IMG/VR virus record: IMGVR_UViG_3300031418_000005
Span: 96,001-160,000 of that record
Origin: a virus
Direction: 5' to 3' (one strand)
DNA length: 64,000 nucleotides
The stretch's first letter is position 1. Every line of letters starts with the position of its first letter. The notes below the pieces were generated by a model. The model saw only the letters and a list, made by a program, of their open reading frames with translations. It ran no database searches and had not been told where the DNA came from. Shown in pieces: positions 1-64,000 of the stretch. A program made the translations under genes and the position numbers.

Positions 1-540
1 CATCCCTTCCACCGGAAAGTGAATGTACAGGTCGAAGCTCTTGACTTGGTCTTTGTGTACGGTCATAAACATATCCATCGGTTCGGCGAAATGTTCCTTG
101 ACTGCATCACAGATGGCCTGCAGCATCAAACCATTGGCATATTCGCGCAGGACATCCCACGCAGATTCACCCTGAGTCTTACACTGTTCGTAGACAGCCA
201 ACAACGGTTTCAGGTCATCGAACACGACACTCGGTGACCCGCTTTCCATCATCTCGTCAAACTTCCAGCGACGGTACTCAACATTCAACGCCCTCAGGTA
301 TTCGCTCAGCTGATGGAAATCTGAACGGGTGCCAGGGAAACGCAGTTCCCGTGTGGAAGACAACAGCGCCCAACCGGTATTCCGGTGGAGCTCCGCTTCA
401 TTCAATTCTTCCACCGGTAAACTGATATGGAGTCGGGGGATGCTGCGGATGTACTGAATCACCCGCTGCAAGAACCATTCGCCATCGTTTACATAACCCA
501 GCACACCTAAGTCGACGCAAATAAGGTGGTTCGCTCTCAC
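1..540 (-). CDS. hypothetical protein, 3'-truncated at window edge
   Basis: Hand-translated open frame from GTG 540 (MRANHLICVDLGVLGY...) running off position 1 without a stop; co-oriented with neighbours. Confidence 0.7.
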   Translation of the reverse strand, partial: MRANHLICVDLGVLGYVNDGEWFLQRVIQYIRSIPRLHISLPVEELNEAELHRNTGWALLSSTRELRFPGTRSDFHQLSEYLRALNVEYRRWKFDEMMESGSPSVVFDDLKPLLAVYEQCKTQGESAWDVLREYANGLMLQAICDAVKEHFAEPMDMFMTVHKDQVKSFDLYIHFPVEGM

Positions 541-561
541 CCTATATAACATCTTCGCCCC

Positions 562-993
562 TTAACATTCTACGCAAATGGTTGCACTACCTATCTCTTT
601 CATAAGGAGAGAGACCTGGGTGCGTTTAGCCGCTTCTTCTCGCGGAAGACCGGTTTCTGTCCACATCCGCTCCACAGTATTGAGGATACGGGTAAACTGA
701 ACGTCTTCGCTAATCTTCCACGACATGTGCGACATCAGCAACGGTACCACCTTCTCGCGACCCCACATTTGGGATAACTGCGTCACAATAAGATGAGGCT
801 CAGGTGCAATAAAGGTTAAGAACCCTTCACCCTCACCGGCACGCTTTGCAATAGAACGCACGGTTTCTTCGGCGTACTTCGCCAGAAATAAATAAGCGAT
901 AGCGGGCTCCACCTCGTTCTCGTTCGCGAGGTGTGCCCGTTCAATCAGCTCATCAAAGTTGTAGATTTCCGCCACGTCCAAGTAAAGTTTCAT
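562..993 (-). CDS. hypothetical jumbo-phage protein
   Basis: 143-aa ORF in overlapping minus-strand chain. Confidence 0.75.
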   Translation of the reverse strand: MKLYLDVAEIYNFDELIERAHLANENEVEPAIAYLFLAKYAEETVRSIAKRAGEGEGFLTFIAPEPHLIVTQLSQMWGREKVVPLLMSHMSWKISEDVQFTRILNTVERMWTETGLPREEAAKRTQVSLLMKEIGSATICVEC

Positions 994-1543
994 TGCAGAT
1001 CACCACCATACCTTCAAATGATTCCCCGATGTAACTGACGATTTCGCCTGGTAACATCGATTCAATCAGAGCAGCTAACCCGGTTCGGGTAGATAGCTCT
1101 TTTGTTAGTTGCTCCTTCGCTGCCACCAATGCAGCGAAATGATTTAGCTCATCGCTGTCTTCGGCACAGAGAAACGTGCTGCTCTCGTCTTCGGTTTCTG
1201 AGAACGCATCATCGATAATAAGCATGTGTTGTGGCAACAGCTTATCACCGGGATTCGCACCTAATTGAATTTCCATGCCGGATGAGTCGCATTGCGGATT
1301 CCAGTTCCCAATCGGGTTACAGGTCATGTGCATCAGCAAACTGTCAAGCATGTCTGGGTTGCGGTACTTGGTAGCAATGATGTACGCCCAGGCATAGTCC
1401 TGATAGAACTGCCGAATGTTGTGTTCAGCAATTTCCAGATTTCCGGCCTCGATACAACCGAGGACGTTATCGCGCACATTCTCAAAGAACTTTAACGAGC
1501 CATAACGGTTGACTTCGTTGGGCACGTCGTAAATGAGTCTCAT
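953..1543 (-). CDS. hypothetical jumbo-phage protein
   Basis: 196-aa ORF; GGAGGG RBS; ATGA overlap with upstream gene. Confidence 0.75.
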   Translation of the reverse strand: MRLIYDVPNEVNRYGSLKFFENVRDNVLGCIEAGNLEIAEHNIRQFYQDYAWAYIIATKYRNPDMLDSLLMHMTCNPIGNWNPQCDSSGMEIQLGANPGDKLLPQHMLIIDDAFSETEDESSTFLCAEDSDELNHFAALVAAKEQLTKELSTRTGLAALIESMLPGEIVSYIGESFEGMVVICNETLLGRGGNLQL

Positions 1544-2049
1544 AGCTTCCCTCCAAGATTACCAAACAGCATTTCGATTACTGCCAGTAATGTTGGCGTC
1601 ACACGCTCAGCCATCCCTGGTTGTTCGTATTGTGGAAACTTCTGCATGGAATAACGCAGCAGAAACTCAACACCCCCGGTGCGACTTTTCGCACCGTATC
1701 GCGCACCTACCCAGGTTCCGTATCGAGTAAACCAATACGGGTGGTTAGACACGGCGGTCATAAACGCTTTGCCGACTTCCTGAATAGCGACAGCGTACTC
1801 AATCACTGCGTCACCTTCGATGACGTAGCCGTGGGAGTTCAGTTCACGCGCCACGTAGTCAAACGTCTTCGGCATACTGAATCCCACGTTGTCCCCAATG
1901 GTACCCTTTTCCACAAACGACATCGCCAAATTGATGATGCTGTTCAGGTCATCATTCACCTCTCGAAGAACGGCATTGGGATCGAACTCCGAGAGCGGAC
2001 CGCAGATAAGCTGGTAGTCCGGGATAAAGAAATATTCGCTATCCAACAT
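1540..2049 (-). CDS. hypothetical jumbo-phage protein
   Basis: 169-aa ORF; AGGAG RBS. Confidence 0.8.
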   Translation of the reverse strand: MLDSEYFFIPDYQLICGPLSEFDPNAVLREVNDDLNSIINLAMSFVEKGTIGDNVGFSMPKTFDYVARELNSHGYVIEGDAVIEYAVAIQEVGKAFMTAVSNHPYWFTRYGTWVGARYGAKSRTGGVEFLLRYSMQKFPQYEQPGMAERVTPTLLAVIEMLFGNLGGKL

Positions 2050-2434
2050 GGGTCACTCCTGCTGTATACATTTTCCAGATTCCGAACTCCACATGCCAGA
2101 GCAGAAAATCAGAACTGGGGAGCATGGTCAACTCCTGTTCCACTAATTCCCATAAACGAGTGGAATGCTGTAAATAAGTTTCGATTGCTCGACTGTTGAA
2201 GTATTCTTCGTTAGGGTCAAGTATCGGGTGCCGTCTTACCATATCGCCAAAGATATCACGGAGTATGGGATACGCAATGTCATGACGACGTCGCATAACC
2301 TCCAACCGGATAAGTTGCTCGAGATAGTAATCAACTGTATCCGATACATCCAGATAACCCTTGTACGCAAACTTCTTGACAATCGACATGATTTCCGTAT
2401 AGGTGTGCGGAAAGTCAAGGTAGATAGTCATCAT
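2039..2434 (-). CDS. hypothetical jumbo-phage protein
   Basis: 131-aa ORF in chain. Confidence 0.75.
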   Translation of the reverse strand: MMTIYLDFPHTYTEIMSIVKKFAYKGYLDVSDTVDYYLEQLIRLEVMRRRHDIAYPILRDIFGDMVRRHPILDPNEEYFNSRAIETYLQHSTRLWELVEQELTMLPSSDFLLWHVEFGIWKMYTAGVTHVG

Positions 2435-2783
2435 AAATGTCAGTCATCTTCCGAGGGATAAAGCGGATAAACCTACCCACTATCCGGTAGTGATATCGCC
2501 AGCCTTTGAGAGGAATGCCCATTTCCTCACTCATGGCCTGACGGACATGTACTGCCATCATGCTTACTTCGGCAGCGGTAGAACGCCGGTAACAATTTAC
2601 GATAGCCGCCACGACACGACTGTCCCATGCACCGTGTTCGGTTACATTGCCCACGAAATACTCAATCAAGTCCAGGATAATGTGTTTGATTTGCTGCACG
2701 TCGTAACCTTCCCGACGAACCAGCACATCATCATTCAAAATCCTCAGATACGCCTTGCTCGCGATATGGTCGATGAGCGTCAT
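2415..2783 (-). CDS. hypothetical jumbo-phage protein
   Basis: ORF 2415..2897; start re-assigned to ATG 2783 (MTLIDHIAS) to reduce overlap. Confidence 0.65.
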   Translation of the reverse strand: MTLIDHIASKAYLRILNDDVLVRREGYDVQQIKHIILDLIEYFVGNVTEHGAWDSRVVAAIVNCYRRSTAAEVSMMAVHVRQAMSEEMGIPLKGWRYHYRIVGRFIRFIPRKMTDIYDDYLP

Positions 2784-3384
2784 GTGGACGATATCTTTTG
2801 TTTGGGAAGGACTTGCGGTAGTGGATGAATCTGATGTCCTCTCCAATTTTGAGCTCCAGTGAGGCCACTTGACCACGCGGGGTAAGATGAGGTTCAACCT
2901 CTACCGTCGCGTAACGATTGAACGGCTGCTTCGCGGCAATGAACGCAGCTTTGATAACGTTCTCGACTTCATCGAGAAACACATCGTAGCAAGGTTCAAA
3001 CGCTATCCCCAACAGATAACGCGTTGGTTTTAACACCGCGACTTCCTGACGATTATATCCCATTGGTGACGAACCCAACCCGTCATGGGAAACCATCATT
3101 GTCCGGCGCTGAATCCGTTTCGGTGGGGCGATGAGTTGGTCAGCGACTAATGCCATTGACAAATCAAACGCATCCACAAACGGTTCCAGATGATCCGGTA
3201 AACGACAGTTTGGTTGTTCAGGAATGGAGTAGAAGATATCTTCCAGTGCTGTGTGAAGTAGCTGTACAGTAACAGTCTGCTTCTCTTGGGGTGTCATCCG
3301 CAAAGTGGTAGCATATGAGGATGATTCCACTGCGCTCCAGAAGCAATTATGAACCGCATTTGGCTCGAGGTGAATTCTGACCAC
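2731..3384 (-). CDS. hypothetical jumbo-phage protein
   Basis: 217-aa ORF. Confidence 0.75.
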   Translation of the reverse strand: MVRIHLEPNAVHNCFWSAVESSSYATTLRMTPQEKQTVTVQLLHTALEDIFYSIPEQPNCRLPDHLEPFVDAFDLSMALVADQLIAPPKRIQRRTMMVSHDGLGSSPMGYNRQEVAVLKPTRYLLGIAFEPCYDVFLDEVENVIKAAFIAAKQPFNRYATVEVEPHLTPRGQVASLELKIGEDIRFIHYRKSFPNKRYRPHDAHRPYREQGVSEDFE

Positions 3385-3617
3385 GTTTGCACAACTCCGT
3401 TATTATAAAGGAAAGGATTACGATGGTATGGACCGAGTGCCGAGATCGTGTACCACGCTTCCGAGCCGAAATATCTTTCGGCAATGCTTAATTGCTCAGA
3501 CGGTAAGTCATGAAGTCCAGGAAAGATTAACTCTTGCATACAGAGCAAGGTTAGTTCCGGACTGGTATCAAGAATGTGACTCACGTCTAATCGAAAATTG
3601 AAAAACACGCGCGTCAT
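3294..3617 (-). CDS. hypothetical protein, first gene of the chain
   Basis: 107-aa ORF; AAGGAG RBS; shared promoter-like motif upstream. Confidence 0.75.
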   Translation of the reverse strand: MTRVFFNFRLDVSHILDTSPELTLLCMQELIFPGLHDLPSEQLSIAERYFGSEAWYTISALGPYHRNPFLYNNGVVQTWSEFTSSQMRFIIASGAQWNHPHMLPLCG

Positions 3618-3646
3618 TTAATACTCCTTAAGGGGAACTTCACGAA

Positions 3647-3675
3647 GATAATATCTATGCAAAATATCTTCGAGT
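3647..3675 (-). promoter_or_regulatory. putative phage (early/vRNAP-type) promoter
   Basis: Minus-strand AGATATTATC core, repeated upstream of other minus-strand operons (15451, 62160). Confidence 0.55.
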
Positions 3676-3777
3676 ATGGTGCGCACAGGAAGGGCGCTAC
3701 GCGTATTTTTTATTGGCAGTATACACTGCATTACCCGATGCTATGAATCGTCGTACGTGCTTCACAGGAGCTCTAGA

Positions 3778-4590
3778 ATGAGTGTTATCGATTATTGCCT
3801 CCGGCGTGTACGTCGGAAAATACCGGAGCCCATTTTACGGGCTGCGTTTGTCCCGGAGAACATGCGCCTGCTTGGCATCGCCTCGTCTCTGGATAATGAG
3901 ATTATGGAAAAGGTCTTTAAAGAGTATCTGATCCCTGAGGTCTCCCGCATGGGTCAATACACCGAGATTGACTTACAGGGGGTCGCCTTTGAAAACGATA
4001 CGCAAGACTACTACAGTCGTGTCTATTACATCGACGACATCAAAACCGGTGGTCGTCCGCTTATTGATGCACATCTCGCGGTCACTCCGGTCGCCGGGCA
4101 GGCGTACACGCTACCGCCCGCAGGTTCATATCTTGACGGTGCAACGTCCGGGATAATGGCCTCGACTCAACAGGTGGTGGATAGCCAGTCTGCAATGCCG
4201 CGTATCGGTTCCCCAGAATGTAAAGTGTTGGGGCCGAATGTCATCCGTATCAAAGATCCTGGTATGTTTGTGTACGCCACCAAAATCATGGCGAAGTTCA
4301 TGCTGTCCGATGACCTGAACGAAATCAAAGCGCCTTTCTGGCCGGTGGTTGCCGATCTGGCCGTCTATGCTACCAAAGAACAAATCTATAACAAGATGAT
4401 GTTCGATATGGACGCCGGGAAGATTGAAAACGGGATGGAGTTTGGTGCCTTCCGTAATATCATCGAAGGGTACTCAGATGCCGGTGAGATGTTTGATGAT
4501 AATCTCCCGCGTATGCAGCGTGCACTGGTACACAACGATGACCTGGGCAACCGTTACAACTATCTGAATGGCGGACGCTACAAAGCGTAA
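3778..4590 (+). CDS. conserved phiKZ-like protein, probably virion structural
   Basis: ATG 3778 with AGGAG RBS (MSVIDYCLRRV...), 270 aa; lone plus-strand gene ending at a bidirectional terminator. Confidence 0.6.
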   Translation: MSVIDYCLRRVRRKIPEPILRAAFVPENMRLLGIASSLDNEIMEKVFKEYLIPEVSRMGQYTEIDLQGVAFENDTQDYYSRVYYIDDIKTGGRPLIDAHLAVTPVAGQAYTLPPAGSYLDGATSGIMASTQQVVDSQSAMPRIGSPECKVLGPNVIRIKDPGMFVYATKIMAKFMLSDDLNEIKAPFWPVVADLAVYATKEQIYNKMMFDMDAGKIENGMEFGAFRNIIEGYSDAGEMFDDNLPRMQRALVHNDDLGNRYNYLNGGRYKA

Positions 4591-4591
4591 G

Positions 4592-4640
4592 AAAAAAAGA
4601 AACATCCCCCTACTCTTTCGAGTAGGGGTACTTCTTTTTT
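4592..4640. terminator. bidirectional intrinsic terminator
   Basis: A-tract, CCCCTACTC-tttc-GAGTAGGGG hairpin, T-tract between convergent genes. Confidence 0.8.
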
Positions 4641-5028
4641 AACTGCCCTGGGTTAACATGTTCTTCAAATGGCACGCGGTACCGGCAGCCCACGCATCAC
4701 CTTCACGAACCACCTCGGACTGCGCGTTAAGTAAGCGGCGCAAAGAGATAATGTTTTCAGCCTCACCCGCAACCGGGAATCGGGCAGGTTGAGTGGCGCT
4801 TGCAACATAGGCTTCGACATCGTCAAAACCGTCTGGTACAGACCAGTCAATTTCCGCGTCAGCGGCCACATCCAAATGTCGCGTGTTGTGGTGTTCATCC
4901 GGATGAAATGTGAAACCCCACAACGTCATCTCGATGAGTGCGGCATCGAGTTCAGTGCGTGGCTTGATATTCTGAAGAGAATCCGGGTGAGCCATAATCA
5001 CGTCCATCGGACGCAGTTTCTTCTTCAT
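4639..5028 (-). CDS. hypothetical protein
   Basis: Start ATG 5028 (MKKKLRP) with AAGGAG RBS; 129 aa. Confidence 0.75.
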   Translation of the reverse strand: MKKKLRPMDVIMAHPDSLQNIKPRTELDAALIEMTLWGFTFHPDEHHNTRHLDVAADAEIDWSVPDGFDDVEAYVASATQPARFPVAGEAENIISLRRLLNAQSEVVREGDAWAAGTACHLKNMLTQGS

Positions 5029-5096
5029 GATACGTCTCCTTTGGAATCTATTACAGCACAGACTCCCAAAAGGATTGGTAGGTGCCGTAAAAAAGG

Positions 5097-5504
5097 TCAA
5101 TGTAGGGTGGACAATGTTTTATAGTGTTTGAGTTGGAATGTATAAAACCCGTCCAGTAACACCGCGAAAATCTCCTCATAGGGATGGCTTTTGCTTTTGA
5201 GTGCCAGCGCCATCTCTTTCATAAACGAGTTGATAAACCGTTCGGTGGGTGAAGTGCATTCGGTACGCGTGATGTTAATCCCGGTATCAACAACGGGGAT
5301 ATCCGGGCCACGGCGAAACCCTACAGCTTTAATTGCTGACAGAGACTGGAACCAGTGAATGTAATCTGGGTGCATTGTCAACAGGGGAATCAAATCCAGG
5401 AAAAGGTGTTGCTCCCATTCACAACCGGGTAAGCAGGTGGTTGGGATTTGCCCGTCACTCAGGGCGGAGTAAAACTCGATGTGGTTTAAGCTTGTATGTT
5501 TCAC
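5097..5504 (-). CDS. hypothetical protein
   Basis: 135-aa ORF, GTG start, AGGAGG RBS. Confidence 0.75.
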   Translation of the reverse strand: MKHTSLNHIEFYSALSDGQIPTTCLPGCEWEQHLFLDLIPLLTMHPDYIHWFQSLSAIKAVGFRRGPDIPVVDTGINITRTECTSPTERFINSFMKEMALALKSKSHPYEEIFAVLLDGFYTFQLKHYKTLSTLH

Positions 5505-5591
5505 GGCGACTACCTCCTATAACTATTAGCAGAGCCGTAAAAATGCAAAAAAAAAATGGGGCCACAAAGGACCCCAAAGCATCGACTTCAC

Positions 5592-6563
5592 CTACAATAC
5601 GGTGTGCCAGTCTTCGGGAGTAAACATATCGAAGACGTCGTTTGGCATGGTTACACTGATAGTATTTTTCGGTGTGGTGTAACCGATTGGAAAGACCTGG
5701 TCGACTTGCGGTAAGTTCAAGCGCATGTACCCAGTTGGGTCAATGCTATCACCGAAGACGTGGTTATTGAGAATCAAGGAACGGTGGTACATCGTGTACG
5801 CTGGGAAGATATCCGGCGACGTCAGTACCGTTAACACATCAGAGCGCAGACGATTGAACTCATGACGGCTAATGATTTCTTTGTCCCGGCGCATAGCTTG
5901 CAAGTCGAGATAACGGGCAATGTCATAACCGTCTTGCATCGGGTTCACCCAGTGGGCTTTACGGTCGAAACGACTTCCGTGTAACGTCCGATGAATGCGT
6001 TCACCTGCCCGCCAGGCTGACAGAACTTCTTTCACGTTAAAGGTATCCGCCGGAGGCGGTACTTCTACCCTCTGCGTCATTATCCGACGGCCGGTTAATT
6101 GCTGGGCATCGTCTTGTGCACCCACGGCATCGAACAGGTCACGCAAGACACGGGTCTTGATACGCAACCCACCGTTGACGTAGGTCAAACGACGACCGAG
6201 ACCTTCACCGCCATGTTCCGTATACAGAGCCTGGCCAAAGTGGCGGATAAACTCTATTACGGTAAACTCGGCACTAAAGGTTGGTGACTCGTAGTGCATC
6301 TTCACATACGGGCTGGTTGGGATGTGATTCATTTCCTGGTCACGCCAGAAATAGAAACGGAACTTGTGGCGGTCGTACGTCAGGGCATCGGCTACCGCAC
6401 GGTACGCATTCCAGAACTCGTAGTTCGCACTCGGCAACGCTACGTAGTTATCAAAGTGCAAAGGCAGGAACGGACGAATCCGGGTGGCTTCTTCACGGCT
6501 GTAGTGGGCGGCTACTAAACCATCAATAGCAGAAGCAGCAGTAGGGCGGTAATTACGTGGCAT
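5592..6563 (-). CDS. hypothetical (likely early) protein
   Basis: 323-aa ORF, AAGGAG RBS, promoter motif upstream. Confidence 0.8.
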   Translation of the reverse strand: MPRNYRPTAASAIDGLVAAHYSREEATRIRPFLPLHFDNYVALPSANYEFWNAYRAVADALTYDRHKFRFYFWRDQEMNHIPTSPYVKMHYESPTFSAEFTVIEFIRHFGQALYTEHGGEGLGRRLTYVNGGLRIKTRVLRDLFDAVGAQDDAQQLTGRRIMTQRVEVPPPADTFNVKEVLSAWRAGERIHRTLHGSRFDRKAHWVNPMQDGYDIARYLDLQAMRRDKEIISRHEFNRLRSDVLTVLTSPDIFPAYTMYHRSLILNNHVFGDSIDPTGYMRLNLPQVDQVFPIGYTTPKNTISVTMPNDVFDMFTPEDWHTVL

Positions 6564-6630
6564 GGTATAACTCCTTTAAGGCTATAGTCGAATGGGTCGC
6601 TTGGAGATAAGGTTTTCTCATCTCGTATAG

Positions 6631-6660
6631 GTAAAATATATCTGTGATATTTTCGAATGC
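6631..6660 (-). promoter_or_regulatory. putative phage early promoter
   Basis: GCATTCGAAAATATCACAGATATATTTTAC, near-identical to 29956-29985. Confidence 0.65.
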
Positions 6661-6702
6661 AAAAAAAATAAAAAAGAATACACCCACTCCGAAGAGTGGG
6701 TG
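6661..6702 (-). terminator. terminator closing the tRNA/ncRNA transcript
   Basis: CACCCACTC-TTCG-GAGTGGGTG hairpin followed by long U-tract on minus strand. Confidence 0.85.
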
Positions 6703-6705
6703 CTT

Positions 6706-6995
6706 CCCTGGTACTGGCATTGAAATTACAACAGGAGCGTCTTCCTGGGCAGAACGCGGGTCGCGTTCGGAAGACATTTAGCGCATCGGCATGGGCTAAT
6801 TGATTCCGGTTACATCCGCACCAACGCACCAGGCAGGGTTCACGGAAATGATGATGCAACCAGAAAGTGGTTCACCATCCCGTACCCCGAAACGCGTCTG
6901 GAGACTAACGTAAAGGATACGGAACAGCGAATGGTTTTTCGTGCTACCCCCGACCATGGATGGATTTGTCTTAGGAATGTCTCCGGGACAAGGGT
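6706..6995 (-). ncRNA. candidate ~290-nt structured ncRNA
   Basis: No credible ORF; nested helices (CCTGGTGC/GTACCAGG, GTCTTCC/GGAAGAC, GAACGCG/CGCGTTC, TCCGTATCC/GGGTACGGG) between tRNA-Asn and terminator. Confidence 0.55.
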
Positions 6996-7005
6996 AACAC
7001 AAAAG

Positions 7006-7081
7006 TGGCGACTCCGGCAGGACTCGAACCTGCGACGAGATAATTAACAGTCATCCGTTCTACCAACTGAACTACAGAGTC
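7006..7081 (-). tRNA. trnN: tRNA-Asn(GTT)
   Basis: Full cloverleaf, anticodon loop CT-GTT-AA, TTCGAGT T-loop, encoded CCA. Confidence 0.95.
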
Positions 7082-7086
7082 ATAAA

Positions 7087-7165
7087 TCGCGAACACCGTA
7101 CTGGATTCGAACCAGTGAAAAATCCGATTATGGGTCGGGTGCTTTTTCCTCAAGCTAACGGGTTC
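7087..7165 (-). pseudogene. degenerate tRNA with CAT anticodon
   Basis: Intact D/T arms, loop CC-CAT-AA (C33), bulged acceptor stem, 3' GCGA instead of NCCA. Confidence 0.6.
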
Positions 7166-7171
7166 ATTGTA

Positions 7172-7247
7172 AGGTCAACGGTTATGGGATTCTAACCCAC
7201 CTGGTCTGTTCGCGAGCACAGTGCATCACAGTTTTGCTTACCGTCGA
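7172..7247 (-). pseudogene. degenerate tRNA-like element
   Basis: TCGACGG/CCGTTGA acceptor, T-arm GTGGG-TTAGAAT-CCCAT, 8-nt anticodon loop GCTCGCGA. Confidence 0.5.
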
Positions 7248-7252
7248 TAAAA

Positions 7253-7373
7253 GGGAAGTCACCACCGGACTTGAACCGGTAACCGCACCACTACGCCACC
7301 GCCATTATTGCACCGCGGTGCGTGTTGGTCAGTATTGGTCGTAAGGTGTGCTCTAATCTTGAGCTAGGCGACT
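7253..7373 (-). ncRNA. tRNA-like RNA with ~45-nt insert in the anticodon arm
   Basis: Canonical acceptor AGTCGCC/GGTGACT, D-arm GCTC/GAGC, T-arm ACCGG-TTCAAGT-CCGGT; 121 nt total. Confidence 0.7.
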
Positions 7374-7380
7374 ATAGATT

Positions 7381-7470
7381 TGGCGGAGAATGAAGGATTC
7401 GAACCTTCGGGCAGCTTGCGCCACCACTCCCTTAGCAGGGGAGCTCTTTCGGCCACTCGGACAATTCTCC
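7381..7470 (-). tRNA. trnS: tRNA-Ser(GCT)
   Basis: Cloverleaf with long variable arm, CT-GCT-AA loop, CCA. Confidence 0.95.
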
Positions 7471-7475
7471 GGAAC

Positions 7476-7553
7476 TGGGGTGTATGGAGAGACTCGAACT
7501 CTCGACCACTGACGTCACAAGCCAGTATTCTAACCAGCTGAACTACATACACC
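7476..7553 (-). tRNA. trnH: tRNA-His(GTG)
   Basis: Cloverleaf, TT-GTG-AC loop, G-1 and C73, CCA. Confidence 0.95.
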
Positions 7554-7559
7554 ACTAAA

Positions 7560-7640
7560 TGGGGGAACACCCAGGCTTCCACCCAGTCGAGTGGGGACGA
7601 ATCCATCACTCCTGTCATCACTGATGGTGACAATGTTCCC
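7560..7640 (-). ncRNA. CCA-ended cloverleaf-like non-tRNA
   Basis: GGGAACAT/GTGTTCCC terminal helix plus CCA, three internal hairpins, no TTC T-loop or 7-nt anticodon loop. Confidence 0.55.
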
Positions 7641-7647
7641 ATAATGC

Positions 7648-7724
7648 TGGTTGTCTCGAGTAGACTTGAACTACCGACCTCCCGCTTATCAGGCGAGCGC
7701 TCTAACCAACTGAGCTACGAGACA
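7648..7724 (-). tRNA. trnI: tRNA-Ile(GAT)
   Basis: Cloverleaf, CT-GAT-AA loop, CCA. Confidence 0.95.
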
Positions 7725-7733
7725 ATTTAAAAA

Positions 7734-7810
7734 TGGCAGAACCGATGGGGCTCGAACCCACGATCTCCTCCGTGACAGGGAGGCGTCTTAACCAACTCGA
7801 CTACGGCTCT
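7734..7810 (-). tRNA. trnD: tRNA-Asp(GTC)
   Basis: Cloverleaf, CT-GTC-AC loop, CCA. Confidence 0.95.
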
Positions 7811-7814
7811 ACAA

Positions 7815-7959
7815 TGGGTGACACTTCTCCGAATCCCACGGAGTTATACGGCTGCGCTTAGCGACCCTCTATCCGAGACCCTCAGGCCCAGTAGACGGTG
7901 GATGCTTTTATTGGCTGCCAGACCTCTAAGCTGCTCAAAGGCGGCGAGGGTCAGTGTCA
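7815..7959 (-). ncRNA. 145-nt RNA with tRNA-like acceptor stem, T-like arm and CCA
   Basis: TGACACT/AGTGTCA + C + CCA; CTCCG-TGGGATT-CGGAG 5-bp/7-nt arm next to it. Confidence 0.6.
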
Positions 7960-7964
7960 TTGTT

Positions 7965-8040
7965 TGGCGTTCCTGCGGAGAATTGAACTCCGGTTGCCTG
8001 GTTGAAAACCAGGTGTCCTGGACCACTAGACGACAGGAAC
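7965..8040 (-). tRNA. trnE: tRNA-Glu(TTC)
   Basis: Cloverleaf, TT-TTC-AA loop, CCA. Confidence 0.95.
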
Positions 8041-8046
8041 AAATAT

Positions 8047-14280: not shown

Positions 14281-15414
14281 TTAAGTTTCCATTGACTGTG
14301 GTGCGGTTTCAGCGTAACACAGCCCAAGTCGTTGCAGACTATAGCCCGTCGCCCCAAATATTTGGGTAGCAACGCTTTCTACGAAAGCCGTGGGGTCTAT
14401 TGCATCTACTGCGAACTCAGACACGAAACGCCAGGTTTCAGTCTTCCCTTTATTTTCGAACTGAGCCGCATACATACCGCGGGATACACCAGGTTCGAAT
14501 TTAAAGAGAGTCTCACCGGACTCCCGCTCCACACCATAAATTACCCCGTCCTTTTGCACGATATCCGCACGGCCGCAACGCGTTACAGTCAAGAGCGCTG
14601 GATTGCTTCCGCCGGGTAAAGGCTTAAAGGGTGTGGGGCCATCGTATGACGCAGGGTAAGAGTCGCCCAGATTATCCAGGGCATAGCTTCGAAAGATTAT
14701 CGAAGACTTATAGTTGCACAGTCGAGTCCCTTCGGTAAACATTGTGTATTCGATCTTAACCTCAGTGCCGATAAGATCATCCGGTCGCACGTTATGGTGT
14801 TTTAGTTGCGACTGAATTCGACGTGAGATCATTGTTGCCAGGAAGGTGTGGCCTGTGGGTGTGCGAACCACATAGCCGTACTCTGTACAGTCAATGATTT
14901 TCCCGGTGGTGTTACGTACCGGTTCAAGTCGGTAATATTCGCCGTTTGCCTCAATGATAAATTGGGACACGGCGTTATTGCGGGATTTCTGTTTGATGAT
15001 ATCAAACACAGCCCCAGCTTTAACCAGAATTGGTTCCACCACGTTAACCTGAAATGGCAAAGGCTTTTGCGGATATTGTCCCATTGTGGTAACGGTGACG
15101 GAACTTAGTTCTGGATCAGATTCACTGGGGTCAGTAGACAGCCAGTGCGTTAGCCAACGTGATAAGGTCTGCGGTATAACGCGGGTCGTGTAAAACAGTA
15201 CCTCGTTTTCGATACCCGCGTCTAAGAGCGTCTTTGCCAGGAATGAGTTTACGGCATCATAATTGCCGTTACGAAGAATAGGCAGTCCACCGATTCGGGT
15301 GAGTTCGCAAATCACCCCGTGTGGCAGAACCCACATCTTCACATCCTGGTCTTGTGAGATTGCTTCGGTACGTAGCGCACGGTGCCACGTCGTTTTACGT
15401 TCATATTTCTTCAT
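14281..15414 (-). CDS. hypothetical protein, possibly degenerate ATP-dependent DNA ligase fold
   Basis: Start ATG 15414 with AAGGAG; 377 aa; ligase-like OB-fold segment LIGTEVKIEY..FTEG. Confidence 0.55.
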   Translation of the reverse strand: MKKYERKTTWHRALRTEAISQDQDVKMWVLPHGVICELTRIGGLPILRNGNYDAVNSFLAKTLLDAGIENEVLFYTTRVIPQTLSRWLTHWLSTDPSESDPELSSVTVTTMGQYPQKPLPFQVNVVEPILVKAGAVFDIIKQKSRNNAVSQFIIEANGEYYRLEPVRNTTGKIIDCTEYGYVVRTPTGHTFLATMISRRIQSQLKHHNVRPDDLIGTEVKIEYTMFTEGTRLCNYKSSIIFRSYALDNLGDSYPASYDGPTPFKPLPGGSNPALLTVTRCGRADIVQKDGVIYGVERESGETLFKFEPGVSRGMYAAQFENKGKTETWRFVSEFAVDAIDPTAFVESVATQIFGATGYSLQRLGLCYAETAPQSMET

Positions 15415-15450
15415 GGGAAAAATCTCCTTTAGGTATACTACTATCAAAAG

Positions 15451-15474
15451 GATAATATCTATCCGTAATTTTTT
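15451..15474 (-). promoter_or_regulatory. putative phage promoter
   Basis: AAAAAATTACGGATAGATATTATC; same core as 3647 and 62160. Confidence 0.55.
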
Positions 15475-15488
15475 AGAGGTTCATTGCC

Positions 15489-16865
15489 ATGTCCGATCTA
15501 GTTTATGATTTTACATCAGGCGTTTATACCAGTCCTGAGGTAAAAGTAGCCCGTGAAAGACACGGCCGTGACCCGTTCTTTGACGATGGTTCTTTCGCCA
15601 CGGGACTGTATTACGACTACGGGTTTGGAGGCTACGTCCCGATGGGGATGGTGGTTGCCACCGAAGCTCTTAAGAATGACCGTTTGCGTAAAGCGTTCGA
15701 TACCGCGTTTAAGAACGTGGTGATTGACCGTAAGCTGGCGCAACGTATTCGCATGTACGTCGCCTCGGTAATGGGACGTGATGGTAACGTCGAATGGAAA
15801 GGGTCAAACCTGCTGGGTGTTCACCAGATTCGTTTTTACGACTCTGACCGTAATCGCCTGTTCGATGAAGTGTTGAAAGTCGATGAAGACTACCTGGCTG
15901 AGCTCATCAAAGAAGCCGAGGCAATCAACACTGACTGGAACGTCGCCGGGGACACGTTTAACCTCTGCATCGTCTATCTGCTGCACCTGATGATGAAGAA
16001 GTTCACCGACAAAGAGATTCACGCCGCTGCTGTTGATTTGGTTGTGGTGCTCCAGTTTAAGTTCTACTCGAGTATTTACTACCACTTCTTCCCGAAACCG
16101 GTGGACATGAATGCCGCCGAAGCGACGTACTCGATGCTGTCGTTGAAGTTTGATATTCGTCGTTTGGGTAACTGGGGCCTGCACATGCAAGAACGTGCGG
16201 AATATTTCTGCTCGCCGGAATACCCGAACTACGATGCGGTCAAACGCTTCGACACACCTGATCTGGTGTTGCGCTTCATCACCGACCTGAACACCCGTAC
16301 CAAGCAAACCGTGAAGGACTATTACGCGGTGCTCGACCGGGTACGTCGTGAGAACAGCCGTATGGTGGTGCAGTCATCGCGTATCGAGTTGGATGGCGAG
16401 TCCATCATTCGTGACAAAGTGGGGGCGCTGGATATCGCCAAGCAAAACCTGTTTGACGCGTCCTACGACATCAACAACCTCTACAAAGAGGAGTTGGCAC
16501 GAGTGGTGTTGGAGATGGTGCCCAAGGCGTCACCTGCTGCGTTAAAGACACTGCTGATTTACATTGCTGGATTGCCGCTTGGTAAGAAACGCGATGAAGT
16601 CAACAGCATCATGGAAGACACCTTGTCACACGCTTTCGATGAGGTGGTCAGCAGTCGGTTGAACTTTAATGATGCCGGAACAATTCTCCTGCGGATGCGT
16701 TCACTTTACCAGGCTTCGAAATCCCCGAACCCGTACGTATTATCGTTACGTACCCGGATTGAGAAACTGGCCGCCCGTGAAACCCACATCCGTCACGAGT
16801 CTGCGTTGGCAGCTTTGCGTAATGCCCTGCTGTTGTACTTCCTGATTCGCTCACTGCAAAAATAA
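15489..16865 (+). CDS. conserved phiKZ-like virion structural protein
   Basis: 458 aa, GAGG RBS; position next to terminase as in SPN3US-like phages (remembered synteny). Confidence 0.6.
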   Translation: MSDLVYDFTSGVYTSPEVKVARERHGRDPFFDDGSFATGLYYDYGFGGYVPMGMVVATEALKNDRLRKAFDTAFKNVVIDRKLAQRIRMYVASVMGRDGNVEWKGSNLLGVHQIRFYDSDRNRLFDEVLKVDEDYLAELIKEAEAINTDWNVAGDTFNLCIVYLLHLMMKKFTDKEIHAAAVDLVVVLQFKFYSSIYYHFFPKPVDMNAAEATYSMLSLKFDIRRLGNWGLHMQERAEYFCSPEYPNYDAVKRFDTPDLVLRFITDLNTRTKQTVKDYYAVLDRVRRENSRMVVQSSRIELDGESIIRDKVGALDIAKQNLFDASYDINNLYKEELARVVLEMVPKASPAALKTLLIYIAGLPLGKKRDEVNSIMEDTLSHAFDEVVSSRLNFNDAGTILLRMRSLYQASKSPNPYVLSLRTRIEKLAARETHIRHESALAALRNALLLYFLIRSLQK

Positions 16866-16920
16866 AATAAAAAGCCACTACCCCATGAAACGGGTAGTGG
16901 CTAACTCGAATTAATTTTTT
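16866..16920. terminator. bidirectional terminator
   Basis: AGCCACTACCC...GGGTAGTGGCT hairpin with A- and T-tracts between convergent genes. Confidence 0.75.
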
Positions 16921-16929
16921 GAGTTGTGA

Positions 16930-17169
16930 TCAATGGACTCCGGAGACTGCTAACGCATGGAGTGTAAACACCACATGCGCCGCGTAGGTTGTGCCCGTGC
17001 CGACGACAAGTAAACCTAATACACCAGTGAACTGTGCTGCGCGAACCGTGCGTACACACGCCCCGTTACGCCGCCCGTATATGTTCACTACGGTGCAGGT
17101 ATGTCTTACCATCAAGAACAGACAAACCCACATAAGGGCTACTACGATATAGTAAGTAAGAGTCATCAC
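16930..17169 (-). CDS. small membrane protein
   Basis: 79 aa, two hydrophobic segments, coupled to terminase stop. Confidence 0.6.
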   Translation of the reverse strand: MMTLTYYIVVALMWVCLFLMVRHTCTVVNIYGRRNGACVRTVRAAQFTGVLGLLVVGTGTTYAAHVVFTLHALAVSGVH

Positions 17170-19274
17170 TTCATCCTCTGACGTTGGATAAGCTCTTTTA
17201 AGCTTTCCATCGACGCGACATTCCGCGTATCAGTGTTGAGTTGGGCAATGAGAGATTGCAACCGATTTCGACTCCGCATTTGGGCAACTGGGTCTGTGAG
17301 ACCGTTGGCCTCCCGCATCGCCGCCTCGATTTCCCCCATCAGTTTTTGTTGCTTTTCTTCCTCCTCGACCTGTTCCTCTTCATCGATGTTCTCATTGTTC
17401 TCTAGCAGGTTGCGGTTACGCATCATCAGGCGACTGTTGCTTATGCCGTAATGGCCTAAGTTGTTGCCGAAGAGAAGTAGCCACATTGCCAGTAACCATG
17501 AAACAACCAAGTCATCGTGACCGGACGCTTTGTGGTCAATACGACCATTACGTTCAACCAGACTAAGGATTTGGTCGATTAGTTCCCCCGACCGCAATGT
17601 ATCCGCGGTGAGGCGTAACGCCATGGTGAAGACTTCACCGTACAACTTACGGCGTTTATCCTGGTCGGTTGAGAAACCGATGTATTTACGGAATTTGTCC
17701 CAGAACCGTTCTGCACTCCCCACCGGACCACGGTGGAACTCTTTATAGAGCTCATGAGTACGAGCATAGTCCTGGGTCACTTTCACATACAAGCGACGGT
17801 GTAAGTCGGGTACTCGCGTCTGCAGCTGAAGGATGATTGCGTCTGCTACGGAGGAACCGGTTGACCGTCGTTCCAGAATCAGGACAGTGTTCGGATACCG
17901 CACCATAAAGTCTGCCAAGTGAATAGCAAACCCGATGACGTTGGTTTCGTTCACTGTAAGTTTACCAGCATATTCCCCGTTGCTGGAGTTCACGATAGAC
18001 ATGGCTATCGCATCTCGACCAACCGCTTCTGAGGTATCCAATCCGATGATGTGGCGATCGTGTAACTTGGTGATCATTTCTTCTTCGGTGTAATACCAGT
18101 CTGTTACGTAATTCGACGGCGAGATGTCCTTGTAAACCGCACGCATTCTCGAGGCGTTCATGCGACGCGCGTCATCGCCCGAGAACGGCTTGTTAAAGCC
18201 ACCGGTTGTCCATTCCCCACCGAAGTCACGGCGGATTTGGTCTGGGGTACCTGGGGCGTTGGCGATCATGTCTGCCAGCTCCTCATCGGTGGTGCCCAGT
18301 TGACGGTGGTTGTATTTCACGTAGAACATGATACGTGGAATCTTCGCGGTAGACCCTTTGCGGATAATGTCTATCAGCTGGGTACGCGATGGGATGTCAA
18401 TGTAACGTTCATCCCACATAATTCCGGATGTCATCAGTTCGTACATGTACGCACCTTCCTCCGTGGCCAGGTCGCCTGGCGTTGTGGCGAAGACGTTACC
18501 GTAAGGCACACCTTCGGCTTCGTTGATACGGCGTGCAGCCGTTCCCGATGCCAGAGCCGCAGGAAGAATGTGGTGGATGTTTTTGGTGAAGGGGCCTTCA
18601 TCGCCGAACAGTCGACCGGCTGTCAGTCCACGGCCCACACCGTTTGCTGATTCTGCATCGTTCTGGCCGATGCCGGTAATCAACTTGTTACCCTGTGCCA
18701 GACAGGCGAATGTCTCGCGGTTGTCGGGGTCATCTGGGTGATGTGGCCAGAGGTAGTCCGGTAATCCGTTGCGCAACTGTTTCATCTTGTTGATGGTTTC
18801 TTCACGCAGGGCAGGGCCTTTGGTCACGAGAATCGTACGGGAGTTTTCCAGGAAGCGCATCAGCCATAACAGCAGCGCAGACATCCCCACCGTCTTACCG
18901 TGCTGACGAAGGAACTCGACAGCCGCATCGATGTTGTTAAAGAAAATCCAGTACATCGAGAAGTTACCGCGGTCGATACGAAAAGGTAAACCGTTTTTCA
19001 TACCATCCGCAGGTACGCGCACACATTCACGAAAGAAGTACCACGGGTTCTCAGCGCACTCAGTAATGATTGCAGCCTTCTGCTCCAACGTCAGGTCTGG
19101 AGAGAACGGGTCGACACCCAGCAAATCTGGATTGTGCAGCGCGAGGTGGACGTAATAATGCTTGACGCCCAATTGTTTTAGCAAACTCGCAAATTTCATA
19201 AAGCTCTTATTGGGTGTGGTGTCATCCGGCAACGAGCCCGGATAGTACCCCCAATCAGATTCACGCAGTATCAT
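17166..19274 (-). CDS. terL: terminase large subunit
   Basis: Walker A LRQHGKT, Walker B LFGDE, ATT coupling motif, RNase H-like IIGLD..., HDDLVVSW. Confidence 0.93.
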   Translation of the reverse strand: MILRESDWGYYPGSLPDDTTPNKSFMKFASLLKQLGVKHYYVHLALHNPDLLGVDPFSPDLTLEQKAAIITECAENPWYFFRECVRVPADGMKNGLPFRIDRGNFSMYWIFFNNIDAAVEFLRQHGKTVGMSALLLWLMRFLENSRTILVTKGPALREETINKMKQLRNGLPDYLWPHHPDDPDNRETFACLAQGNKLITGIGQNDAESANGVGRGLTAGRLFGDEGPFTKNIHHILPAALASGTAARRINEAEGVPYGNVFATTPGDLATEEGAYMYELMTSGIMWDERYIDIPSRTQLIDIIRKGSTAKIPRIMFYVKYNHRQLGTTDEELADMIANAPGTPDQIRRDFGGEWTTGGFNKPFSGDDARRMNASRMRAVYKDISPSNYVTDWYYTEEEMITKLHDRHIIGLDTSEAVGRDAIAMSIVNSSNGEYAGKLTVNETNVIGFAIHLADFMVRYPNTVLILERRSTGSSVADAIILQLQTRVPDLHRRLYVKVTQDYARTHELYKEFHRGPVGSAERFWDKFRKYIGFSTDQDKRRKLYGEVFTMALRLTADTLRSGELIDQILSLVERNGRIDHKASGHDDLVVSWLLAMWLLLFGNNLGHYGISNSRLMMRNRNLLENNENIDEEEQVEEEEKQQKLMGEIEAAMREANGLTDPVAQMRSRNRLQSLIAQLNTDTRNVASMESLKELIQRQRMK

Positions 19275-19317
19275 ACAATCTCCTCACCTCCTCCCCCGAA
19301 GGAGAGGAGGAGTGGTT

Positions 19318-20961
19318 TTACTCGATGTGGTGCGCCAGCATTGGCGTGGCCGCAAGATTAAGCGTATCGGTCGGTGTGCGACGTAACCAACGGATAACCA
19401 GTTGTGCATCCAACGGCACACGGTAGTCGATGACTTTCTTCGTCATCCACTCATCGACGGCGTAGGTATAGACCTGGCCCCCAACGTGGATTTCGAAGTG
19501 GGTCGGTTCGAGCGGCCCGGTTTCGTTGCGACGATCGTACAGTGGATACACCGGCTCATACAGCGCTTTAAGCCATTCGGCTTTCGAGGCTGCATCGACA
19601 CTGACGTCCAGTTCGGAATAGTTGACGTTCGAGTATTTGAATTCGGCCCAGATATTCTCGCCGTATTTCAACCCGTCCGGCAGATACTCCAGCAGGAAGT
19701 TAGTGTTCAGCTCATTACCCGGATTCACCAACGTGATGGAGAAGGACTGCGCCTGAATAAACGCACGGAACTGCGGGTCAACTTTAGAGATGTCGACCTG
19801 TACGTTCAGACGTTGTTTCACACCCATCAGCAGCGGGTCAAAGGTTGTACCACTGGTGTACTGGATATTCGCGCTGGCATCGTACACCTTACCACGGGTC
19901 AGGTTATACAGCAGGAAGTCCAGACGGAAGCCACGGTTTGCATCCAACCAACGTGGCACCACGAACAGTTTCATGGAGTAGGCCCCATCAACTTGTTCGG
20001 TGACTGCCGTGTAGTCTTTGACAATCGTGTCCCCGACCACATCCGTCCCGCCATACGTTTCCCCTTTCGCCAGCTGATAACTCAGCACACACGGCAGGTT
20101 GTTCCCGGCATTCGACGAGATGTAGAAGGTGTCCTGCGAACCGGAGTTACGCAGACCATTGAACTTCACACGCGCCTGGTCAATTGGCAGACGTTTGGTA
20201 CCGTCACTGTACTGGATATCACACCACAGCGGAATAGAGTCCAGCGGCATGTTAATCGGCAGCGTCAGTGTGGTGCCATCGTCGTCAACCAAGAACGGTG
20301 ACACGAGTTTAATCCCGAGTACCGTACGGGCAGGCGTTTCCTGCGCCATGACCAGGTTGGTTTTGATAACACGACCGTGGCAAATCTGCACCACATTACC
20401 GACGTCCGAGTACACGACGAACATGCACTCTTCCCCGTTGCTGACTTCCGCCAGACAACTTCCCGGTAAGGTTTTCTTCACCACTGTTTCTGCCCCTTCC
20501 ACCGAAATGGTCTGGGTCGGCAGATAGGTGTATTTCAGTTTGCCATCTTTGTAGAAGCCAGAGAGAATCTCGGCACTGTCCGACACGTTGGAGCCACGCA
20601 GAATGCGCACCCCGTCAATGTCCGGGCCGTCCCAGGAGATGTCGGCATCAATCACCATGGTCGCAGGCAGTTTAGAACTGTCCACGTACACACGGTATTT
20701 GTCAGAGCGCAGCGGATAGTGACCGTTCAGTCGCCCATCCTGATTCGCTACCCCTACACCACCGAACGGTTCAACTTCCCAGCTCGGTACGGCGTAGTTC
20801 GTGCTGACCACACGGTCGAAACCACTGGTCAGTTCGTTGATGATAAGGTCGCGCGGGTTGGGGACATACCCAGTAGGTCGCCCCGCCTCGTACAGTTCCG
20901 ACGGGTCCCAGACTTCGAACCCGCGATCCTTGTCGATTAGTTTGGTCGCAATCTTGGCCAT
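19318..20961 (-). CDS. virion structural protein (phiKZ gp26-like position)
   Basis: 547 aa beta-rich; conserved terminase-to-sheath block. Confidence 0.7.
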   Translation of the reverse strand: MAKIATKLIDKDRGFEVWDPSELYEAGRPTGYVPNPRDLIINELTSGFDRVVSTNYAVPSWEVEPFGGVGVANQDGRLNGHYPLRSDKYRVYVDSSKLPATMVIDADISWDGPDIDGVRILRGSNVSDSAEILSGFYKDGKLKYTYLPTQTISVEGAETVVKKTLPGSCLAEVSNGEECMFVVYSDVGNVVQICHGRVIKTNLVMAQETPARTVLGIKLVSPFLVDDDGTTLTLPINMPLDSIPLWCDIQYSDGTKRLPIDQARVKFNGLRNSGSQDTFYISSNAGNNLPCVLSYQLAKGETYGGTDVVGDTIVKDYTAVTEQVDGAYSMKLFVVPRWLDANRGFRLDFLLYNLTRGKVYDASANIQYTSGTTFDPLLMGVKQRLNVQVDISKVDPQFRAFIQAQSFSITLVNPGNELNTNFLLEYLPDGLKYGENIWAEFKYSNVNYSELDVSVDAASKAEWLKALYEPVYPLYDRRNETGPLEPTHFEIHVGGQVYTYAVDEWMTKKVIDYRVPLDAQLVIRWLRRTPTDTLNLAATPMLAHHIE

Positions 20962-20963
20962 GA

Positions 20964-23483
20964 TTAACCTTTGATTTTCAGATACTGGTTAAGCTGCACC
21001 TCGCCATTCAGATAGCGCTGATTTACGCGATCCAAGAAAGCAAAGCCTAACTCGTTCACTTCCACCACTTCGTACTTGACATGCGGATGCAGTTTCACAA
21101 ACGCTTTGTCGTAACCGATATATGCTGGGTCAAAAGGCAGGAGGTCTTTGTAACGTTCCATGACTTCGTCCAGCTGTGTGGTAGAGATACGGTATTCCGG
21201 GTCGTCCTCTTTCAGAATCAAAATTCCACCGAGGTAATCCCAGAGGATTTTGTTCAGGGTCGGGGAGTACAGATGATACCGCCCTGGAAGTGGTACCGGG
21301 TTAACCGGGGGCGGCGTTGGGAACCAGTTGGTGAGGTAAGCCTCAACACGCTCGTCCAAATCACGCGCCTTATCACGCAGCGTATACAAATCGCCACTGA
21401 TAAGCGTACGCAGAGGTATTGTCGGGTCGGCTACGGAATACGGGAAACCGTCCGCCACCAAATCCGTACCTACCGCATTGTCCTCACGGAACACCACTTC
21501 ATCACGTAATAACAGCGAACCCCCGCCGATGACACGGATGACTTTATCGTCACGACAGTCATACTGGCTGTTGTTCGACAATAAGCCGCTTGACACAAAT
21601 CCACACTTCGGAATGCGCATTGTTCCGGTCACGCCCCGACAGCGGATCGCTACCCGGTTAGTGTCGCCGTCACTCATCCACGACTTACAAGTTACCACGA
21701 CCTCAGGCCAAATCCCCACGAAATCAATGGTCTGCACCAGGGGGTGGCCGTTCAGCCACGCTTCTGTCGACTCCATCGGAATCCACAAAGTGCGCTGCTG
21801 GTCATCCTGATTACGTGCGACGATCGGTACACGAATCTGCCCTTCGCTAACTTTGACATCCACTTCGAAGAACAAATGTTTGTCGTCGTAAATCACTGTA
21901 GGGTGGCGACGTGTCCGGTCAACCGTCCAGGTAATCTGATTATCGGTACGCTGATAATCTTCCCCTTCCACAGCCTGGTAGTAGTTATCCGTGGGCACTT
22001 CGTTTTTCAACATGCGTATCCACAAGTTAACATTTTCACCTTCGGCAATTTCAAAGTCAGGTGCGTTATCAACGATGTGCACTGCGTCCGATGACTCAGA
22101 GGCAATCGCTTCGATAATCCGGGCATCGGGATCGCGGGCGATGTAAACGTCGTAACCTTTGTTCGCGTGTTTACCCAACAACACCCCATCGGCGTCATAC
22201 TCGTACACAGTCGAGAGCGCAGCCAGATGATCAGGCAACACTGCTTGCCAGGTACCGTTAGCCTTCGCCGTTAAACGTTGCGGGGTATCTGCTGCATAAC
22301 GGCTCACCGCATTATAACCGTAAGCATCAGTGCATAGGTCGCGAGTGATGTTCCGAAGCTTAGCCGCCGCCAACTGGTTCGCAGCGGATTGCTCCAGGTT
22401 CGCAGCCTGCCACTCCGTGACATTGGCATTCGCCCCGACCATCGCATCGATAATCAGTTCGTCAGACAACCGATAGAGGTCATGGGTGTGAGACGAATTG
22501 TACAGCGGTGCCAGGTCAAGATAGTCGTCACGAATGATTACCCGGATGGTAAGTTCGTCGATATCGTTGAGTGGGGTGCTGAACGCATTACGGTATTTCG
22601 AGATGCGCTCGGTCGGGATGGCCAGGTCGTTCCAGGTGAGCTGACGAACCGACTGCATCCGGTGTCGGTGGTAATAACGCCCCTCACCTTTCCACAGCAA
22701 CTGGATTTCGCAATCGTCGTTAAACACCCACTGTGTATCGCGCTTCGGAATGTGCAGGAGGTATTTACGGGTTTTATCCAACTCGGAGTAGAAGGTCGGT
22801 AAGTCACCGCAGCGGTAATCGATAACCCGTCGTGCACGCCCATCAACCCGGATATCCACATCGTCCCAGGACTTCATGCTTGCCGTGGTTGGGTTCACAA
22901 TTAACTTACCGTTCACCCACAGGTCAACGTAGCCAATGTTTTGTGCCCGCAACAGGTTATAGCGATCGAGCACCACCTGAATCTGTTGTGGGTTAGGCGG
23001 GGCGTAATACTCAGTGAAAGTTTTCTTAATCACCGGGGCATTCTCACCACCGTCGTACCCGGCGTAGATACGCAGATAACACGGTTCAGTGTCTAACCAC
23101 TTGTAGCGATCGGTTTGCGGGATAGCCATGAAAATCTGCCCTGCCACCGTACGCCAGAAATACACGGAGTCCGCCGGAACAATTGTCCCGTCTTCGTTGT
23201 AAACCTGCATCCAGGTACTGAACCCGTTCATGCAGGTAGACAGTTTCTTCCAGCGCTCCACCGGTATCGCTAAGTTACCGCGGTTAACGTGTAACTTATC
23301 AATCGCAAACGCGTGCCACCAACTACCCTCTTTCGGAAGAGGGATAGCCTGCCGACCGTATTTGAAAAAGCCGATCGCCCCGGTTTGCGGAGAGAGTCGG
23401 AGGGGTGCTATGTTTAACACCCCATCGAGGTAGGGACGCTGCCACGCGTTTTTCACCGCGTGGGCGACCAGCCAGTTCTCCAT
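20964..23483 (-). CDS. virion structural protein (phiKZ gp27-like position)
   Basis: 839 aa; same block. Confidence 0.7.
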   Translation of the reverse strand: MENWLVAHAVKNAWQRPYLDGVLNIAPLRLSPQTGAIGFFKYGRQAIPLPKEGSWWHAFAIDKLHVNRGNLAIPVERWKKLSTCMNGFSTWMQVYNEDGTIVPADSVYFWRTVAGQIFMAIPQTDRYKWLDTEPCYLRIYAGYDGGENAPVIKKTFTEYYAPPNPQQIQVVLDRYNLLRAQNIGYVDLWVNGKLIVNPTTASMKSWDDVDIRVDGRARRVIDYRCGDLPTFYSELDKTRKYLLHIPKRDTQWVFNDDCEIQLLWKGEGRYYHRHRMQSVRQLTWNDLAIPTERISKYRNAFSTPLNDIDELTIRVIIRDDYLDLAPLYNSSHTHDLYRLSDELIIDAMVGANANVTEWQAANLEQSAANQLAAAKLRNITRDLCTDAYGYNAVSRYAADTPQRLTAKANGTWQAVLPDHLAALSTVYEYDADGVLLGKHANKGYDVYIARDPDARIIEAIASESSDAVHIVDNAPDFEIAEGENVNLWIRMLKNEVPTDNYYQAVEGEDYQRTDNQITWTVDRTRRHPTVIYDDKHLFFEVDVKVSEGQIRVPIVARNQDDQQRTLWIPMESTEAWLNGHPLVQTIDFVGIWPEVVVTCKSWMSDGDTNRVAIRCRGVTGTMRIPKCGFVSSGLLSNNSQYDCRDDKVIRVIGGGSLLLRDEVVFREDNAVGTDLVADGFPYSVADPTIPLRTLISGDLYTLRDKARDLDERVEAYLTNWFPTPPPVNPVPLPGRYHLYSPTLNKILWDYLGGILILKEDDPEYRISTTQLDEVMERYKDLLPFDPAYIGYDKAFVKLHPHVKYEVVEVNELGFAFLDRVNQRYLNGEVQLNQYLKIKG

Positions 23484-23493
23484 AGTGGGCCTC

Positions 23494-24402
23494 TTACTTA
23501 ATGTTCAGGGGTTTTGTGTACTGGTTCATCAACACGTTGAAGGACGTTTCGAACTTGTCGCGTTTCTTCGCTGCGTTGGATTTCTTCACTACGCCCCCGA
23601 AACGGAAACGGTTAAAGATGTTATTGTCCAGACACGCTTTGGTCATGCAGAACAGCGCAGGAGGGTACTCGATAGCGCAGGTGGTCAACTGACGATCGTA
23701 ACTGACCATCGGACCGAAACTGGCGGAGAGCATCCCTTGCAGGCTGACTACACTGAGATCTTTCAGACGAGAACTGATGTCCGCCGCTTTCACCATCTCG
23801 ACGAATTCGGTGATGTTGCGGGGGAATAAGTAATCAGTATGTCCGGTCACAGATTCAAAAACTTCCGCAGCAATCCCCAGTTCGTTCTCCAACATCTGCT
23901 GCATACGCAGCGCTTTGACTTCGTCTTCGAAGTTGTTGTAGAACTGTCCAACGGAGAAAAGTGCGGCCAGTGCTTTGACTTGTGCGCTTTGATATGGAGC
24001 GAGTGAATTTGCGTGGTCGATAGCATCGACTACCCACTTACTGAAAATCTCATGGTGATAATACATCTGGGACATCAGTGCACCCAGCTTTCCACCATTC
24101 CGTTTCCACACTAATTCCCAACGTGCCTGGTCGAGTCGCAGTGCGTGCTCAGTCAGGTTACGAATTTTTAGCTCGCCGGATTTGTCCAGCGTGGTAAACG
24201 TGCGTGCGTCTACGTACACATCGTCGCCGATCACAATCGGCAGTGGAAACGATTTTACATCGGCAGTTTCAATAACGTAGTGAACTTCGTCAGACTGCGC
24301 TCTGGTTTGATTAAGGGAACGGGCCAATTCCAGCCCAGCTTTGATGCCTGTCAGGTCAATGCTGTTAAAGGGATTGCCGCTGTAAGCGTTTTCGAGTGCC
24401 AT
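23494..24402 (-). CDS. conserved phiKZ-like protein (gp28-like position)
   Basis: 302 aa, divergent from sheath gene. Confidence 0.65.
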   Translation of the reverse strand: MALENAYSGNPFNSIDLTGIKAGLELARSLNQTRAQSDEVHYVIETADVKSFPLPIVIGDDVYVDARTFTTLDKSGELKIRNLTEHALRLDQARWELVWKRNGGKLGALMSQMYYHHEIFSKWVVDAIDHANSLAPYQSAQVKALAALFSVGQFYNNFEDEVKALRMQQMLENELGIAAEVFESVTGHTDYLFPRNITEFVEMVKAADISSRLKDLSVVSLQGMLSASFGPMVSYDRQLTTCAIEYPPALFCMTKACLDNNIFNRFRFGGVVKKSNAAKKRDKFETSFNVLMNQYTKPLNIK

Positions 24403-24460
24403 GAGATTGATACCTTAGTATGACCCACAGGTCTTTTAAGACGAATTATGGAGACGTTCC

Positions 24461-26503
24461 ATGACTTTTATTCCACGAAACGGCGCGCCGTTGAATAACA
24501 AGCAAGGCTGGCAGGATAACTCCGTCGCCGCGCTTGTACGGACCCCTACGGGTGATCCGATTCATAAGCCGCTGATCTTCACCTTTGCCGCGCGCGGGGT
24601 AGACAACGAGGCGTTCCCGTTAACCGGGGATAATGCACTGTCTCTGCTTGGTCGTAGTATCTTTGACCTGCGCGGCCCGTACGCGACGTTCAACACGCCT
24701 TACCAGGCGATGTTCAACGCCAACGGCAACGAGTGTATGTATCAGCGTCTGGTTCCGGATGATGCGAAAACTGCAGCTATCCGTGTGTTTGCTGACGTGC
24801 TCGAAACGAAAGTTCCGGCGTACGAACGCGTAAATGGGGTTATCCAGTACGATGCGACTGGCAAGCCCAAAGTCAAAGAGCAGGTTGACGGTATCGTCAT
24901 CGTGTTCCGTTCTGTTGTCATCGATAGCACGACTCCCCCTCTCAAGGGTGGTCTCGTAACCGACGGCACCATGACCGGCGATGGCGGTACCAAATCCAAG
25001 CTTTACCCGCTGTTTGATGTCCAGGGTCCGTACGCGGGCGCTGACGTAAACGGCTTTGGCTTCAAGATGGTTCCACTGAACGAGAAGTCCAATCCAACGA
25101 TGGCTTCCTCGTACCAGAATACTGTCGGTGGTCGCATGTACCAACTCCAGTGGTTCGAAACCCTGGAAGGTGTGACGTCACCGGTGGTCTGGAAAACCAT
25201 CAACGGTCTCAGCAGCATGAACTTCAGCTTTAAGCCTGATGCATACTATCTGCCGATGCGCACCCAGCTCGACTTCGAAACCATCATTCCTGATGGCTAT
25301 CGTAAGACGATGCCGGATGTCGGTGGGCTGCCAGACTACGGTCCGTTCGAAGAGTTCTATATCTACCGTGAGAACCTCGAAACTGTTCTGGGCCTGGCGC
25401 AAGCTGCTGTCCAAAACGTCACGATTGCCGACCCGTACATGGTCGACATCTTCGGCGGCCTTGACCTGATCGGTCAGCCGTATGACGGCCTGCAGGTTAA
25501 CCCTGCTACCGAAACCGGCAAGATGGTCTTCTCCGGGTCTAACATCCACTACCTGCAAGGTGGTAGCGATGGTACCATGGGTGACACCGTTTACGATGAA
25601 CTCGTTCGTCGTGAAATGCTGCTGTTCCCTGAAGACGGAAAAGTCCGTTACGATAACGAACTGAAATATTCACTCGGCTGCTTCTGGGACTCGGGCTTCT
25701 CGTTCGACACCAAAGAAGCGTGTGTGAACTTCATCGGCAAGTCGCGTAACACCTTCCTGACGCTGTGTACCCACGTCTTCGACCAGGGCCGTAATGACCT
25801 GCAAACCGAAGAGGGTGCCAAAGTCGCGCTGATCGAACTCATCACCTCCGTTCCGGAAAGTGCCTACTACGGTACCCCGGCTGCGCGTGGTATGGTGACC
25901 GGTCAGACTGCGTTCATCCGTAACTCTTCTTACAAGAAGCCGGTTCCGATGAACTACAGCATCGCAAGCTTCTTCTCGAAGTATCTCGGTGCTGGCGAAG
26001 GTCGTGCGAACCCTGCATACCGCTTTAGCCGCGGTGAAGAGACGATCATCGAAGATCTGTACGATCTGAGTATGCCGTGGAAAGGCAATGAAGTGTATGC
26101 GTCCGACTGGGATGTGTCGCTCATCACTGCCCGTAGCCGTGACTACTATCGTCTGTTCATTCCGGCGATTCAGTCCATCTACAGCGAAGACCGCTCCGTG
26201 CTGAACAACGCACTGTTCAACTTCATCATGACCTACGTTTACCGTGTGTCTGATGGTGTGTGGGCAGACATGTCTGGTGAAAACCGCATGACGGACAGCG
26301 AACGTGCTAAAATGATCGAAAACAAAGTCACCGAACGGTTGGAAAACCGCCTCGATGGCATTGCGGACGTGACCCCAAGCGCGTACTTCACGGCTGATGA
26401 CAAAGCGAACGGTTATTCCGTCACGCTGGATCTGAATGCGACCGGCGGTGTGTTGCTGACTCAGTTCAACACCACTATCAAAGTCTACCGTCGGGAGAGC
26501 TAA
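24461..26503 (+). CDS. tail sheath protein
   Basis: 680 aa; YLQGGSDG and FWDSGF..TK sheath motifs; high-expression codon bias; synteny. Confidence 0.88.
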   Translation: MTFIPRNGAPLNNKQGWQDNSVAALVRTPTGDPIHKPLIFTFAARGVDNEAFPLTGDNALSLLGRSIFDLRGPYATFNTPYQAMFNANGNECMYQRLVPDDAKTAAIRVFADVLETKVPAYERVNGVIQYDATGKPKVKEQVDGIVIVFRSVVIDSTTPPLKGGLVTDGTMTGDGGTKSKLYPLFDVQGPYAGADVNGFGFKMVPLNEKSNPTMASSYQNTVGGRMYQLQWFETLEGVTSPVVWKTINGLSSMNFSFKPDAYYLPMRTQLDFETIIPDGYRKTMPDVGGLPDYGPFEEFYIYRENLETVLGLAQAAVQNVTIADPYMVDIFGGLDLIGQPYDGLQVNPATETGKMVFSGSNIHYLQGGSDGTMGDTVYDELVRREMLLFPEDGKVRYDNELKYSLGCFWDSGFSFDTKEACVNFIGKSRNTFLTLCTHVFDQGRNDLQTEEGAKVALIELITSVPESAYYGTPAARGMVTGQTAFIRNSSYKKPVPMNYSIASFFSKYLGAGEGRANPAYRFSRGEETIIEDLYDLSMPWKGNEVYASDWDVSLITARSRDYYRLFIPAIQSIYSEDRSVLNNALFNFIMTYVYRVSDGVWADMSGENRMTDSERAKMIENKVTERLENRLDGIADVTPSAYFTADDKANGYSVTLDLNATGGVLLTQFNTTIKVYRRES

Positions 26504-26506
26504 TAG

Positions 26507-27385
26507 ATGTCTATCAAAGATCGTATGATCCTTCCTGATCAGGGGCTGCATGTCGACGGTGGTACGTACGACATGGTCAACCCGTTCTCCTCGGGCCAAA
26601 ACGGCCCGGTTGGACAGGTTGGTAAGTTCGTTACGAACGCCAGCCGTCTGCGCCGTAACGTCATCGCGCGCGTCATGGAATTCCCTCGTTGGGTGGATTA
26701 CATGCCGAACCCGCAGCTGTGGCGTCAGGCAATCAAATCGTTTATCGAGGTTCACACCACGATTACCGGTTTGGACAAAACCCTGAGCGCTGAGTATGTG
26801 CAGACCCAACAGGGTCGTAACAACCGCGTCCAGTATGAAGCTGGCCTGGTAACGGAAGCGCTGTCTTCTGTTACTCACACCACGCCGGATAAACTCGGTA
26901 AGGTGTACCAGAACATGCTGTGGGCATGGCTCGTGTACGGTGTGTGCGATCCCCAGACTGGTCACCCTGGTCTGGCCGCTATCAACCCGAACGTGCCGGA
27001 TCACCTGCCAGACATGTACAGCATGACCGTGCTGTACTTCGAACCGGATGCGTACAACCGCAAACCGCAGAACGCCTGGTGGTTGACCAACATGGCTCCA
27101 GAAACTTCTGGTCAGGATATCGGTGAGCGTGACCCGAACACCGGTCCTCAGACCAACGAACTGTCTATCACCTTCACCTCCCAGCAATGGACAGGTTGGG
27201 GCCCGATGCAGGCAGCGGCGAAGGAACTGGAACGCATGAAGCTGTACGGTCTGCGCCCTTACGAGCGTAAACTGTGGCTGACTCCGTCTCAGCAGACTGA
27301 TGGCATTAACCCTGATGTCGATGCGACTCCGGGTGGCTACCGTTCTGTTTCTGACGAGCAGATGGCTCAGCAGCTCCGCGGCTAA
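26507..27385 (+). CDS. tail tube protein
   Basis: 292 aa directly after sheath; AWWLTNMAP...ELSITFT tube-like motif. Confidence 0.82.
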   Translation: MSIKDRMILPDQGLHVDGGTYDMVNPFSSGQNGPVGQVGKFVTNASRLRRNVIARVMEFPRWVDYMPNPQLWRQAIKSFIEVHTTITGLDKTLSAEYVQTQQGRNNRVQYEAGLVTEALSSVTHTTPDKLGKVYQNMLWAWLVYGVCDPQTGHPGLAAINPNVPDHLPDMYSMTVLYFEPDAYNRKPQNAWWLTNMAPETSGQDIGERDPNTGPQTNELSITFTSQQWTGWGPMQAAAKELERMKLYGLRPYERKLWLTPSQQTDGINPDVDATPGGYRSVSDEQMAQQLRG

Positions 27386-27387
27386 GC

Positions 27388-27443
27388 AAAAAAAAGAAGC
27401 GCGCCTCACTCCTTTACGGGAGTGAGGTACGTTTTATTTTTTC
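27388..27443. terminator. bidirectional terminator
   Basis: CCTCACTCC...GGAGTGAGG hairpin flanked by A and T tracts. Confidence 0.8.
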
Positions 27444-28021
27444 TGTCCTTTCGTGTTATCTTTTTCATCTTCACGCATTTGCATTGCGGCCCCTGCACGG
27501 ATGATAAGGTTCTTCATCTGCATCAGCAGCAGGAAAGAAGACAGCAAATCATATTCTGCCGGTGGTGCCAGGTCAGGACTGTCCGGATGAGCAATTTTCC
27601 ACAGCGTGGTTTCGTTTGGCCCAGCACCCTTTTCAGCAGTAACAATGTCACCGGGCTGCAGTGTCACCAGCTCACGCTCCAGACAACCGATAACGTAGTC
27701 ACCGAATTCAATCAACAGCAGCTGTTTGAAGCGGATGATAAACCCGGCAATCACACGCCCTGCTGAGGACTTGGTGATGTCGTCGAGAAAACGTTGGTAA
27801 CCGTTGACGGTGTGGGGAATCATCTCTGCGGCAAAACCCGCGGTATGTTCAAAAGCGGTTTCATCTACCACCTGGCGCAGGGACAAGGTGAAGACGTCGC
27901 CAATCTGATTAAGGCGCTGGATGATTTCATCACGATTCATCGCGCTTCGCATGACAGTATTCTCGGGAGCTTCTGACGTATGGTTCAGCACATGGCCCGA
28001 GAACAGTGTTTCATCTCTCAT
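27434..28021 (-). CDS. hypothetical protein
   Basis: 195 aa, GGAG RBS. Confidence 0.7.
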   Translation of the reverse strand: MRDETLFSGHVLNHTSEAPENTVMRSAMNRDEIIQRLNQIGDVFTLSLRQVVDETAFEHTAGFAAEMIPHTVNGYQRFLDDITKSSAGRVIAGFIIRFKQLLLIEFGDYVIGCLERELVTLQPGDIVTAEKGAGPNETTLWKIAHPDSPDLAPPAEYDLLSSFLLLMQMKNLIIRAGAAMQMREDEKDNTKGQKK

Positions 28022-28073
28022 TGTTTACTCCAGGATCAAAAAAAAGAGGCAGTCATAAGACCGCCTCTATTTG

Positions 28074-28280
28074 TTACCGCTTCCGACGATAGTGCGCAGC
28101 AATACCTTCGAGAGGTTTCGGCGGCGGCATCTGTCGTGGGAAGCTAATCGTAATCCCAATCTCATCGGGAGGAGCAACTGTGTTGTCCCAACGCAAACCC
28201 GTAGCAGGATTCACGTTAGGGTGACATGTTACTTTACCCCCGAGAGACTCTGCGAGCTGTTTCGGGGAGAAGTCGAACAT
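28074..28280 (-). CDS. small hypothetical protein
   Basis: 68 aa, TAATG coupling to upstream gene. Confidence 0.55.
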   Translation of the reverse strand: MFDFSPKQLAESLGGKVTCHPNVNPATGLRWDNTVAPPDEIGITISFPRQMPPPKPLEGIAAHYRRKR

Positions 28281-28765
28281 TACTCTTCGTCTTCCTCATC
28301 GCCCGCCATCATGGCAGCCGCAAAGCTTTTACGCAGTTTGCCTTCCAGCGCTTTAGACTTCGGTGCGCCGTAGCCGAAGCCGATAGAGGCTTCCCATTCT
28401 TTCTTGGTCGGCTCATCACCGGTCGGGCGAGCGAAGACAGTCGAGAAGCTGGCGTTACCGATATCCAGTTTCAGGTCCAGCGCAGCAACGTCTTTGTCCG
28501 CCTTCGCGCGGTCAACGATAACACCACTGGCGATACCGCCGTACACTTCGAGGAAGTTCGCATCGTGCTGGCGCAATGCGTTAGCATCTTCCAGCGTGAA
28601 GCGATATTCCAGATCGTTGATTTTGGTGGTCGGCAACGTCTCTTCGTAGAGCTTCTGCATCGGCTCAGCTTTCAGAGACAGGTCTTCGTTCAGTACAACG
28701 GTCGGACCTTCGATAGCGTCGATCAGGGCAGACAGTTCTTTGATAGAGGTTACTTTAGTGGTCAT
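28280..28765 (-). CDS. hypothetical, probably abundant protein with acidic tail
   Basis: 161 aa, strong codon bias, AAGGA RBS. Confidence 0.75.
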   Translation of the reverse strand: MTTKVTSIKELSALIDAIEGPTVVLNEDLSLKAEPMQKLYEETLPTTKINDLEYRFTLEDANALRQHDANFLEVYGGIASGVIVDRAKADKDVAALDLKLDIGNASFSTVFARPTGDEPTKKEWEASIGFGYGAPKSKALEGKLRKSFAAAMMAGDEEDEE

Positions 28766-28782
28766 TGCTTTATCCTTCAGGG

Positions 28783-29454
28783 TTACTTGGAATGAAGACG
28801 AGCTTCGAGCTCATCAGTGATTTCGGGTGTGAAGCAATCGATATCCAATTGTTCCACATGGTCTAACCGGGCCAACAGTTTCTCAGCAAAGAGTGTGTGG
28901 TACCAGTCAGGAACTTTGGACTTACCGTCTTTACCAAACTTCTCTTTGATGTGGCGCACAGCATGGAATTTCGCATCGGTGACGCTTTTGCCATGGTCGC
29001 GTGCATACAGGTAAGAGCGATAAGCATAATTCATCACATCGTCCACAGACGGGATGCCGCGGTCAGCAGCAGCCACAATCTCAGAGACAATGCCGTTGTA
29101 GTTCCCTTTGTGAGAACTACGATGTTCTAATACCGCGTGGGCGATGATAAGACACTCGTCATCGGTGAGTTTGTATTTACGCTTGAGTACCGGCTTGTTG
29201 TCCAGTATCCAGCTGTAGCCTTTGATGTGGTGTGAAGCACGGTCTTCTTTGGTTGAGAAGATATCGTGTGCCGCAATCGCAATCAGCGCCAACTTCAAAT
29301 GCTCGGTTTCACCCAACAGGTACGCAATCCGAATCGCGTTAGACTTCACAGACTGGATGTGGTCGATGCGGTGAGCGCTATCGGTATACAGATAGAAGTC
29401 ACGGAATTGACGTACCAGTTTTTCCCACAGCTTGTTGATTTCGGTGCCTTGCAT
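28783..29454 (-). CDS. HD-domain phosphohydrolase
   Basis: AH..DH, AAHD, HR, AAAD motifs. Confidence 0.88.
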   Translation of the reverse strand: MQGTEINKLWEKLVRQFRDFYLYTDSAHRIDHIQSVKSNAIRIAYLLGETEHLKLALIAIAAHDIFSTKEDRASHHIKGYSWILDNKPVLKRKYKLTDDECLIIAHAVLEHRSSHKGNYNGIVSEIVAAADRGIPSVDDVMNYAYRSYLYARDHGKSVTDAKFHAVRHIKEKFGKDGKSKVPDWYHTLFAEKLLARLDHVEQLDIDCFTPEITDELEARLHSK

Positions 29455-29494
29455 TGTTTTCTTTTCCTAAAAGGTAATGGTCGAATTGAATTAC

Positions 29495-29899
29495 TTACGC
29501 TGCGGTGAGTTCCGCAAACTTCTTAGCGGCAAGAGTCATGGTCGTTTGAAACTCCGCTAACTCTTCACCGGCGATGATGCCTTTGAGGTGCTGGTCGCCC
29601 GTCACCAGTTCGCCGAAAGCGAACGGTAAGTTGGCAAACTCACCTTGCAGCTGATGTTCCTGACGCCATTGTGCGTCAGTCATCAACAAGATGAATTTTG
29701 CAGCATCCGGACTTTGAAGTGTGGTGGCCATGTCGGTGGTGTTTGCTTCGTGCAGACGTTTATCACGCGCTACACACAGCTCAACCGGGTCAGACAACAA
29801 CGAGATTAAATCGTCTTCGTTGCTGGCAGCTTTTGCCGTTAACATTAACATCACGAACGGGTCGCGGCAAAGGTTTACAATTTGGTCTGAAATGTTCAT
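29495..29899 (-). CDS. hypothetical (likely early) protein
   Basis: 134 aa, AAGGAG RBS, promoter upstream. Confidence 0.75.
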   Translation of the reverse strand: MNISDQIVNLCRDPFVMLMLTAKAASNEDDLISLLSDPVELCVARDKRLHEANTTDMATTLQSPDAAKFILLMTDAQWRQEHQLQGEFANLPFAFGELVTGDQHLKGIIAGEELAEFQTTMTLAAKKFAELTAA

Positions 29900-29955
29900 A
29901 AGGTGCTCCTTAAGGTTATAGTCGAGTAAAAGATTAGGAATGTAATCTCACCTAA

Positions 29956-29985
29956 GTAAAATATATCTGTAAGAATTTCGAATGC
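29956..29985 (-). promoter_or_regulatory. putative phage early promoter
   Basis: GCATTCGAAATTCTTACAGATATATTTTAC, near-identical to 6631-6660. Confidence 0.65.
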
Positions 29986-30034
29986 ACTTAAAATAAAACG
30001 GGTAGTCCTCTCGGGTGAAAGGACTACCTAAGGA

Positions 30035-30583
30035 TTAAATCGGCAACAGAGTTCCCGAGAGATTAATCGGGTCTTCGTAGAACGCTTCGCATTGACTACA
30101 GACGGCCGGGATATTCGGCTGTTCTGTTCGTACCCAAATCGCTCCCCCGCCCTGTAGCACCCATTCACGACAGTTCCGACCATAATCGTCGACAAGCAAA
30201 TTCCCCCGTGAGGCGTAAGCTGCTTTCTGCCCAGAGTTCTCAGTGACAATGACTTTATCTGACGGCACACCAAAGTGCTTTAAGAACCAGCGCTGTTTCG
30301 ACTCAACCACCAACTGGTGGTCAAAGTGGTCTTCAGAACCGGATGTCAGTATTGCCCACGAATCACACAACTTTTCCAGCGTTTCAATAATCTTGCCCGC
30401 CTCGGGAATAGGCTGGAGCTTATAGAACAAATCTGGATCACGCTGATACATCTCGCGTGTCAGACTGCGACGACGTAGCTCAGGTAACGCATTGAACTCC
30501 TTAATCGTCAATCCCGGAAAATGTGTGGATAATACGTAGGTACGCCAACGCGCAAATAACCCATCGCTATCCAAATAGAACAT
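30035..30583 (-). CDS. HAD-family 5'(3')-deoxyribonucleotidase
   Basis: Start ATG 30583 (AAGGA RBS): YLDSDG motif I, ILTS, K..W, LLVDD. Confidence 0.85.
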   Translation of the reverse strand: MFYLDSDGLFARWRTYVLSTHFPGLTIKEFNALPELRRRSLTREMYQRDPDLFYKLQPIPEAGKIIETLEKLCDSWAILTSGSEDHFDHQLVVESKQRWFLKHFGVPSDKVIVTENSGQKAAYASRGNLLVDDYGRNCREWVLQGGGAIWVRTEQPNIPAVCSQCEAFYEDPINLSGTLLPI

Positions 30584-30641
30584 GTTTGCTTCCTTTAAAA
30601 TTGTAATCCCCAACACATGAACTACCAGAACCGTAAAAAAA

Positions 30642-30941
30642 CTACAACTGCTTAATGGTGATGTTGGAACGGTACGGCTCCGCCAACAAGAAATAGGTGC
30701 GGGTGTAATCGATAGTAACTCCTGCTGAACGAATATCGCAATAGAACTGTGCGATGTCTTGTTGAGCAATACCCGCGACAATGTTGTTGATCTTCCGCTT
30801 GGTGTCAAAACGCCCACCGAGAATTTCAGCCAGCACATCTCGACCACAGCGTTCCTGAACCGCGTAGAGAGCCAGAGCTTTCAGTTCGTCCGGTGTCAAC
30901 GTTTGCAGCGTCGAGGGTATTGCGATGTTAACGACTTTCAT
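30642..30941 (-). CDS. hypothetical protein
   Basis: Start ATG 30941 with AGGGG RBS; 99 aa. Confidence 0.65.
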   Translation of the reverse strand: MKVVNIAIPSTLQTLTPDELKALALYAVQERCGRDVLAEILGGRFDTKRKINNIVAGIAQQDIAQFYCDIRSAGVTIDYTRTYFLLAEPYRSNITIKQL

Positions 30942-30993
30942 GCTTTCCCCCTGATTACGGTAAGTGGTGATTTGCAGACCACGAACTTGCCGG

Positions 30994-31623
30994 TCACGGG
31001 GTGACAGTGTATTCGTTAATGGCGGCGTCGAAGGCAGTTCGACCGACTTCTTTCGCATCACTGCATTTGAGTGTTTCTTTCTCCCAATCTACAGTGACGA
31101 AAGCTTCGTAGAAGACATCTGCTTTCAACAGTTGGTAGGAGTTCCAGCGAACATCCTGACCGAAACACATCTGGTACGTGAACTTACTACCGGCCTCGCC
31201 GAGCGATGATAAACGCATCTCGCCAAGTACAGTTGGTTTGATATCCCAGTTCGACATACGGTGCGGAACAATCCACACTTCGCCTGCGCGATTGGGTTCG
31301 CACGTTAAGTCCACTGACGGTTGTACGACCGCGCGTTCTTGAAACCCGTGTAAGAATAACCGGGTCGGAATCTCAATGGTAGAAAAGAGATGCCGGACAC
31401 CGTGAATACAACGGGTGATATCTACCGAGCAGCAAATACGCGGCACGGTCATATCTTCATCACGCGCAACAGAAAGAGGGATACGCGGTGAGAACACCGA
31501 GATCTTACTCTTGCTCAGATGCAGTGGCTGTTCGTTAAGTTGGCGTAACTTTACTTTCTTAACGACACGCGGCATTTGCTGCTGCAGCCAGCGCTCTAAT
31601 GAGGGGTCGACGTTTTCGCTCAT
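30994..31623 (-). CDS. hypothetical protein, possible ART-like fold
   Basis: Start ATG 31623; HLS..FSPRIP..ED..PRICCS..EVW. Confidence 0.6.
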   Translation of the reverse strand: MSENVDPSLERWLQQQMPRVVKKVKLRQLNEQPLHLSKSKISVFSPRIPLSVARDEDMTVPRICCSVDITRCIHGVRHLFSTIEIPTRLFLHGFQERAVVQPSVDLTCEPNRAGEVWIVPHRMSNWDIKPTVLGEMRLSSLGEAGSKFTYQMCFGQDVRWNSYQLLKADVFYEAFVTVDWEKETLKCSDAKEVGRTAFDAAINEYTVTP

Positions 31624-31624
31624 T

Positions 31625-32428
31625 TTACCAGCTTCCCTTACCCATGCCCATGACACGCAGGTTAGAGCGACGCGGCGTTAACGCCAGGTACTCTTGTGCG
31701 ATACCACGCAGTGCTCCACGACGAGACTCCGTAGCCACAGTAGACACTGCGGTCGGGTTGTAGATGATGTCTTCCAGCACTTCCATGCTGATCGGACGGT
31801 CAACGTACGTACGGGTTGATTCTTGCGCCACTTTAGAGCCACGCTGAATCGCGGAATATTTGTTGCAGATTTGCAGCCCGTCTTCGATAACCCAGTCAAA
31901 GGTCACCAGTTTATCGATACGACGCACAACCTGCCCACCGATACGACCTTCGCGTACGATGGCACGCAGCGAGAAGCACACGTTCTGATGTGGGTTCTCG
32001 AGCGCTTCTGCCAGGAGCGGACCACGTTCGCGGTTCGGCTTCACCCAGCCCCAGATTTCCATCACCGGCAGACCGTTACAGACCTGGTCAGTCGGTTTCA
32101 CTTCCACTTCACGAATGTGCATACAGACGTTTTTCGTCTCAATCCATTCGTTGCGCTCAATCCACTGGGCTTCGGACATGCCCTGCTCGTACGGAGGGTG
32201 GTCTTCTTCACCGAAGAGATTCCCCGCCTGCACTTTGCGCATGAAGATGTTAGAACGTTCGAAGACGTGCTTCGATTCGTTGTAAGCGTAATAGATATTC
32301 TCAGAGTTGAAAATATTCAGTGCGCCTAAAAGGACGTAGTAGTAACCGTCCGCATCTTTCTTGAGCGTTGCCCCTTTATTGACCCCAGCCAGCGCTACGC
32401 AGTTATAACGTAGTGACAAGTTTTCCAT
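31625..32428 (-). CDS. prohead (maturation) serine protease, phiKZ gp175/SPN3US gp245 type
   Basis: GEEDHP (His), FSLRA (Ser), TFDWV (Asp); C-terminal AxE autocleavage-type sites AQE, ATE. Confidence 0.88.
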   Translation of the reverse strand: MENLSLRYNCVALAGVNKGATLKKDADGYYYVLLGALNIFNSENIYYAYNESKHVFERSNIFMRKVQAGNLFGEEDHPPYEQGMSEAQWIERNEWIETKNVCMHIREVEVKPTDQVCNGLPVMEIWGWVKPNRERGPLLAEALENPHQNVCFSLRAIVREGRIGGQVVRRIDKLVTFDWVIEDGLQICNKYSAIQRGSKVAQESTRTYVDRPISMEVLEDIIYNPTAVSTVATESRRGALRGIAQEYLALTPRRSNLRVMGMGKGSW

Positions 32429-32483
32429 TGTTTTCCCCAGTTTCTTTTTTCAGTCCAGTGTGCGCCCGAAAGCGCACCACCAG

Positions 32484-33218
32484 TTATCGCATAAACAGAT
32501 CCTCGAGCGGTTCGGCACGGACTGGATCGACTTGCAGTGCAGAACGAATACCTTGTTTCAGTTCCACGTCAGCAAGCTTCGCCAGACGCGACGTTTTGTT
32601 GAGTGAGCCACTGCGCAATGGAATGAACTGCACAGGGTTGCTCAAATCGCTGTCCTTTTTCAATGTGTCCCGGAAATACGTGCGCGGGTCGCCAACTTTA
32701 CGCTGCGTGTGGGCAGCATAGACGTCTGCTGTGATTTGGTCAGCAAACACGGTAAAGCCATTCCACTTCTTGGTCTTATCCGGTGCCAGTAGTTCGGCAT
32801 CGTCATCAGTTTGCATCCAGAAGGGACGGTTACCAAAGTCGTATACGTACGACGCGATGTTGTACACAGGTGACGGCATCACCTGCAACATGCGGTTGGG
32901 GAAAACAACCGTACCGGGGTCAAAACGGAATTCGTAATACGGAACACCGTGGACATCAATCTCTTCAAACGCCGACGGGGTAATCTCGATGAAGGTCGTA
33001 ACCCCCGAGACCCCGTAGGTTTTCCGGTCGGTCGATATCGCAAACAAACCGATAATCGTTACCGTCGAAGAAACCACCGCCAACTCTTTCGCCACAAACC
33101 CAACAGGGATGTAAATGTAACATCCCCCTTTGGTAGTGGTGACCGTGCCGTTGTTTACCAAGTCAGCATGAATCTTCGTTGGGTCACGACGGGCTGTTTC
33201 AATTGCACTCACGATCAC
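32484..33218 (-). CDS. probable virion RNA polymerase beta'-C subunit
   Basis: 244 aa between protease and vRNAP block; C-terminal SRLAKL...GIRSAL...LE resembles the beta' C-terminus; synteny. Confidence 0.65.
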   Translation of the reverse strand: MIVSAIETARRDPTKIHADLVNNGTVTTTKGGCYIYIPVGFVAKELAVVSSTVTIIGLFAISTDRKTYGVSGVTTFIEITPSAFEEIDVHGVPYYEFRFDPGTVVFPNRMLQVMPSPVYNIASYVYDFGNRPFWMQTDDDAELLAPDKTKKWNGFTVFADQITADVYAAHTQRKVGDPRTYFRDTLKKDSDLSNPVQFIPLRSGSLNKTSRLAKLADVELKQGIRSALQVDPVRAEPLEDLFMR

Positions 33219-33229
33219 CTCCTACAGGT

Positions 33230-34705
33230 TTAAGCGCGTTTCAGGATATCAACACAAATAGCACCGCATACCCAGTTGATGACGTAGTTAATCATCCAGT
33301 CGGTGGCCACTTCGTCAGGCTGGCGGTTGTTAATCATGCCGTGGTGAATTTCCAGCAGCAGATTGCACAGATCGTATTCGCCAAAGACCTCGGCCGAGGA
33401 GGTACGGATAACGAACTCGGTGATATCTTTGGTGCTGTTACCAAACAGGTGATCGATAGAAGAGAACACACCGGTTTTGATTTGGTCAGCCGTGAACAGG
33501 TTACCCTGCGCATCGCGCGCCAGATATTCTGGGTCGAGCGTATCGATAGCCACCGCAAAAGCAGTTTTCAGCGACGCACGGTTACGGCTCAGCCAATCGG
33601 TGTCGTTCTTCGCACGCTGGATAGCACTGCGGTGCGCATAAGCGGCACGATAATCGTTCGCCCGCTCCAGCAGAGACGGTACACGCGTAGACACACGGGT
33701 ATCGCCATCATCCAGCAGATAAATCGCCCCGAGCAGCGCTTCCACATCACCACCTTTTTCCAGGTAGTCTTTAAAGGCTTCCTGGCAGATGTAGACTTTC
33801 TTCTCGTTACCGTCGTAACCGAATACCACGTTACCGGACGCCACACGTTCAACAATGGCGTTCGCGTAGGCATACACCCAACCGATGTTGCTGTAGTAGA
33901 GCGGCAGCATTTTCGCACGCCATTCACCGCTACCCAGGTTGGAGTTTTCCCACGGACGTTCAACGTAGTAGGACGCCAGCAGCATGAACAGGATGTTCTT
34001 TTTCAGGTTGTGTGGTGCCTGTTCAGAAACTGGCGACAGCATGTTCCCTTCCAGCATCCCCTGAACCGCCTCAACGATAGACATCCCGGTTTCGTTCAAC
34101 AGGGTACGTACGAGGTCATCGTACATTTTGTTCCCGGTTTCCGGAATTTCCAGGTTGGTCGGCACGTTAGCTTTTACGGCTTCGTGCGTTGTCCCGTTAC
34201 CCAGCGGGTTTTCGATTTCGTCAATCAGCGCCTGCACCACCGGACTTTCCAGGGCAGCATCCATCCCGACCGGTACCAGGTTCCACTCTTCAGAGAGTTC
34301 CTGCTGTTCAACCGGCTGGTTGTTCTGAATCACGTTTTGCACGAACGGCTGAATCACGTTACGCGCAAAGTCCAGCATCCCATTACAGCGCTGGATGGCC
34401 ATGTTCTTCAGTTCGAACAGGGTCGGTTCGTGGTCTTCCACGTTCAGCACTTCTGCACCGGCTGCAGTATCCGCCACAACCGAGGCTTCCCCTGTACCGT
34501 GCGCCGGAGTTTTGATTTTGGTGATATCCGGCAGCTGTTGGAAGAACTGCTCGTCAGTGATGCCGGTGTTAAAGATAGGGGCCTGGTCGGTTGCTTTGTT
34601 CAGCAGACCAATCGGGCTATCTTCTTCCGCATCCAAACGGATGTTAAACTGTTTGCACAGCTTCATCGCGTTAGTGACGGCGTTAAGTGAGTATAAACTG
34701 ATCAT
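33230..34705 (-). CDS. virion head protein
   Basis: 491 aa in vRNAP/protease operon (remembered synteny). Confidence 0.6.
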   Translation of the reverse strand: MISLYSLNAVTNAMKLCKQFNIRLDAEEDSPIGLLNKATDQAPIFNTGITDEQFFQQLPDITKIKTPAHGTGEASVVADTAAGAEVLNVEDHEPTLFELKNMAIQRCNGMLDFARNVIQPFVQNVIQNNQPVEQQELSEEWNLVPVGMDAALESPVVQALIDEIENPLGNGTTHEAVKANVPTNLEIPETGNKMYDDLVRTLLNETGMSIVEAVQGMLEGNMLSPVSEQAPHNLKKNILFMLLASYYVERPWENSNLGSGEWRAKMLPLYYSNIGWVYAYANAIVERVASGNVVFGYDGNEKKVYICQEAFKDYLEKGGDVEALLGAIYLLDDGDTRVSTRVPSLLERANDYRAAYAHRSAIQRAKNDTDWLSRNRASLKTAFAVAIDTLDPEYLARDAQGNLFTADQIKTGVFSSIDHLFGNSTKDITEFVIRTSSAEVFGEYDLCNLLLEIHHGMINNRQPDEVATDWMINYVINWVCGAICVDILKRA

Positions 34706-35001
34706 GCCTGACCCCCGTTCTCGGTGCTGGCTGCTTCCTGGATACGCGCGGTAAGGCGGGCACCGACTAAATCTGCAATGTCGCGTTTCAGCATACGCTG
34801 ATCGCCCTGACGATCGGTCAGGCCACTGTTGCCTTTCATCAGACCGTGCAGAATCTCTGTGGTCAGTTCAACGGCATTACCCAGCGTAACAAAGTTCAGA
34901 CGCTGTTGCGGGGAATAACCCTCGGTTTCCTGCTGAGTAATATTCTTACCCGTTGGAATCCCGTTACGCATTTTGATAGAATCTAAAATACTCATTCTCA
35001 A
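34702..35001 (-). CDS. small hypothetical/virion protein
   Basis: ~99 aa, ATGA coupled to next gene. Confidence 0.7.
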   Translation of the reverse strand: MRMSILDSIKMRNGIPTGKNITQQETEGYSPQQRLNFVTLGNAVELTTEILHGLMKGNSGLTDRQGDQRMLKRDIADLVGARLTARIQEAASTENGGQA

Positions 35002-35044
35002 CTCCGGAGTTGTTTACGAGGGTGGGAGCGACCCACCCTTAGGA

Positions 35045-38000
35045 CTAAAGTTTCGTCGGCAGAACCGGCACGTCTTTCCCATCAAGGATATCCCCGATAA
35101 GAACACCTGCACGTTCACCAACCGCGTTCGCTGTCCCGATACGTTGAATGGAACCAACGATACGTGCGTCAACTGAGTCACGTCCAAAGAGGATGTCGAT
35201 GTCGTCCCCGGATTCAGTCCGGTTCACACCACGCATCACTTCCTGCACTGTGGTTTTCAGCTGGTTCGCGATAACCATTTTATCCGCAGCTGCCATATCC
35301 ACACGGTGCGTGATATAGAATCGAACGCACAATGAGTTATAAGCAAGCGGCACCCCTTCAACACGGTAGTCCCCGGTGACACGCCCATCGAGTGGGTCGT
35401 CTCGACCAACAGACAAGGCGGCTTTACGACGAATGCGGTCGTATTTGCGTACCAGTTCTGCCAGTGAGGCGGTCATGTCTTCGGTTTCGCCGTGATACAC
35501 CACTTCAATTTTGTCGATGTGGCCACGTACACCCGCACGAGGTGCGAACGAACTCAAGTCTTGCAAGGTTGCCGCAGCTTCTTTACTGAACCCCGACATA
35601 TCGCCGGTCAGGTTGTCGGTAAAGGTGCATAGAATTGAGTCCACGTCGACGTGGTCGCCTTCTTTACCAATCTCGAGCAAGTTCTGGTTAAAGGTAATCG
35701 TTACTTCTTTGAGTTTGGTAACATCAGACTGTGCTTTCGCAGCGAACCGCTCACTAATCGCATTGGAGTCTTCAATTACTTCTTCCCCTTCCGGTAACGC
35801 TACCGTAGCCAGTATCCCGTTCTTCCAGGACACCTGCGTCGGATCGTAGATATCGACTTCGAACTGTTGGTCATTGTAAGTGATGACTGTACCGGCCGGG
35901 AGTTTGTCTCCGGCTTTCCAGCGAGTAACCAGGGTGTGAGGATAATAGGTACCTTCGTGAGCGCCGAACCAGCGGCCCAGTGGGAATGCCTCTTTCTCAC
36001 CGTCTTCATAGGTGATTTCGATGTGGTCATCAGAGATGCCCGTAATTTTGCCTGCTTTGTCAATCACGCGTGCGTGTTTCACAGACGTACGGTGGGCGAC
36101 GGCTTTCTCCTGTTCTGTACGATACGGGGTAGTCGTGGCACCGATACACGATGTCGCTGACCCCATTTGAATCCCGACGAAGTTCTGACGCTTGGCGTCA
36201 TCCATCAGGGTGTCCGGTACCAGCCCATCGATAAACGACAGCGCATGACCAGGTTGTAACTCCCCGTCACGTTTGAACGTGGTGCCATCGACGGTATCGA
36301 AGGCCGGGTTGTTGGTTAAGAACGCGGTGATCCCTACGTCCCCGTTATCGACGGTGTTACCCGAAACGATACCGAGGTCAGAAGGTTGGAACTCACGAGT
36401 GTGGTAAACCATTGTCTTACGGTTACGGCCACCCGTACCCCCCATGGTCACAACGTCTTTCTCTTTGATGCTTTGAATCGCGTTTGCACCCGGTGCCAGC
36501 AGAACCGATGGGTCGGAGTTAATCGCCCCCCAAATCATGTCCTGTGTCAGTTCAAACTTGCGGTTTGATCCCGGTGCGTTGTTGTAGTTACGCATCGCAC
36601 GCACCATGGCGGTGTAGATGTGATACGCAATACGTTGGTTCCCGATGAACATCATTTCCTCACCGTTGATTTCCGGCAAGGTTTTGTCCGTCTGGAGCAT
36701 TTCGTTCGAACGTTGCAGCAAGCCGATAAAGGTTTCCGGCTCACCCATTTTCCTGAGGATACGTGCGTGCATGTCATCAACAAACGCGGTCCGCATTTGT
36801 TTCAGCTCTTTGATGTACCGTGGAGACAGGCCATCTGCATCACGAATCAGGTTCAGGTAAATGTCTTCGCGTTCCACTTCGGACTCGGTATACGCAGTGA
36901 AGTGTTTCAAATAACGGTCAAGACCGTTCAGTATCATGCGCTGTTGGTCGTTGTCACAGGTGATAGCATACTTCGCATCCGCTAAGCGGATAATGCTGTC
37001 GTACTGCGACTTGTCCAGGCGCTGACCCGCGGGCATGAGTTCGTACTGCATCCCAAAGTGCTTCAACATCCCCTGCAACCCGAGGTAGTAGGTAAAGATG
37101 AAGCCGAGTGAAAGTGACTTACCCATCAGAGACAGTTCGGTCATTTCACGCGGAGCTTTGGACGAATCCACACCCAGCATTTCAGCCAAGGTGCCCAGTG
37201 GTTCAACCTTGTCCTCTTTCACTTTATACATCTGTGACTTGCTGTCCATGCAGAGGATGATTTCGCTGCGTGGTTTCTTCGCAACAGGGATCAGGTTGGC
37301 GCGGTCCGCGTCGGCGATTTGATCACTGTCAAAGAAGACATCACGTTGTTTGAAATCAAAACTCCACATGTAGCCCATGGCATTGAAGCTTGCCACACGA
37401 CGTGCCACTTCGGTGTACTGACGCGGCAGTTCCAGCAGAGGGTCGAACACGTTTGCCAGTTTGGCATCGGTCACTTCGGTGTTTTTCGGGTCAACGGCAC
37501 GCGTGATAATCGCATTCGTCAACCAACGCCCGTAGTCGTTCACCACTTTATCACTGCGGCGTACAAAGTTCTTGCCGTACGCAGTGGTCAGGGCAACGGT
37601 GTCCGGGGCAACCTTACGGATAGGTAAATCGACACGCTGCTTACGCATGGTGTACTCAACACCGTTCGCAACCCAGGTACCGTCATCGGTCAGGGCCGGA
37701 ATGGAGAAGCGTACTGTGGTCGGTTCACCGCCGATAGGTTGAACGCGCAGGGTATGGTGTTCCACTTTCCCGGTCACGGTATTTTCTTTCTCTACCGTGT
37801 GGTTGTGAATCGCCAGGCCCAGGCGCTGTGACGATGCTACTGCAGACAAGATGTCTTTAGGCAGCATGGTCTTGTTATACTGTTTGATAATCTGGTCGTT
37901 AACGTTTTCAAACCACGCTTCGTCCGTAACCAGACGTTCAATCTTTTTCGGTTGCGCTTTGACTTCGATATCTTTCTTCTCGATAGTCAGCGCTTGTCCG

Positions 38001-39208
38001 TACGTCTCTTTTGGATTGTACGGGTTTGGCAGACTGACAAAACGCTGAGAAGAGTCAGACAGGAATTGGTACGCTTTCGAGGTCACACGACCGGCTTCGG
38101 CCAGGCGTTTTACTTCCTGTTTGATGACTTCGTCGTGGGCAATGGTTTTTTCCACCACGATGGTCGTCGGCTTGACATCTTCTTTTGGCGCTTCGATAAC
38201 CAGGTCTTCTTTCTCATCGAAACCGTTATCAGACTCCACCGCGGCATCATCGGTGAGTTCTTCGTCATCCATGACATCGACGTTGTCTTCTTCTACGTCG
38301 TCACGGGTTACGATACGTTCTTCCCCTTCTGGGGTCAGGAACTCCGCATCGTACTCGTCAGACGGAGACTGCGTCATCACCTGAACCAGGGTTTTGTAGA
38401 AGTTGCGCGCCATCTGGTCGTCAGTTAAACGCCCACCTGAGGACTTACGCATTTTCTCTACCACACCCATGTTCAGTGACGTGAAGCCGCTGTTGTGGGT
38501 GAAGATAAAGTTCATGCGTGACAGCTGAGTGATGTCCATGCCGTCAAACAGGGAATCTTTCTGGTGCCCGTAAGCCCAGGTAAAGATTTCCAGTAACCAC
38601 AGCAGGTTAAAGTCCTGAAACTTTTCCAGCTTGGTTTTTACACGGTCATTGAAGGTGGTCTGGAATTTGGTGAACGCGGGCAGGGTAGAGCCCAGTTCGA
38701 TGACGAAATAGTTCTGACGCAGATACTCAGCGGTATCGTATTTGAACTGGTTCGTCATTAACACCATGATGTTGCGCAGACGGTCGTACCAGGCCAGCTG
38801 CGTGTCCGGGTAGATATAGTGCGACAGCATCGGGGTGTAGTTTTCAATCAGCAGCGTTTTCAGGTCTTTACGTACCAGCGCATCCGAAGACAAACGACGG
38901 AAGTTGCGGTTAGCACGGTGATAGGCGAAAATCGCTTTCTCCTGACCTTGTACCGGTTTGATACGCGGATGACCAGAGATGCCTTCCTCAGGCAGTTTAA
39001 AATGATGACGAATCTGCGCAGGCTTTTCCAAGTCCTGGAGAATCGGAGTGGTGACCGGTGGAGCCAGAACGACCTGGTCAAGGTCGATGGCATGATACAC
39101 AGCCCCACGCGGAATCTGCAACTTCTCCAGCGGAATGATACGGGGTTTCCCGAACTCATCCGTCTTACGCACTGAGAAGCGTTGGTTAAACTGCTTAATG
39201 AGAAGCAT
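35045..39208 (-). CDS. virion RNA polymerase beta subunit, N-terminal part
   Basis: 1387 aa; G..VANGVEY, DDAKR..QM, EDS..ISE, DK...NQLKTTV..D.DI beta motifs. Confidence 0.9.
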   Translation of the reverse strand: MLLIKQFNQRFSVRKTDEFGKPRIIPLEKLQIPRGAVYHAIDLDQVVLAPPVTTPILQDLEKPAQIRHHFKLPEEGISGHPRIKPVQGQEKAIFAYHRANRNFRRLSSDALVRKDLKTLLIENYTPMLSHYIYPDTQLAWYDRLRNIMVLMTNQFKYDTAEYLRQNYFVIELGSTLPAFTKFQTTFNDRVKTKLEKFQDFNLLWLLEIFTWAYGHQKDSLFDGMDITQLSRMNFIFTHNSGFTSLNMGVVEKMRKSSGGRLTDDQMARNFYKTLVQVMTQSPSDEYDAEFLTPEGEERIVTRDDVEEDNVDVMDDEELTDDAAVESDNGFDEKEDLVIEAPKEDVKPTTIVVEKTIAHDEVIKQEVKRLAEAGRVTSKAYQFLSDSSQRFVSLPNPYNPKETYGQALTIEKKDIEVKAQPKKIERLVTDEAWFENVNDQIIKQYNKTMLPKDILSAVASSQRLGLAIHNHTVEKENTVTGKVEHHTLRVQPIGGEPTTVRFSIPALTDDGTWVANGVEYTMRKQRVDLPIRKVAPDTVALTTAYGKNFVRRSDKVVNDYGRWLTNAIITRAVDPKNTEVTDAKLANVFDPLLELPRQYTEVARRVASFNAMGYMWSFDFKQRDVFFDSDQIADADRANLIPVAKKPRSEIILCMDSKSQMYKVKEDKVEPLGTLAEMLGVDSSKAPREMTELSLMGKSLSLGFIFTYYLGLQGMLKHFGMQYELMPAGQRLDKSQYDSIIRLADAKYAITCDNDQQRMILNGLDRYLKHFTAYTESEVEREDIYLNLIRDADGLSPRYIKELKQMRTAFVDDMHARILRKMGEPETFIGLLQRSNEMLQTDKTLPEINGEEMMFIGNQRIAYHIYTAMVRAMRNYNNAPGSNRKFELTQDMIWGAINSDPSVLLAPGANAIQSIKEKDVVTMGGTGGRNRKTMVYHTREFQPSDLGIVSGNTVDNGDVGITAFLTNNPAFDTVDGTTFKRDGELQPGHALSFIDGLVPDTLMDDAKRQNFVGIQMGSATSCIGATTTPYRTEQEKAVAHRTSVKHARVIDKAGKITGISDDHIEITYEDGEKEAFPLGRWFGAHEGTYYPHTLVTRWKAGDKLPAGTVITYNDQQFEVDIYDPTQVSWKNGILATVALPEGEEVIEDSNAISERFAAKAQSDVTKLKEVTITFNQNLLEIGKEGDHVDVDSILCTFTDNLTGDMSGFSKEAAATLQDLSSFAPRAGVRGHIDKIEVVYHGETEDMTASLAELVRKYDRIRRKAALSVGRDDPLDGRVTGDYRVEGVPLAYNSLCVRFYITHRVDMAAADKMVIANQLKTTVQEVMRGVNRTESGDDIDILFGRDSVDARIVGSIQRIGTANAVGERAGVLIGDILDGKDVPVLPTKL

Positions 39209-39223
39209 AGTCGAGCCTTATGG

Positions 39224-40837
39224 TCATTTCAACAGCGCTTGCGTCGCACGCTTAATCACATTGTTGACAGGTTGGACTTTGAAACTGCCGTCAGTCGCAA
39301 ACCAGTAGTTCTTTGAATTGACCCACTTCCGGTTCTCCTCGAGGGCTTCCTGTGACATCGGACTGTTGGCGGAACCTGTGTCGCCGTCGTAGTCACCACC
39401 CAGTCCACCCAGTCGGGAAGGATGGGGAGCCATGGACTCCACGAAGGTCGAGACGTTACGGTCAGGGAAGCTGGTTGCCCCCTTAGGTTTCACGCTCGTC
39501 CAGTCATCTTCCAGCTCTTTTAAGTAGAGCGAAGACGTCGTGGTCTCCAATCTTATGGTCGAGGAGTAAGTCGATCCACGACCCGTTACAGGGTAACGAG
39601 TAATGAATGAGAAGTAGTCATTCCAGAGATCGTATCCGGAAAGGTAGAGCAGTTCAGCTAATGAAATTCCGCGTACCAGTTTACGCGAGAATCCCTCAGG
39701 GAGTTCTTCAATGTCGTAAAAGACTTTGAAGTGCTTCTTGTCCTGATAAATCAGGGCGACGTAGTGGTCTTTATCAATCATCACCGGCTGATGACGAAGC
39801 TCGCGAGCTTCCATGCGGTTGATGAGCAATTCAATACCATCGTCGGTGGAGAACAGGTCATAGACCTTCCCCGGCACTTCTAAGAATTCGCGCTTGAGGG
39901 TTTTGGTGTTAATCCCATACAGGTTCCCGTCACCCGCACGGATGTTACCGAGGTAACGTTCGCGGATGTTGTACTGGGCAACCGGGAGTAACGCCTTTAA
40001 TGTTTGGTACAAGCCGATACGCGTATCGGTTGGCCTTACTTCATCCTCACGGCCCATGACTTTAGAACCGGTTGAGAACGAAGACAGTACGTTACGGGTA
40101 CCGTTCAGCAGTTTACGGGACGTGACCTTACGCCGAGCAAAGCCACCCTTCCCATCCTGGATGTTAAAGAAGTACATCCAGATTTCGTTAAAGGTCTGCT
40201 GGAGTTTCCACCGCACCGGGTCAGTGAGCTCAGTGCGCGCATTGCGGTCCGGTATCGCACGGGCCAGTGAAATGAGTCGGCGGTACAAGCCCCCGATGTC
40301 GTCTTCCTGGTCGCGACCGTCGGCACGTACCACCAGGTCACGCAGACCGGCAGGCAGTACCAACACATAGCGACTCAAACTGACGGGTCGGAATTTGTTG
40401 AAGAAATCCACGGACTCATCACGGCGCATGGACTCGTTTCGGCCCGGTGAGAGTTCATTGTAGTGACTCAGGAAGAAGTTAAAGCCGGTGTCTGCACCTT
40501 TTTCACTGGGCAGCGCTGGCTCGAAATCTTTTTCTTTCTCGTTCCAGGTCGCAAAACGTTTCCCGGAACAAATTTCTTCATACAGCTGTTTCAGCTGAAA
40601 CATAGCCAAACACACGGTGGGCGAAATGATATCCAGTTTGATATCGATGTACGAGAATGTACTGTCGCGCGCTTCACTTCCCGTCAGGCCGAAGATATCG
40701 GTTGAGTACAGTCCCTCAGGGTGAAAGTTTTTTGTCAACCCCTGAAAGGTGTCTGTCGATGTTACGGGTTTTAGTTGCGACACCAGGGACTTGTTGACGT
40801 TTAATAAATAAAAGTCAACCCAGTTTAGCTTTTTCAC
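39224..40837 (-). CDS. virion RNA polymerase beta' subunit, N-terminal part (catalytic)
   Basis: EGLYS.DIFG, LVLPAGLRD, GK.G..R, RYP, GGDYDGD metal-binding motif. Confidence 0.92.
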   Translation of the reverse strand: MKKLNWVDFYLLNVNKSLVSQLKPVTSTDTFQGLTKNFHPEGLYSTDIFGLTGSEARDSTFSYIDIKLDIISPTVCLAMFQLKQLYEEICSGKRFATWNEKEKDFEPALPSEKGADTGFNFFLSHYNELSPGRNESMRRDESVDFFNKFRPVSLSRYVLVLPAGLRDLVVRADGRDQEDDIGGLYRRLISLARAIPDRNARTELTDPVRWKLQQTFNEIWMYFFNIQDGKGGFARRKVTSRKLLNGTRNVLSSFSTGSKVMGREDEVRPTDTRIGLYQTLKALLPVAQYNIRERYLGNIRAGDGNLYGINTKTLKREFLEVPGKVYDLFSTDDGIELLINRMEARELRHQPVMIDKDHYVALIYQDKKHFKVFYDIEELPEGFSRKLVRGISLAELLYLSGYDLWNDYFSFITRYPVTGRGSTYSSTIRLETTTSSLYLKELEDDWTSVKPKGATSFPDRNVSTFVESMAPHPSRLGGLGGDYDGDTGSANSPMSQEALEENRKWVNSKNYWFATDGSFKVQPVNNVIKRATQALLK

Positions 40838-40866
40838 TTTTAAGCTCCTGAATTGGAATTATCAAC

Positions 40867-43800
40867 ATGGCTAAAAAAGGCAGAGACGACTTCGACGATC
40901 TTGATCTCGACCGGATGGATGACTGGGATGACTTCGGTGAACCACCGCGAAATACAGATAAGAGTCGTAACCCTATTATCGACACACTGCGCACAGCGCG
41001 TAAGTCGGCCCTCTCCACAATCTGGCCAAAAGGGAAGCGCGATCAAGTCATCTTGAAAGGGATGCCAAAACCAGCAGCAGATGCCTACGAAGGCTACCAG
41101 AACGTGGCTGCTGCGGGGAAGGATATAGTTGCCCATACGAAGGATGAGCTTGTCAAGACCGAACGCATGGTCAAACAGCAAGCACGTCAGTTAGGGCCAA
41201 CCCTGAAACGCTACTTGCCCGATGCCTTGACCCGCAAGATTGACAAGTGGGCCAAGTCTGACCAGATGGAGTACGGGCAGTACGACCCGAAACAGGCGAT
41301 GATGGATCGCGAGCTCGGTGAAGTGTTCAGTGGCTCCGGGCCACAGACCGACGAGCAACAGCGGGACATGCGTGAAACGGCAACCGAAGACCGTATTCGT
41401 GATTCTATCCGTGAGATGAAATCCGATGCGATGTTCCAGACGGTCATCGGAATTGCGAAAGACATCAGTCTGACCACGAGCCTGAACCGTGGGGTGTTCT
41501 TAAACGTCCAGCGCAAGCAACTGGAACTGCAATACAAAACCTTGTTTGCAATCCAGGACTTGACAAAACTGAAGCAAGACGAGTTTGACCGTAACACGCC
41601 AGCACTCGAAGCGATTCAGAAGAACACCGCCTTACCGGATTACGCGAAGGAAGAATTCTCCGAAGTCCGTTGGGCAAACGTCAAGCGTCAGATGGCGGAC
41701 TGGATGAACCCACTGAAATACGCTGACGGGTTTATCGACCAGATTCGCGAGAACACCAAAAAGAAAATCTCCAACGTTTTTGGTGAAGGGCGCGGGATGC
41801 TCGAGCAATTGCTCGGCATGGGCGTCGAAGATGACTTCGGTATGGAAGACAGTTCATCACTGTCTGCCGAGAAGCGTAAAACCAACGCCCGTGATAAAGC
41901 GGTTGGCTGGGGTTCTGGTTGGCTTGCCAAGAAACTCTTAGGCCCGCAAATCGAGAAACTCCAGAAGTGGTCACGCGAGGAACTGGAAAAGAACCCGGAG
42001 GTGATGAAACGCCTGCAAGCCGGTAAGTTCAATCTCCAGAACCTGTCATCGTTGTCCAACTCCGCGATTGCCGGAGAGACCGATGGCCCAATGGCTGATA
42101 TCTTCCGTTTCTTAAACGAGATGGGAATCATTCAACCGCTGAACCGAGAAAAGGCGTTCCTGGATGAGCGTGACGGGGCAGCAATGACCCGTTCGGCTAA
42201 GTTTGACCGTAAAGCCCACTTAACCCTGGTGGAAATCATCCCAGCCTGGTTATCCGAAATCAACAAATCGATTCGGCGGGGTTACGGTGAACATGCAGAC
42301 ATGGAATACGACATCACCAGTCGTGGGTTCGTTGACCGTAAGGTTATCGGCAACCGTGTCCGTAAAGCCGTAGCTAACGATGAACAGCGTTTGCGTCTGC
42401 AAGGGTCAATCAACAAAACGGTTGACTTTATTGACAGCAAAGGTGAGCTGTCCGCGAAAGAACGTCAGCATCTGGCCGATTATATCGAGTCTCGTGCCTC
42501 ACAAGGCCGCGCATTCGACGTAGGAGCCATTCTCAAGGACTCTAGCCACTTAATGCGACACATGGGTGGCAATGGCGCTGAGAAGCTCCAGGGCATCTTA
42601 CAGGCCCGTTCTAACGGCCTCACCGGCGGACACGCTGAACTCAGTAATGAACTGTCATCTCGGATTGCGACTATCCAGTCGTCTATCTCGGCCCGGCAGA
42701 ACATGATTGATGAAGCGGCAAACATCTACGGTGAGCGTGCGCTGCGTGATGCAGGCATCTTTAACTACGATGCGAAGAACGATACGTTCGGCGTGGATAA
42801 AGACCTGTCCGATCCCTATACCCTGTTCAACGATTTGGCCATGGGGAAAACCCGTACCGGTCGTGCGCTGACGCGTGAGCAGGAAATTGCGAAGAAACTG
42901 CAAAACGGTTCTGCGCTTGGGGACTATCTGCGTCGCATGGGTGCCAACGCGGGTCCAGGAATGGATGACACTTCTTTACCGCCTGCATTACGTGGGAAAG
43001 GTAAAGGGGGCAAAGGTCTCAGTGCACGTCAGCTGGCCGCGGTGCTCTACGGCGAAACCTCCACGAACTTTGTGGAGTTGTTGAGTCAGCGTAACCAGGC
43101 ACAAGACCAAACCGGCCATACCGATCGTGTGGTGGCCGCTATCCGCGAATCCAGCAACCTGAGTGTGGTACAGCAAATCCTGGAACATGTGAAGAACATG
43201 GATGAACAGGGTGTGTTGTTGGCCTCATTGGCAGGCGGTGGTGAAGGTGGTGACGCAACCGGCGATATTCATGGCCCGCCACGTCCTGGTGGTGGTCCTG
43301 GTGGGGGCGGTCGACGTCGTCGCATCATTATCGGCGAAGACGGCTTACTGCGTCGTTGGGGTGGGGTACTGTTTGACTCGGTTGCTGGCGCAGGCCGCTT
43401 AGGCGGACGCCTGGCAAAAGGGGCAAAAGACCGTCTGGGTAAATTCGGTGCCTGGGCACGCGGGAAGTTCGGCGGACCGTCGGAAGGGCCAGGTATTCTG
43501 TCGAAGATTCGTGGGCTGATCACCGGTGGGTTCGAAGGAGCCTGGAACTCAGCCTCGGGCTTTGCAAAAGGTGTTCTGGGTATCCGTGATATCTACGACG
43601 AGAAAGGCAACGTCGTGCTGCAAGGCGCTAAGCTGGAAGCCGGGGAATACTACCAGGTCTCCAGTGGTTCTGGCGCACGTATGAAACAGCTGAAGTCGCT
43701 GGATGATATTCGCCTGGGTCGCGACATTGTTGATGAAGCCGGTAACCTGATTCTCTCTGCTGCCGATTTGGCAAAAGCCGGGAAGTTGCGTTACTACAAA

Positions 43801-46800
43801 GGGGGCAAGGCACAAGCCCTGTTCCAGGTACTGGCACAAAAAGCCGGTACCGGTGTCAACAAAGTGGTTAAGTTGCCCAAACGCATTCTGGATTTCATTT
43901 CTCCGAAAGCCGGGTCGTTCCTGACCAAGGTGAAAGACTGGTTGAATGAGATTCCAGAAGGCGAAGAGAAGTCCCGTATTCAAGCGGCCTTCTCACGCGT
44001 GACCAGTTTACCGAAGAAAGTGTGGGATGCAGCGAAGAACGGCTGGGACAAGTTTAAAGACATGGCCCAAAACAACCCACTCACCCGTTGGTGGCAAAAC
44101 CGCGAAGGCGGTGGCGGGGGTGGTATCTCGCTGTTCTCCATGTCCAATGCCCGTAAGACCAACCACATCCTCATTCGTATCTATAAACTCCTCAACAAAC
44201 GTTTAGCCGGGGAACCGGAAGACGAAGGTTGGACGGAGCAGATGGAGAAAAATGTTGGCGGTGGTAAAGGGTTACGTGGCCAAGCATCACAGGCGCTGCG
44301 TCGTGCCAAGGTGATGGCGAAACGCCGTTTTGGTAAACGTTGGGGTCGCTTCCAGTCGCGTGTTGGTGAAGGGATGGACACCGTTCGTGACGAATATGGC
44401 AACCTGCGCGACAGAGCAGGTAACATCGTGGATTCGTTCCGCGGCAGTCGCTTTGATATCGGTACCCGTTATGAAGTTGAACGTCGCTTGCATGGCCGTA
44501 ACGATGATGTGGCAGATTTCTACCGCCAGCATCTGAATGCGCGGGCAGGTATTTCCGGCAAGAAAGTCAAATCGGCGATTAAGGATGATGTCGATAAAGT
44601 GAAAGGGGCTGCGTCGGATGTTATTGGTTCAGCCGCTGACCGTTCACGGTCATTGGGCAGTCGGTTGTTAGATCGCCTGAACCGTATGGTCGACTTGCAG
44701 GAGATGGGTTGGTTCAACACCATGCGAGACTCCGTGGAGAAAGCGGGGGGAACCGATGGGATGCTGCGTACCATGTTCTCGAAATTCAGTCGGCGTAACA
44801 AACCGAAAGAGTCGGACGAGAAACGTGACTACTTCCAGTTCTTCCGCAGACGGCGTCGCACCAAGGAAGAACAAGAGGCTGCAGCGCCACCGAAACGTGG
44901 TGGCAAGAAGGGTGGGATTATGGGGATGTTGTCAAGCCTCCCTTTAATAGGCCCGATTGTCAGCATCCTCGGTACCGTGGGGTCGATTCTCGGCACAGTG
45001 GCGAAGTGGGGTATCTTTAAACCCGGCGCACTTATCGGGAAAGCTGCGTGGAATGTTGGGAAGTTTGCGGTAACGCGTGCTATCCCGACGATTGCCACCG
45101 GTGTGGCTAGTGCGGCCTCGGCGGTAGTTGCAGCCGTGGGTTGGCCTGCCATTGCTATCGGTGCTGCTGTTGTTGGGGCATCCTGGCTGGCGTACCACAT
45201 CGCCACGTACAAACCGGCACTGCGTCTGGACAAGATGCGTTTGGCACAGTACGGTTATCGCAATAATGATGCCTGGTCGTCTGACGACGGTGCGAAAGCC
45301 CGTTACCTGGAAGACAACATCAAACAATACATCAGCTACGACGACAAAGGTCAAGCCACGCTTCGCGGCATGGCAGCCAAAGACGTAGAGAAACTGGCCG
45401 AAGGGTACGGTGTGAATCTGGAAGAGAAAGGCGAAATGCTGGCCTTCCAGGCATTCATGCTCCAGCGCTTCATCCCAGTGTACCTGCGTTGGGTGACCGC
45501 ATTGAAGTCAATGGATAATGATATCCAGTTAGCCGATGTGGCTGATCAATCGAAAACCTCGAAAGCTGACCAGAAGAAGTTGTGGGCGAAAACGAAGATG
45601 TCGAAAGACGCCAACGCTTTCCATGCCCTTACTGACCCACGTAAAGTGAATCAGGGCTTCTTCTCGAAAGCCTGGGATGCTATCACCTTCACCTCACCCG
45701 ATTTACTGGATGCGGATGAAGTGATGAAAGTGCAAGACCGGGTCGGGAAAGAGATTGACTGGCTGGTTGATGATAAGGTCGCTGAGAAGAAAGGGATGCG
45801 GGAAGCGGTCGAAGGGGTGAAGTCTGCCTCTGTCGCCGAGTCTACGCAGAAACTCGCCTCGCTTGATAAAGAGCGTAACGAGAACACCATCAAAACTCAG
45901 GGCTGGGAAGATGGGACGGAACAGGTTCAGATTCAGGTCGACTGGAATGCGGTGGCAGACAAGAAAGATTTGGATGCCCTCGAATCCCTGCGTTGGAAAA
46001 CGTATGGCCTGGTGACGATTGATTCAGCTGCACGCACACAGATGAATCTCTTCGAGAAAGAAGTCATCAAAGACGTCGATGTGAAGTCCGCCAGTTACAA
46101 AGGGGATTGGAAGAAAGCGATTGCGGTGCTTGCACCTGATGCAATCGGTGGACCGAAAGAAGACCGGTATAAGCTGTGGTTCTTTAACCGCTTCTTACCT
46201 GCCTTCATGACGTTCCTGGTCGGGGTGAAACGTTACCTGCCGACCGGCGATCCACTGAACCTGAAAATGACGGGGGGTTACCTGTACGAAATCGCGTTGT
46301 TGGTACGTGGGGCGTATAACCTGAAAGGGGGTGTGCGTCAGTCCGTGTGGGAAATCCCGTTCAACCCATTGGGTGGGGAAGCCAACACCGATCCGCGTAC
46401 GGTCGACAAAGAGTTGGAAACGTTGCGCGTGCTGTCGAAGGAAGCGGACTTGGCCGTGCGTAACCTGTTGAAGGAAACGCAGTCGGCTGGGAAACGTGCC
46501 CAGTGGCAACGCCGTGACAAGAACACCAACTTCTTCCAGACCAAGGACGATGACCCGCAGAGCAAGTTCTTTGAAACCTACGGCAAAGGCAGTGCCGCTG
46601 AGCAACGGGCGAACGGTTATGCGCCAGTACCGGGCTTTAACGGTGTGCCGAACGACCTTGGCCAATCTGTTGATGCCGTAGGCGGGATTGAGAACTACGC
46701 GAAGTTAACCACCGGACAATCATCCATTAACCTGGGTGAAGTCCAGGCCGGTGACTATAAGAGTCTGGCAGAGAAGTACCCGCTGTCTAAACTCGGACGT

Positions 46801-48006
46801 CGTGGGGCACTGAACGTTCAAAACATTCGGGCAATGATTGCCGATGCGGCGAAGATGTTTGGTGTCCCGCCAGCTGTGGCCTTGGCGATGGCGCAAGCGG
46901 AGTCAAGTTTCGACTACACCGTGACTAACAAAGCAGGTACGGCCGGTGGGTTGTTCCAGTTCATTAACGGAACTTGGGGCGATATGATGAAGGGCTACGG
47001 GAATAAGTTTGGTATCCCGAATAAGCTCAACACCGGCGGTGGACAGCTTGACCCATGGGCGAACACCCTGCTGGGGATGCAGTTTATCCGTGACAACATC
47101 CAATCCGCACAACGTGATTTGGGTGGCGTGGCTCCACCGCCTGCGGTGGCCTACCTGTACCACTTCTTGGGTGCCGGTGGCGGTAAGCTGTTCCTGAAAG
47201 CCTGGCAGAAGAACCCGTCTGCACCGTCAGCGCGTGCACCGGGAATTACGCAGGCTATCCTTTCGGGGAACAAAGGGGTGTTCTACGATGGTCAGGGTCG
47301 TAACAGGACGATTGATGGCGTTATCCAGGAGTTGAACCGTCGCATGGGGGCAGTCTCTGCCAACGTGATGTCGGCTACACCGGGAATGACTTCGGATATC
47401 ACCAAAAACCTGACACCGGCTAACCCGGCAGTTGCTGCGGGTGCCGCGAACGACCCGTCTATCGCGGGTGCTGCTGATGACTTGCCTGCGGACAACGCTG
47501 CACGTCGTGATGATGCGCTGGATGCAAAAGGCGCACAAGCGGCTGCGGATGCACAGGCTACCGCCGCGGGTAACGCAGGGCCAGCAGTACCGTCTCCAGG
47601 TAGCAGTTCTGGTGGAGGCGATGCCGCTGCTACTGCGGATGGGGTTGCTGCCGCTGCAGCGGCAGATGGATTGTCACCGACGGATGTTGCGAAGGTCAAA
47701 GCAGGTGCTGAGAAGCAGTTGCAGAAAACCGCCCAGCAGCCAGCGGCGAACAGTTCAGATGCCACGGCGTCCACACCGACACTGAACACCGTGCCGGTCG
47801 ATGTCCAGCAACTCCAGGTACTCAAAGAGTCGGCCGGGTATCTTAAAGAGATCCGTGACTTTATGAAAGCCAACCCAGGTCGTGGTCTGCCACAAGGCGG
47901 GAATCAGGCACAGGCGCAAGGAGCTGCACCTCCAGGTTCCGCTGCCCGTCAGCAGTCTATCACTCAACCCACACCGTCGCTGAACGTAACCCGTAAGGCG
48001 AGCTAA
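40867..48006 (+). CDS. tape-measure-like tail protein with lytic transglycosylase domain (phiKZ gp181 type)
   Basis: 2379 aa helical; hydrophobic segment; SLT motifs AESSF, AGGLFQFI..TW, YL.H..G.GG. Confidence 0.88.
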   Translation: MAKKGRDDFDDLDLDRMDDWDDFGEPPRNTDKSRNPIIDTLRTARKSALSTIWPKGKRDQVILKGMPKPAADAYEGYQNVAAAGKDIVAHTKDELVKTERMVKQQARQLGPTLKRYLPDALTRKIDKWAKSDQMEYGQYDPKQAMMDRELGEVFSGSGPQTDEQQRDMRETATEDRIRDSIREMKSDAMFQTVIGIAKDISLTTSLNRGVFLNVQRKQLELQYKTLFAIQDLTKLKQDEFDRNTPALEAIQKNTALPDYAKEEFSEVRWANVKRQMADWMNPLKYADGFIDQIRENTKKKISNVFGEGRGMLEQLLGMGVEDDFGMEDSSSLSAEKRKTNARDKAVGWGSGWLAKKLLGPQIEKLQKWSREELEKNPEVMKRLQAGKFNLQNLSSLSNSAIAGETDGPMADIFRFLNEMGIIQPLNREKAFLDERDGAAMTRSAKFDRKAHLTLVEIIPAWLSEINKSIRRGYGEHADMEYDITSRGFVDRKVIGNRVRKAVANDEQRLRLQGSINKTVDFIDSKGELSAKERQHLADYIESRASQGRAFDVGAILKDSSHLMRHMGGNGAEKLQGILQARSNGLTGGHAELSNELSSRIATIQSSISARQNMIDEAANIYGERALRDAGIFNYDAKNDTFGVDKDLSDPYTLFNDLAMGKTRTGRALTREQEIAKKLQNGSALGDYLRRMGANAGPGMDDTSLPPALRGKGKGGKGLSARQLAAVLYGETSTNFVELLSQRNQAQDQTGHTDRVVAAIRESSNLSVVQQILEHVKNMDEQGVLLASLAGGGEGGDATGDIHGPPRPGGGPGGGGRRRRIIIGEDGLLRRWGGVLFDSVAGAGRLGGRLAKGAKDRLGKFGAWARGKFGGPSEGPGILSKIRGLITGGFEGAWNSASGFAKGVLGIRDIYDEKGNVVLQGAKLEAGEYYQVSSGSGARMKQLKSLDDIRLGRDIVDEAGNLILSAADLAKAGKLRYYKGGKAQALFQVLAQKAGTGVNKVVKLPKRILDFISPKAGSFLTKVKDWLNEIPEGEEKSRIQAAFSRVTSLPKKVWDAAKNGWDKFKDMAQNNPLTRWWQNREGGGGGGISLFSMSNARKTNHILIRIYKLLNKRLAGEPEDEGWTEQMEKNVGGGKGLRGQASQALRRAKVMAKRRFGKRWGRFQSRVGEGMDTVRDEYGNLRDRAGNIVDSFRGSRFDIGTRYEVERRLHGRNDDVADFYRQHLNARAGISGKKVKSAIKDDVDKVKGAASDVIGSAADRSRSLGSRLLDRLNRMVDLQEMGWFNTMRDSVEKAGGTDGMLRTMFSKFSRRNKPKESDEKRDYFQFFRRRRRTKEEQEAAAPPKRGGKKGGIMGMLSSLPLIGPIVSILGTVGSILGTVAKWGIFKPGALIGKAAWNVGKFAVTRAIPTIATGVASAASAVVAAVGWPAIAIGAAVVGASWLAYHIATYKPALRLDKMRLAQYGYRNNDAWSSDDGAKARYLEDNIKQYISYDDKGQATLRGMAAKDVEKLAEGYGVNLEEKGEMLAFQAFMLQRFIPVYLRWVTALKSMDNDIQLADVADQSKTSKADQKKLWAKTKMSKDANAFHALTDPRKVNQGFFSKAWDAITFTSPDLLDADEVMKVQDRVGKEIDWLVDDKVAEKKGMREAVEGVKSASVAESTQKLASLDKERNENTIKTQGWEDGTEQVQIQVDWNAVADKKDLDALESLRWKTYGLVTIDSAARTQMNLFEKEVIKDVDVKSASYKGDWKKAIAVLAPDAIGGPKEDRYKLWFFNRFLPAFMTFLVGVKRYLPTGDPLNLKMTGGYLYEIALLVRGAYNLKGGVRQSVWEIPFNPLGGEANTDPRTVDKELETLRVLSKEADLAVRNLLKETQSAGKRAQWQRRDKNTNFFQTKDDDPQSKFFETYGKGSAAEQRANGYAPVPGFNGVPNDLGQSVDAVGGIENYAKLTTGQSSINLGEVQAGDYKSLAEKYPLSKLGRRGALNVQNIRAMIADAAKMFGVPPAVALAMAQAESSFDYTVTNKAGTAGGLFQFINGTWGDMMKGYGNKFGIPNKLNTGGGQLDPWANTLLGMQFIRDNIQSAQRDLGGVAPPPAVAYLYHFLGAGGGKLFLKAWQKNPSAPSARAPGITQAILSGNKGVFYDGQGRNRTIDGVIQELNRRMGAVSANVMSATPGMTSDITKNLTPANPAVAAGAANDPSIAGAADDLPADNAARRDDALDAKGAQAAADAQATAAGNAGPAVPSPGSSSGGGDAAATADGVAAAAAADGLSPTDVAKVKAGAEKQLQKTAQQPAANSSDATASTPTLNTVPVDVQQLQVLKESAGYLKEIRDFMKANPGRGLPQGGNQAQAQGAAPPGSAARQQSITQPTPSLNVTRKAS

Positions 48007-48010
48007 ATAC

Positions 48011-48036
48011 GGGGGCAGCAATGCCCCCTTTTCTTT
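48011..48036 (+). terminator. hairpin/terminator after tape-measure gene
   Basis: GGGGGCA-GCAA-TGCCCCC + TTTTCTTT. Confidence 0.6.
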
Positions 48037-48048
48037 AAGAGGTGAAAC

Positions 48049-50259
48049 GTGGATGCACGCAAATTAGAAGACTCAAGCTGGGTCAAGACGCTATTCGGTG
48101 GGACAGGTGAGCGGCGAGACGAACGCTTCTTGGGTCTTCGTCGCTTTTCCAATGCGATGATGTCGTTTGAAGATACCACCCTCGGGGGTTCTCGCGCCAT
48201 TAATGCACCCCCACAGTTCACACTGTTTGCAGACCCTCCCTCCACCGGGGCGTTTGCACAACCCCAATCAACCAGTTCGAAAGAACAACAACAAATCAGC
48301 AGCCAAGACCTGAAAGGGTCGTACAAGATGGGGACGTTCTACTGGGAAGCTATTAACCAGAATGCCTTCTATCTGCATTGCCGATTCGGTAAGCCGCGTT
48401 ATCTTGGGGTCGCTGCGTTCTTCGCAAACATGTACGACTCGAACCTGGCCTACTTAGCCCGTACCGGTAACTATCCGGGTATGCTGCGCAGTATCGGCAC
48501 CTATGTCGCCGCTGCCGCCCTCTGGGCTACTGTCGGGACTGTCGCCTTTGCGATTATCTTGATTACTCCACGCATCCTGAAAGTGGTGCTGAACAAAGAG
48601 ACATCGCGTTACTACTACGTGATGCCAACCATGCACCTTTATCTGCGTGCGGTACAGAACATGGTGAACACGCAGTTGGTTTACCGTCGTCTGGTGCCCA
48701 CTGGGGTGCTCGGTACCTTTGCGTTAGGCTATGATGTCAACGACAAAGAGAACAAATACAACGCTGAGCGTGCGGAGTGGTACTCGATGCTCCCGAACAT
48801 CTGGAAAGATAACGGGGAGTTTGATATCTACCGCATGATCAACCGTTACCAGACCCTGGCGAACTATCAGGCGAAGACCATTGAAGAGATTCGCAAGAAA
48901 GCCGGGGATGATGAGGAAGATTTTGCAGCACGTCTTCGGGCGTTCTACAACGAAGCCACGTACTCCACAAATGTCCAGAGTAAAGCCGGTCAGTTTGAGG
49001 TTTCGCTCGGGATGTTGGAAACCGTGGCCCGTAAAGACCCTGCCTACAGTGCCGGGTTTAATGATGCCACCCAGCAGGAAAACGAACTCGTCAACGGAAT
49101 GCAGGGTTCGATAACCGATGCCCAACAAGCAGGCGGTACTGGTCAGGACTTTGAGAATGCGGCGAAGTCCAAAGAGGAACGCTTGCAGGCACAACTTGCC
49201 GAAATGAAAAAGAACCAGGAGAACGCCGCCAATACGCAATCCTCTGCGAATGCGATGGACGAGAATAACCTGGACATCGGCAAGATTGAAAACTGGATGG
49301 CACAAGGGCAAAAAGAAAACGTCGGCAGCTTCTTTAAAGACATGGTCGGGATGATGGAACGCACCTGGGAAAATGTCTCCGAACAAGCTGCATCGGAAAT
49401 CCGTAACGGTTCGCAGTGGATTACCTGGAAGATTGATGGCCGTGATACAGTCAGCCGCAACTTCTCGAACACCACCAAAGAGCCGGAGATTTCTGGTACC
49501 GTGAACTCGGTCACGCAGAAAGCCCGTTCGCTGGAAGTCAACCTGTCAGGAGGCAAGACCGGCTTTGATGCCATTGACGGTCTCGTTACTGGCTTGAAGT
49601 CTGCATTCACCGGCGCGTTGGACTTGTTACACCTTTCAGGGATTATGTCACTGTACAACTCGTCAGTGATTGACTTCCCGGAAGTGTGGGACTCGTCTGA
49701 TACATCAGGAGACGATATTACCATGTCCATCCCACTACGGTGTTGGTCGGGTAATGATTTGGACGTCTTCCAGGATTTGCTCGTGCCTATGTCGTTTTGG
49801 TTAGCGGCGGTCTGTCCTATCGCCACGGGTAAACAATCGTTTACTCACCCGTTCTACCTTGAGTGCTACTCACGCGGTCGTTACTCCATGCGCAATGCCA
49901 TGGTAACGAACCTGTCGCTGCAGTTTGGTGCCGGTGGTCTCGGTTGGCGTGGTGACGGTGTGCCGTTGTCGTGTGATATTCAGGTAACTATCCGCGACTT
50001 GTCGCGCGTCATGTACATGCCTATCGTCACCGATACTGGCGTGTGGGACGACGATAACAAGTTCAGTGAGTTTATGGCGGTACTGGGTGCTGCAACACTG
50101 CGTGAACGTGTAGTGGGGATTGAGCGTGCGAAAATCAACGCCTCTATCTGGGCACAAAATGCCGCCTCTGCCTGGTCACAAGGTAACATCATGAACGCTG
50201 CTTTCGACCTTGTTCCTGCCCGACAAATTGCGAACATCTTCCTGACGCAGGCCCGTTAA
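48049..50259 (+). CDS. virion tail/baseplate protein
   Basis: 736 aa after tape measure; FPEVWDSS and tube-like VTNLSL..DIQVTIRDL segment. Confidence 0.65.
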   Translation: MDARKLEDSSWVKTLFGGTGERRDERFLGLRRFSNAMMSFEDTTLGGSRAINAPPQFTLFADPPSTGAFAQPQSTSSKEQQQISSQDLKGSYKMGTFYWEAINQNAFYLHCRFGKPRYLGVAAFFANMYDSNLAYLARTGNYPGMLRSIGTYVAAAALWATVGTVAFAIILITPRILKVVLNKETSRYYYVMPTMHLYLRAVQNMVNTQLVYRRLVPTGVLGTFALGYDVNDKENKYNAERAEWYSMLPNIWKDNGEFDIYRMINRYQTLANYQAKTIEEIRKKAGDDEEDFAARLRAFYNEATYSTNVQSKAGQFEVSLGMLETVARKDPAYSAGFNDATQQENELVNGMQGSITDAQQAGGTGQDFENAAKSKEERLQAQLAEMKKNQENAANTQSSANAMDENNLDIGKIENWMAQGQKENVGSFFKDMVGMMERTWENVSEQAASEIRNGSQWITWKIDGRDTVSRNFSNTTKEPEISGTVNSVTQKARSLEVNLSGGKTGFDAIDGLVTGLKSAFTGALDLLHLSGIMSLYNSSVIDFPEVWDSSDTSGDDITMSIPLRCWSGNDLDVFQDLLVPMSFWLAAVCPIATGKQSFTHPFYLECYSRGRYSMRNAMVTNLSLQFGAGGLGWRGDGVPLSCDIQVTIRDLSRVMYMPIVTDTGVWDDDNKFSEFMAVLGAATLRERVVGIERAKINASIWAQNAASAWSQGNIMNAAFDLVPARQIANIFLTQAR

Positions 50260-50292
50260 GGGTAAGTTAACATCGCAGAGAGGAAAAACAGA

Positions 50293-50835
50293 ATGAGTCT
50301 GTTTGGTAAAAGCGCAAAAGAGTTGGTCTACGATTTAATCGTGGCCAAAAATCCCGGTTTTACGACGAAGGGAGTGACGTCGGACAAACTGGCCTTTGGT
50401 ACCCCGGCTAACATTGCAGGCCCAGGTGAAGAAGACCCGACGTATTACACGCGGCTCAACACCACCCTCGATGTCAACGGGATTCTGGAGAAGGGAACGT
50501 TTGGTAAGTTTTCCGTTACCTACCGTCGATTGTTTATGGATCACCTGTTTGCGGATGTTGTTATTTCGGTGGATGCGACCGGGGTAACGACCGCAGCAGG
50601 GTTACTGCCTCTGATTAGAGATAAGTACAACCTCATTATCAGTGAGGATGAGGTTTATGCGACAGAGGCGGTTTCCGGTGACAAGCACTCCCTGCGGTTT
50701 AACGGGAAGTCGTTCGCCTGGATTGGTCGATTGGAAGTGTACCTGACCGAAGTGCCGTCTGACGGCGTGGACATCAGTAAACTTATCAGCGTCACGGAGT
50801 TGGATGGTCTCGTGTACGATACATCTGCTTCGTAA
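50293..50835 (+). CDS. virion structural protein (jumbo-phage tail-associated family)
   Basis: 180 aa; YRRL, SFAWIG, ELDGL.Y motifs. Confidence 0.6.
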   Translation: MSLFGKSAKELVYDLIVAKNPGFTTKGVTSDKLAFGTPANIAGPGEEDPTYYTRLNTTLDVNGILEKGTFGKFSVTYRRLFMDHLFADVVISVDATGVTTAAGLLPLIRDKYNLIISEDEVYATEAVSGDKHSLRFNGKSFAWIGRLEVYLTEVPSDGVDISKLISVTELDGLVYDTSAS

Positions 50836-50839
50836 AGGC

Positions 50840-50889
50840 AAAAAAAGAAAGCGAGTAGCCCATTGGGCTACTCGGCTTTTATTTTATTT
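50840..50889. terminator. bidirectional terminator
   Basis: GAGTAGCCC-ATT-GGGCTACTC with A and T tracts. Confidence 0.8.
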
Positions 50890-51315
50890 GCGTTGGTATT
50901 CAAACACGATGTACGGTGTTGCATCCAAACCAGGGTTTCTCCACCACACCACCACGCTATTCTCACCCAAATCTTTTGGCCAGGTTTGTACGTACGACAT
51001 CTCTGTCCCGAAGCGAGAAGAAACTTTCAATACGTTCATGGGGTCATGACAACCGCCTCGCCACTTGTGCGTGTAGAGCATCTTCCTTACAAAGTTCTCA
51101 CCGACTTTCCAGAACAGCAGATTACGCCTGTCCGTCCACACGGACTCCGGAATAGGTTGGTCGGTAAAGATGAACTCTACCCCACCGTGGTGTTCGGAGA
51201 TGCACTTAAGTATAGCCAGTTGTTGCAGGGTGAGACCATGGTCTAACCACAGCTCACCGTCCACAAACAACTGCTCAGCACCAGTGTAATTGATTCTGTG
51301 CAGTCGCTTTTCCAT
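50884..51315 (-). CDS. hypothetical protein
   Basis: 143 aa. Confidence 0.7.
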   Translation of the reverse strand: MEKRLHRINYTGAEQLFVDGELWLDHGLTLQQLAILKCISEHHGGVEFIFTDQPIPESVWTDRRNLLFWKVGENFVRKMLYTHKWRGGCHDPMNVLKVSSRFGTEMSYVQTWPKDLGENSVVVWWRNPGLDATPYIVFEYQRK

Positions 51316-51317
51316 CG

Positions 51318-52145
51318 TTAGGCATCCATATTGAGATTACGAACATGGACAATGCAGTGCGGAATGGACATAATCCAGTCGCGCGCTTTCTCACCCTGGA
51401 ACCACAGCTTCTGACCGCTAAACATCAGCAGGTCGTTCACCGGTTTGTCAGAACCCACTTCCGTGTAGGAAACAAAGTTATCCCACAGGTAGCTTAACAG
51501 GTCACGCGACGCATCGGTGTGATACGGTGCCTGAGATAAACGAGACACAATGCTGTGCGCTTCGGCCAACGTGAAAATATTCGTTGACTCAGGACGGGCC
51601 AGATAATGCTCAACCTTCAATGAGTCGGTTGGCAAATATTCCGGTCGCCCCGCTGTATGGCCAGGACGCCAGTATTGCGCATACGTTTCTTTTTCCGAGT
51701 ACACACCCGGCTCACCGGTGTAGTTCGGCAGTCGGGTCTCACGCTCCGTCAGACGCATCAGGAGGCCCGTACCCGTCGAGAGCCAGTATGTTACCTCGTT
51801 GTCCGATAAACGGTCTGGATGCTCTGGGAGAAGCGGATAGGGGTCAGTTACCGTGTCTTTGTTGACTCGATAGAAAGTATCCCCCTCGACATCGAGCGGT
51901 TTGTGGGATTTCACCATATTCCCCGTACCTTGACCCGGCGTGTAAGACAGCACCGTCTCCATCTCAACTTCGGTATCGCCCAAACAGATAGCACATGCCT
52001 GTCGGACGTTTTCCATCCCCGGCCCTGCATTCTGTCGCGCCACGACCCAGCGTGCACCCGATTCATCCGCCGCAACCACAATGGCACGGAACGACGGATT
52101 AACCGGCCCGGCGATAAACTCGTCGGTCACTAAGAAAATCTTCAT
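51318..52145 (-). CDS. hypothetical protein
   Basis: 275 aa, GAGGA RBS; N-terminal VVAA..E..AR module. Confidence 0.75.
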   Translation of the reverse strand: MKIFLVTDEFIAGPVNPSFRAIVVAADESGARWVVARQNAGPGMENVRQACAICLGDTEVEMETVLSYTPGQGTGNMVKSHKPLDVEGDTFYRVNKDTVTDPYPLLPEHPDRLSDNEVTYWLSTGTGLLMRLTERETRLPNYTGEPGVYSEKETYAQYWRPGHTAGRPEYLPTDSLKVEHYLARPESTNIFTLAEAHSIVSRLSQAPYHTDASRDLLSYLWDNFVSYTEVGSDKPVNDLLMFSGQKLWFQGEKARDWIMSIPHCIVHVRNLNMDA

Positions 52146-52172
52146 GCGAAATGTCCTCTAGCTTTTTTTATA

Positions 52173-53024
52173 TTAGGCGTCAGCTTCTTTAATGAAGATG
52201 CCGTCGGCGTTCAAGAAACCTTTACGGTCTTTGATTTCATCCCACGCCAGGGAGAAGCATTGTTCCAGATTCATGTCGTACGCTTTCGCCAGTGTATTAG
52301 CGTACGCGATCATTTCACTGTAGTGGTATTCGATGTTAATACACACCGCGTTATCGAACGATTTGAAATCCAGCTTCTTCGGCGAATCCAAACCGGCAAC
52401 ACCCCACAGCTCATCGATGGCACAGGTGATGTGGTAGCGCATTTTGTGGAACAGGTAATGGGTGTTACCCATTCTGAATTCGTCACCAGCAGCCCAGCAG
52501 GCAATTTCCAGCGACTCGTGACCGGTCAGTTCCATCAGGTTTACCAGAACCACCAGTGCATCACCCAGGCCATCCATGATGAGCGGATGTTTGTTCTTAC
52601 CCACACCAGTTGCTGCTTCACCATCTTCTTCATACAGCTTAGTGCCCTGGGTGAACCAGACACCGTTGTCGAGGATGCCGCGTGCTTTCGACCAGCCAAT
52701 AACGTGATTCACGCAATCGGCGATGCTGTACAGACGGACGTAGCGAGGATGGGTAACTTCGCCTTTGTACACCGCGGTTGCTAAACGCAGAGGGAACACG
52801 ATGTCGTTGATTTCCAGTTTACCGTCTTCGGTACGCACTTTACCTTCAACGCGGGTTAAACCGGTTTCTTTGCTCACTGCCGCAGCATAGATTGTTTCAA
52901 ATTCCCACGGCGCACTGCCCGCATGATGAATGTAGCTTGCCATCTGCGCATTGATATCGGCAAGGTGTTTATTAGGTTCGAAGATGACAGCGTGTGGTAC
53001 CTGAATGACGAATTGGTCGCCCAT
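52173..53024 (-). CDS. MazG-like all-alpha NTP pyrophosphatase
   Basis: Start ATG 53024; Q..KLYEE.GE, DGLGD..V.L, C...AWDEIKDRKG...G.F.KE. Confidence 0.85.
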   Translation of the reverse strand: MGDQFVIQVPHAVIFEPNKHLADINAQMASYIHHAGSAPWEFETIYAAAVSKETGLTRVEGKVRTEDGKLEINDIVFPLRLATAVYKGEVTHPRYVRLYSIADCVNHVIGWSKARGILDNGVWFTQGTKLYEEDGEAATGVGKNKHPLIMDGLGDALVVLVNLMELTGHESLEIACWAAGDEFRMGNTHYLFHKMRYHITCAIDELWGVAGLDSPKKLDFKSFDNAVCINIEYHYSEMIAYANTLAKAYDMNLEQCFSLAWDEIKDRKGFLNADGIFIKEADA

Positions 53025-53044
53025 GATAATTTTCCTTTTGGGTA

Positions 53045-53080
53045 AAAAAATAAGTGGTGTGTCCATATGGACACACCAAT
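53045..53080 (-). terminator. intrinsic terminator
   Basis: TGGTGTGTCC-ATAT-GGACACACCA + U-tract. Confidence 0.8.
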
Positions 53081-53083
53081 TTG

Positions 53084-53239
53084 TTAAATTTTGCAGGCAC
53101 CGCCAGCACAACCGTCGTCTTCGGTCGCTGCGTCCACACCGCCTTCAACAGTGATGTCCGGGTCAAGCCCTGGGATATCACCGAAGTCCATCGGGTCAGT
53201 TGCCAGTTGTGTATCCTGAACCTGCTCGTTCTTGCTCAT
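53084..53239 (-). CDS. 51-aa acidic peptide mimicking the NrdA C-terminal redox tail
   Basis: Hand translation MSKNEQVQDTQLATDPMDFGDIPGLDPDITVEGGVDAATEDDGCAGGACKI; GAGAG RBS; followed by terminator. Confidence 0.8.
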   Translation of the reverse strand: MSKNEQVQDTQLATDPMDFGDIPGLDPDITVEGGVDAATEDDGCAGGACKI

Positions 53240-53250
53240 TGCTTACTCTC

Positions 53251-53724
53251 TTAATTGATTAGATGAATAACCACATCCGGCGTGACGACGTCAGCCAGAC
53301 TACGGTAAATTTTGTCAAAGCTAAACTTGTTGAAGAAGAAGCCAGCTTCATCGACAATGACCAAACTGAACTTCTCATAACCAGAGAGTCCAGAGCCTGT
53401 TGCGTTCTGCCAGTTTTCTGGCAGATAGCCAGAATGTACTGTGAGCCATCCGTCACCAGAAGCTTTCGCATGGAATTTTTCCACGACCTCGTCACGCAAC
53501 GCCACGGCATGAACCAAGTACAGTACGCTACCGCGGTGCTTTGCCGCCATATCGACTGCGTGCGCAGTCACCCCTCTCTGGCGACCTGCACCGTAACGAA
53601 TGGTACGGAATTCACTCAGATCCAACCCCGGTCGGAAGTTGAGTCGTTTTGCTTCGTCACTGTCTAATGCTACCAGACCATTCGAAAGTTCTTTCACTAC
53701 CAGATTATAGTTAATTGGAGTCAT
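53251..53724 (-). CDS. small P-loop-like protein
   Basis: Start ATG 53724 (GAGG RBS); GRQRGVT and LVIVDEA. Confidence 0.65.
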   Translation of the reverse strand: MTPINYNLVVKELSNGLVALDSDEAKRLNFRPGLDLSEFRTIRYGAGRQRGVTAHAVDMAAKHRGSVLYLVHAVALRDEVVEKFHAKASGDGWLTVHSGYLPENWQNATGSGLSGYEKFSLVIVDEAGFFFNKFSFDKIYRSLADVVTPDVVIHLIN

Positions 53725-53746
53725 AGACACTTTGATTACCTCTTCG

Positions 53747-54544
53747 TTAGTATTTTGCCATCCGCATGTTACCGTTCTCGTCAGTGACCACGGTAAGTTT
53801 GGAGGCTTCTTTACGGACATATTCCGGTACCAGCTTCTGCCAGTCCGGGTGACGGTACCAAGTCAGGGTGTGATAACCGATTTGTTCGGTCAGTTGCTCC
53901 CAGCCTTCGACCGGAGTACGGGAATAGAAATGGTGACGCGCTTGTGCTGCCCAGTCGTGATACTCAGTGGCACGACCAACATATTTCAACACATCGGCTA
54001 ACACATGTTCGATAGTCACCGGCAGGTTTTCAGTTTCCTGCCAGGTGTACGTCGCGGTGTGTTCACCCGGTTCGAACTGCGCGTCGAACGATGGAATCCC
54101 ATTAAAGTGAATCTGCGAATTTCCACCGAGCTCCTGCGAGATAATGGTAACCGTCCATTGCCCTGCGGCAGGTGGGACACCGAACTCACTCGTCTCAGGG
54201 ACTTTGGCGTAGTTCTTAAAGCGCAAGTCGATGTCTGGCGGCAGACCCAACATCTCGATAAGCTTGCGCTCAAAGTCGGTCAGGTCACCACCTTCAATGA
54301 CCTTCCAACCCGGACAAACAACACTACGGTTAATGTAGCGATGGCGTTCTGGCCAGTTACGCACACCCTCCGCAAACAACAGTGCACCGTGCGCGTCAGT
54401 TTCACCCACGTCAACCAAATCGATAACCGTTGGCACAAGATGACGTGCCTCGTTCTCATCGCGGGCGGCTACGACGCCGTGGTTATACGTGTCATAGTTC
54501 GTGGTATAAAATGCATCGGAGAAAAGAAACAGTCTGTTTTTCAT
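53747..54544 (-). CDS. hypothetical protein
   Basis: Start ATG 54544 (GGAG RBS); N-terminal YDTY..VVAA.DE.EAR module. Confidence 0.75.
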   Translation of the reverse strand: MKNRLFLFSDAFYTTNYDTYNHGVVAARDENEARHLVPTVIDLVDVGETDAHGALLFAEGVRNWPERHRYINRSVVCPGWKVIEGGDLTDFERKLIEMLGLPPDIDLRFKNYAKVPETSEFGVPPAAGQWTVTIISQELGGNSQIHFNGIPSFDAQFEPGEHTATYTWQETENLPVTIEHVLADVLKYVGRATEYHDWAAQARHHFYSRTPVEGWEQLTEQIGYHTLTWYRHPDWQKLVPEYVRKEASKLTVVTDENGNMRMAKY

Positions 54545-55080
54545 TAGCACTCCACCCAAATCAAACAGAACTCTTCCGGGTCTAACGTCGGATGAATAAT
54601 CAACGCTTCTTTATACTCCGGAATATCGTCCTCCACACGGTGTTCTGCGGTTAACGCCGACAGTTGCATGTAGAGGTCGTCGTCCATTTGACCGTTAAAG
54701 GTTGAGGTCAGGATGAACGGCAACGCCTCAGCAATCTGCACCAGTTGGTTACGGTTGATACGGATGCTCAAGGTACGCTTTTGATCAAACCACGCACCTT
54801 GTTCGTGCAGACCACGGTCAGTGTTAATGAAGATACGGTCAACCATACCTTCCGGACAACGTGCCCACATACGCACCGCAATAATGTACCACCAGTCCAT
54901 CATGTCCGCAGAGAACAGAATCGTCTTGGTGGTACCATCTGGCTGAGGAATCTCTAACCCGCCCACATCTGGCGTGCTAAGATTGATTACCTGTCCTTTA
55001 TCACCGGAGGCCACTGTAATAGGTTCAGCGGTTTTCGTTGCAGCCGGTTTAGCGAACGGGATAATGTTGTTGTCAGTCAT
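54544..55080 (-). CDS. hypothetical protein
   Basis: Start ATG 55080 (GAGG RBS), 178 aa. Confidence 0.75.
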   Translation of the reverse strand: MTDNNIIPFAKPAATKTAEPITVASGDKGQVINLSTPDVGGLEIPQPDGTTKTILFSADMMDWWYIIAVRMWARCPEGMVDRIFINTDRGLHEQGAWFDQKRTLSIRINRNQLVQIAEALPFILTSTFNGQMDDDLYMQLSALTAEHRVEDDIPEYKEALIIHPTLDPEEFCLIWVEC

Positions 55081-55096
55081 ACAGACCTCGGTAACG

Positions 55097-56125
55097 TTAG
55101 ATCGCGACGGGCGCTTTAATCGCCGGATGCGAAATGTAATCGACAACCTCGAAGTCTTCGAATTTGTAGTCGAAGATGGAATCGGGCTTACGTTTGATAA
55201 CCAACTTCGGTAACGGTTTAGGGTCACGGGTAAGTTGGAGGTCAGCTTGTTCCAGATGGTTGGAGTACAGATGCGTATCACCACCTGTCCAGACGAAGTC
55301 GCCTACCGCCATGTTCGCCTGTTGTGCAAACATGTGTACCAGCAAGGCGTAAGACGCGATGTTAAACGGTACGCCAAGGAACATGTCCGCACTACGCTGA
55401 TAGAGCTGACAAGAAAGAACGCGAGCTGGGACACCTTCGTTGTCAATTACCGCGTGCATCAGTGTGTCGTTGTTAATGATATCATTACTAAAGCGGATCG
55501 CTTCAAACTTATCAGGAAGGTTATTTTCCATCCAGTCTAATCGTTCGGCGACTGACAACTCGCGTGTGTAGAACTGGAAGAACGCATGACACGGTGCCAA
55601 AGCCATCTCGTCTAGCTCTGCCACGTTCCAGGCACTGACAATAATGCGGCGGTTGTCTGGGTCGTTACGCAGCTGGTCAACCACTTTGGCGATTTGGTCA
55701 ATACTTTTCCTGTACAGGATGTCAGATTCCCACGTCCCTGATTGTTCCCATCCCTCGGATTCGAGCTCTGCACACCCAGCACTATGAAACGCCGACATTT
55801 CCGTGTGTGCAATCCAGCTACGCCATTGCTTACCGTACACCGGGCCTAAGTCACCGTTTTTATCCGCCCATTCGTCCCAGATGGTGACGTTGTTGTCTTT
55901 CAAATACTGGATGTTGGTGTCACCCATGAGGAACCACAGCAGCTCATGGATGATTGAACGAAGGTGAACCTTTTTGGTGGTGACCAGCGGAAAACCTTCT
56001 TGTAAGTTAAAGCGCATCTGGCGTCCGAAAACAGAGAGGGTGCCCGTACCGGTACGGTCGGCTTTTACATCCCCGTTTTCGCGAACATCACGCAGTAAGT
56101 CCAGATATTGTTTCATGGTGTGCAT
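55097..56125 (-). CDS. thyA: thymidylate synthase
   Basis: [46 protein letters not shown]. Confidence 0.97.
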
Positions 56126-56999
56126 TATCCTGTTTTAGGGCGTTCATGATAAACTTGAGGTCGTCGTTGTACGTCGCCGTCACGGTGCCGTTTTCGTACG
56201 TGATAAGAATCTTTGGCGTCCGCTCGAACGTAAGATGCCGCCATTTATCATCGGCGTAGATGTGGCGCTCCAGCAGTTCTTCCAACGCCTCTGCCAACTT
56301 ATCACTGACCTCATCAACCTTGTGAGACGCAAACGGTGTGTGAACGTAAGGCACGAAGGCTTTCGCCGCTGCGGCGTTTAGACCACTTTCGATATAGAAG
56401 TGCGTCAACTGACCCGACGGGAGCTTCTCGTTGACCAGGGGTTGTGTTATCGAGTCGCCATCAAAGTCGTCGGGGCTGAGTACGAACATACCCAGTTCAT
56501 TCATTACACCCCGCGTCCGAATCAGTGCGTAGTGACCGTTGTAGACGACCCGGTCAAACTCCAACCCACACACCCGACACAGTGAGCCTAACGACATCAT
56601 GAAATCACCGAAGGCTTTCAGGAAGCTGTGCAGGCAGAACTCACCTTCCTCAGGCGTCTGCCAGACAAGATCCAAAGTGTTGTGCATCAATGCGTGCAGT
56701 TGCGCATGTTTGTTGGTAGCTTTCACCTTTAACTGGATGTAATGGTCAAGCTGGTCATGCAGCGGAACGTCGTTGGCGGGCTTCGAGAAATGCACGAGTC
56801 CGATAAACGTCCACAGTAGTCGACCTGCTCCCGCGGCCACTTTCAGGTTATCGTGTTTTTGCACACCCTCAGCGACTTCGCCGAGGCAGCGGTAAAGTTT
56901 GCTACGCTGTTGTTCGTAGCTACCGAACTGGTACACCAGCGAATCGGTGTACCAACTGTTTACGGCATGAATTTGAATCTCGGCATTAGGCAGCTGCAT
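56088..56999 (-). CDS. degenerate MazG-like protein
   Basis: Start ATG 56999; [15 protein letters not shown]...AFGD...[11 protein letters not shown] follows the MazG pattern without its acidic residues. Confidence 0.6.
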
Positions 57000-57414
57000 C
57001 CTGTGCTCCGTAGGCGTAACAGAAAGAGAAGGCCAGATCATCGCCTGCGGCACGCGATACCACGATAGCGATACCGTGATTAGCAATGTGGTCGTTCGGT
57101 ATGCCCTGTTTGGCATTGAGGCCCACCGACTTATTCAGGGAAGCCAGTAGCTTCCAGCTGTAGACGCGGCTAGTGAAGTACGCGTTCTTCAAAAAACAAA
57201 CGGCGACGCTGTGGGGAACGTTGAACGCCGCAAACTCCGGCCCGGCTTTAGCCAGGTTGCCGTTGAGTGCGAGTTCGTTAGTGAGCGTAACGGAAACCTT
57301 CTTACCGTTCAAACGCAGGGCCAGATGTTCCCAGGACGCATTGTCCGTGTTCGGGATAATAACTTCGTTAACAATCAGGCCGGTGCCTTTCTCAAAAGCA
57401 ATCTTATTCATCAT
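56986..57414 (-). CDS. hypothetical protein
   Basis: Start ATG 57414 with AAGGA RBS. Confidence 0.7.
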   Translation of the reverse strand: MMNKIAFEKGTGLIVNEVIIPNTDNASWEHLALRLNGKKVSVTLTNELALNGNLAKAGPEFAAFNVPHSVAVCFLKNAYFTSRVYSWKLLASLNKSVGLNAKQGIPNDHIANHGIAIVVSRAAGDDLAFSFCYAYGAQDAAA

Positions 57415-57461
57415 TCGGGTATCCTTGCGGGTGTTTACATACATACACCCGCTTTTGTAAA

Positions 57462-57836
57462 TTATAGAAGTATCATCGCCTGACAGGTGATGGTGTCCGC
57501 ATCCGGATGTCCCGTGAGATAAATAAATGGCCCACTAGACATCGGAGGATTAAACTGTAGCAACACTTCTGCCAACCGTCGACCTTCTTCCCCTGACATG
57601 ATAACAAGGTTGTCCTGACCGCTATCAGAGTGTTTGTGGAACGCGACCCGTGGGCTTGAGCCGTAAGTGATGCGTTGTGCCAAGGCAATCTTCTTGTCGT
57701 GGAACGGGTACAGCACATCCTCCCAATGTTCCTTCTCTTCTTCGGACAACGCCAAAGTACGGACACGTCGCCCATCTACAGCAATACCCGACACAAACAC
57801 AATTCCGTGGCGATTAAAAAAGTAACCAATAACCAT
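57462..57836 (-). CDS. hypothetical protein
   Basis: 124 aa, AAGGAG RBS. Confidence 0.7.
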   Translation of the reverse strand: MVIGYFFNRHGIVFVSGIAVDGRRVRTLALSEEEKEHWEDVLYPFHDKKIALAQRITYGSSPRVAFHKHSDSGQDNLVIMSGEEGRRLAEVLLQFNPPMSSGPFIYLTGHPDADTITCQAMILL

Positions 57837-57854
57837 TGCATACTCCTTAAGGAT

Positions 57855-57891
57855 AAAATAAAGTATCCCTCTCCCGAAGGAGAGGGTATTA
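57855..57891 (-). terminator. intrinsic terminator
   Basis: ATACCCTCTCC-TTCG-GGAGAGGGATAC + TTTATTTT. Confidence 0.75.
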
Positions 57892-57892
57892 C

Positions 57893-58552
57893 TTAGATGC
57901 GGGTTTCAGAATCCCAGTAATGGCGTAGCATCTCCTGCGTCTCTGGGTCTTTCGGCCCACCCGGAATCGCTTCGGCCACAGGGAACGGCATTACGTCTTT
58001 AATCGAGTCGATTTCAAAACGTTCTACTTCCAATTCCACCTTCACCCAACGACCGAACGAGGTTGCATCGCGGAGCTCGCTCACTAAGGCATCAAAGTCT
58101 TCCTGTGTTTCCAGTGCCGGGTGTCCGGACACGGTATAGAACAGGTCGATGTCCCAGTGTTTCGCACCACGGTCTTTCAGTTCACCGGCATCCATGTGGA
58201 TGCGGCGCACTAAATGCGCGAGGTGCCCGTCTTCGTAGAAAGACAAGCCTGCACCAAACCCGATATCCGAGTTCTCCTCAATCTTGCCTTCTGCACCCAT
58301 ACGTTTCACAGTCAGCTCAGCTTTCCCGCCACTGTGTAAACGTACCCGACGACGCCCGCGTGCAATCGGCATCAACACGTCCATGTAGATGTCGGCGGCT
58401 TGTTCAAACAACCACGCCCAGCCTTCTTCCGTCGGCTTCACCCACATCACGTACTCTTTCTCAGTCTCGACACGTACCGATTCACCGGCCACTTTCAAAA
58501 CGTCGGCTTCACGTTGCTTGTCGAGTTTGTCTAACGTGTCAAACAGACCCAT
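57893..58552 (-). CDS. CYTH-like (triphosphate tunnel) protein
   Basis: ETEKEY, R.R.R, LTVK, EEN, WDIDLF, ELEVE motifs. Confidence 0.7.
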   Translation of the reverse strand: MGLFDTLDKLDKQREADVLKVAGESVRVETEKEYVMWVKPTEEGWAWLFEQAADIYMDVLMPIARGRRRVRLHSGGKAELTVKRMGAEGKIEENSDIGFGAGLSFYEDGHLAHLVRRIHMDAGELKDRGAKHWDIDLFYTVSGHPALETQEDFDALVSELRDATSFGRWVKVELEVERFEIDSIKDVMPFPVAEAIPGGPKDPETQEMLRHYWDSETRI

Positions 58553-59417
58553 CGTCGTTTCCTATTTGCTGGATAACGGCGTGGGGGTCGAACGTCTCAC
58601 CGTACGGATCGATATGCTGTACGATTTGCGCCACCACCCCAGGTAACCAGTCCGAATGCGGCGGGTTTATCTGTCGCCCGTTCATCACGTAGTAATGAAG
58701 TAGTGGGACGCCAGCATGTACCTGCGCAGACAGAATGTTACCCAGACTCACGCCGTCAATAGTCAAAGTGTGCAACTTAAATACCATTGCCGTCATAAAA
58801 CGGTGGGCTGAGAACGCACTGAACGCGCCAGGACGATAATCTGTTCCGCCATAAATCGCGGCTTTCAGACTCCGACCAATGCGAATACAGTCCGCCCCTT
58901 CGTACTTCGCAAGCTTACGAATGTCCGGGAACCTCGCTACCATCTCACGCATTACCGCTGTTGCCATGTTGTCAGTGGTTAACAGCGGTGCAGGTTCGAT
59001 ATCGCGGCAGTACGTGTACATCGCGTAATCCAGAATACGCAGATAATGGTAATAGCCTTCGAGCGTTAAGAAACGCCCGTCAACCGTATCGAAGTATTTC
59101 CCTTCTGGTTGCGAATAAAAATTACTCGCCATCTTACCCAGTAAGGTTCTGGCCTGGGAGTAGATGTTGTAGTGATTCAACCCGTCAGTTGATGGGACAA
59201 AATCTTTCAGGTGACAACGATAGCCGAGACTACGAAGGTAGCGAACAAACGCATCCTTCTCATCCGGCGAGAGCACAACATGACTGACCGGTGCCCCAAT
59301 GCTAGGTTCACCTGTTAAGGAGAACCCGTACATCGTGGCCATCTGATTAATCGGCACGTTGGCTTTGCTAACAGCATCCAGCGCTGCCCGCAAAAAGGTA
59401 GTTTTATCATTAGTCAT
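58539..59417 (-). CDS. NADAR-like (T4 gp30.3-type) protein
   Basis: HYNIYS...LG..ASNF...G.F.TLEGYYHYL. Confidence 0.5.
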   Translation of the reverse strand: MTNDKTTFLRAALDAVSKANVPINQMATMYGFSLTGEPSIGAPVSHVVLSPDEKDAFVRYLRSLGYRCHLKDFVPSTDGLNHYNIYSQARTLLGKMASNFYSQPEGKYFDTVDGRFLTLEGYYHYLRILDYAMYTYCRDIEPAPLLTTDNMATAVMREMVARFPDIRKLAKYEGADCIRIGRSLKAAIYGGTDYRPGAFSAFSAHRFMTAMVFKLHTLTIDGVSLGNILSAQVHAGVPLLHYYVMNGRQINPPHSDWLPGVVAQIVQHIDPYGETFDPHAVIQQIGNDDGSV

Positions 59418-59429
59418 AAACGGTACCTG

Positions 59430-60740
59430 TTAGACGGCGAAGTAGGTATTCACCAGAGAGTTGGCGGATTGGTACTGCACACTGCCACCGGCAATCACAT
59501 ACATGCGACGGTCGGTAGTTAAGAGTGCCTGAATGGCATTGCTGCCAGCGTACGTGTACAAGTACAGCTCGGTCATCGCCGGATTGGTTTTCGACTTGTC
59601 CCAGTTAGGGTCAAGCGCATTAAACAGCGCTAACAAACGCTGCCCGTATTGACGGAAACCAATACCGGATTCTACACGCAGATTTGCCATCAGGTTCTTG
59701 ATGACGTCTTTCGCGATTTGCTGACCTTGGCCGGGTTTGAGTTTCGGGAGGTAATACTCCACGGAATCCAGATTCCCGGTTGCTGAGGCTTGCACCATCA
59801 ACTCCCCGTATAACGCTTCTTGCGCCACCGGGTCACTAATTGCCTGCACCATCGGGTCGATTTTGCCTGGCAGACCGTACTCGTTCAATTTGGTTGAGAT
59901 ACCGTAAATCAACGCCGAAGAGGTATTGATGTCCAGTGTCGAGAACGAGTTATAGCCATTACTGTCGCTACCAACCCCGAAGCTTTTCAGCACGTTGTCA
60001 ATCGCTAAGTAATCGCCCAGGTCTTTGAACGAGTCGAAGGTGTGAGTGGCATCGTCAATCATTGCGGTGACTTGCCATTTCGCACTGTTAAACTGGTTCA
60101 TGTAACCATTCACTTCCTGGCTGATTTCGCTGGGAAGTTTTGCCAGCTGCCCGGCAATGTTCATGGTTTGTTCCAGACGGTTTTTCACCGACGCGTAATC
60201 GGTACCTACAGCCGTTAACGCTTTGTCGCGTAACTCCGTCAGGGTTGACCACCCTTTCGACAACAGGCTGCCTGCCCCACCCGGACTCAAATAGCCCAGT
60301 GCAGACATGCCTTCCTTGTTGACAGGCTTGAACGGTTCAGAAACGTCGCGCTTTTGCGGATCGAGTACAGGCAATGCTGCTTTCGTATCCGTCGCAAACG
60401 TCGGCATTTTCTGACCGGGCGATACACCCGATGCACCCGAGCCCGCCGTCTTCGTCCCGCCGACTGAGGAAGTATCACTGCCGCCAAAAAGGTTACCCAG
60501 CTTCTCTTTGAGTGATGACCCACCGTTTGCGATTTTGTCAAAGGTTTCCCCTGCTTTCTCGCTCACGTTGTTGTAGAGGTTCTGTGCCGTCTCTACACCT
60601 TTGCCGACGTTGTCCACTGTTGACTGTACGCGGTTAACGGCATCCGTTCCGCGTTGTACCGTATTACCGACCGCAGACTGGACACCACTGACCTTGTTAC
60701 CGATTTGGTTGGTGATGCCGTCTATGTTATTCAGTTTCAT
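59430..60740 (-). CDS. probable virion structural protein
   Basis: 436 aa, G/S/T/N-rich helical N-terminus. Confidence 0.6.
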   Translation of the reverse strand: MKLNNIDGITNQIGNKVSGVQSAVGNTVQRGTDAVNRVQSTVDNVGKGVETAQNLYNNVSEKAGETFDKIANGGSSLKEKLGNLFGGSDTSSVGGTKTAGSGASGVSPGQKMPTFATDTKAALPVLDPQKRDVSEPFKPVNKEGMSALGYLSPGGAGSLLSKGWSTLTELRDKALTAVGTDYASVKNRLEQTMNIAGQLAKLPSEISQEVNGYMNQFNSAKWQVTAMIDDATHTFDSFKDLGDYLAIDNVLKSFGVGSDSNGYNSFSTLDINTSSALIYGISTKLNEYGLPGKIDPMVQAISDPVAQEALYGELMVQASATGNLDSVEYYLPKLKPGQGQQIAKDVIKNLMANLRVESGIGFRQYGQRLLALFNALDPNWDKSKTNPAMTELYLYTYAGSNAIQALLTTDRRMYVIAGGSVQYQSANSLVNTYFAV

Positions 60741-61564
60741 TACGGTCTCCAGAAATTCAGTTTCGTGAGGTCGATGACAACAGTCGACTCATAGACGAAG
60801 TTGGAGTTCTCCTTCGTAAAGGTGAAACTACATTCCAGCTTACGCACGTCAATGGCTTTGAGCACCATTAAAAAGCGCTTCCAGGACAACTTCTTCCGCA
60901 TCCGCATGTTCTGCTGCATGTTGTGCCGCATATCGTTACGTCGCGAAGCAATTGCCGGACAGTTTGCCGGATTGTTGACATAGTTCGTCGACAACCGTTG
61001 CCAGAACTCAGAATCAATGCGGTACTCTGCAAAGATGAGCCATAGCAGTCTGCCCAGAATGTGTTCCATCTGACCGGCGGTCGCACGCGGATTGGTAAAG
61101 AGGATGTTGAGTTCCTCTGTCGCACTCATGCGTGGTGTTTCCCGGTCTTCCCCGCGCAAGGTTTTCAGAAGGTCTTCTTTCGGCCGCGTAGACGTTTTCA
61201 CTTCACGCTCATCGCCGAAGTTGCCTTTCACCGTGATAACCGTGACCGTCAATACATCGACTTTCATGACTACCAGACCTTCGATAAACCGTCGCCAGGT
61301 AAGGTCGACTTTAATGTTGCGACTGTTCCCGCCCGTTAGCGCTGTCGTTAACCGTTGAACCCGGTCTTTGTCAGTGGCTTTGGACTTGGTCGCATAATTC
61401 GGATTCCGCACATACTCGCCTAATAACGCCGTCCATTGTGCACGGCTGTACTGTTGTTGTTTCCACAATTTCCAGTAGGCTTCCTGTAGCGGTTTACCCG
61501 CAGGATCGTCTTGGGGCGATCCGTGATGGATCTGCTCCTTTATGACGCTGTTCTTGTCATCCAT
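60740..61564 (-). CDS. conserved phiKZ-like protein with internal duplication
   Basis: 274 aa; two copies of LW...W..L...YV.NP...L(T/S)W.RF. Confidence 0.7.
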   Translation of the reverse strand: MDDKNSVIKEQIHHGSPQDDPAGKPLQEAYWKLWKQQQYSRAQWTALLGEYVRNPNYATKSKATDKDRVQRLTTALTGGNSRNIKVDLTWRRFIEGLVVMKVDVLTVTVITVKGNFGDEREVKTSTRPKEDLLKTLRGEDRETPRMSATEELNILFTNPRATAGQMEHILGRLLWLIFAEYRIDSEFWQRLSTNYVNNPANCPAIASRRNDMRHNMQQNMRMRKKLSWKRFLMVLKAIDVRKLECSFTFTKENSNFVYESTVVIDLTKLNFWRP

Positions 61565-61600
61565 AAATCACCTTGTTACAAGGGGTGGATAAAGTTCGAG

Positions 61601-62125
61601 TTAGAGATAGTGTTCCACTATCGTTTCTAACTCACGAAAGATGTGCGCGGTCATATTCGCTAACGCATCTTGTTCGGGAGTATCACGCTCGGTGAACGCT
61701 GGTCGATAGTAATCGATTAAGGCGAACGCCTTGCGCAGTTTATCACGTACGACTTCTGGATTGGTCGTCCCAAAGTATTGGTCAATCCAACGGAGCTGTG
61801 TATCGTCCTTCTTTTTGTCCAATTCATCGGGCAGGGCAATCCAGGTTTGTGAGCTCCCGTTTGCCACGCGGGTGTACTCACGGATGTAGAATTGCAGCCG
61901 TTCGTAGAGCGTATCAAAGTTCTCAATACGCAGCTCTAACTTCCCACGAACGGATAACGGTACAAACGCCGCACCATTATATTCCAGAGGCTCTGTAATG
62001 AGTTCTAAGCCTACCAGCACCTTCTGGAAAGGGTTACGGGTATTCTTATGGAACTCGGCCTCCAGAAAGCTTCTACGCTGCTTTACGGCGTATCGCTTTA
62101 AACGTGTGTTGAGCCAGTTAAACAT
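61601..62125 (-). CDS. hypothetical protein
   Basis: 174 aa, AGGA RBS. Confidence 0.75.
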   Translation of the reverse strand: MFNWLNTRLKRYAVKQRRSFLEAEFHKNTRNPFQKVLVGLELITEPLEYNGAAFVPLSVRGKLELRIENFDTLYERLQFYIREYTRVANGSSQTWIALPDELDKKKDDTQLRWIDQYFGTTNPEVVRDKLRKAFALIDYYRPAFTERDTPEQDALANMTAHIFRELETIVEHYL

Positions 62126-62159
62126 AGCTTAATCCTAAAGTGAGAGAATGTCTCAGTGA

Positions 62160-62184
62160 GATAATATCTGTCTGAGTTCTTTTT
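62160..62184 (-). promoter_or_regulatory. putative phage promoter
   Basis: AAAAAGAACTCAGACAGATATTATC. Confidence 0.55.
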
Positions 62185-62198
62185 AAGAAGAGGTTACC

Positions 62199-62669
62199 AT
62201 GAGCGAAGAAGTGAAATATCAAGCCTTCGACGGGAATGTGGATGACGAAGATTCACTTCTCCGCGAAACGCAACAACTCCGTATCCGTCTCGCCAATGAC
62301 ATGGCATCCGAATCTCAAGTTCATAAAGACTTGAAAGCGGTTGACCGCATCGATCGACTTTTAAACAGTGTCGACAAACAAATTTTGTCGAAACGTAAAA
62401 TTAAGGCGGCGGAGAAAGGTGCAGAGGCAACCCAAGATGTTGCAAACGCCCTGAACGGCTTCCTGATGCAACGCGCCGGTGTTGGAATCAAACGTCACGA
62501 CGCGCCGCCAGAAGAAAATGTAGGATACCAACCACCCCGGCCTCGTATCGAAGATATCGACTTGAATCCGGGACAGTTGGCTCCTGTGGGTGACGCTATC
62601 GATGTAGGCCACATCATGCAGGCGGCGTACTCTCGCTCGAAGCAGACTTCGGAGGACGACGAAGGCTAA
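62199..62669 (+). CDS. hypothetical coiled-coil protein
   Basis: 156 aa, GAGG RBS. Confidence 0.75.
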   Translation: MSEEVKYQAFDGNVDDEDSLLRETQQLRIRLANDMASESQVHKDLKAVDRIDRLLNSVDKQILSKRKIKAAEKGAEATQDVANALNGFLMQRAGVGIKRHDAPPEENVGYQPPRPRIEDIDLNPGQLAPVGDAIDVGHIMQAAYSRSKQTSEDDEG

Positions 62670-63345
62670 ACAACGCCGTGTCCTTACAATCTACCGTCAC
62701 GTATTCGGCCATAAAGCGGGTGTGCTCCTTAAAGGGGTTCACCCCATCGCGCTGCATAAACTCAATGGTCTCTGGCGTCAGTTCTGGCGTCAGCAGACTT
62801 GGACGAGTGATAGTAAACTCCGGGATACGCTTTGCCAGGTTACTGGCTTGCATTTTAATCCACGGATACCAATCGTACATAATCCACCCATCCCACGCCG
62901 AAGCCAGCCTCCCTGGCGTCAGGTCTTTGTGAGACCAGACGACCACCTCTGCCCGCACACCACTAAAGTGAGCGCGGAACATATCCAGAAAATCCTGTAC
63001 TTCTTTATCCGACAAATCGGTGTACGGCCAAAGGTTCACCGTTACCGACGGATGCTCAATAGGCGAGTGCATCTCAATTTCCATGAGCATCGCCTCGAAC
63101 TGATTTTTAAGCGTCGCCAGTAACTCTGTAGGGCCAGAGTTCATCAACGCCCTTTTATCTCGCTGTGCGTAAGTCTCTGCCCAATTCTCTACCCCGACAA
63201 CTTCCGCCCACGTTTCAGTGAATCGTCGACGGTATACGTCTAAGTCGAGTTTTTCCATGGCGTCGGGCTTGATGGTTTTGAGCCAGCCGATACGGGTATC
63301 GAACAGAGCATCAATATCCACTAAGAAGCGTCGGGATAGTCTCAT
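62614..63345 (-). CDS. conserved phiKZ-like protein, HAD-like N-terminal motif
   Basis: 243 aa; FLVDIDALFDTR. Confidence 0.7.
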   Translation of the reverse strand: MRLSRRFLVDIDALFDTRIGWLKTIKPDAMEKLDLDVYRRRFTETWAEVVGVENWAETYAQRDKRALMNSGPTELLATLKNQFEAMLMEIEMHSPIEHPSVTVNLWPYTDLSDKEVQDFLDMFRAHFSGVRAEVVVWSHKDLTPGRLASAWDGWIMYDWYPWIKMQASNLAKRIPEFTITRPSLLTPELTPETIEFMQRDGVNPFKEHTRFMAEYVTVDCKDTALFSLRRPPKSASSESTPPA

Positions 63346-64000
63346 TCAGGACGACCTATGTTATTGCCAATGTGCATGGCTTTGAAATACGACGACCAGG
63401 TACGGGTTGCTTTCGAACTCGTACGCTCGGCCCCTTCTAAATCAATACGACCTTTACCCGTGTTACGGATTGACTGGTAAAACGCCCGTTGAAGGACATC
63501 GTTACCACCACGCGCCCACAAGAATTCTTTGAGGGTCCAATCGTGGCCGTCAGAGTACATGATATACCCTTCTGGGAAGGATACCCCTGAGGCTTTGGAT
63601 GGACCAACGACTTGTCCGGAGAGTTTGTCACGGACACGGTCGTTCTTCGCTACGGCCATTTTCTTTTCCTGCATCTGCGTTTGACGGCGGGCAGGGAGGC
63701 GTAGGACAAGGTGCGGATAGCGCGTGCGCTGTAAGATGCCGGTCTTCGATTCGGTTAACCACAATCGCTGCTCCAGGCTAACGCCCATTGCAGAACAGAT
63801 TTTAATGTTGCGCAAGTGGTCAATGCGTACTTTCCCAGCAGTCGGATTGTAGATGGGTAATCCGTTTCGCAGACGAGAGAATTCCTCATCGTTCATGCGA
63901 GCAAAAGCGCGTTTAGCGGCTTCTGCATTAATCCCCGTTGGGTCGACCAACTGGAGGACTTGGAGTGCGTAAGCTTCTGCCTTCTTACGTCGTGCTGGGT
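63342..64000 (-). CDS. virion RNA polymerase beta subunit, C-terminal part (5'-partial)
   Basis: Frame stays open to window end; L..RR..Q..EKK, RD.LSGQV.G.SK..G.S.PE match the beta C-terminus. Confidence 0.82.
   Translation of the reverse strand, partial: PARRKKAEAYALQVLQLVDPTGINAEAAKRAFARMNDEEFSRLRNGLPIYNPTAGKVRIDHLRNIKICSAMGVSLEQRLWLTESKTGILQRTRYPHLVLRLPARRQTQMQEKKMAVAKNDRVRDKLSGQVVGPSKASGVSFPEGYIMYSDGHDWTLKEFLWARGGNDVLQRAFYQSIRNTGKGRIDLEGAERTSSKATRTWSSYFKAMHIGNNIGRPE

What the first reader, a model, noticed from the sequence alone, without database searches (positions are those of the whole stretch)
53084..53239. Free-standing mimic of the ribonucleotide reductase redox tail
Seen: an unlisted 51-aa acidic ORF with its own RBS and terminator, ending EDDGCAGGACKI. 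Known: E. coli NrdA ends DDGCESGACKI, and its Cys pair shuttles electrons from thioredoxin/glutaredoxin to the active site. There is no nrdA body nearby; the neighbours are nucleotide-metabolism genes. Inference: a trans-acting redox shuttle that boosts host RNR turnover, or a decoy for redoxins or for defences that sense NrdA.
Basis: partly seen in the sequence, partly recalled or inferred. Interest (0 to 1): 0.78.

Follow-up and report, generated by a model that had tools for sequence, protein, structure and literature searches.

The report
Phage microprotein copying reductase redox tail
A giant phage that has no ribonucleotide reductase of its own carries a small, strongly conserved gene whose product ends in an exact copy of the two-cysteine "recharging arm" of the bacterial enzyme that makes DNA building blocks, and it most likely plugs into the host's enzyme, although its effect is untested.

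Summary
Window 53084..53239 (-) is a real 51-codon gene with a Shine-Dalgarno-like site and a terminator hairpin. Its last 11 residues equal the last 11 of a solved class Ia NrdA.

- **Family:** It belongs to a widespread unnamed phage family (three PHROGs of unknown function; 58 clusters in a profile search). Its core is an acidic docking motif followed by C-X4-C-K-[IL] at the very end. The gene is under purifying selection (dN/dS 0.14 against phiEaH2).
- **No reductase in carriers:** No carrier record holds an RNR large subunit (0 of 23). All six records of a ~60-kb phage lineage hold nrdB plus this peptide but no nrdA.
- **Predicted binding:** A complex model with E. coli NrdA scored 0.73 against a best control of 0.10. 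It places the terminal Cys-Lys in the active site and the family motif beside the root of NrdA's own tail.
- **Best reading (0.45):** A trans-acting tail surrogate that shuttles electrons from host thioredoxin or glutaredoxin to host RNR.
- **Main rival (0.2):** An inhibitor that plugs the enzyme.

Nothing here is tested experimentally. The scan has noted this family before on other DNA (at least 8 genomes). Six literature searches found no paper on it.

The parts
53084..53239 (-). Gene for the 51-aa acidic microprotein (stop codon included): a free-standing copy of the class Ia NrdA redox tail with its own docking motif
   Evidence: ORF; phrog_14561, E 8e-31, full length; tblastn hits in 70 phage records; dN/dS 0.14 against phiEaH2.
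53087..53122 (-). Codons for residues 40-51, E-D-D-G-C-A-G-G-A-C-K-I: the C-X4-C tail. The last 11 residues are identical to the end of NrdA 7mdi_A.
   Evidence: C at -8 and -3, G at -5 and K at -2 in 55 of 55 members; A at -4 in 54 of 55; residues 49-50 predicted at NrdA 438-439, 464, 621, 624-625.
53129..53197 (-). Codons for residues 15-37 (D-P-M-D-F-G-D-I-P-G-L-D-P-D-I-T-V-E-G-G-V-D-A): the family-specific acidic docking motif, absent from NrdA
   Evidence: G34 and D36 invariant in 19 sequences; V-E-G-G-V-D consensus in 55. PDB RNR hits cover only profile positions 38-52; residues 21-27 and 29-39 form the predicted interface.
53246..53252 (-). Shine-Dalgarno-like AAGAGAG, 6 nt before the ATG, overlapping the stop codon of the upstream gene
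   Evidence: Read
53045..53078 (-). Intrinsic-terminator-like hairpin (10-bp stem, 4-nt loop) and T-run directly after the stop codon
   Evidence: -18.7 kcal/mol, z -3.6
53251..53730 (-). Context: upstream gene, phrog_2586, a 159-aa protein of unknown function with a P-loop-like VIVDEAG motif. It precedes the microprotein gene in most SPN3US-type relatives but not in all.
   Evidence: start at residue 31 of the long ORF; poor model, no fold assignment.
53747..54544 (-). Context: phrog_10453 protein of unknown function. In two relatives its homologue carries the tail module as its own C-terminus.
   Evidence: L079, 355-aa ORF. P0066, 310 aa; alignment.
52173..53027 (-). Context: downstream MazG-like nucleotide pyrophosphohydrolase
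   Evidence: phrog_7855, E 1e-132; annotation in relatives
55097..56125 (-). Context: thymidylate synthase ThyA in the same minus-strand gene cluster
   Evidence: PF00303, E 2e-117

Best explanation
The gene encodes a disordered, strongly acidic microprotein that stands in for the mobile C-terminal redox tail of the host's class Ia ribonucleotide reductase large subunit (NrdA).

Its conserved middle (I-P-G-L-D ... V-E-G-G-V-D) docks on the face of NrdA where the enzyme's own tail emerges. Its last 12 residues, a copy of the NrdA C-X4-C-K-I end, reach into the active site.

Proposed cycle:
1. The two cysteines reduce the active-site disulfide left after each turnover.
2. The oxidised peptide is recharged by host thioredoxin or glutaredoxin, as the native tail is.

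In phages that bring no nrdA, this gives host NrdA extra recharging arms and raises deoxyribonucleotide output. Some such phages also bring their own NrdB.

Shown here: the gene is real, conserved and selected; the tail is identical to that of real NrdA proteins; carriers lack nrdA; and a structure model passes the binding test. Inferred: the redox cycling, the recharging by host redoxins and the sign of the effect.
For: 1. **Tail identity.** The last 11 residues equal those of the solved NrdA 7mdi_A. The family profile hits 14 RNR-alpha entries among 18 PDB hits, all at the extreme C-terminus, including the free 25-mer NrdA peptide chain 1qfn_B.
2. **Conserved end.** 55 of 55 aligned members end C-X4-C-K-[IL] with both cysteines. 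Retention of the second, resolving cysteine fits productive thiol-disulfide exchange better than a dead-end trap (inference).
3. **Purifying selection.** dN/dS is 0.14 for the window against phiEaH2. L105 and L112 differ at 12 nucleotides and 0 residues over 36 codons.
4. **No own enzymes.** The genome has no RNR of class I/II or III, no NrdB, no thioredoxin and no glutaredoxin. Any partners must be host proteins.
5. **No nrdA in carriers.** 0 of 23 carrier records (0 of 17 that are at least 90% complete) hold PF02867. Five of 5 RNR-encoding phage records hold no extra free-standing copy.
6. **nrdB without nrdA.** All 6 records of a ~60-kb lineage with the peptide encode NrdB but no NrdA. That NrdB is 62% identical to E. 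coli NrdB and keeps a complete docking tail. A phage that supplies beta for host alpha would defeat itself by inhibiting alpha.
7. **Complex model with E. coli NrdA.** The score was 0.73 (runs 0.73, 0.74, 0.73) against a best of 3 controls of 0.10. That mark was reached by 58 of 80 solved complexes and 2 of 110 mismatched pairs; the counts hold only roughly because my own alignment was used. The runs agree in at least 66% of contacts, and the partner pLDDT is at least 56. Peptide residues 49-50 touch NrdA 438-439, 464, 621 and 624-625. Residues 34-37 touch 733-734, next to where the native tail leaves the fold. The native tail is resolved only to Q742 in 6W4X (PMC11067019, passages read).
8. 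**Nucleotide-metabolism context in independent lineages.**
   - ThyA and MazG flank the gene in this window.
   - dNMP kinase and ThyX, plus a weak sub-threshold dCMP-deaminase-like match (E 0.003), lie nearby in the 60-kb lineage.
   - The module is fused to a 5'-3' deoxyribonucleotidase-like protein and to a nucleotide pyrophosphohydrolase-like protein.
9. **Recalled, not from a call.** Re-reduction limits steady-state turnover of E. coli RNR (Ge, Yu and Stubbe 2003). A free NrdA 25-mer is a glutaredoxin-1 substrate (the 1QFN study).
Against: - There is no experiment, and no solid evidence of expression. True metatranscriptome contigs did not cover the ORF.
- The predicted interface includes NrdA 347-350 and 711-716. 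These overlap the helices (341-349 and 711-724) that form the NrdB-tail cleft (PMC11067019 Discussion passage). The docked peptide might therefore compete with NrdB, which would inhibit the enzyme.
- The model used E. coli NrdA as a stand-in, contained no NrdB, and gave the peptide a pLDDT of only 57-59. A pass shows likeness, not binding.
- The carrier records come from few independent lineages: one jumbo clade, one 60-kb lineage and two incomplete contigs. '0 of 23' is therefore far fewer independent observations.
- The exclusion from RNR-encoding phages is equally expected for an inhibitor.
- Most known small phage proteins that mimic host parts are inhibitors (general knowledge).
- 4 of 58 profile hits deviate at the end: P0025 and P0053 run on past the motif, P0061 lacks the second Cys and P0063 lacks the tail. 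These may be sequencing or frame errors.
Confidence: 0.45

Rival explanations
1. Inhibitor of host class Ia RNR. The peptide anchors in or beside the NrdB-tail cleft of NrdA and plugs the active site with the tail copy. This blocks NrdB docking, substrate binding and the native tail, in the manner of R2-tail peptide inhibitors or of yeast Sml1.
For: - The predicted interface overlaps NrdA 347-349 and 711-716, which are part of the helices 341-349 and 711-724 that bind the NrdB tail (PMC11067019 passage).
- The peptide's end occupies substrate-site residues 621 and 624-625 in the model.
- The peptide is never found with a phage nrdA. This is expected if it would poison a phage's own class Ia enzyme.
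- Earlier scan notes on other phages read the N-part as a copy of the NrdB docking tail (unchecked AI notes).
- Precedents are recalled, not from a call: Sml1 competes with the R1 tail, and R2 C-terminal peptides inhibit RNR.
Against: - Six of 6 records of the 60-kb lineage carry an apparently intact nrdB that can only work with host NrdA. Inhibiting NrdA would waste it.
- A position-specific score built from 20 distinct NrdB tails finds no similarity in the family beyond composition: median shuffle p 0.40, and 5 of 55 at p <= 0.05.
- Both cysteines are kept in 55 of 55 members. A covalent trap would be better served by losing the resolving cysteine.
- Carriers keep ThyA or ThyX, which need deoxyuridylate supply.
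- There is no obvious benefit of shutting host RNR for phages with 220-267-kb genomes and no RNR.
Confidence: 0.2
2. A portable NrdA-docking tag or scaffold. Its main role would be to hold phage nucleotide-metabolism proteins at host RNR, as in a dNTP-synthesis complex, with redox chemistry secondary.
For: The module occurs as the C-terminus of four kinds of protein:
- a 5'-3' deoxyribonucleotidase-like protein (P0046; phrog_2643, E 3e-15);
- a nucleotide pyrophosphohydrolase-like protein (P0065; phrog_671, E 2e-30);
- two phrog_10453-like proteins (L079 and P0066);
- an IscU fragment (P0037).

The N-terminal extension of free-standing members varies from 0 to about 85 residues.
Against: - 53 of 58 profile hits are stand-alone proteins of 120 aa or fewer with nothing to tether.
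- The fusion partners are the usual gene neighbours, so the fusions may be neutral stop-codon losses.
- The invariance of both cysteines is not explained by tethering.
Confidence: 0.1
3. Electron donor for an unrecognised phage enzyme. The candidate is the phrog_10453 protein, to which the module is fused in two relatives; it would use the tail as NrdA does, and host RNR would not be the target.
For: - Two fusions of phrog_10453 homologues with the module.
- phrog_10453 folds confidently (pLDDT 84) into something with no match: Foldseek best E 0.011, VIA best Z 4.8.
Against: - phrog_10453 is absent from the contexts seen in the 60-kb lineage, L098, L101 and L106, yet the module is conserved there.
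- The tail is a letter-perfect copy of NrdA's, which points to NrdA's own partners.
- The complex model with NrdA passed.
Confidence: 0.08
4. Decoy or sink for host thioredoxin or glutaredoxin. The peptide would compete with NrdA and other substrates for reducing power, or hold the redoxins, without touching RNR.
For: The tail is the known recognition element for these redoxins (recalled; chain 1qfn_B is listed). The phage has no redoxin of its own.
Against: - The conserved docking motif upstream of the tail is unexplained by this reading, and it is the part with the lowest predicted error against NrdA.
- A rapidly recycled dithiol is a poor sink.
- Peptide-redoxin binding was not modelled here.
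Confidence: 0.07
5. Non-functional remnant of a deleted or split phage nrdA.
For: Phage NrdA proteins end in the same motif. These are 13 of 20 loci and 11 of 37. Some of those frames are only 342-354 aa, which suggests split nrdA genes.
Against: - Purifying selection.
- The gene has its own ribosome site and terminator.
- It is conserved across 70 phage records and 58 clusters at 50% identity.
- Residues before the tail are a family-specific motif, not the Y-Y-H-N-T-R-D-G stretch that precedes the tail in NrdA.
- None of the 23 carrier records has an nrdA body.
Confidence: 0.02

Closest known systems
C-terminal redox tail of class Ia RNR large subunit (E. coli NrdA residues 754-761, C-X4-C; free 25-mer peptide in PDB 1QFN)
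   Same: It has the same terminal sequence. The peptide's last 11 residues are identical to those of NrdA 7mdi_A, and 9 of 11 match E. coli NrdA. It sits at the very C-terminus, follows an acidic run, and has the same cysteine spacing.
   Different: It is a separate 51-aa gene product in a genome without nrdA, not the end of a roughly 760-aa enzyme. It carries its own conserved docking motif, which NrdA lacks.
Small disordered RNR regulators of yeasts (Sml1, Spd1, Hug1, Dif1) - recalled, not from a call
   Same: These are small, disordered proteins that act on the RNR large subunit. Sml1 works through the site used by the enzyme's own C-terminal tail.
   Different: They are inhibitors, eukaryotic, and have no copy of the cysteine pair. 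No sequence comparison was run here. This phage family keeps a complete redox tail and may activate the enzyme.
NrdB (R2) C-terminal tail and peptide inhibitors derived from it
   Same: Both are acidic stretches with a few F/L/I residues. The predicted contact with NrdA helices overlaps the NrdB-tail cleft, 341-349 and 711-724 (PMC11067019 passage).
   Different: There is no sequence similarity beyond composition in my test. The motif is internal, not C-terminal, and runs in the opposite direction along the track towards the active site.
Phage auxiliary RNR genes, including phages with nrdB only
   Same: They have the same apparent purpose of supporting dNTP supply. A 2013 survey noted two phages with nrdB but no nrdA and left their function open (PMC3653736, passage read).
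   Different: What is supplied here is not an enzyme subunit but a detached mobile arm. The link between nrdB-only genomes and this peptide is not in that passage, and I could not see its supplementary table.
Glutaredoxin domain fused to NrdB in Facklamia ignava (PMC6187632; search listing and start of abstract only)
   Same: It is another evolutionary re-wiring of how reducing power reaches class I RNR.
   Different: There a redoxin is fused to beta. Here the alpha tail itself is detached and virus-encoded.
PHROG families 14561, 24014 and 38753
   Same: The window protein matches all three: E 8e-31, 1e-13 and 3e-12.
   Different: All three are listed as 'unknown function'. Splitting them into three hides the fact that they are one family.

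Membership tests
Class Ia RNR large subunit (NrdA) | Catalytic ten-stranded barrel (Pfam Ribonuc_red_lgC, PF02867) | tested here: not met
   The 51-aa protein has no Pfam family. There is no PF02867 match anywhere in the genome.
Class Ia RNR large subunit (NrdA) | C-terminal C-X4-C pair at the extreme end of the chain | tested here: met
   55 of 55 family members
Free-standing RNR-tail microprotein family (PHROGs 14561/24014/38753) | Short acidic protein: variable N-part, V-E-G-G-V-D-like motif, then [DE]-D-x-C-x-[GS]-G-A-C-K-[IL] as the last residues | tested here: met
   (E 8e-31, full length)
Free-standing RNR-tail microprotein family (PHROGs 14561/24014/38753) | Carried by phages without an RNR large subunit | tested here: met
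   0 of 23 carrier records hold PF02867, and 0 of 17 of those at least 90% complete. L098's record could not be searched.
NrdB C-terminal docking-tail mimic | Sequence similarity of the N-part to NrdB tails beyond composition | tested here: not met
   PSSM from 20 distinct NrdB tails against 500 shuffles each: median p 0.40, and 5 of 55 at p <= 0.05
NrdB C-terminal docking-tail mimic | Occupies the NrdB-tail cleft of NrdA (helices 341-349 and 711-724) | tested here: inconclusive
   The model interface includes 347-350, 708-712 and 714-716, but also 394-411 and 731-736. The model contained no NrdB (cleft definition from the PMC11067019 passage).
Thioredoxin/glutaredoxin-fold redoxins | Thioredoxin fold with a C-X-X-C active site | tested here: not met
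   No Pfam match. The spacing is C-X4-C, and the peptide is 51 aa with predicted pLDDT 57-59 in the complex.
Sml1-type RNR inhibitor proteins | Binds the large subunit and blocks regeneration of the active site | not testable with these tools
   Binding is supported only by a model. Inhibition needs an enzyme assay.
nrdA pseudogene or remnant | Relaxed selection and flanking nrdA-derived sequence | tested here: not met
   dN/dS 0.00-0.56 in pairs with a defined dS, with this window against phiEaH2 at 0.14. The upstream gene is phrog_2586, not nrdA.

The most novel reading that the evidence does not exclude
Phages that lack nrdA rebuild the host's ribonucleotide reductase into a hybrid enzyme. 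The parts are host alpha, in some lineages a phage-encoded beta, and a phage-encoded detachable 'swinging arm'.

The arm would dock at the root of the native tail. It would carry electrons from host thioredoxin or glutaredoxin into the active site and so lift the re-reduction bottleneck.

This would be the first case of a virus supplying an enzyme's mobile redox arm in trans as a separate gene. It would also explain the long-noted nrdB-only phages.
Probability: 0.4. Interest if true: 0.9.

Novelty: new variant of a known kind. Interest (0 to 1): 0.78.

Why it matters
- **Enzymology.** How the flexible alpha tail re-reduces the active site is the least-seen step of the class I RNR cycle. A natural, high-affinity, stand-alone tail that docks on NrdA would be a ready tool to trap and image that step. 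It would also allow a test of whether re-reduction limits dNTP supply in cells.
- **Phage biology.** It would add a new kind of auxiliary gene, one that supplies a part of an enzyme rather than a whole enzyme. It would explain why some phages carry nrdB alone, and it would give a function to three 'unknown' PHROG families present in many jumbo phages of Erwinia, Salmonella, Escherichia, Cronobacter and Proteus.
- **If it is an inhibitor instead.** It would be a natural peptide lead against bacterial class Ia RNR.

Tried and rejected
**Expression.** One run search and one laying of contigs were done. Two true metatranscriptome runs (X15, X20) gave short contigs on parts of the MazG and upstream genes but none on the ORF. 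One run whose RNA status is only a guess (X10) covers the ORF with a relative's contigs. No conclusion on expression follows.

**Gene neighbourhoods of metagenomic members.** I used IMG/VR loci instead.

**Similarity to the NrdB tail.** It looked striking by eye (D-F-G-D in both) but failed a shuffle test. I do not claim sequence mimicry of NrdB.

**Neighbouring proteins.**
- ESM Atlas gave nothing for either of the two upstream proteins.
- phrog_2586 modelled poorly (pLDDT 55). Foldseek gave only weak helicase-domain-like rows, best E 0.006.
- phrog_10453 modelled well (pLDDT 84) but matched nothing: Foldseek best E 0.011 at TM 0.11, VIA wide best Z 4.8.
- The upstream proteins of the jumbo and 60-kb lineages are unrelated.

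**Longer relatives.** The search with alignment A3 found none at 430-2000 aa. With the single peptide it found only P0066.

**Literature.** Six searches and passages of six papers were read. None describes a free-standing NrdA tail.

**Host match.** I did not fetch NrdA of Erwinia or Pantoea. Phages of one host (E. amylovora) carry C-A-G-G-A-C, C-T-G-G-A-C, C-P-S-G-A-C, C-E-S-G-A-C and C-E-G-G-A-C variants, so strict host matching seems unlikely.

**Rows left out of the 55-sequence count.**
- P0004, a near-duplicate of P0003.
- P0037, the IscU fusion, which does end in the motif.
- P0025, P0053, P0061 and P0063, whose ends deviate.
- Three giant acidic proteins (P0038, P0047, P0050), probably spurious.
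Full report
**What is there.** On the minus strand at 53084..53239 lies an ATG-initiated ORF of 51 codons. Its product has a strongly acidic second half and ends ...T-E-D-D-G-C-A-G-G-A-C-K-I.

- A purine-rich AAGAGAG sits 6 nt before the ATG and overlaps the stop codon of the upstream gene.
- Directly after the stop comes a 10-bp G+C-rich hairpin followed by a T-run, at 53078..53055 (-). Its energy is -18.7 kcal/mol, z -3.6, and 0 of 200 shuffles fold as well.

**The genome.** The window is part of a 246,337-bp virus record rated 100% complete. At about 77% nucleotide identity it resembles Erwinia phage phiEaH2 and belongs with the SPN3US-type jumbo phages. Its DNA is held by phyllosphere metagenome runs.

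- The only PDB hit of the peptide is the RNR alpha chain 7mdi_A, whose last 11 residues are identical to the peptide's last 11 (E 0.25 alone).
- A profile of 55 family members gave 18 PDB hits at E <= 10. Fourteen are class Ia RNR alpha entries, always aligned at the exact C-terminus (E 0.02-0.5). They include 1qfn_B, a free 25-residue NrdA peptide. The other four are unrelated (E 1.8-3.4). Only profile positions 38-52 take part.
- In a scan of bacterial genomes, 45 of 45 confirmed loci were ends of nrdA frames preceded by Y-Y-H-N-T-R-D-G-type sequence.

**A real gene and a large family.**
- tblastn found the protein in 70 phage records of Erwinia, Salmonella, Escherichia, Cronobacter and Proteus phages. 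The weakest rows, such as a Vibrio phage at E 4, are probably chance. It is annotated 'hypothetical protein' in phiEaH2 and SPN3US.
- It matches three PHROGs, all of unknown function: E 8e-31, 1e-13 and 3e-12.
- A profile search of 1.84 billion representatives gave 58 proteins at E <= 1e-3. Fifty-three are 35-120 aa, and all but two of those (P0025, P0053) match at or within a few residues of their C-terminal end. Two are 224 and 245 aa. Three are giant acidic proteins with many partial stretches, which I take to be spurious. None is of NrdA size.
- In 55 aligned members, all end C-X4-C-K-[IL], with G at -5 in 55, A at -4 in 54 and G or S at -6 in 55. A V-E-G-G-V-D-like motif lies about 10-12 residues before the first cysteine. 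The net charge of the last 40 residues is -5 to -14.
- Four further hits deviate at the end: two run on past the motif, one lacks the second cysteine and one lacks the tail. I left these out of that count.
- Over the last 36 codons, dN/dS is 0.14 between this window and phiEaH2 and 0.00-0.17 within the 60-kb lineage. One pair shows 12 nucleotide differences and no amino-acid difference.
- This rules out a decaying nrdA fragment.

**Anatomy.** The N-terminal part varies from nothing to about 85 residues. The conserved unit is the last 35 or so residues. In this window it reads D-P-M-D-F-G-D-I-P-G-L-D-P-D-I-T-V-E-G-G-V-D-A-A-T-E-D-D-G-C-A-G-G-A-C-K-I. Only the last 12-15 residues resemble NrdA. 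The rest is specific to the family.

**Genomic setting.**
- This genome has no PF02867 (class I/II large subunit), no PF00268 (small subunit), no PF13597 (class III), no thioredoxin and no glutaredoxin. The controls rang in 12, 8, 6, 14 and 14 of 14 reference genomes.
- The gene sits in a minus-strand cluster: thyA, phrog_9376, phrog_10453, phrog_2586, this gene, MazG-like. A second MazG-like paralogue lies beyond thyA.
- The order [phrog_2586]-[microprotein]-[MazG] recurs in several relatives. In three of the nine annotated relatives (CR5, Phobos, pEa_SNUABM_1) other genes lie next to it.
- In an unrelated lineage of ~60-kb phages with terminal repeats, the gene lies near a dNMP kinase and ThyX. 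A weak, sub-threshold dCMP-deaminase-like match (E 0.003) and an RdgC-like protein are also there.
- In one 45-kb contig it is followed by a NifU/IscU-like gene.

**Distribution against RNR genes.**
- None of 23 carrier records holds PF02867. Seventeen of these are at least 90% complete. One further record, L098's, was not held.
- Five of 5 phage records that do encode NrdA contain no second, free-standing copy.
- PF00268 is present in 6 of 22 carrier records. These are exactly the six records of the 60-kb lineage (E about 1e-55), and it is in none of the other 16.
- That NrdB is 378 aa and 62% identical to E. coli NrdB over 375 residues. It keeps the S-S-Y-L ... D-L-A-G-F-D-L tail.
- These phages therefore bring beta and a free alpha tail but no alpha. 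A 2013 survey noted two phages with nrdB only and left their function open (PMC3653736, passage).
- The carrier records represent few independent lineages, so the counts overstate the sample.

**Predicted binding.** One complex job paired E. coli NrdA (as reference) with the peptide, using its 11-row alignment.
- The score was 0.73 (runs 0.73, 0.74, 0.73) against a best of 3 controls of 0.10.
- That mark was reached by 58 of 80 solved complexes and 2 of 110 mismatched pairs. The counts hold only roughly because my own alignment was used.
- The runs agree in at least 66% of contacts, and the partner pLDDT is at least 56.
- Peptide residues 21-27 and 29-39 (the family motif) touch NrdA 347-350, 394-411, 696-716 and 731-736.
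- Residues 49-50 (Cys-Lys) touch 208, 253, 438-439, 464, 621 and 624-625. By recalled knowledge, these line the catalytic and substrate-phosphate site.
- Residues 34-37 lie on 733-734, next to where NrdA's own tail leaves the fold. The tail is resolved only to Q742 in the 6W4X cryo-EM structure, and residues 754-761 hold the C-X4-C (PMC11067019 passages).
- The model supports binding but does not show it. It used a stand-in host enzyme and contained no NrdB.

**Boost or block?** The same paper defines the NrdB-tail cleft as NrdA helices 341-349 and 711-724. The predicted interface overlaps its edge (347-349, 711-716), so competition with NrdB is possible. By eye the N-part resembles NrdB tails, for example D-F-G-D in both. 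A score matrix from 20 distinct NrdB tails did no better on the family than on shuffles: median p 0.40, and 5 of 55 at p <= 0.05. I therefore do not claim NrdB mimicry by sequence.

Against inhibition:
- The nrdB-only lineage would disable its own investment.
- Both cysteines are invariant.
- Carriers keep thymidylate synthases.

For inhibition:
- The cleft overlap.
- The exclusion from nrdA-bearing phages.
- The general habit of small phage mimics.

I put the trans-acting shuttle at 0.45 and the inhibitor at 0.2.

**Fusions.** The module is the C-terminus of several proteins:
- a 5'-3' deoxyribonucleotidase-like protein (P0046);
- a nucleotide pyrophosphohydrolase-like protein (P0065);
- an IscU fragment (P0037);
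- homologues of the window's phrog_10453 protein in a complete 236,909-bp phage (L079) and in P0066.

The partners are the usual neighbours. This fits either neutral gene fusion tolerated by a C-terminal module or a tethering role. phrog_10453 folds confidently (pLDDT 84) but matches no solved fold.

**Comparison with what is known.** The protein works like the NrdA tail but is not an NrdA, since the barrel is absent (tested). It is not a redoxin. It recalls Sml1-type regulators and R2-peptide inhibitors only in its target. Six literature searches found no description of it.

Earlier notes of this scan report the same family in at least 8 other genomes, with similar readings. I took from them the lead to test for nrdB and verified it here. 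Their claim of NrdB-tail mimicry did not pass my sequence test.

**Verdict.** This is a real, conserved, unannotated phage gene family with a precise and testable link to host RNR. It is a new variant of a known kind. The mechanism is inferred, and its sign is open.

Noticed in passing
window 53747-54544 (-); L079:5050-6117; P0066: The phrog_10453 protein models confidently (pLDDT 84) but has no structural match: Foldseek best E 0.011 and VIA best Z 4.8. In two relatives it carries the RNR-tail module as its own C-terminus, and the phrog_2586 gene is missing between them.
   Followed up: partly
window 53251-53730 (-): The upstream 159-aa protein (phrog_2586) has invariant S-E-F-R-T-x-R-Y-G-x-G-R-Q-x-G-x-T and V-D-x-A-G-x-F-F motifs (P-loop-like). 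Its AF2 model is poor (pLDDT 55), and only weak helicase-domain-like hits appeared. An earlier scan note called its SPN3US homologue 'half of a thymidine kinase'.
   Followed up: partly
L123:1372-2508 (and L120-L122): A ~60-kb phage lineage with terminal repeats encodes a full-looking NrdB, 62% identical to E. coli NrdB, but no NrdA. All six records also carry the free-standing tail gene about 12 kb away.
   Followed up: partly
L101:6135-6521; P0037: A NifU/IscU-like Fe-S scaffold gene (phrog_8429, E 9e-43) lies directly after the tail gene in a 45-kb viral contig. A separate protein, P0037, joins the first ~50 residues of IscU (PF01592) to the tail module. This is a possible link to iron cofactor supply for RNR, or a chance neighbour.
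   Followed up: no
L079:2526-4423: In this relative, thyA appears interrupted. A 416-aa frame holds ThyA sequence with a long foreign insert, and the last ~99 residues of ThyA lie in another frame further on. This suggests an intron or homing-element insertion.
   Followed up: no
L107, L108, L110 (open frames of 342-354 aa ending in the NrdA tail): Some viral contigs have only the C-terminal ~350 residues of NrdA in one open frame. This suggests split nrdA genes, of the kind described for homing-endonuclease insertions.
   Followed up: no
window 55097-56125 (-): ThyA here is 342 aa, against a 266-position Pfam model matched end to end. It therefore carries about 75 extra residues as insertions.
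   Followed up: no
window 52173-53027 (-) and 56088-57116 (-): Two MazG-like paralogues flank the thyA cluster. The second matches phrog_10269 strongly and phrog_7855 only weakly (E 3e-6).
   Followed up: no
window 40867-48006 (+): A 2379-aa protein with Gly/Arg-rich low-complexity stretches and a lytic-transglycosylase-like segment near its C-terminal third. Its phiEaH2 counterpart is annotated 'tail fiber protein'.
   Followed up: no
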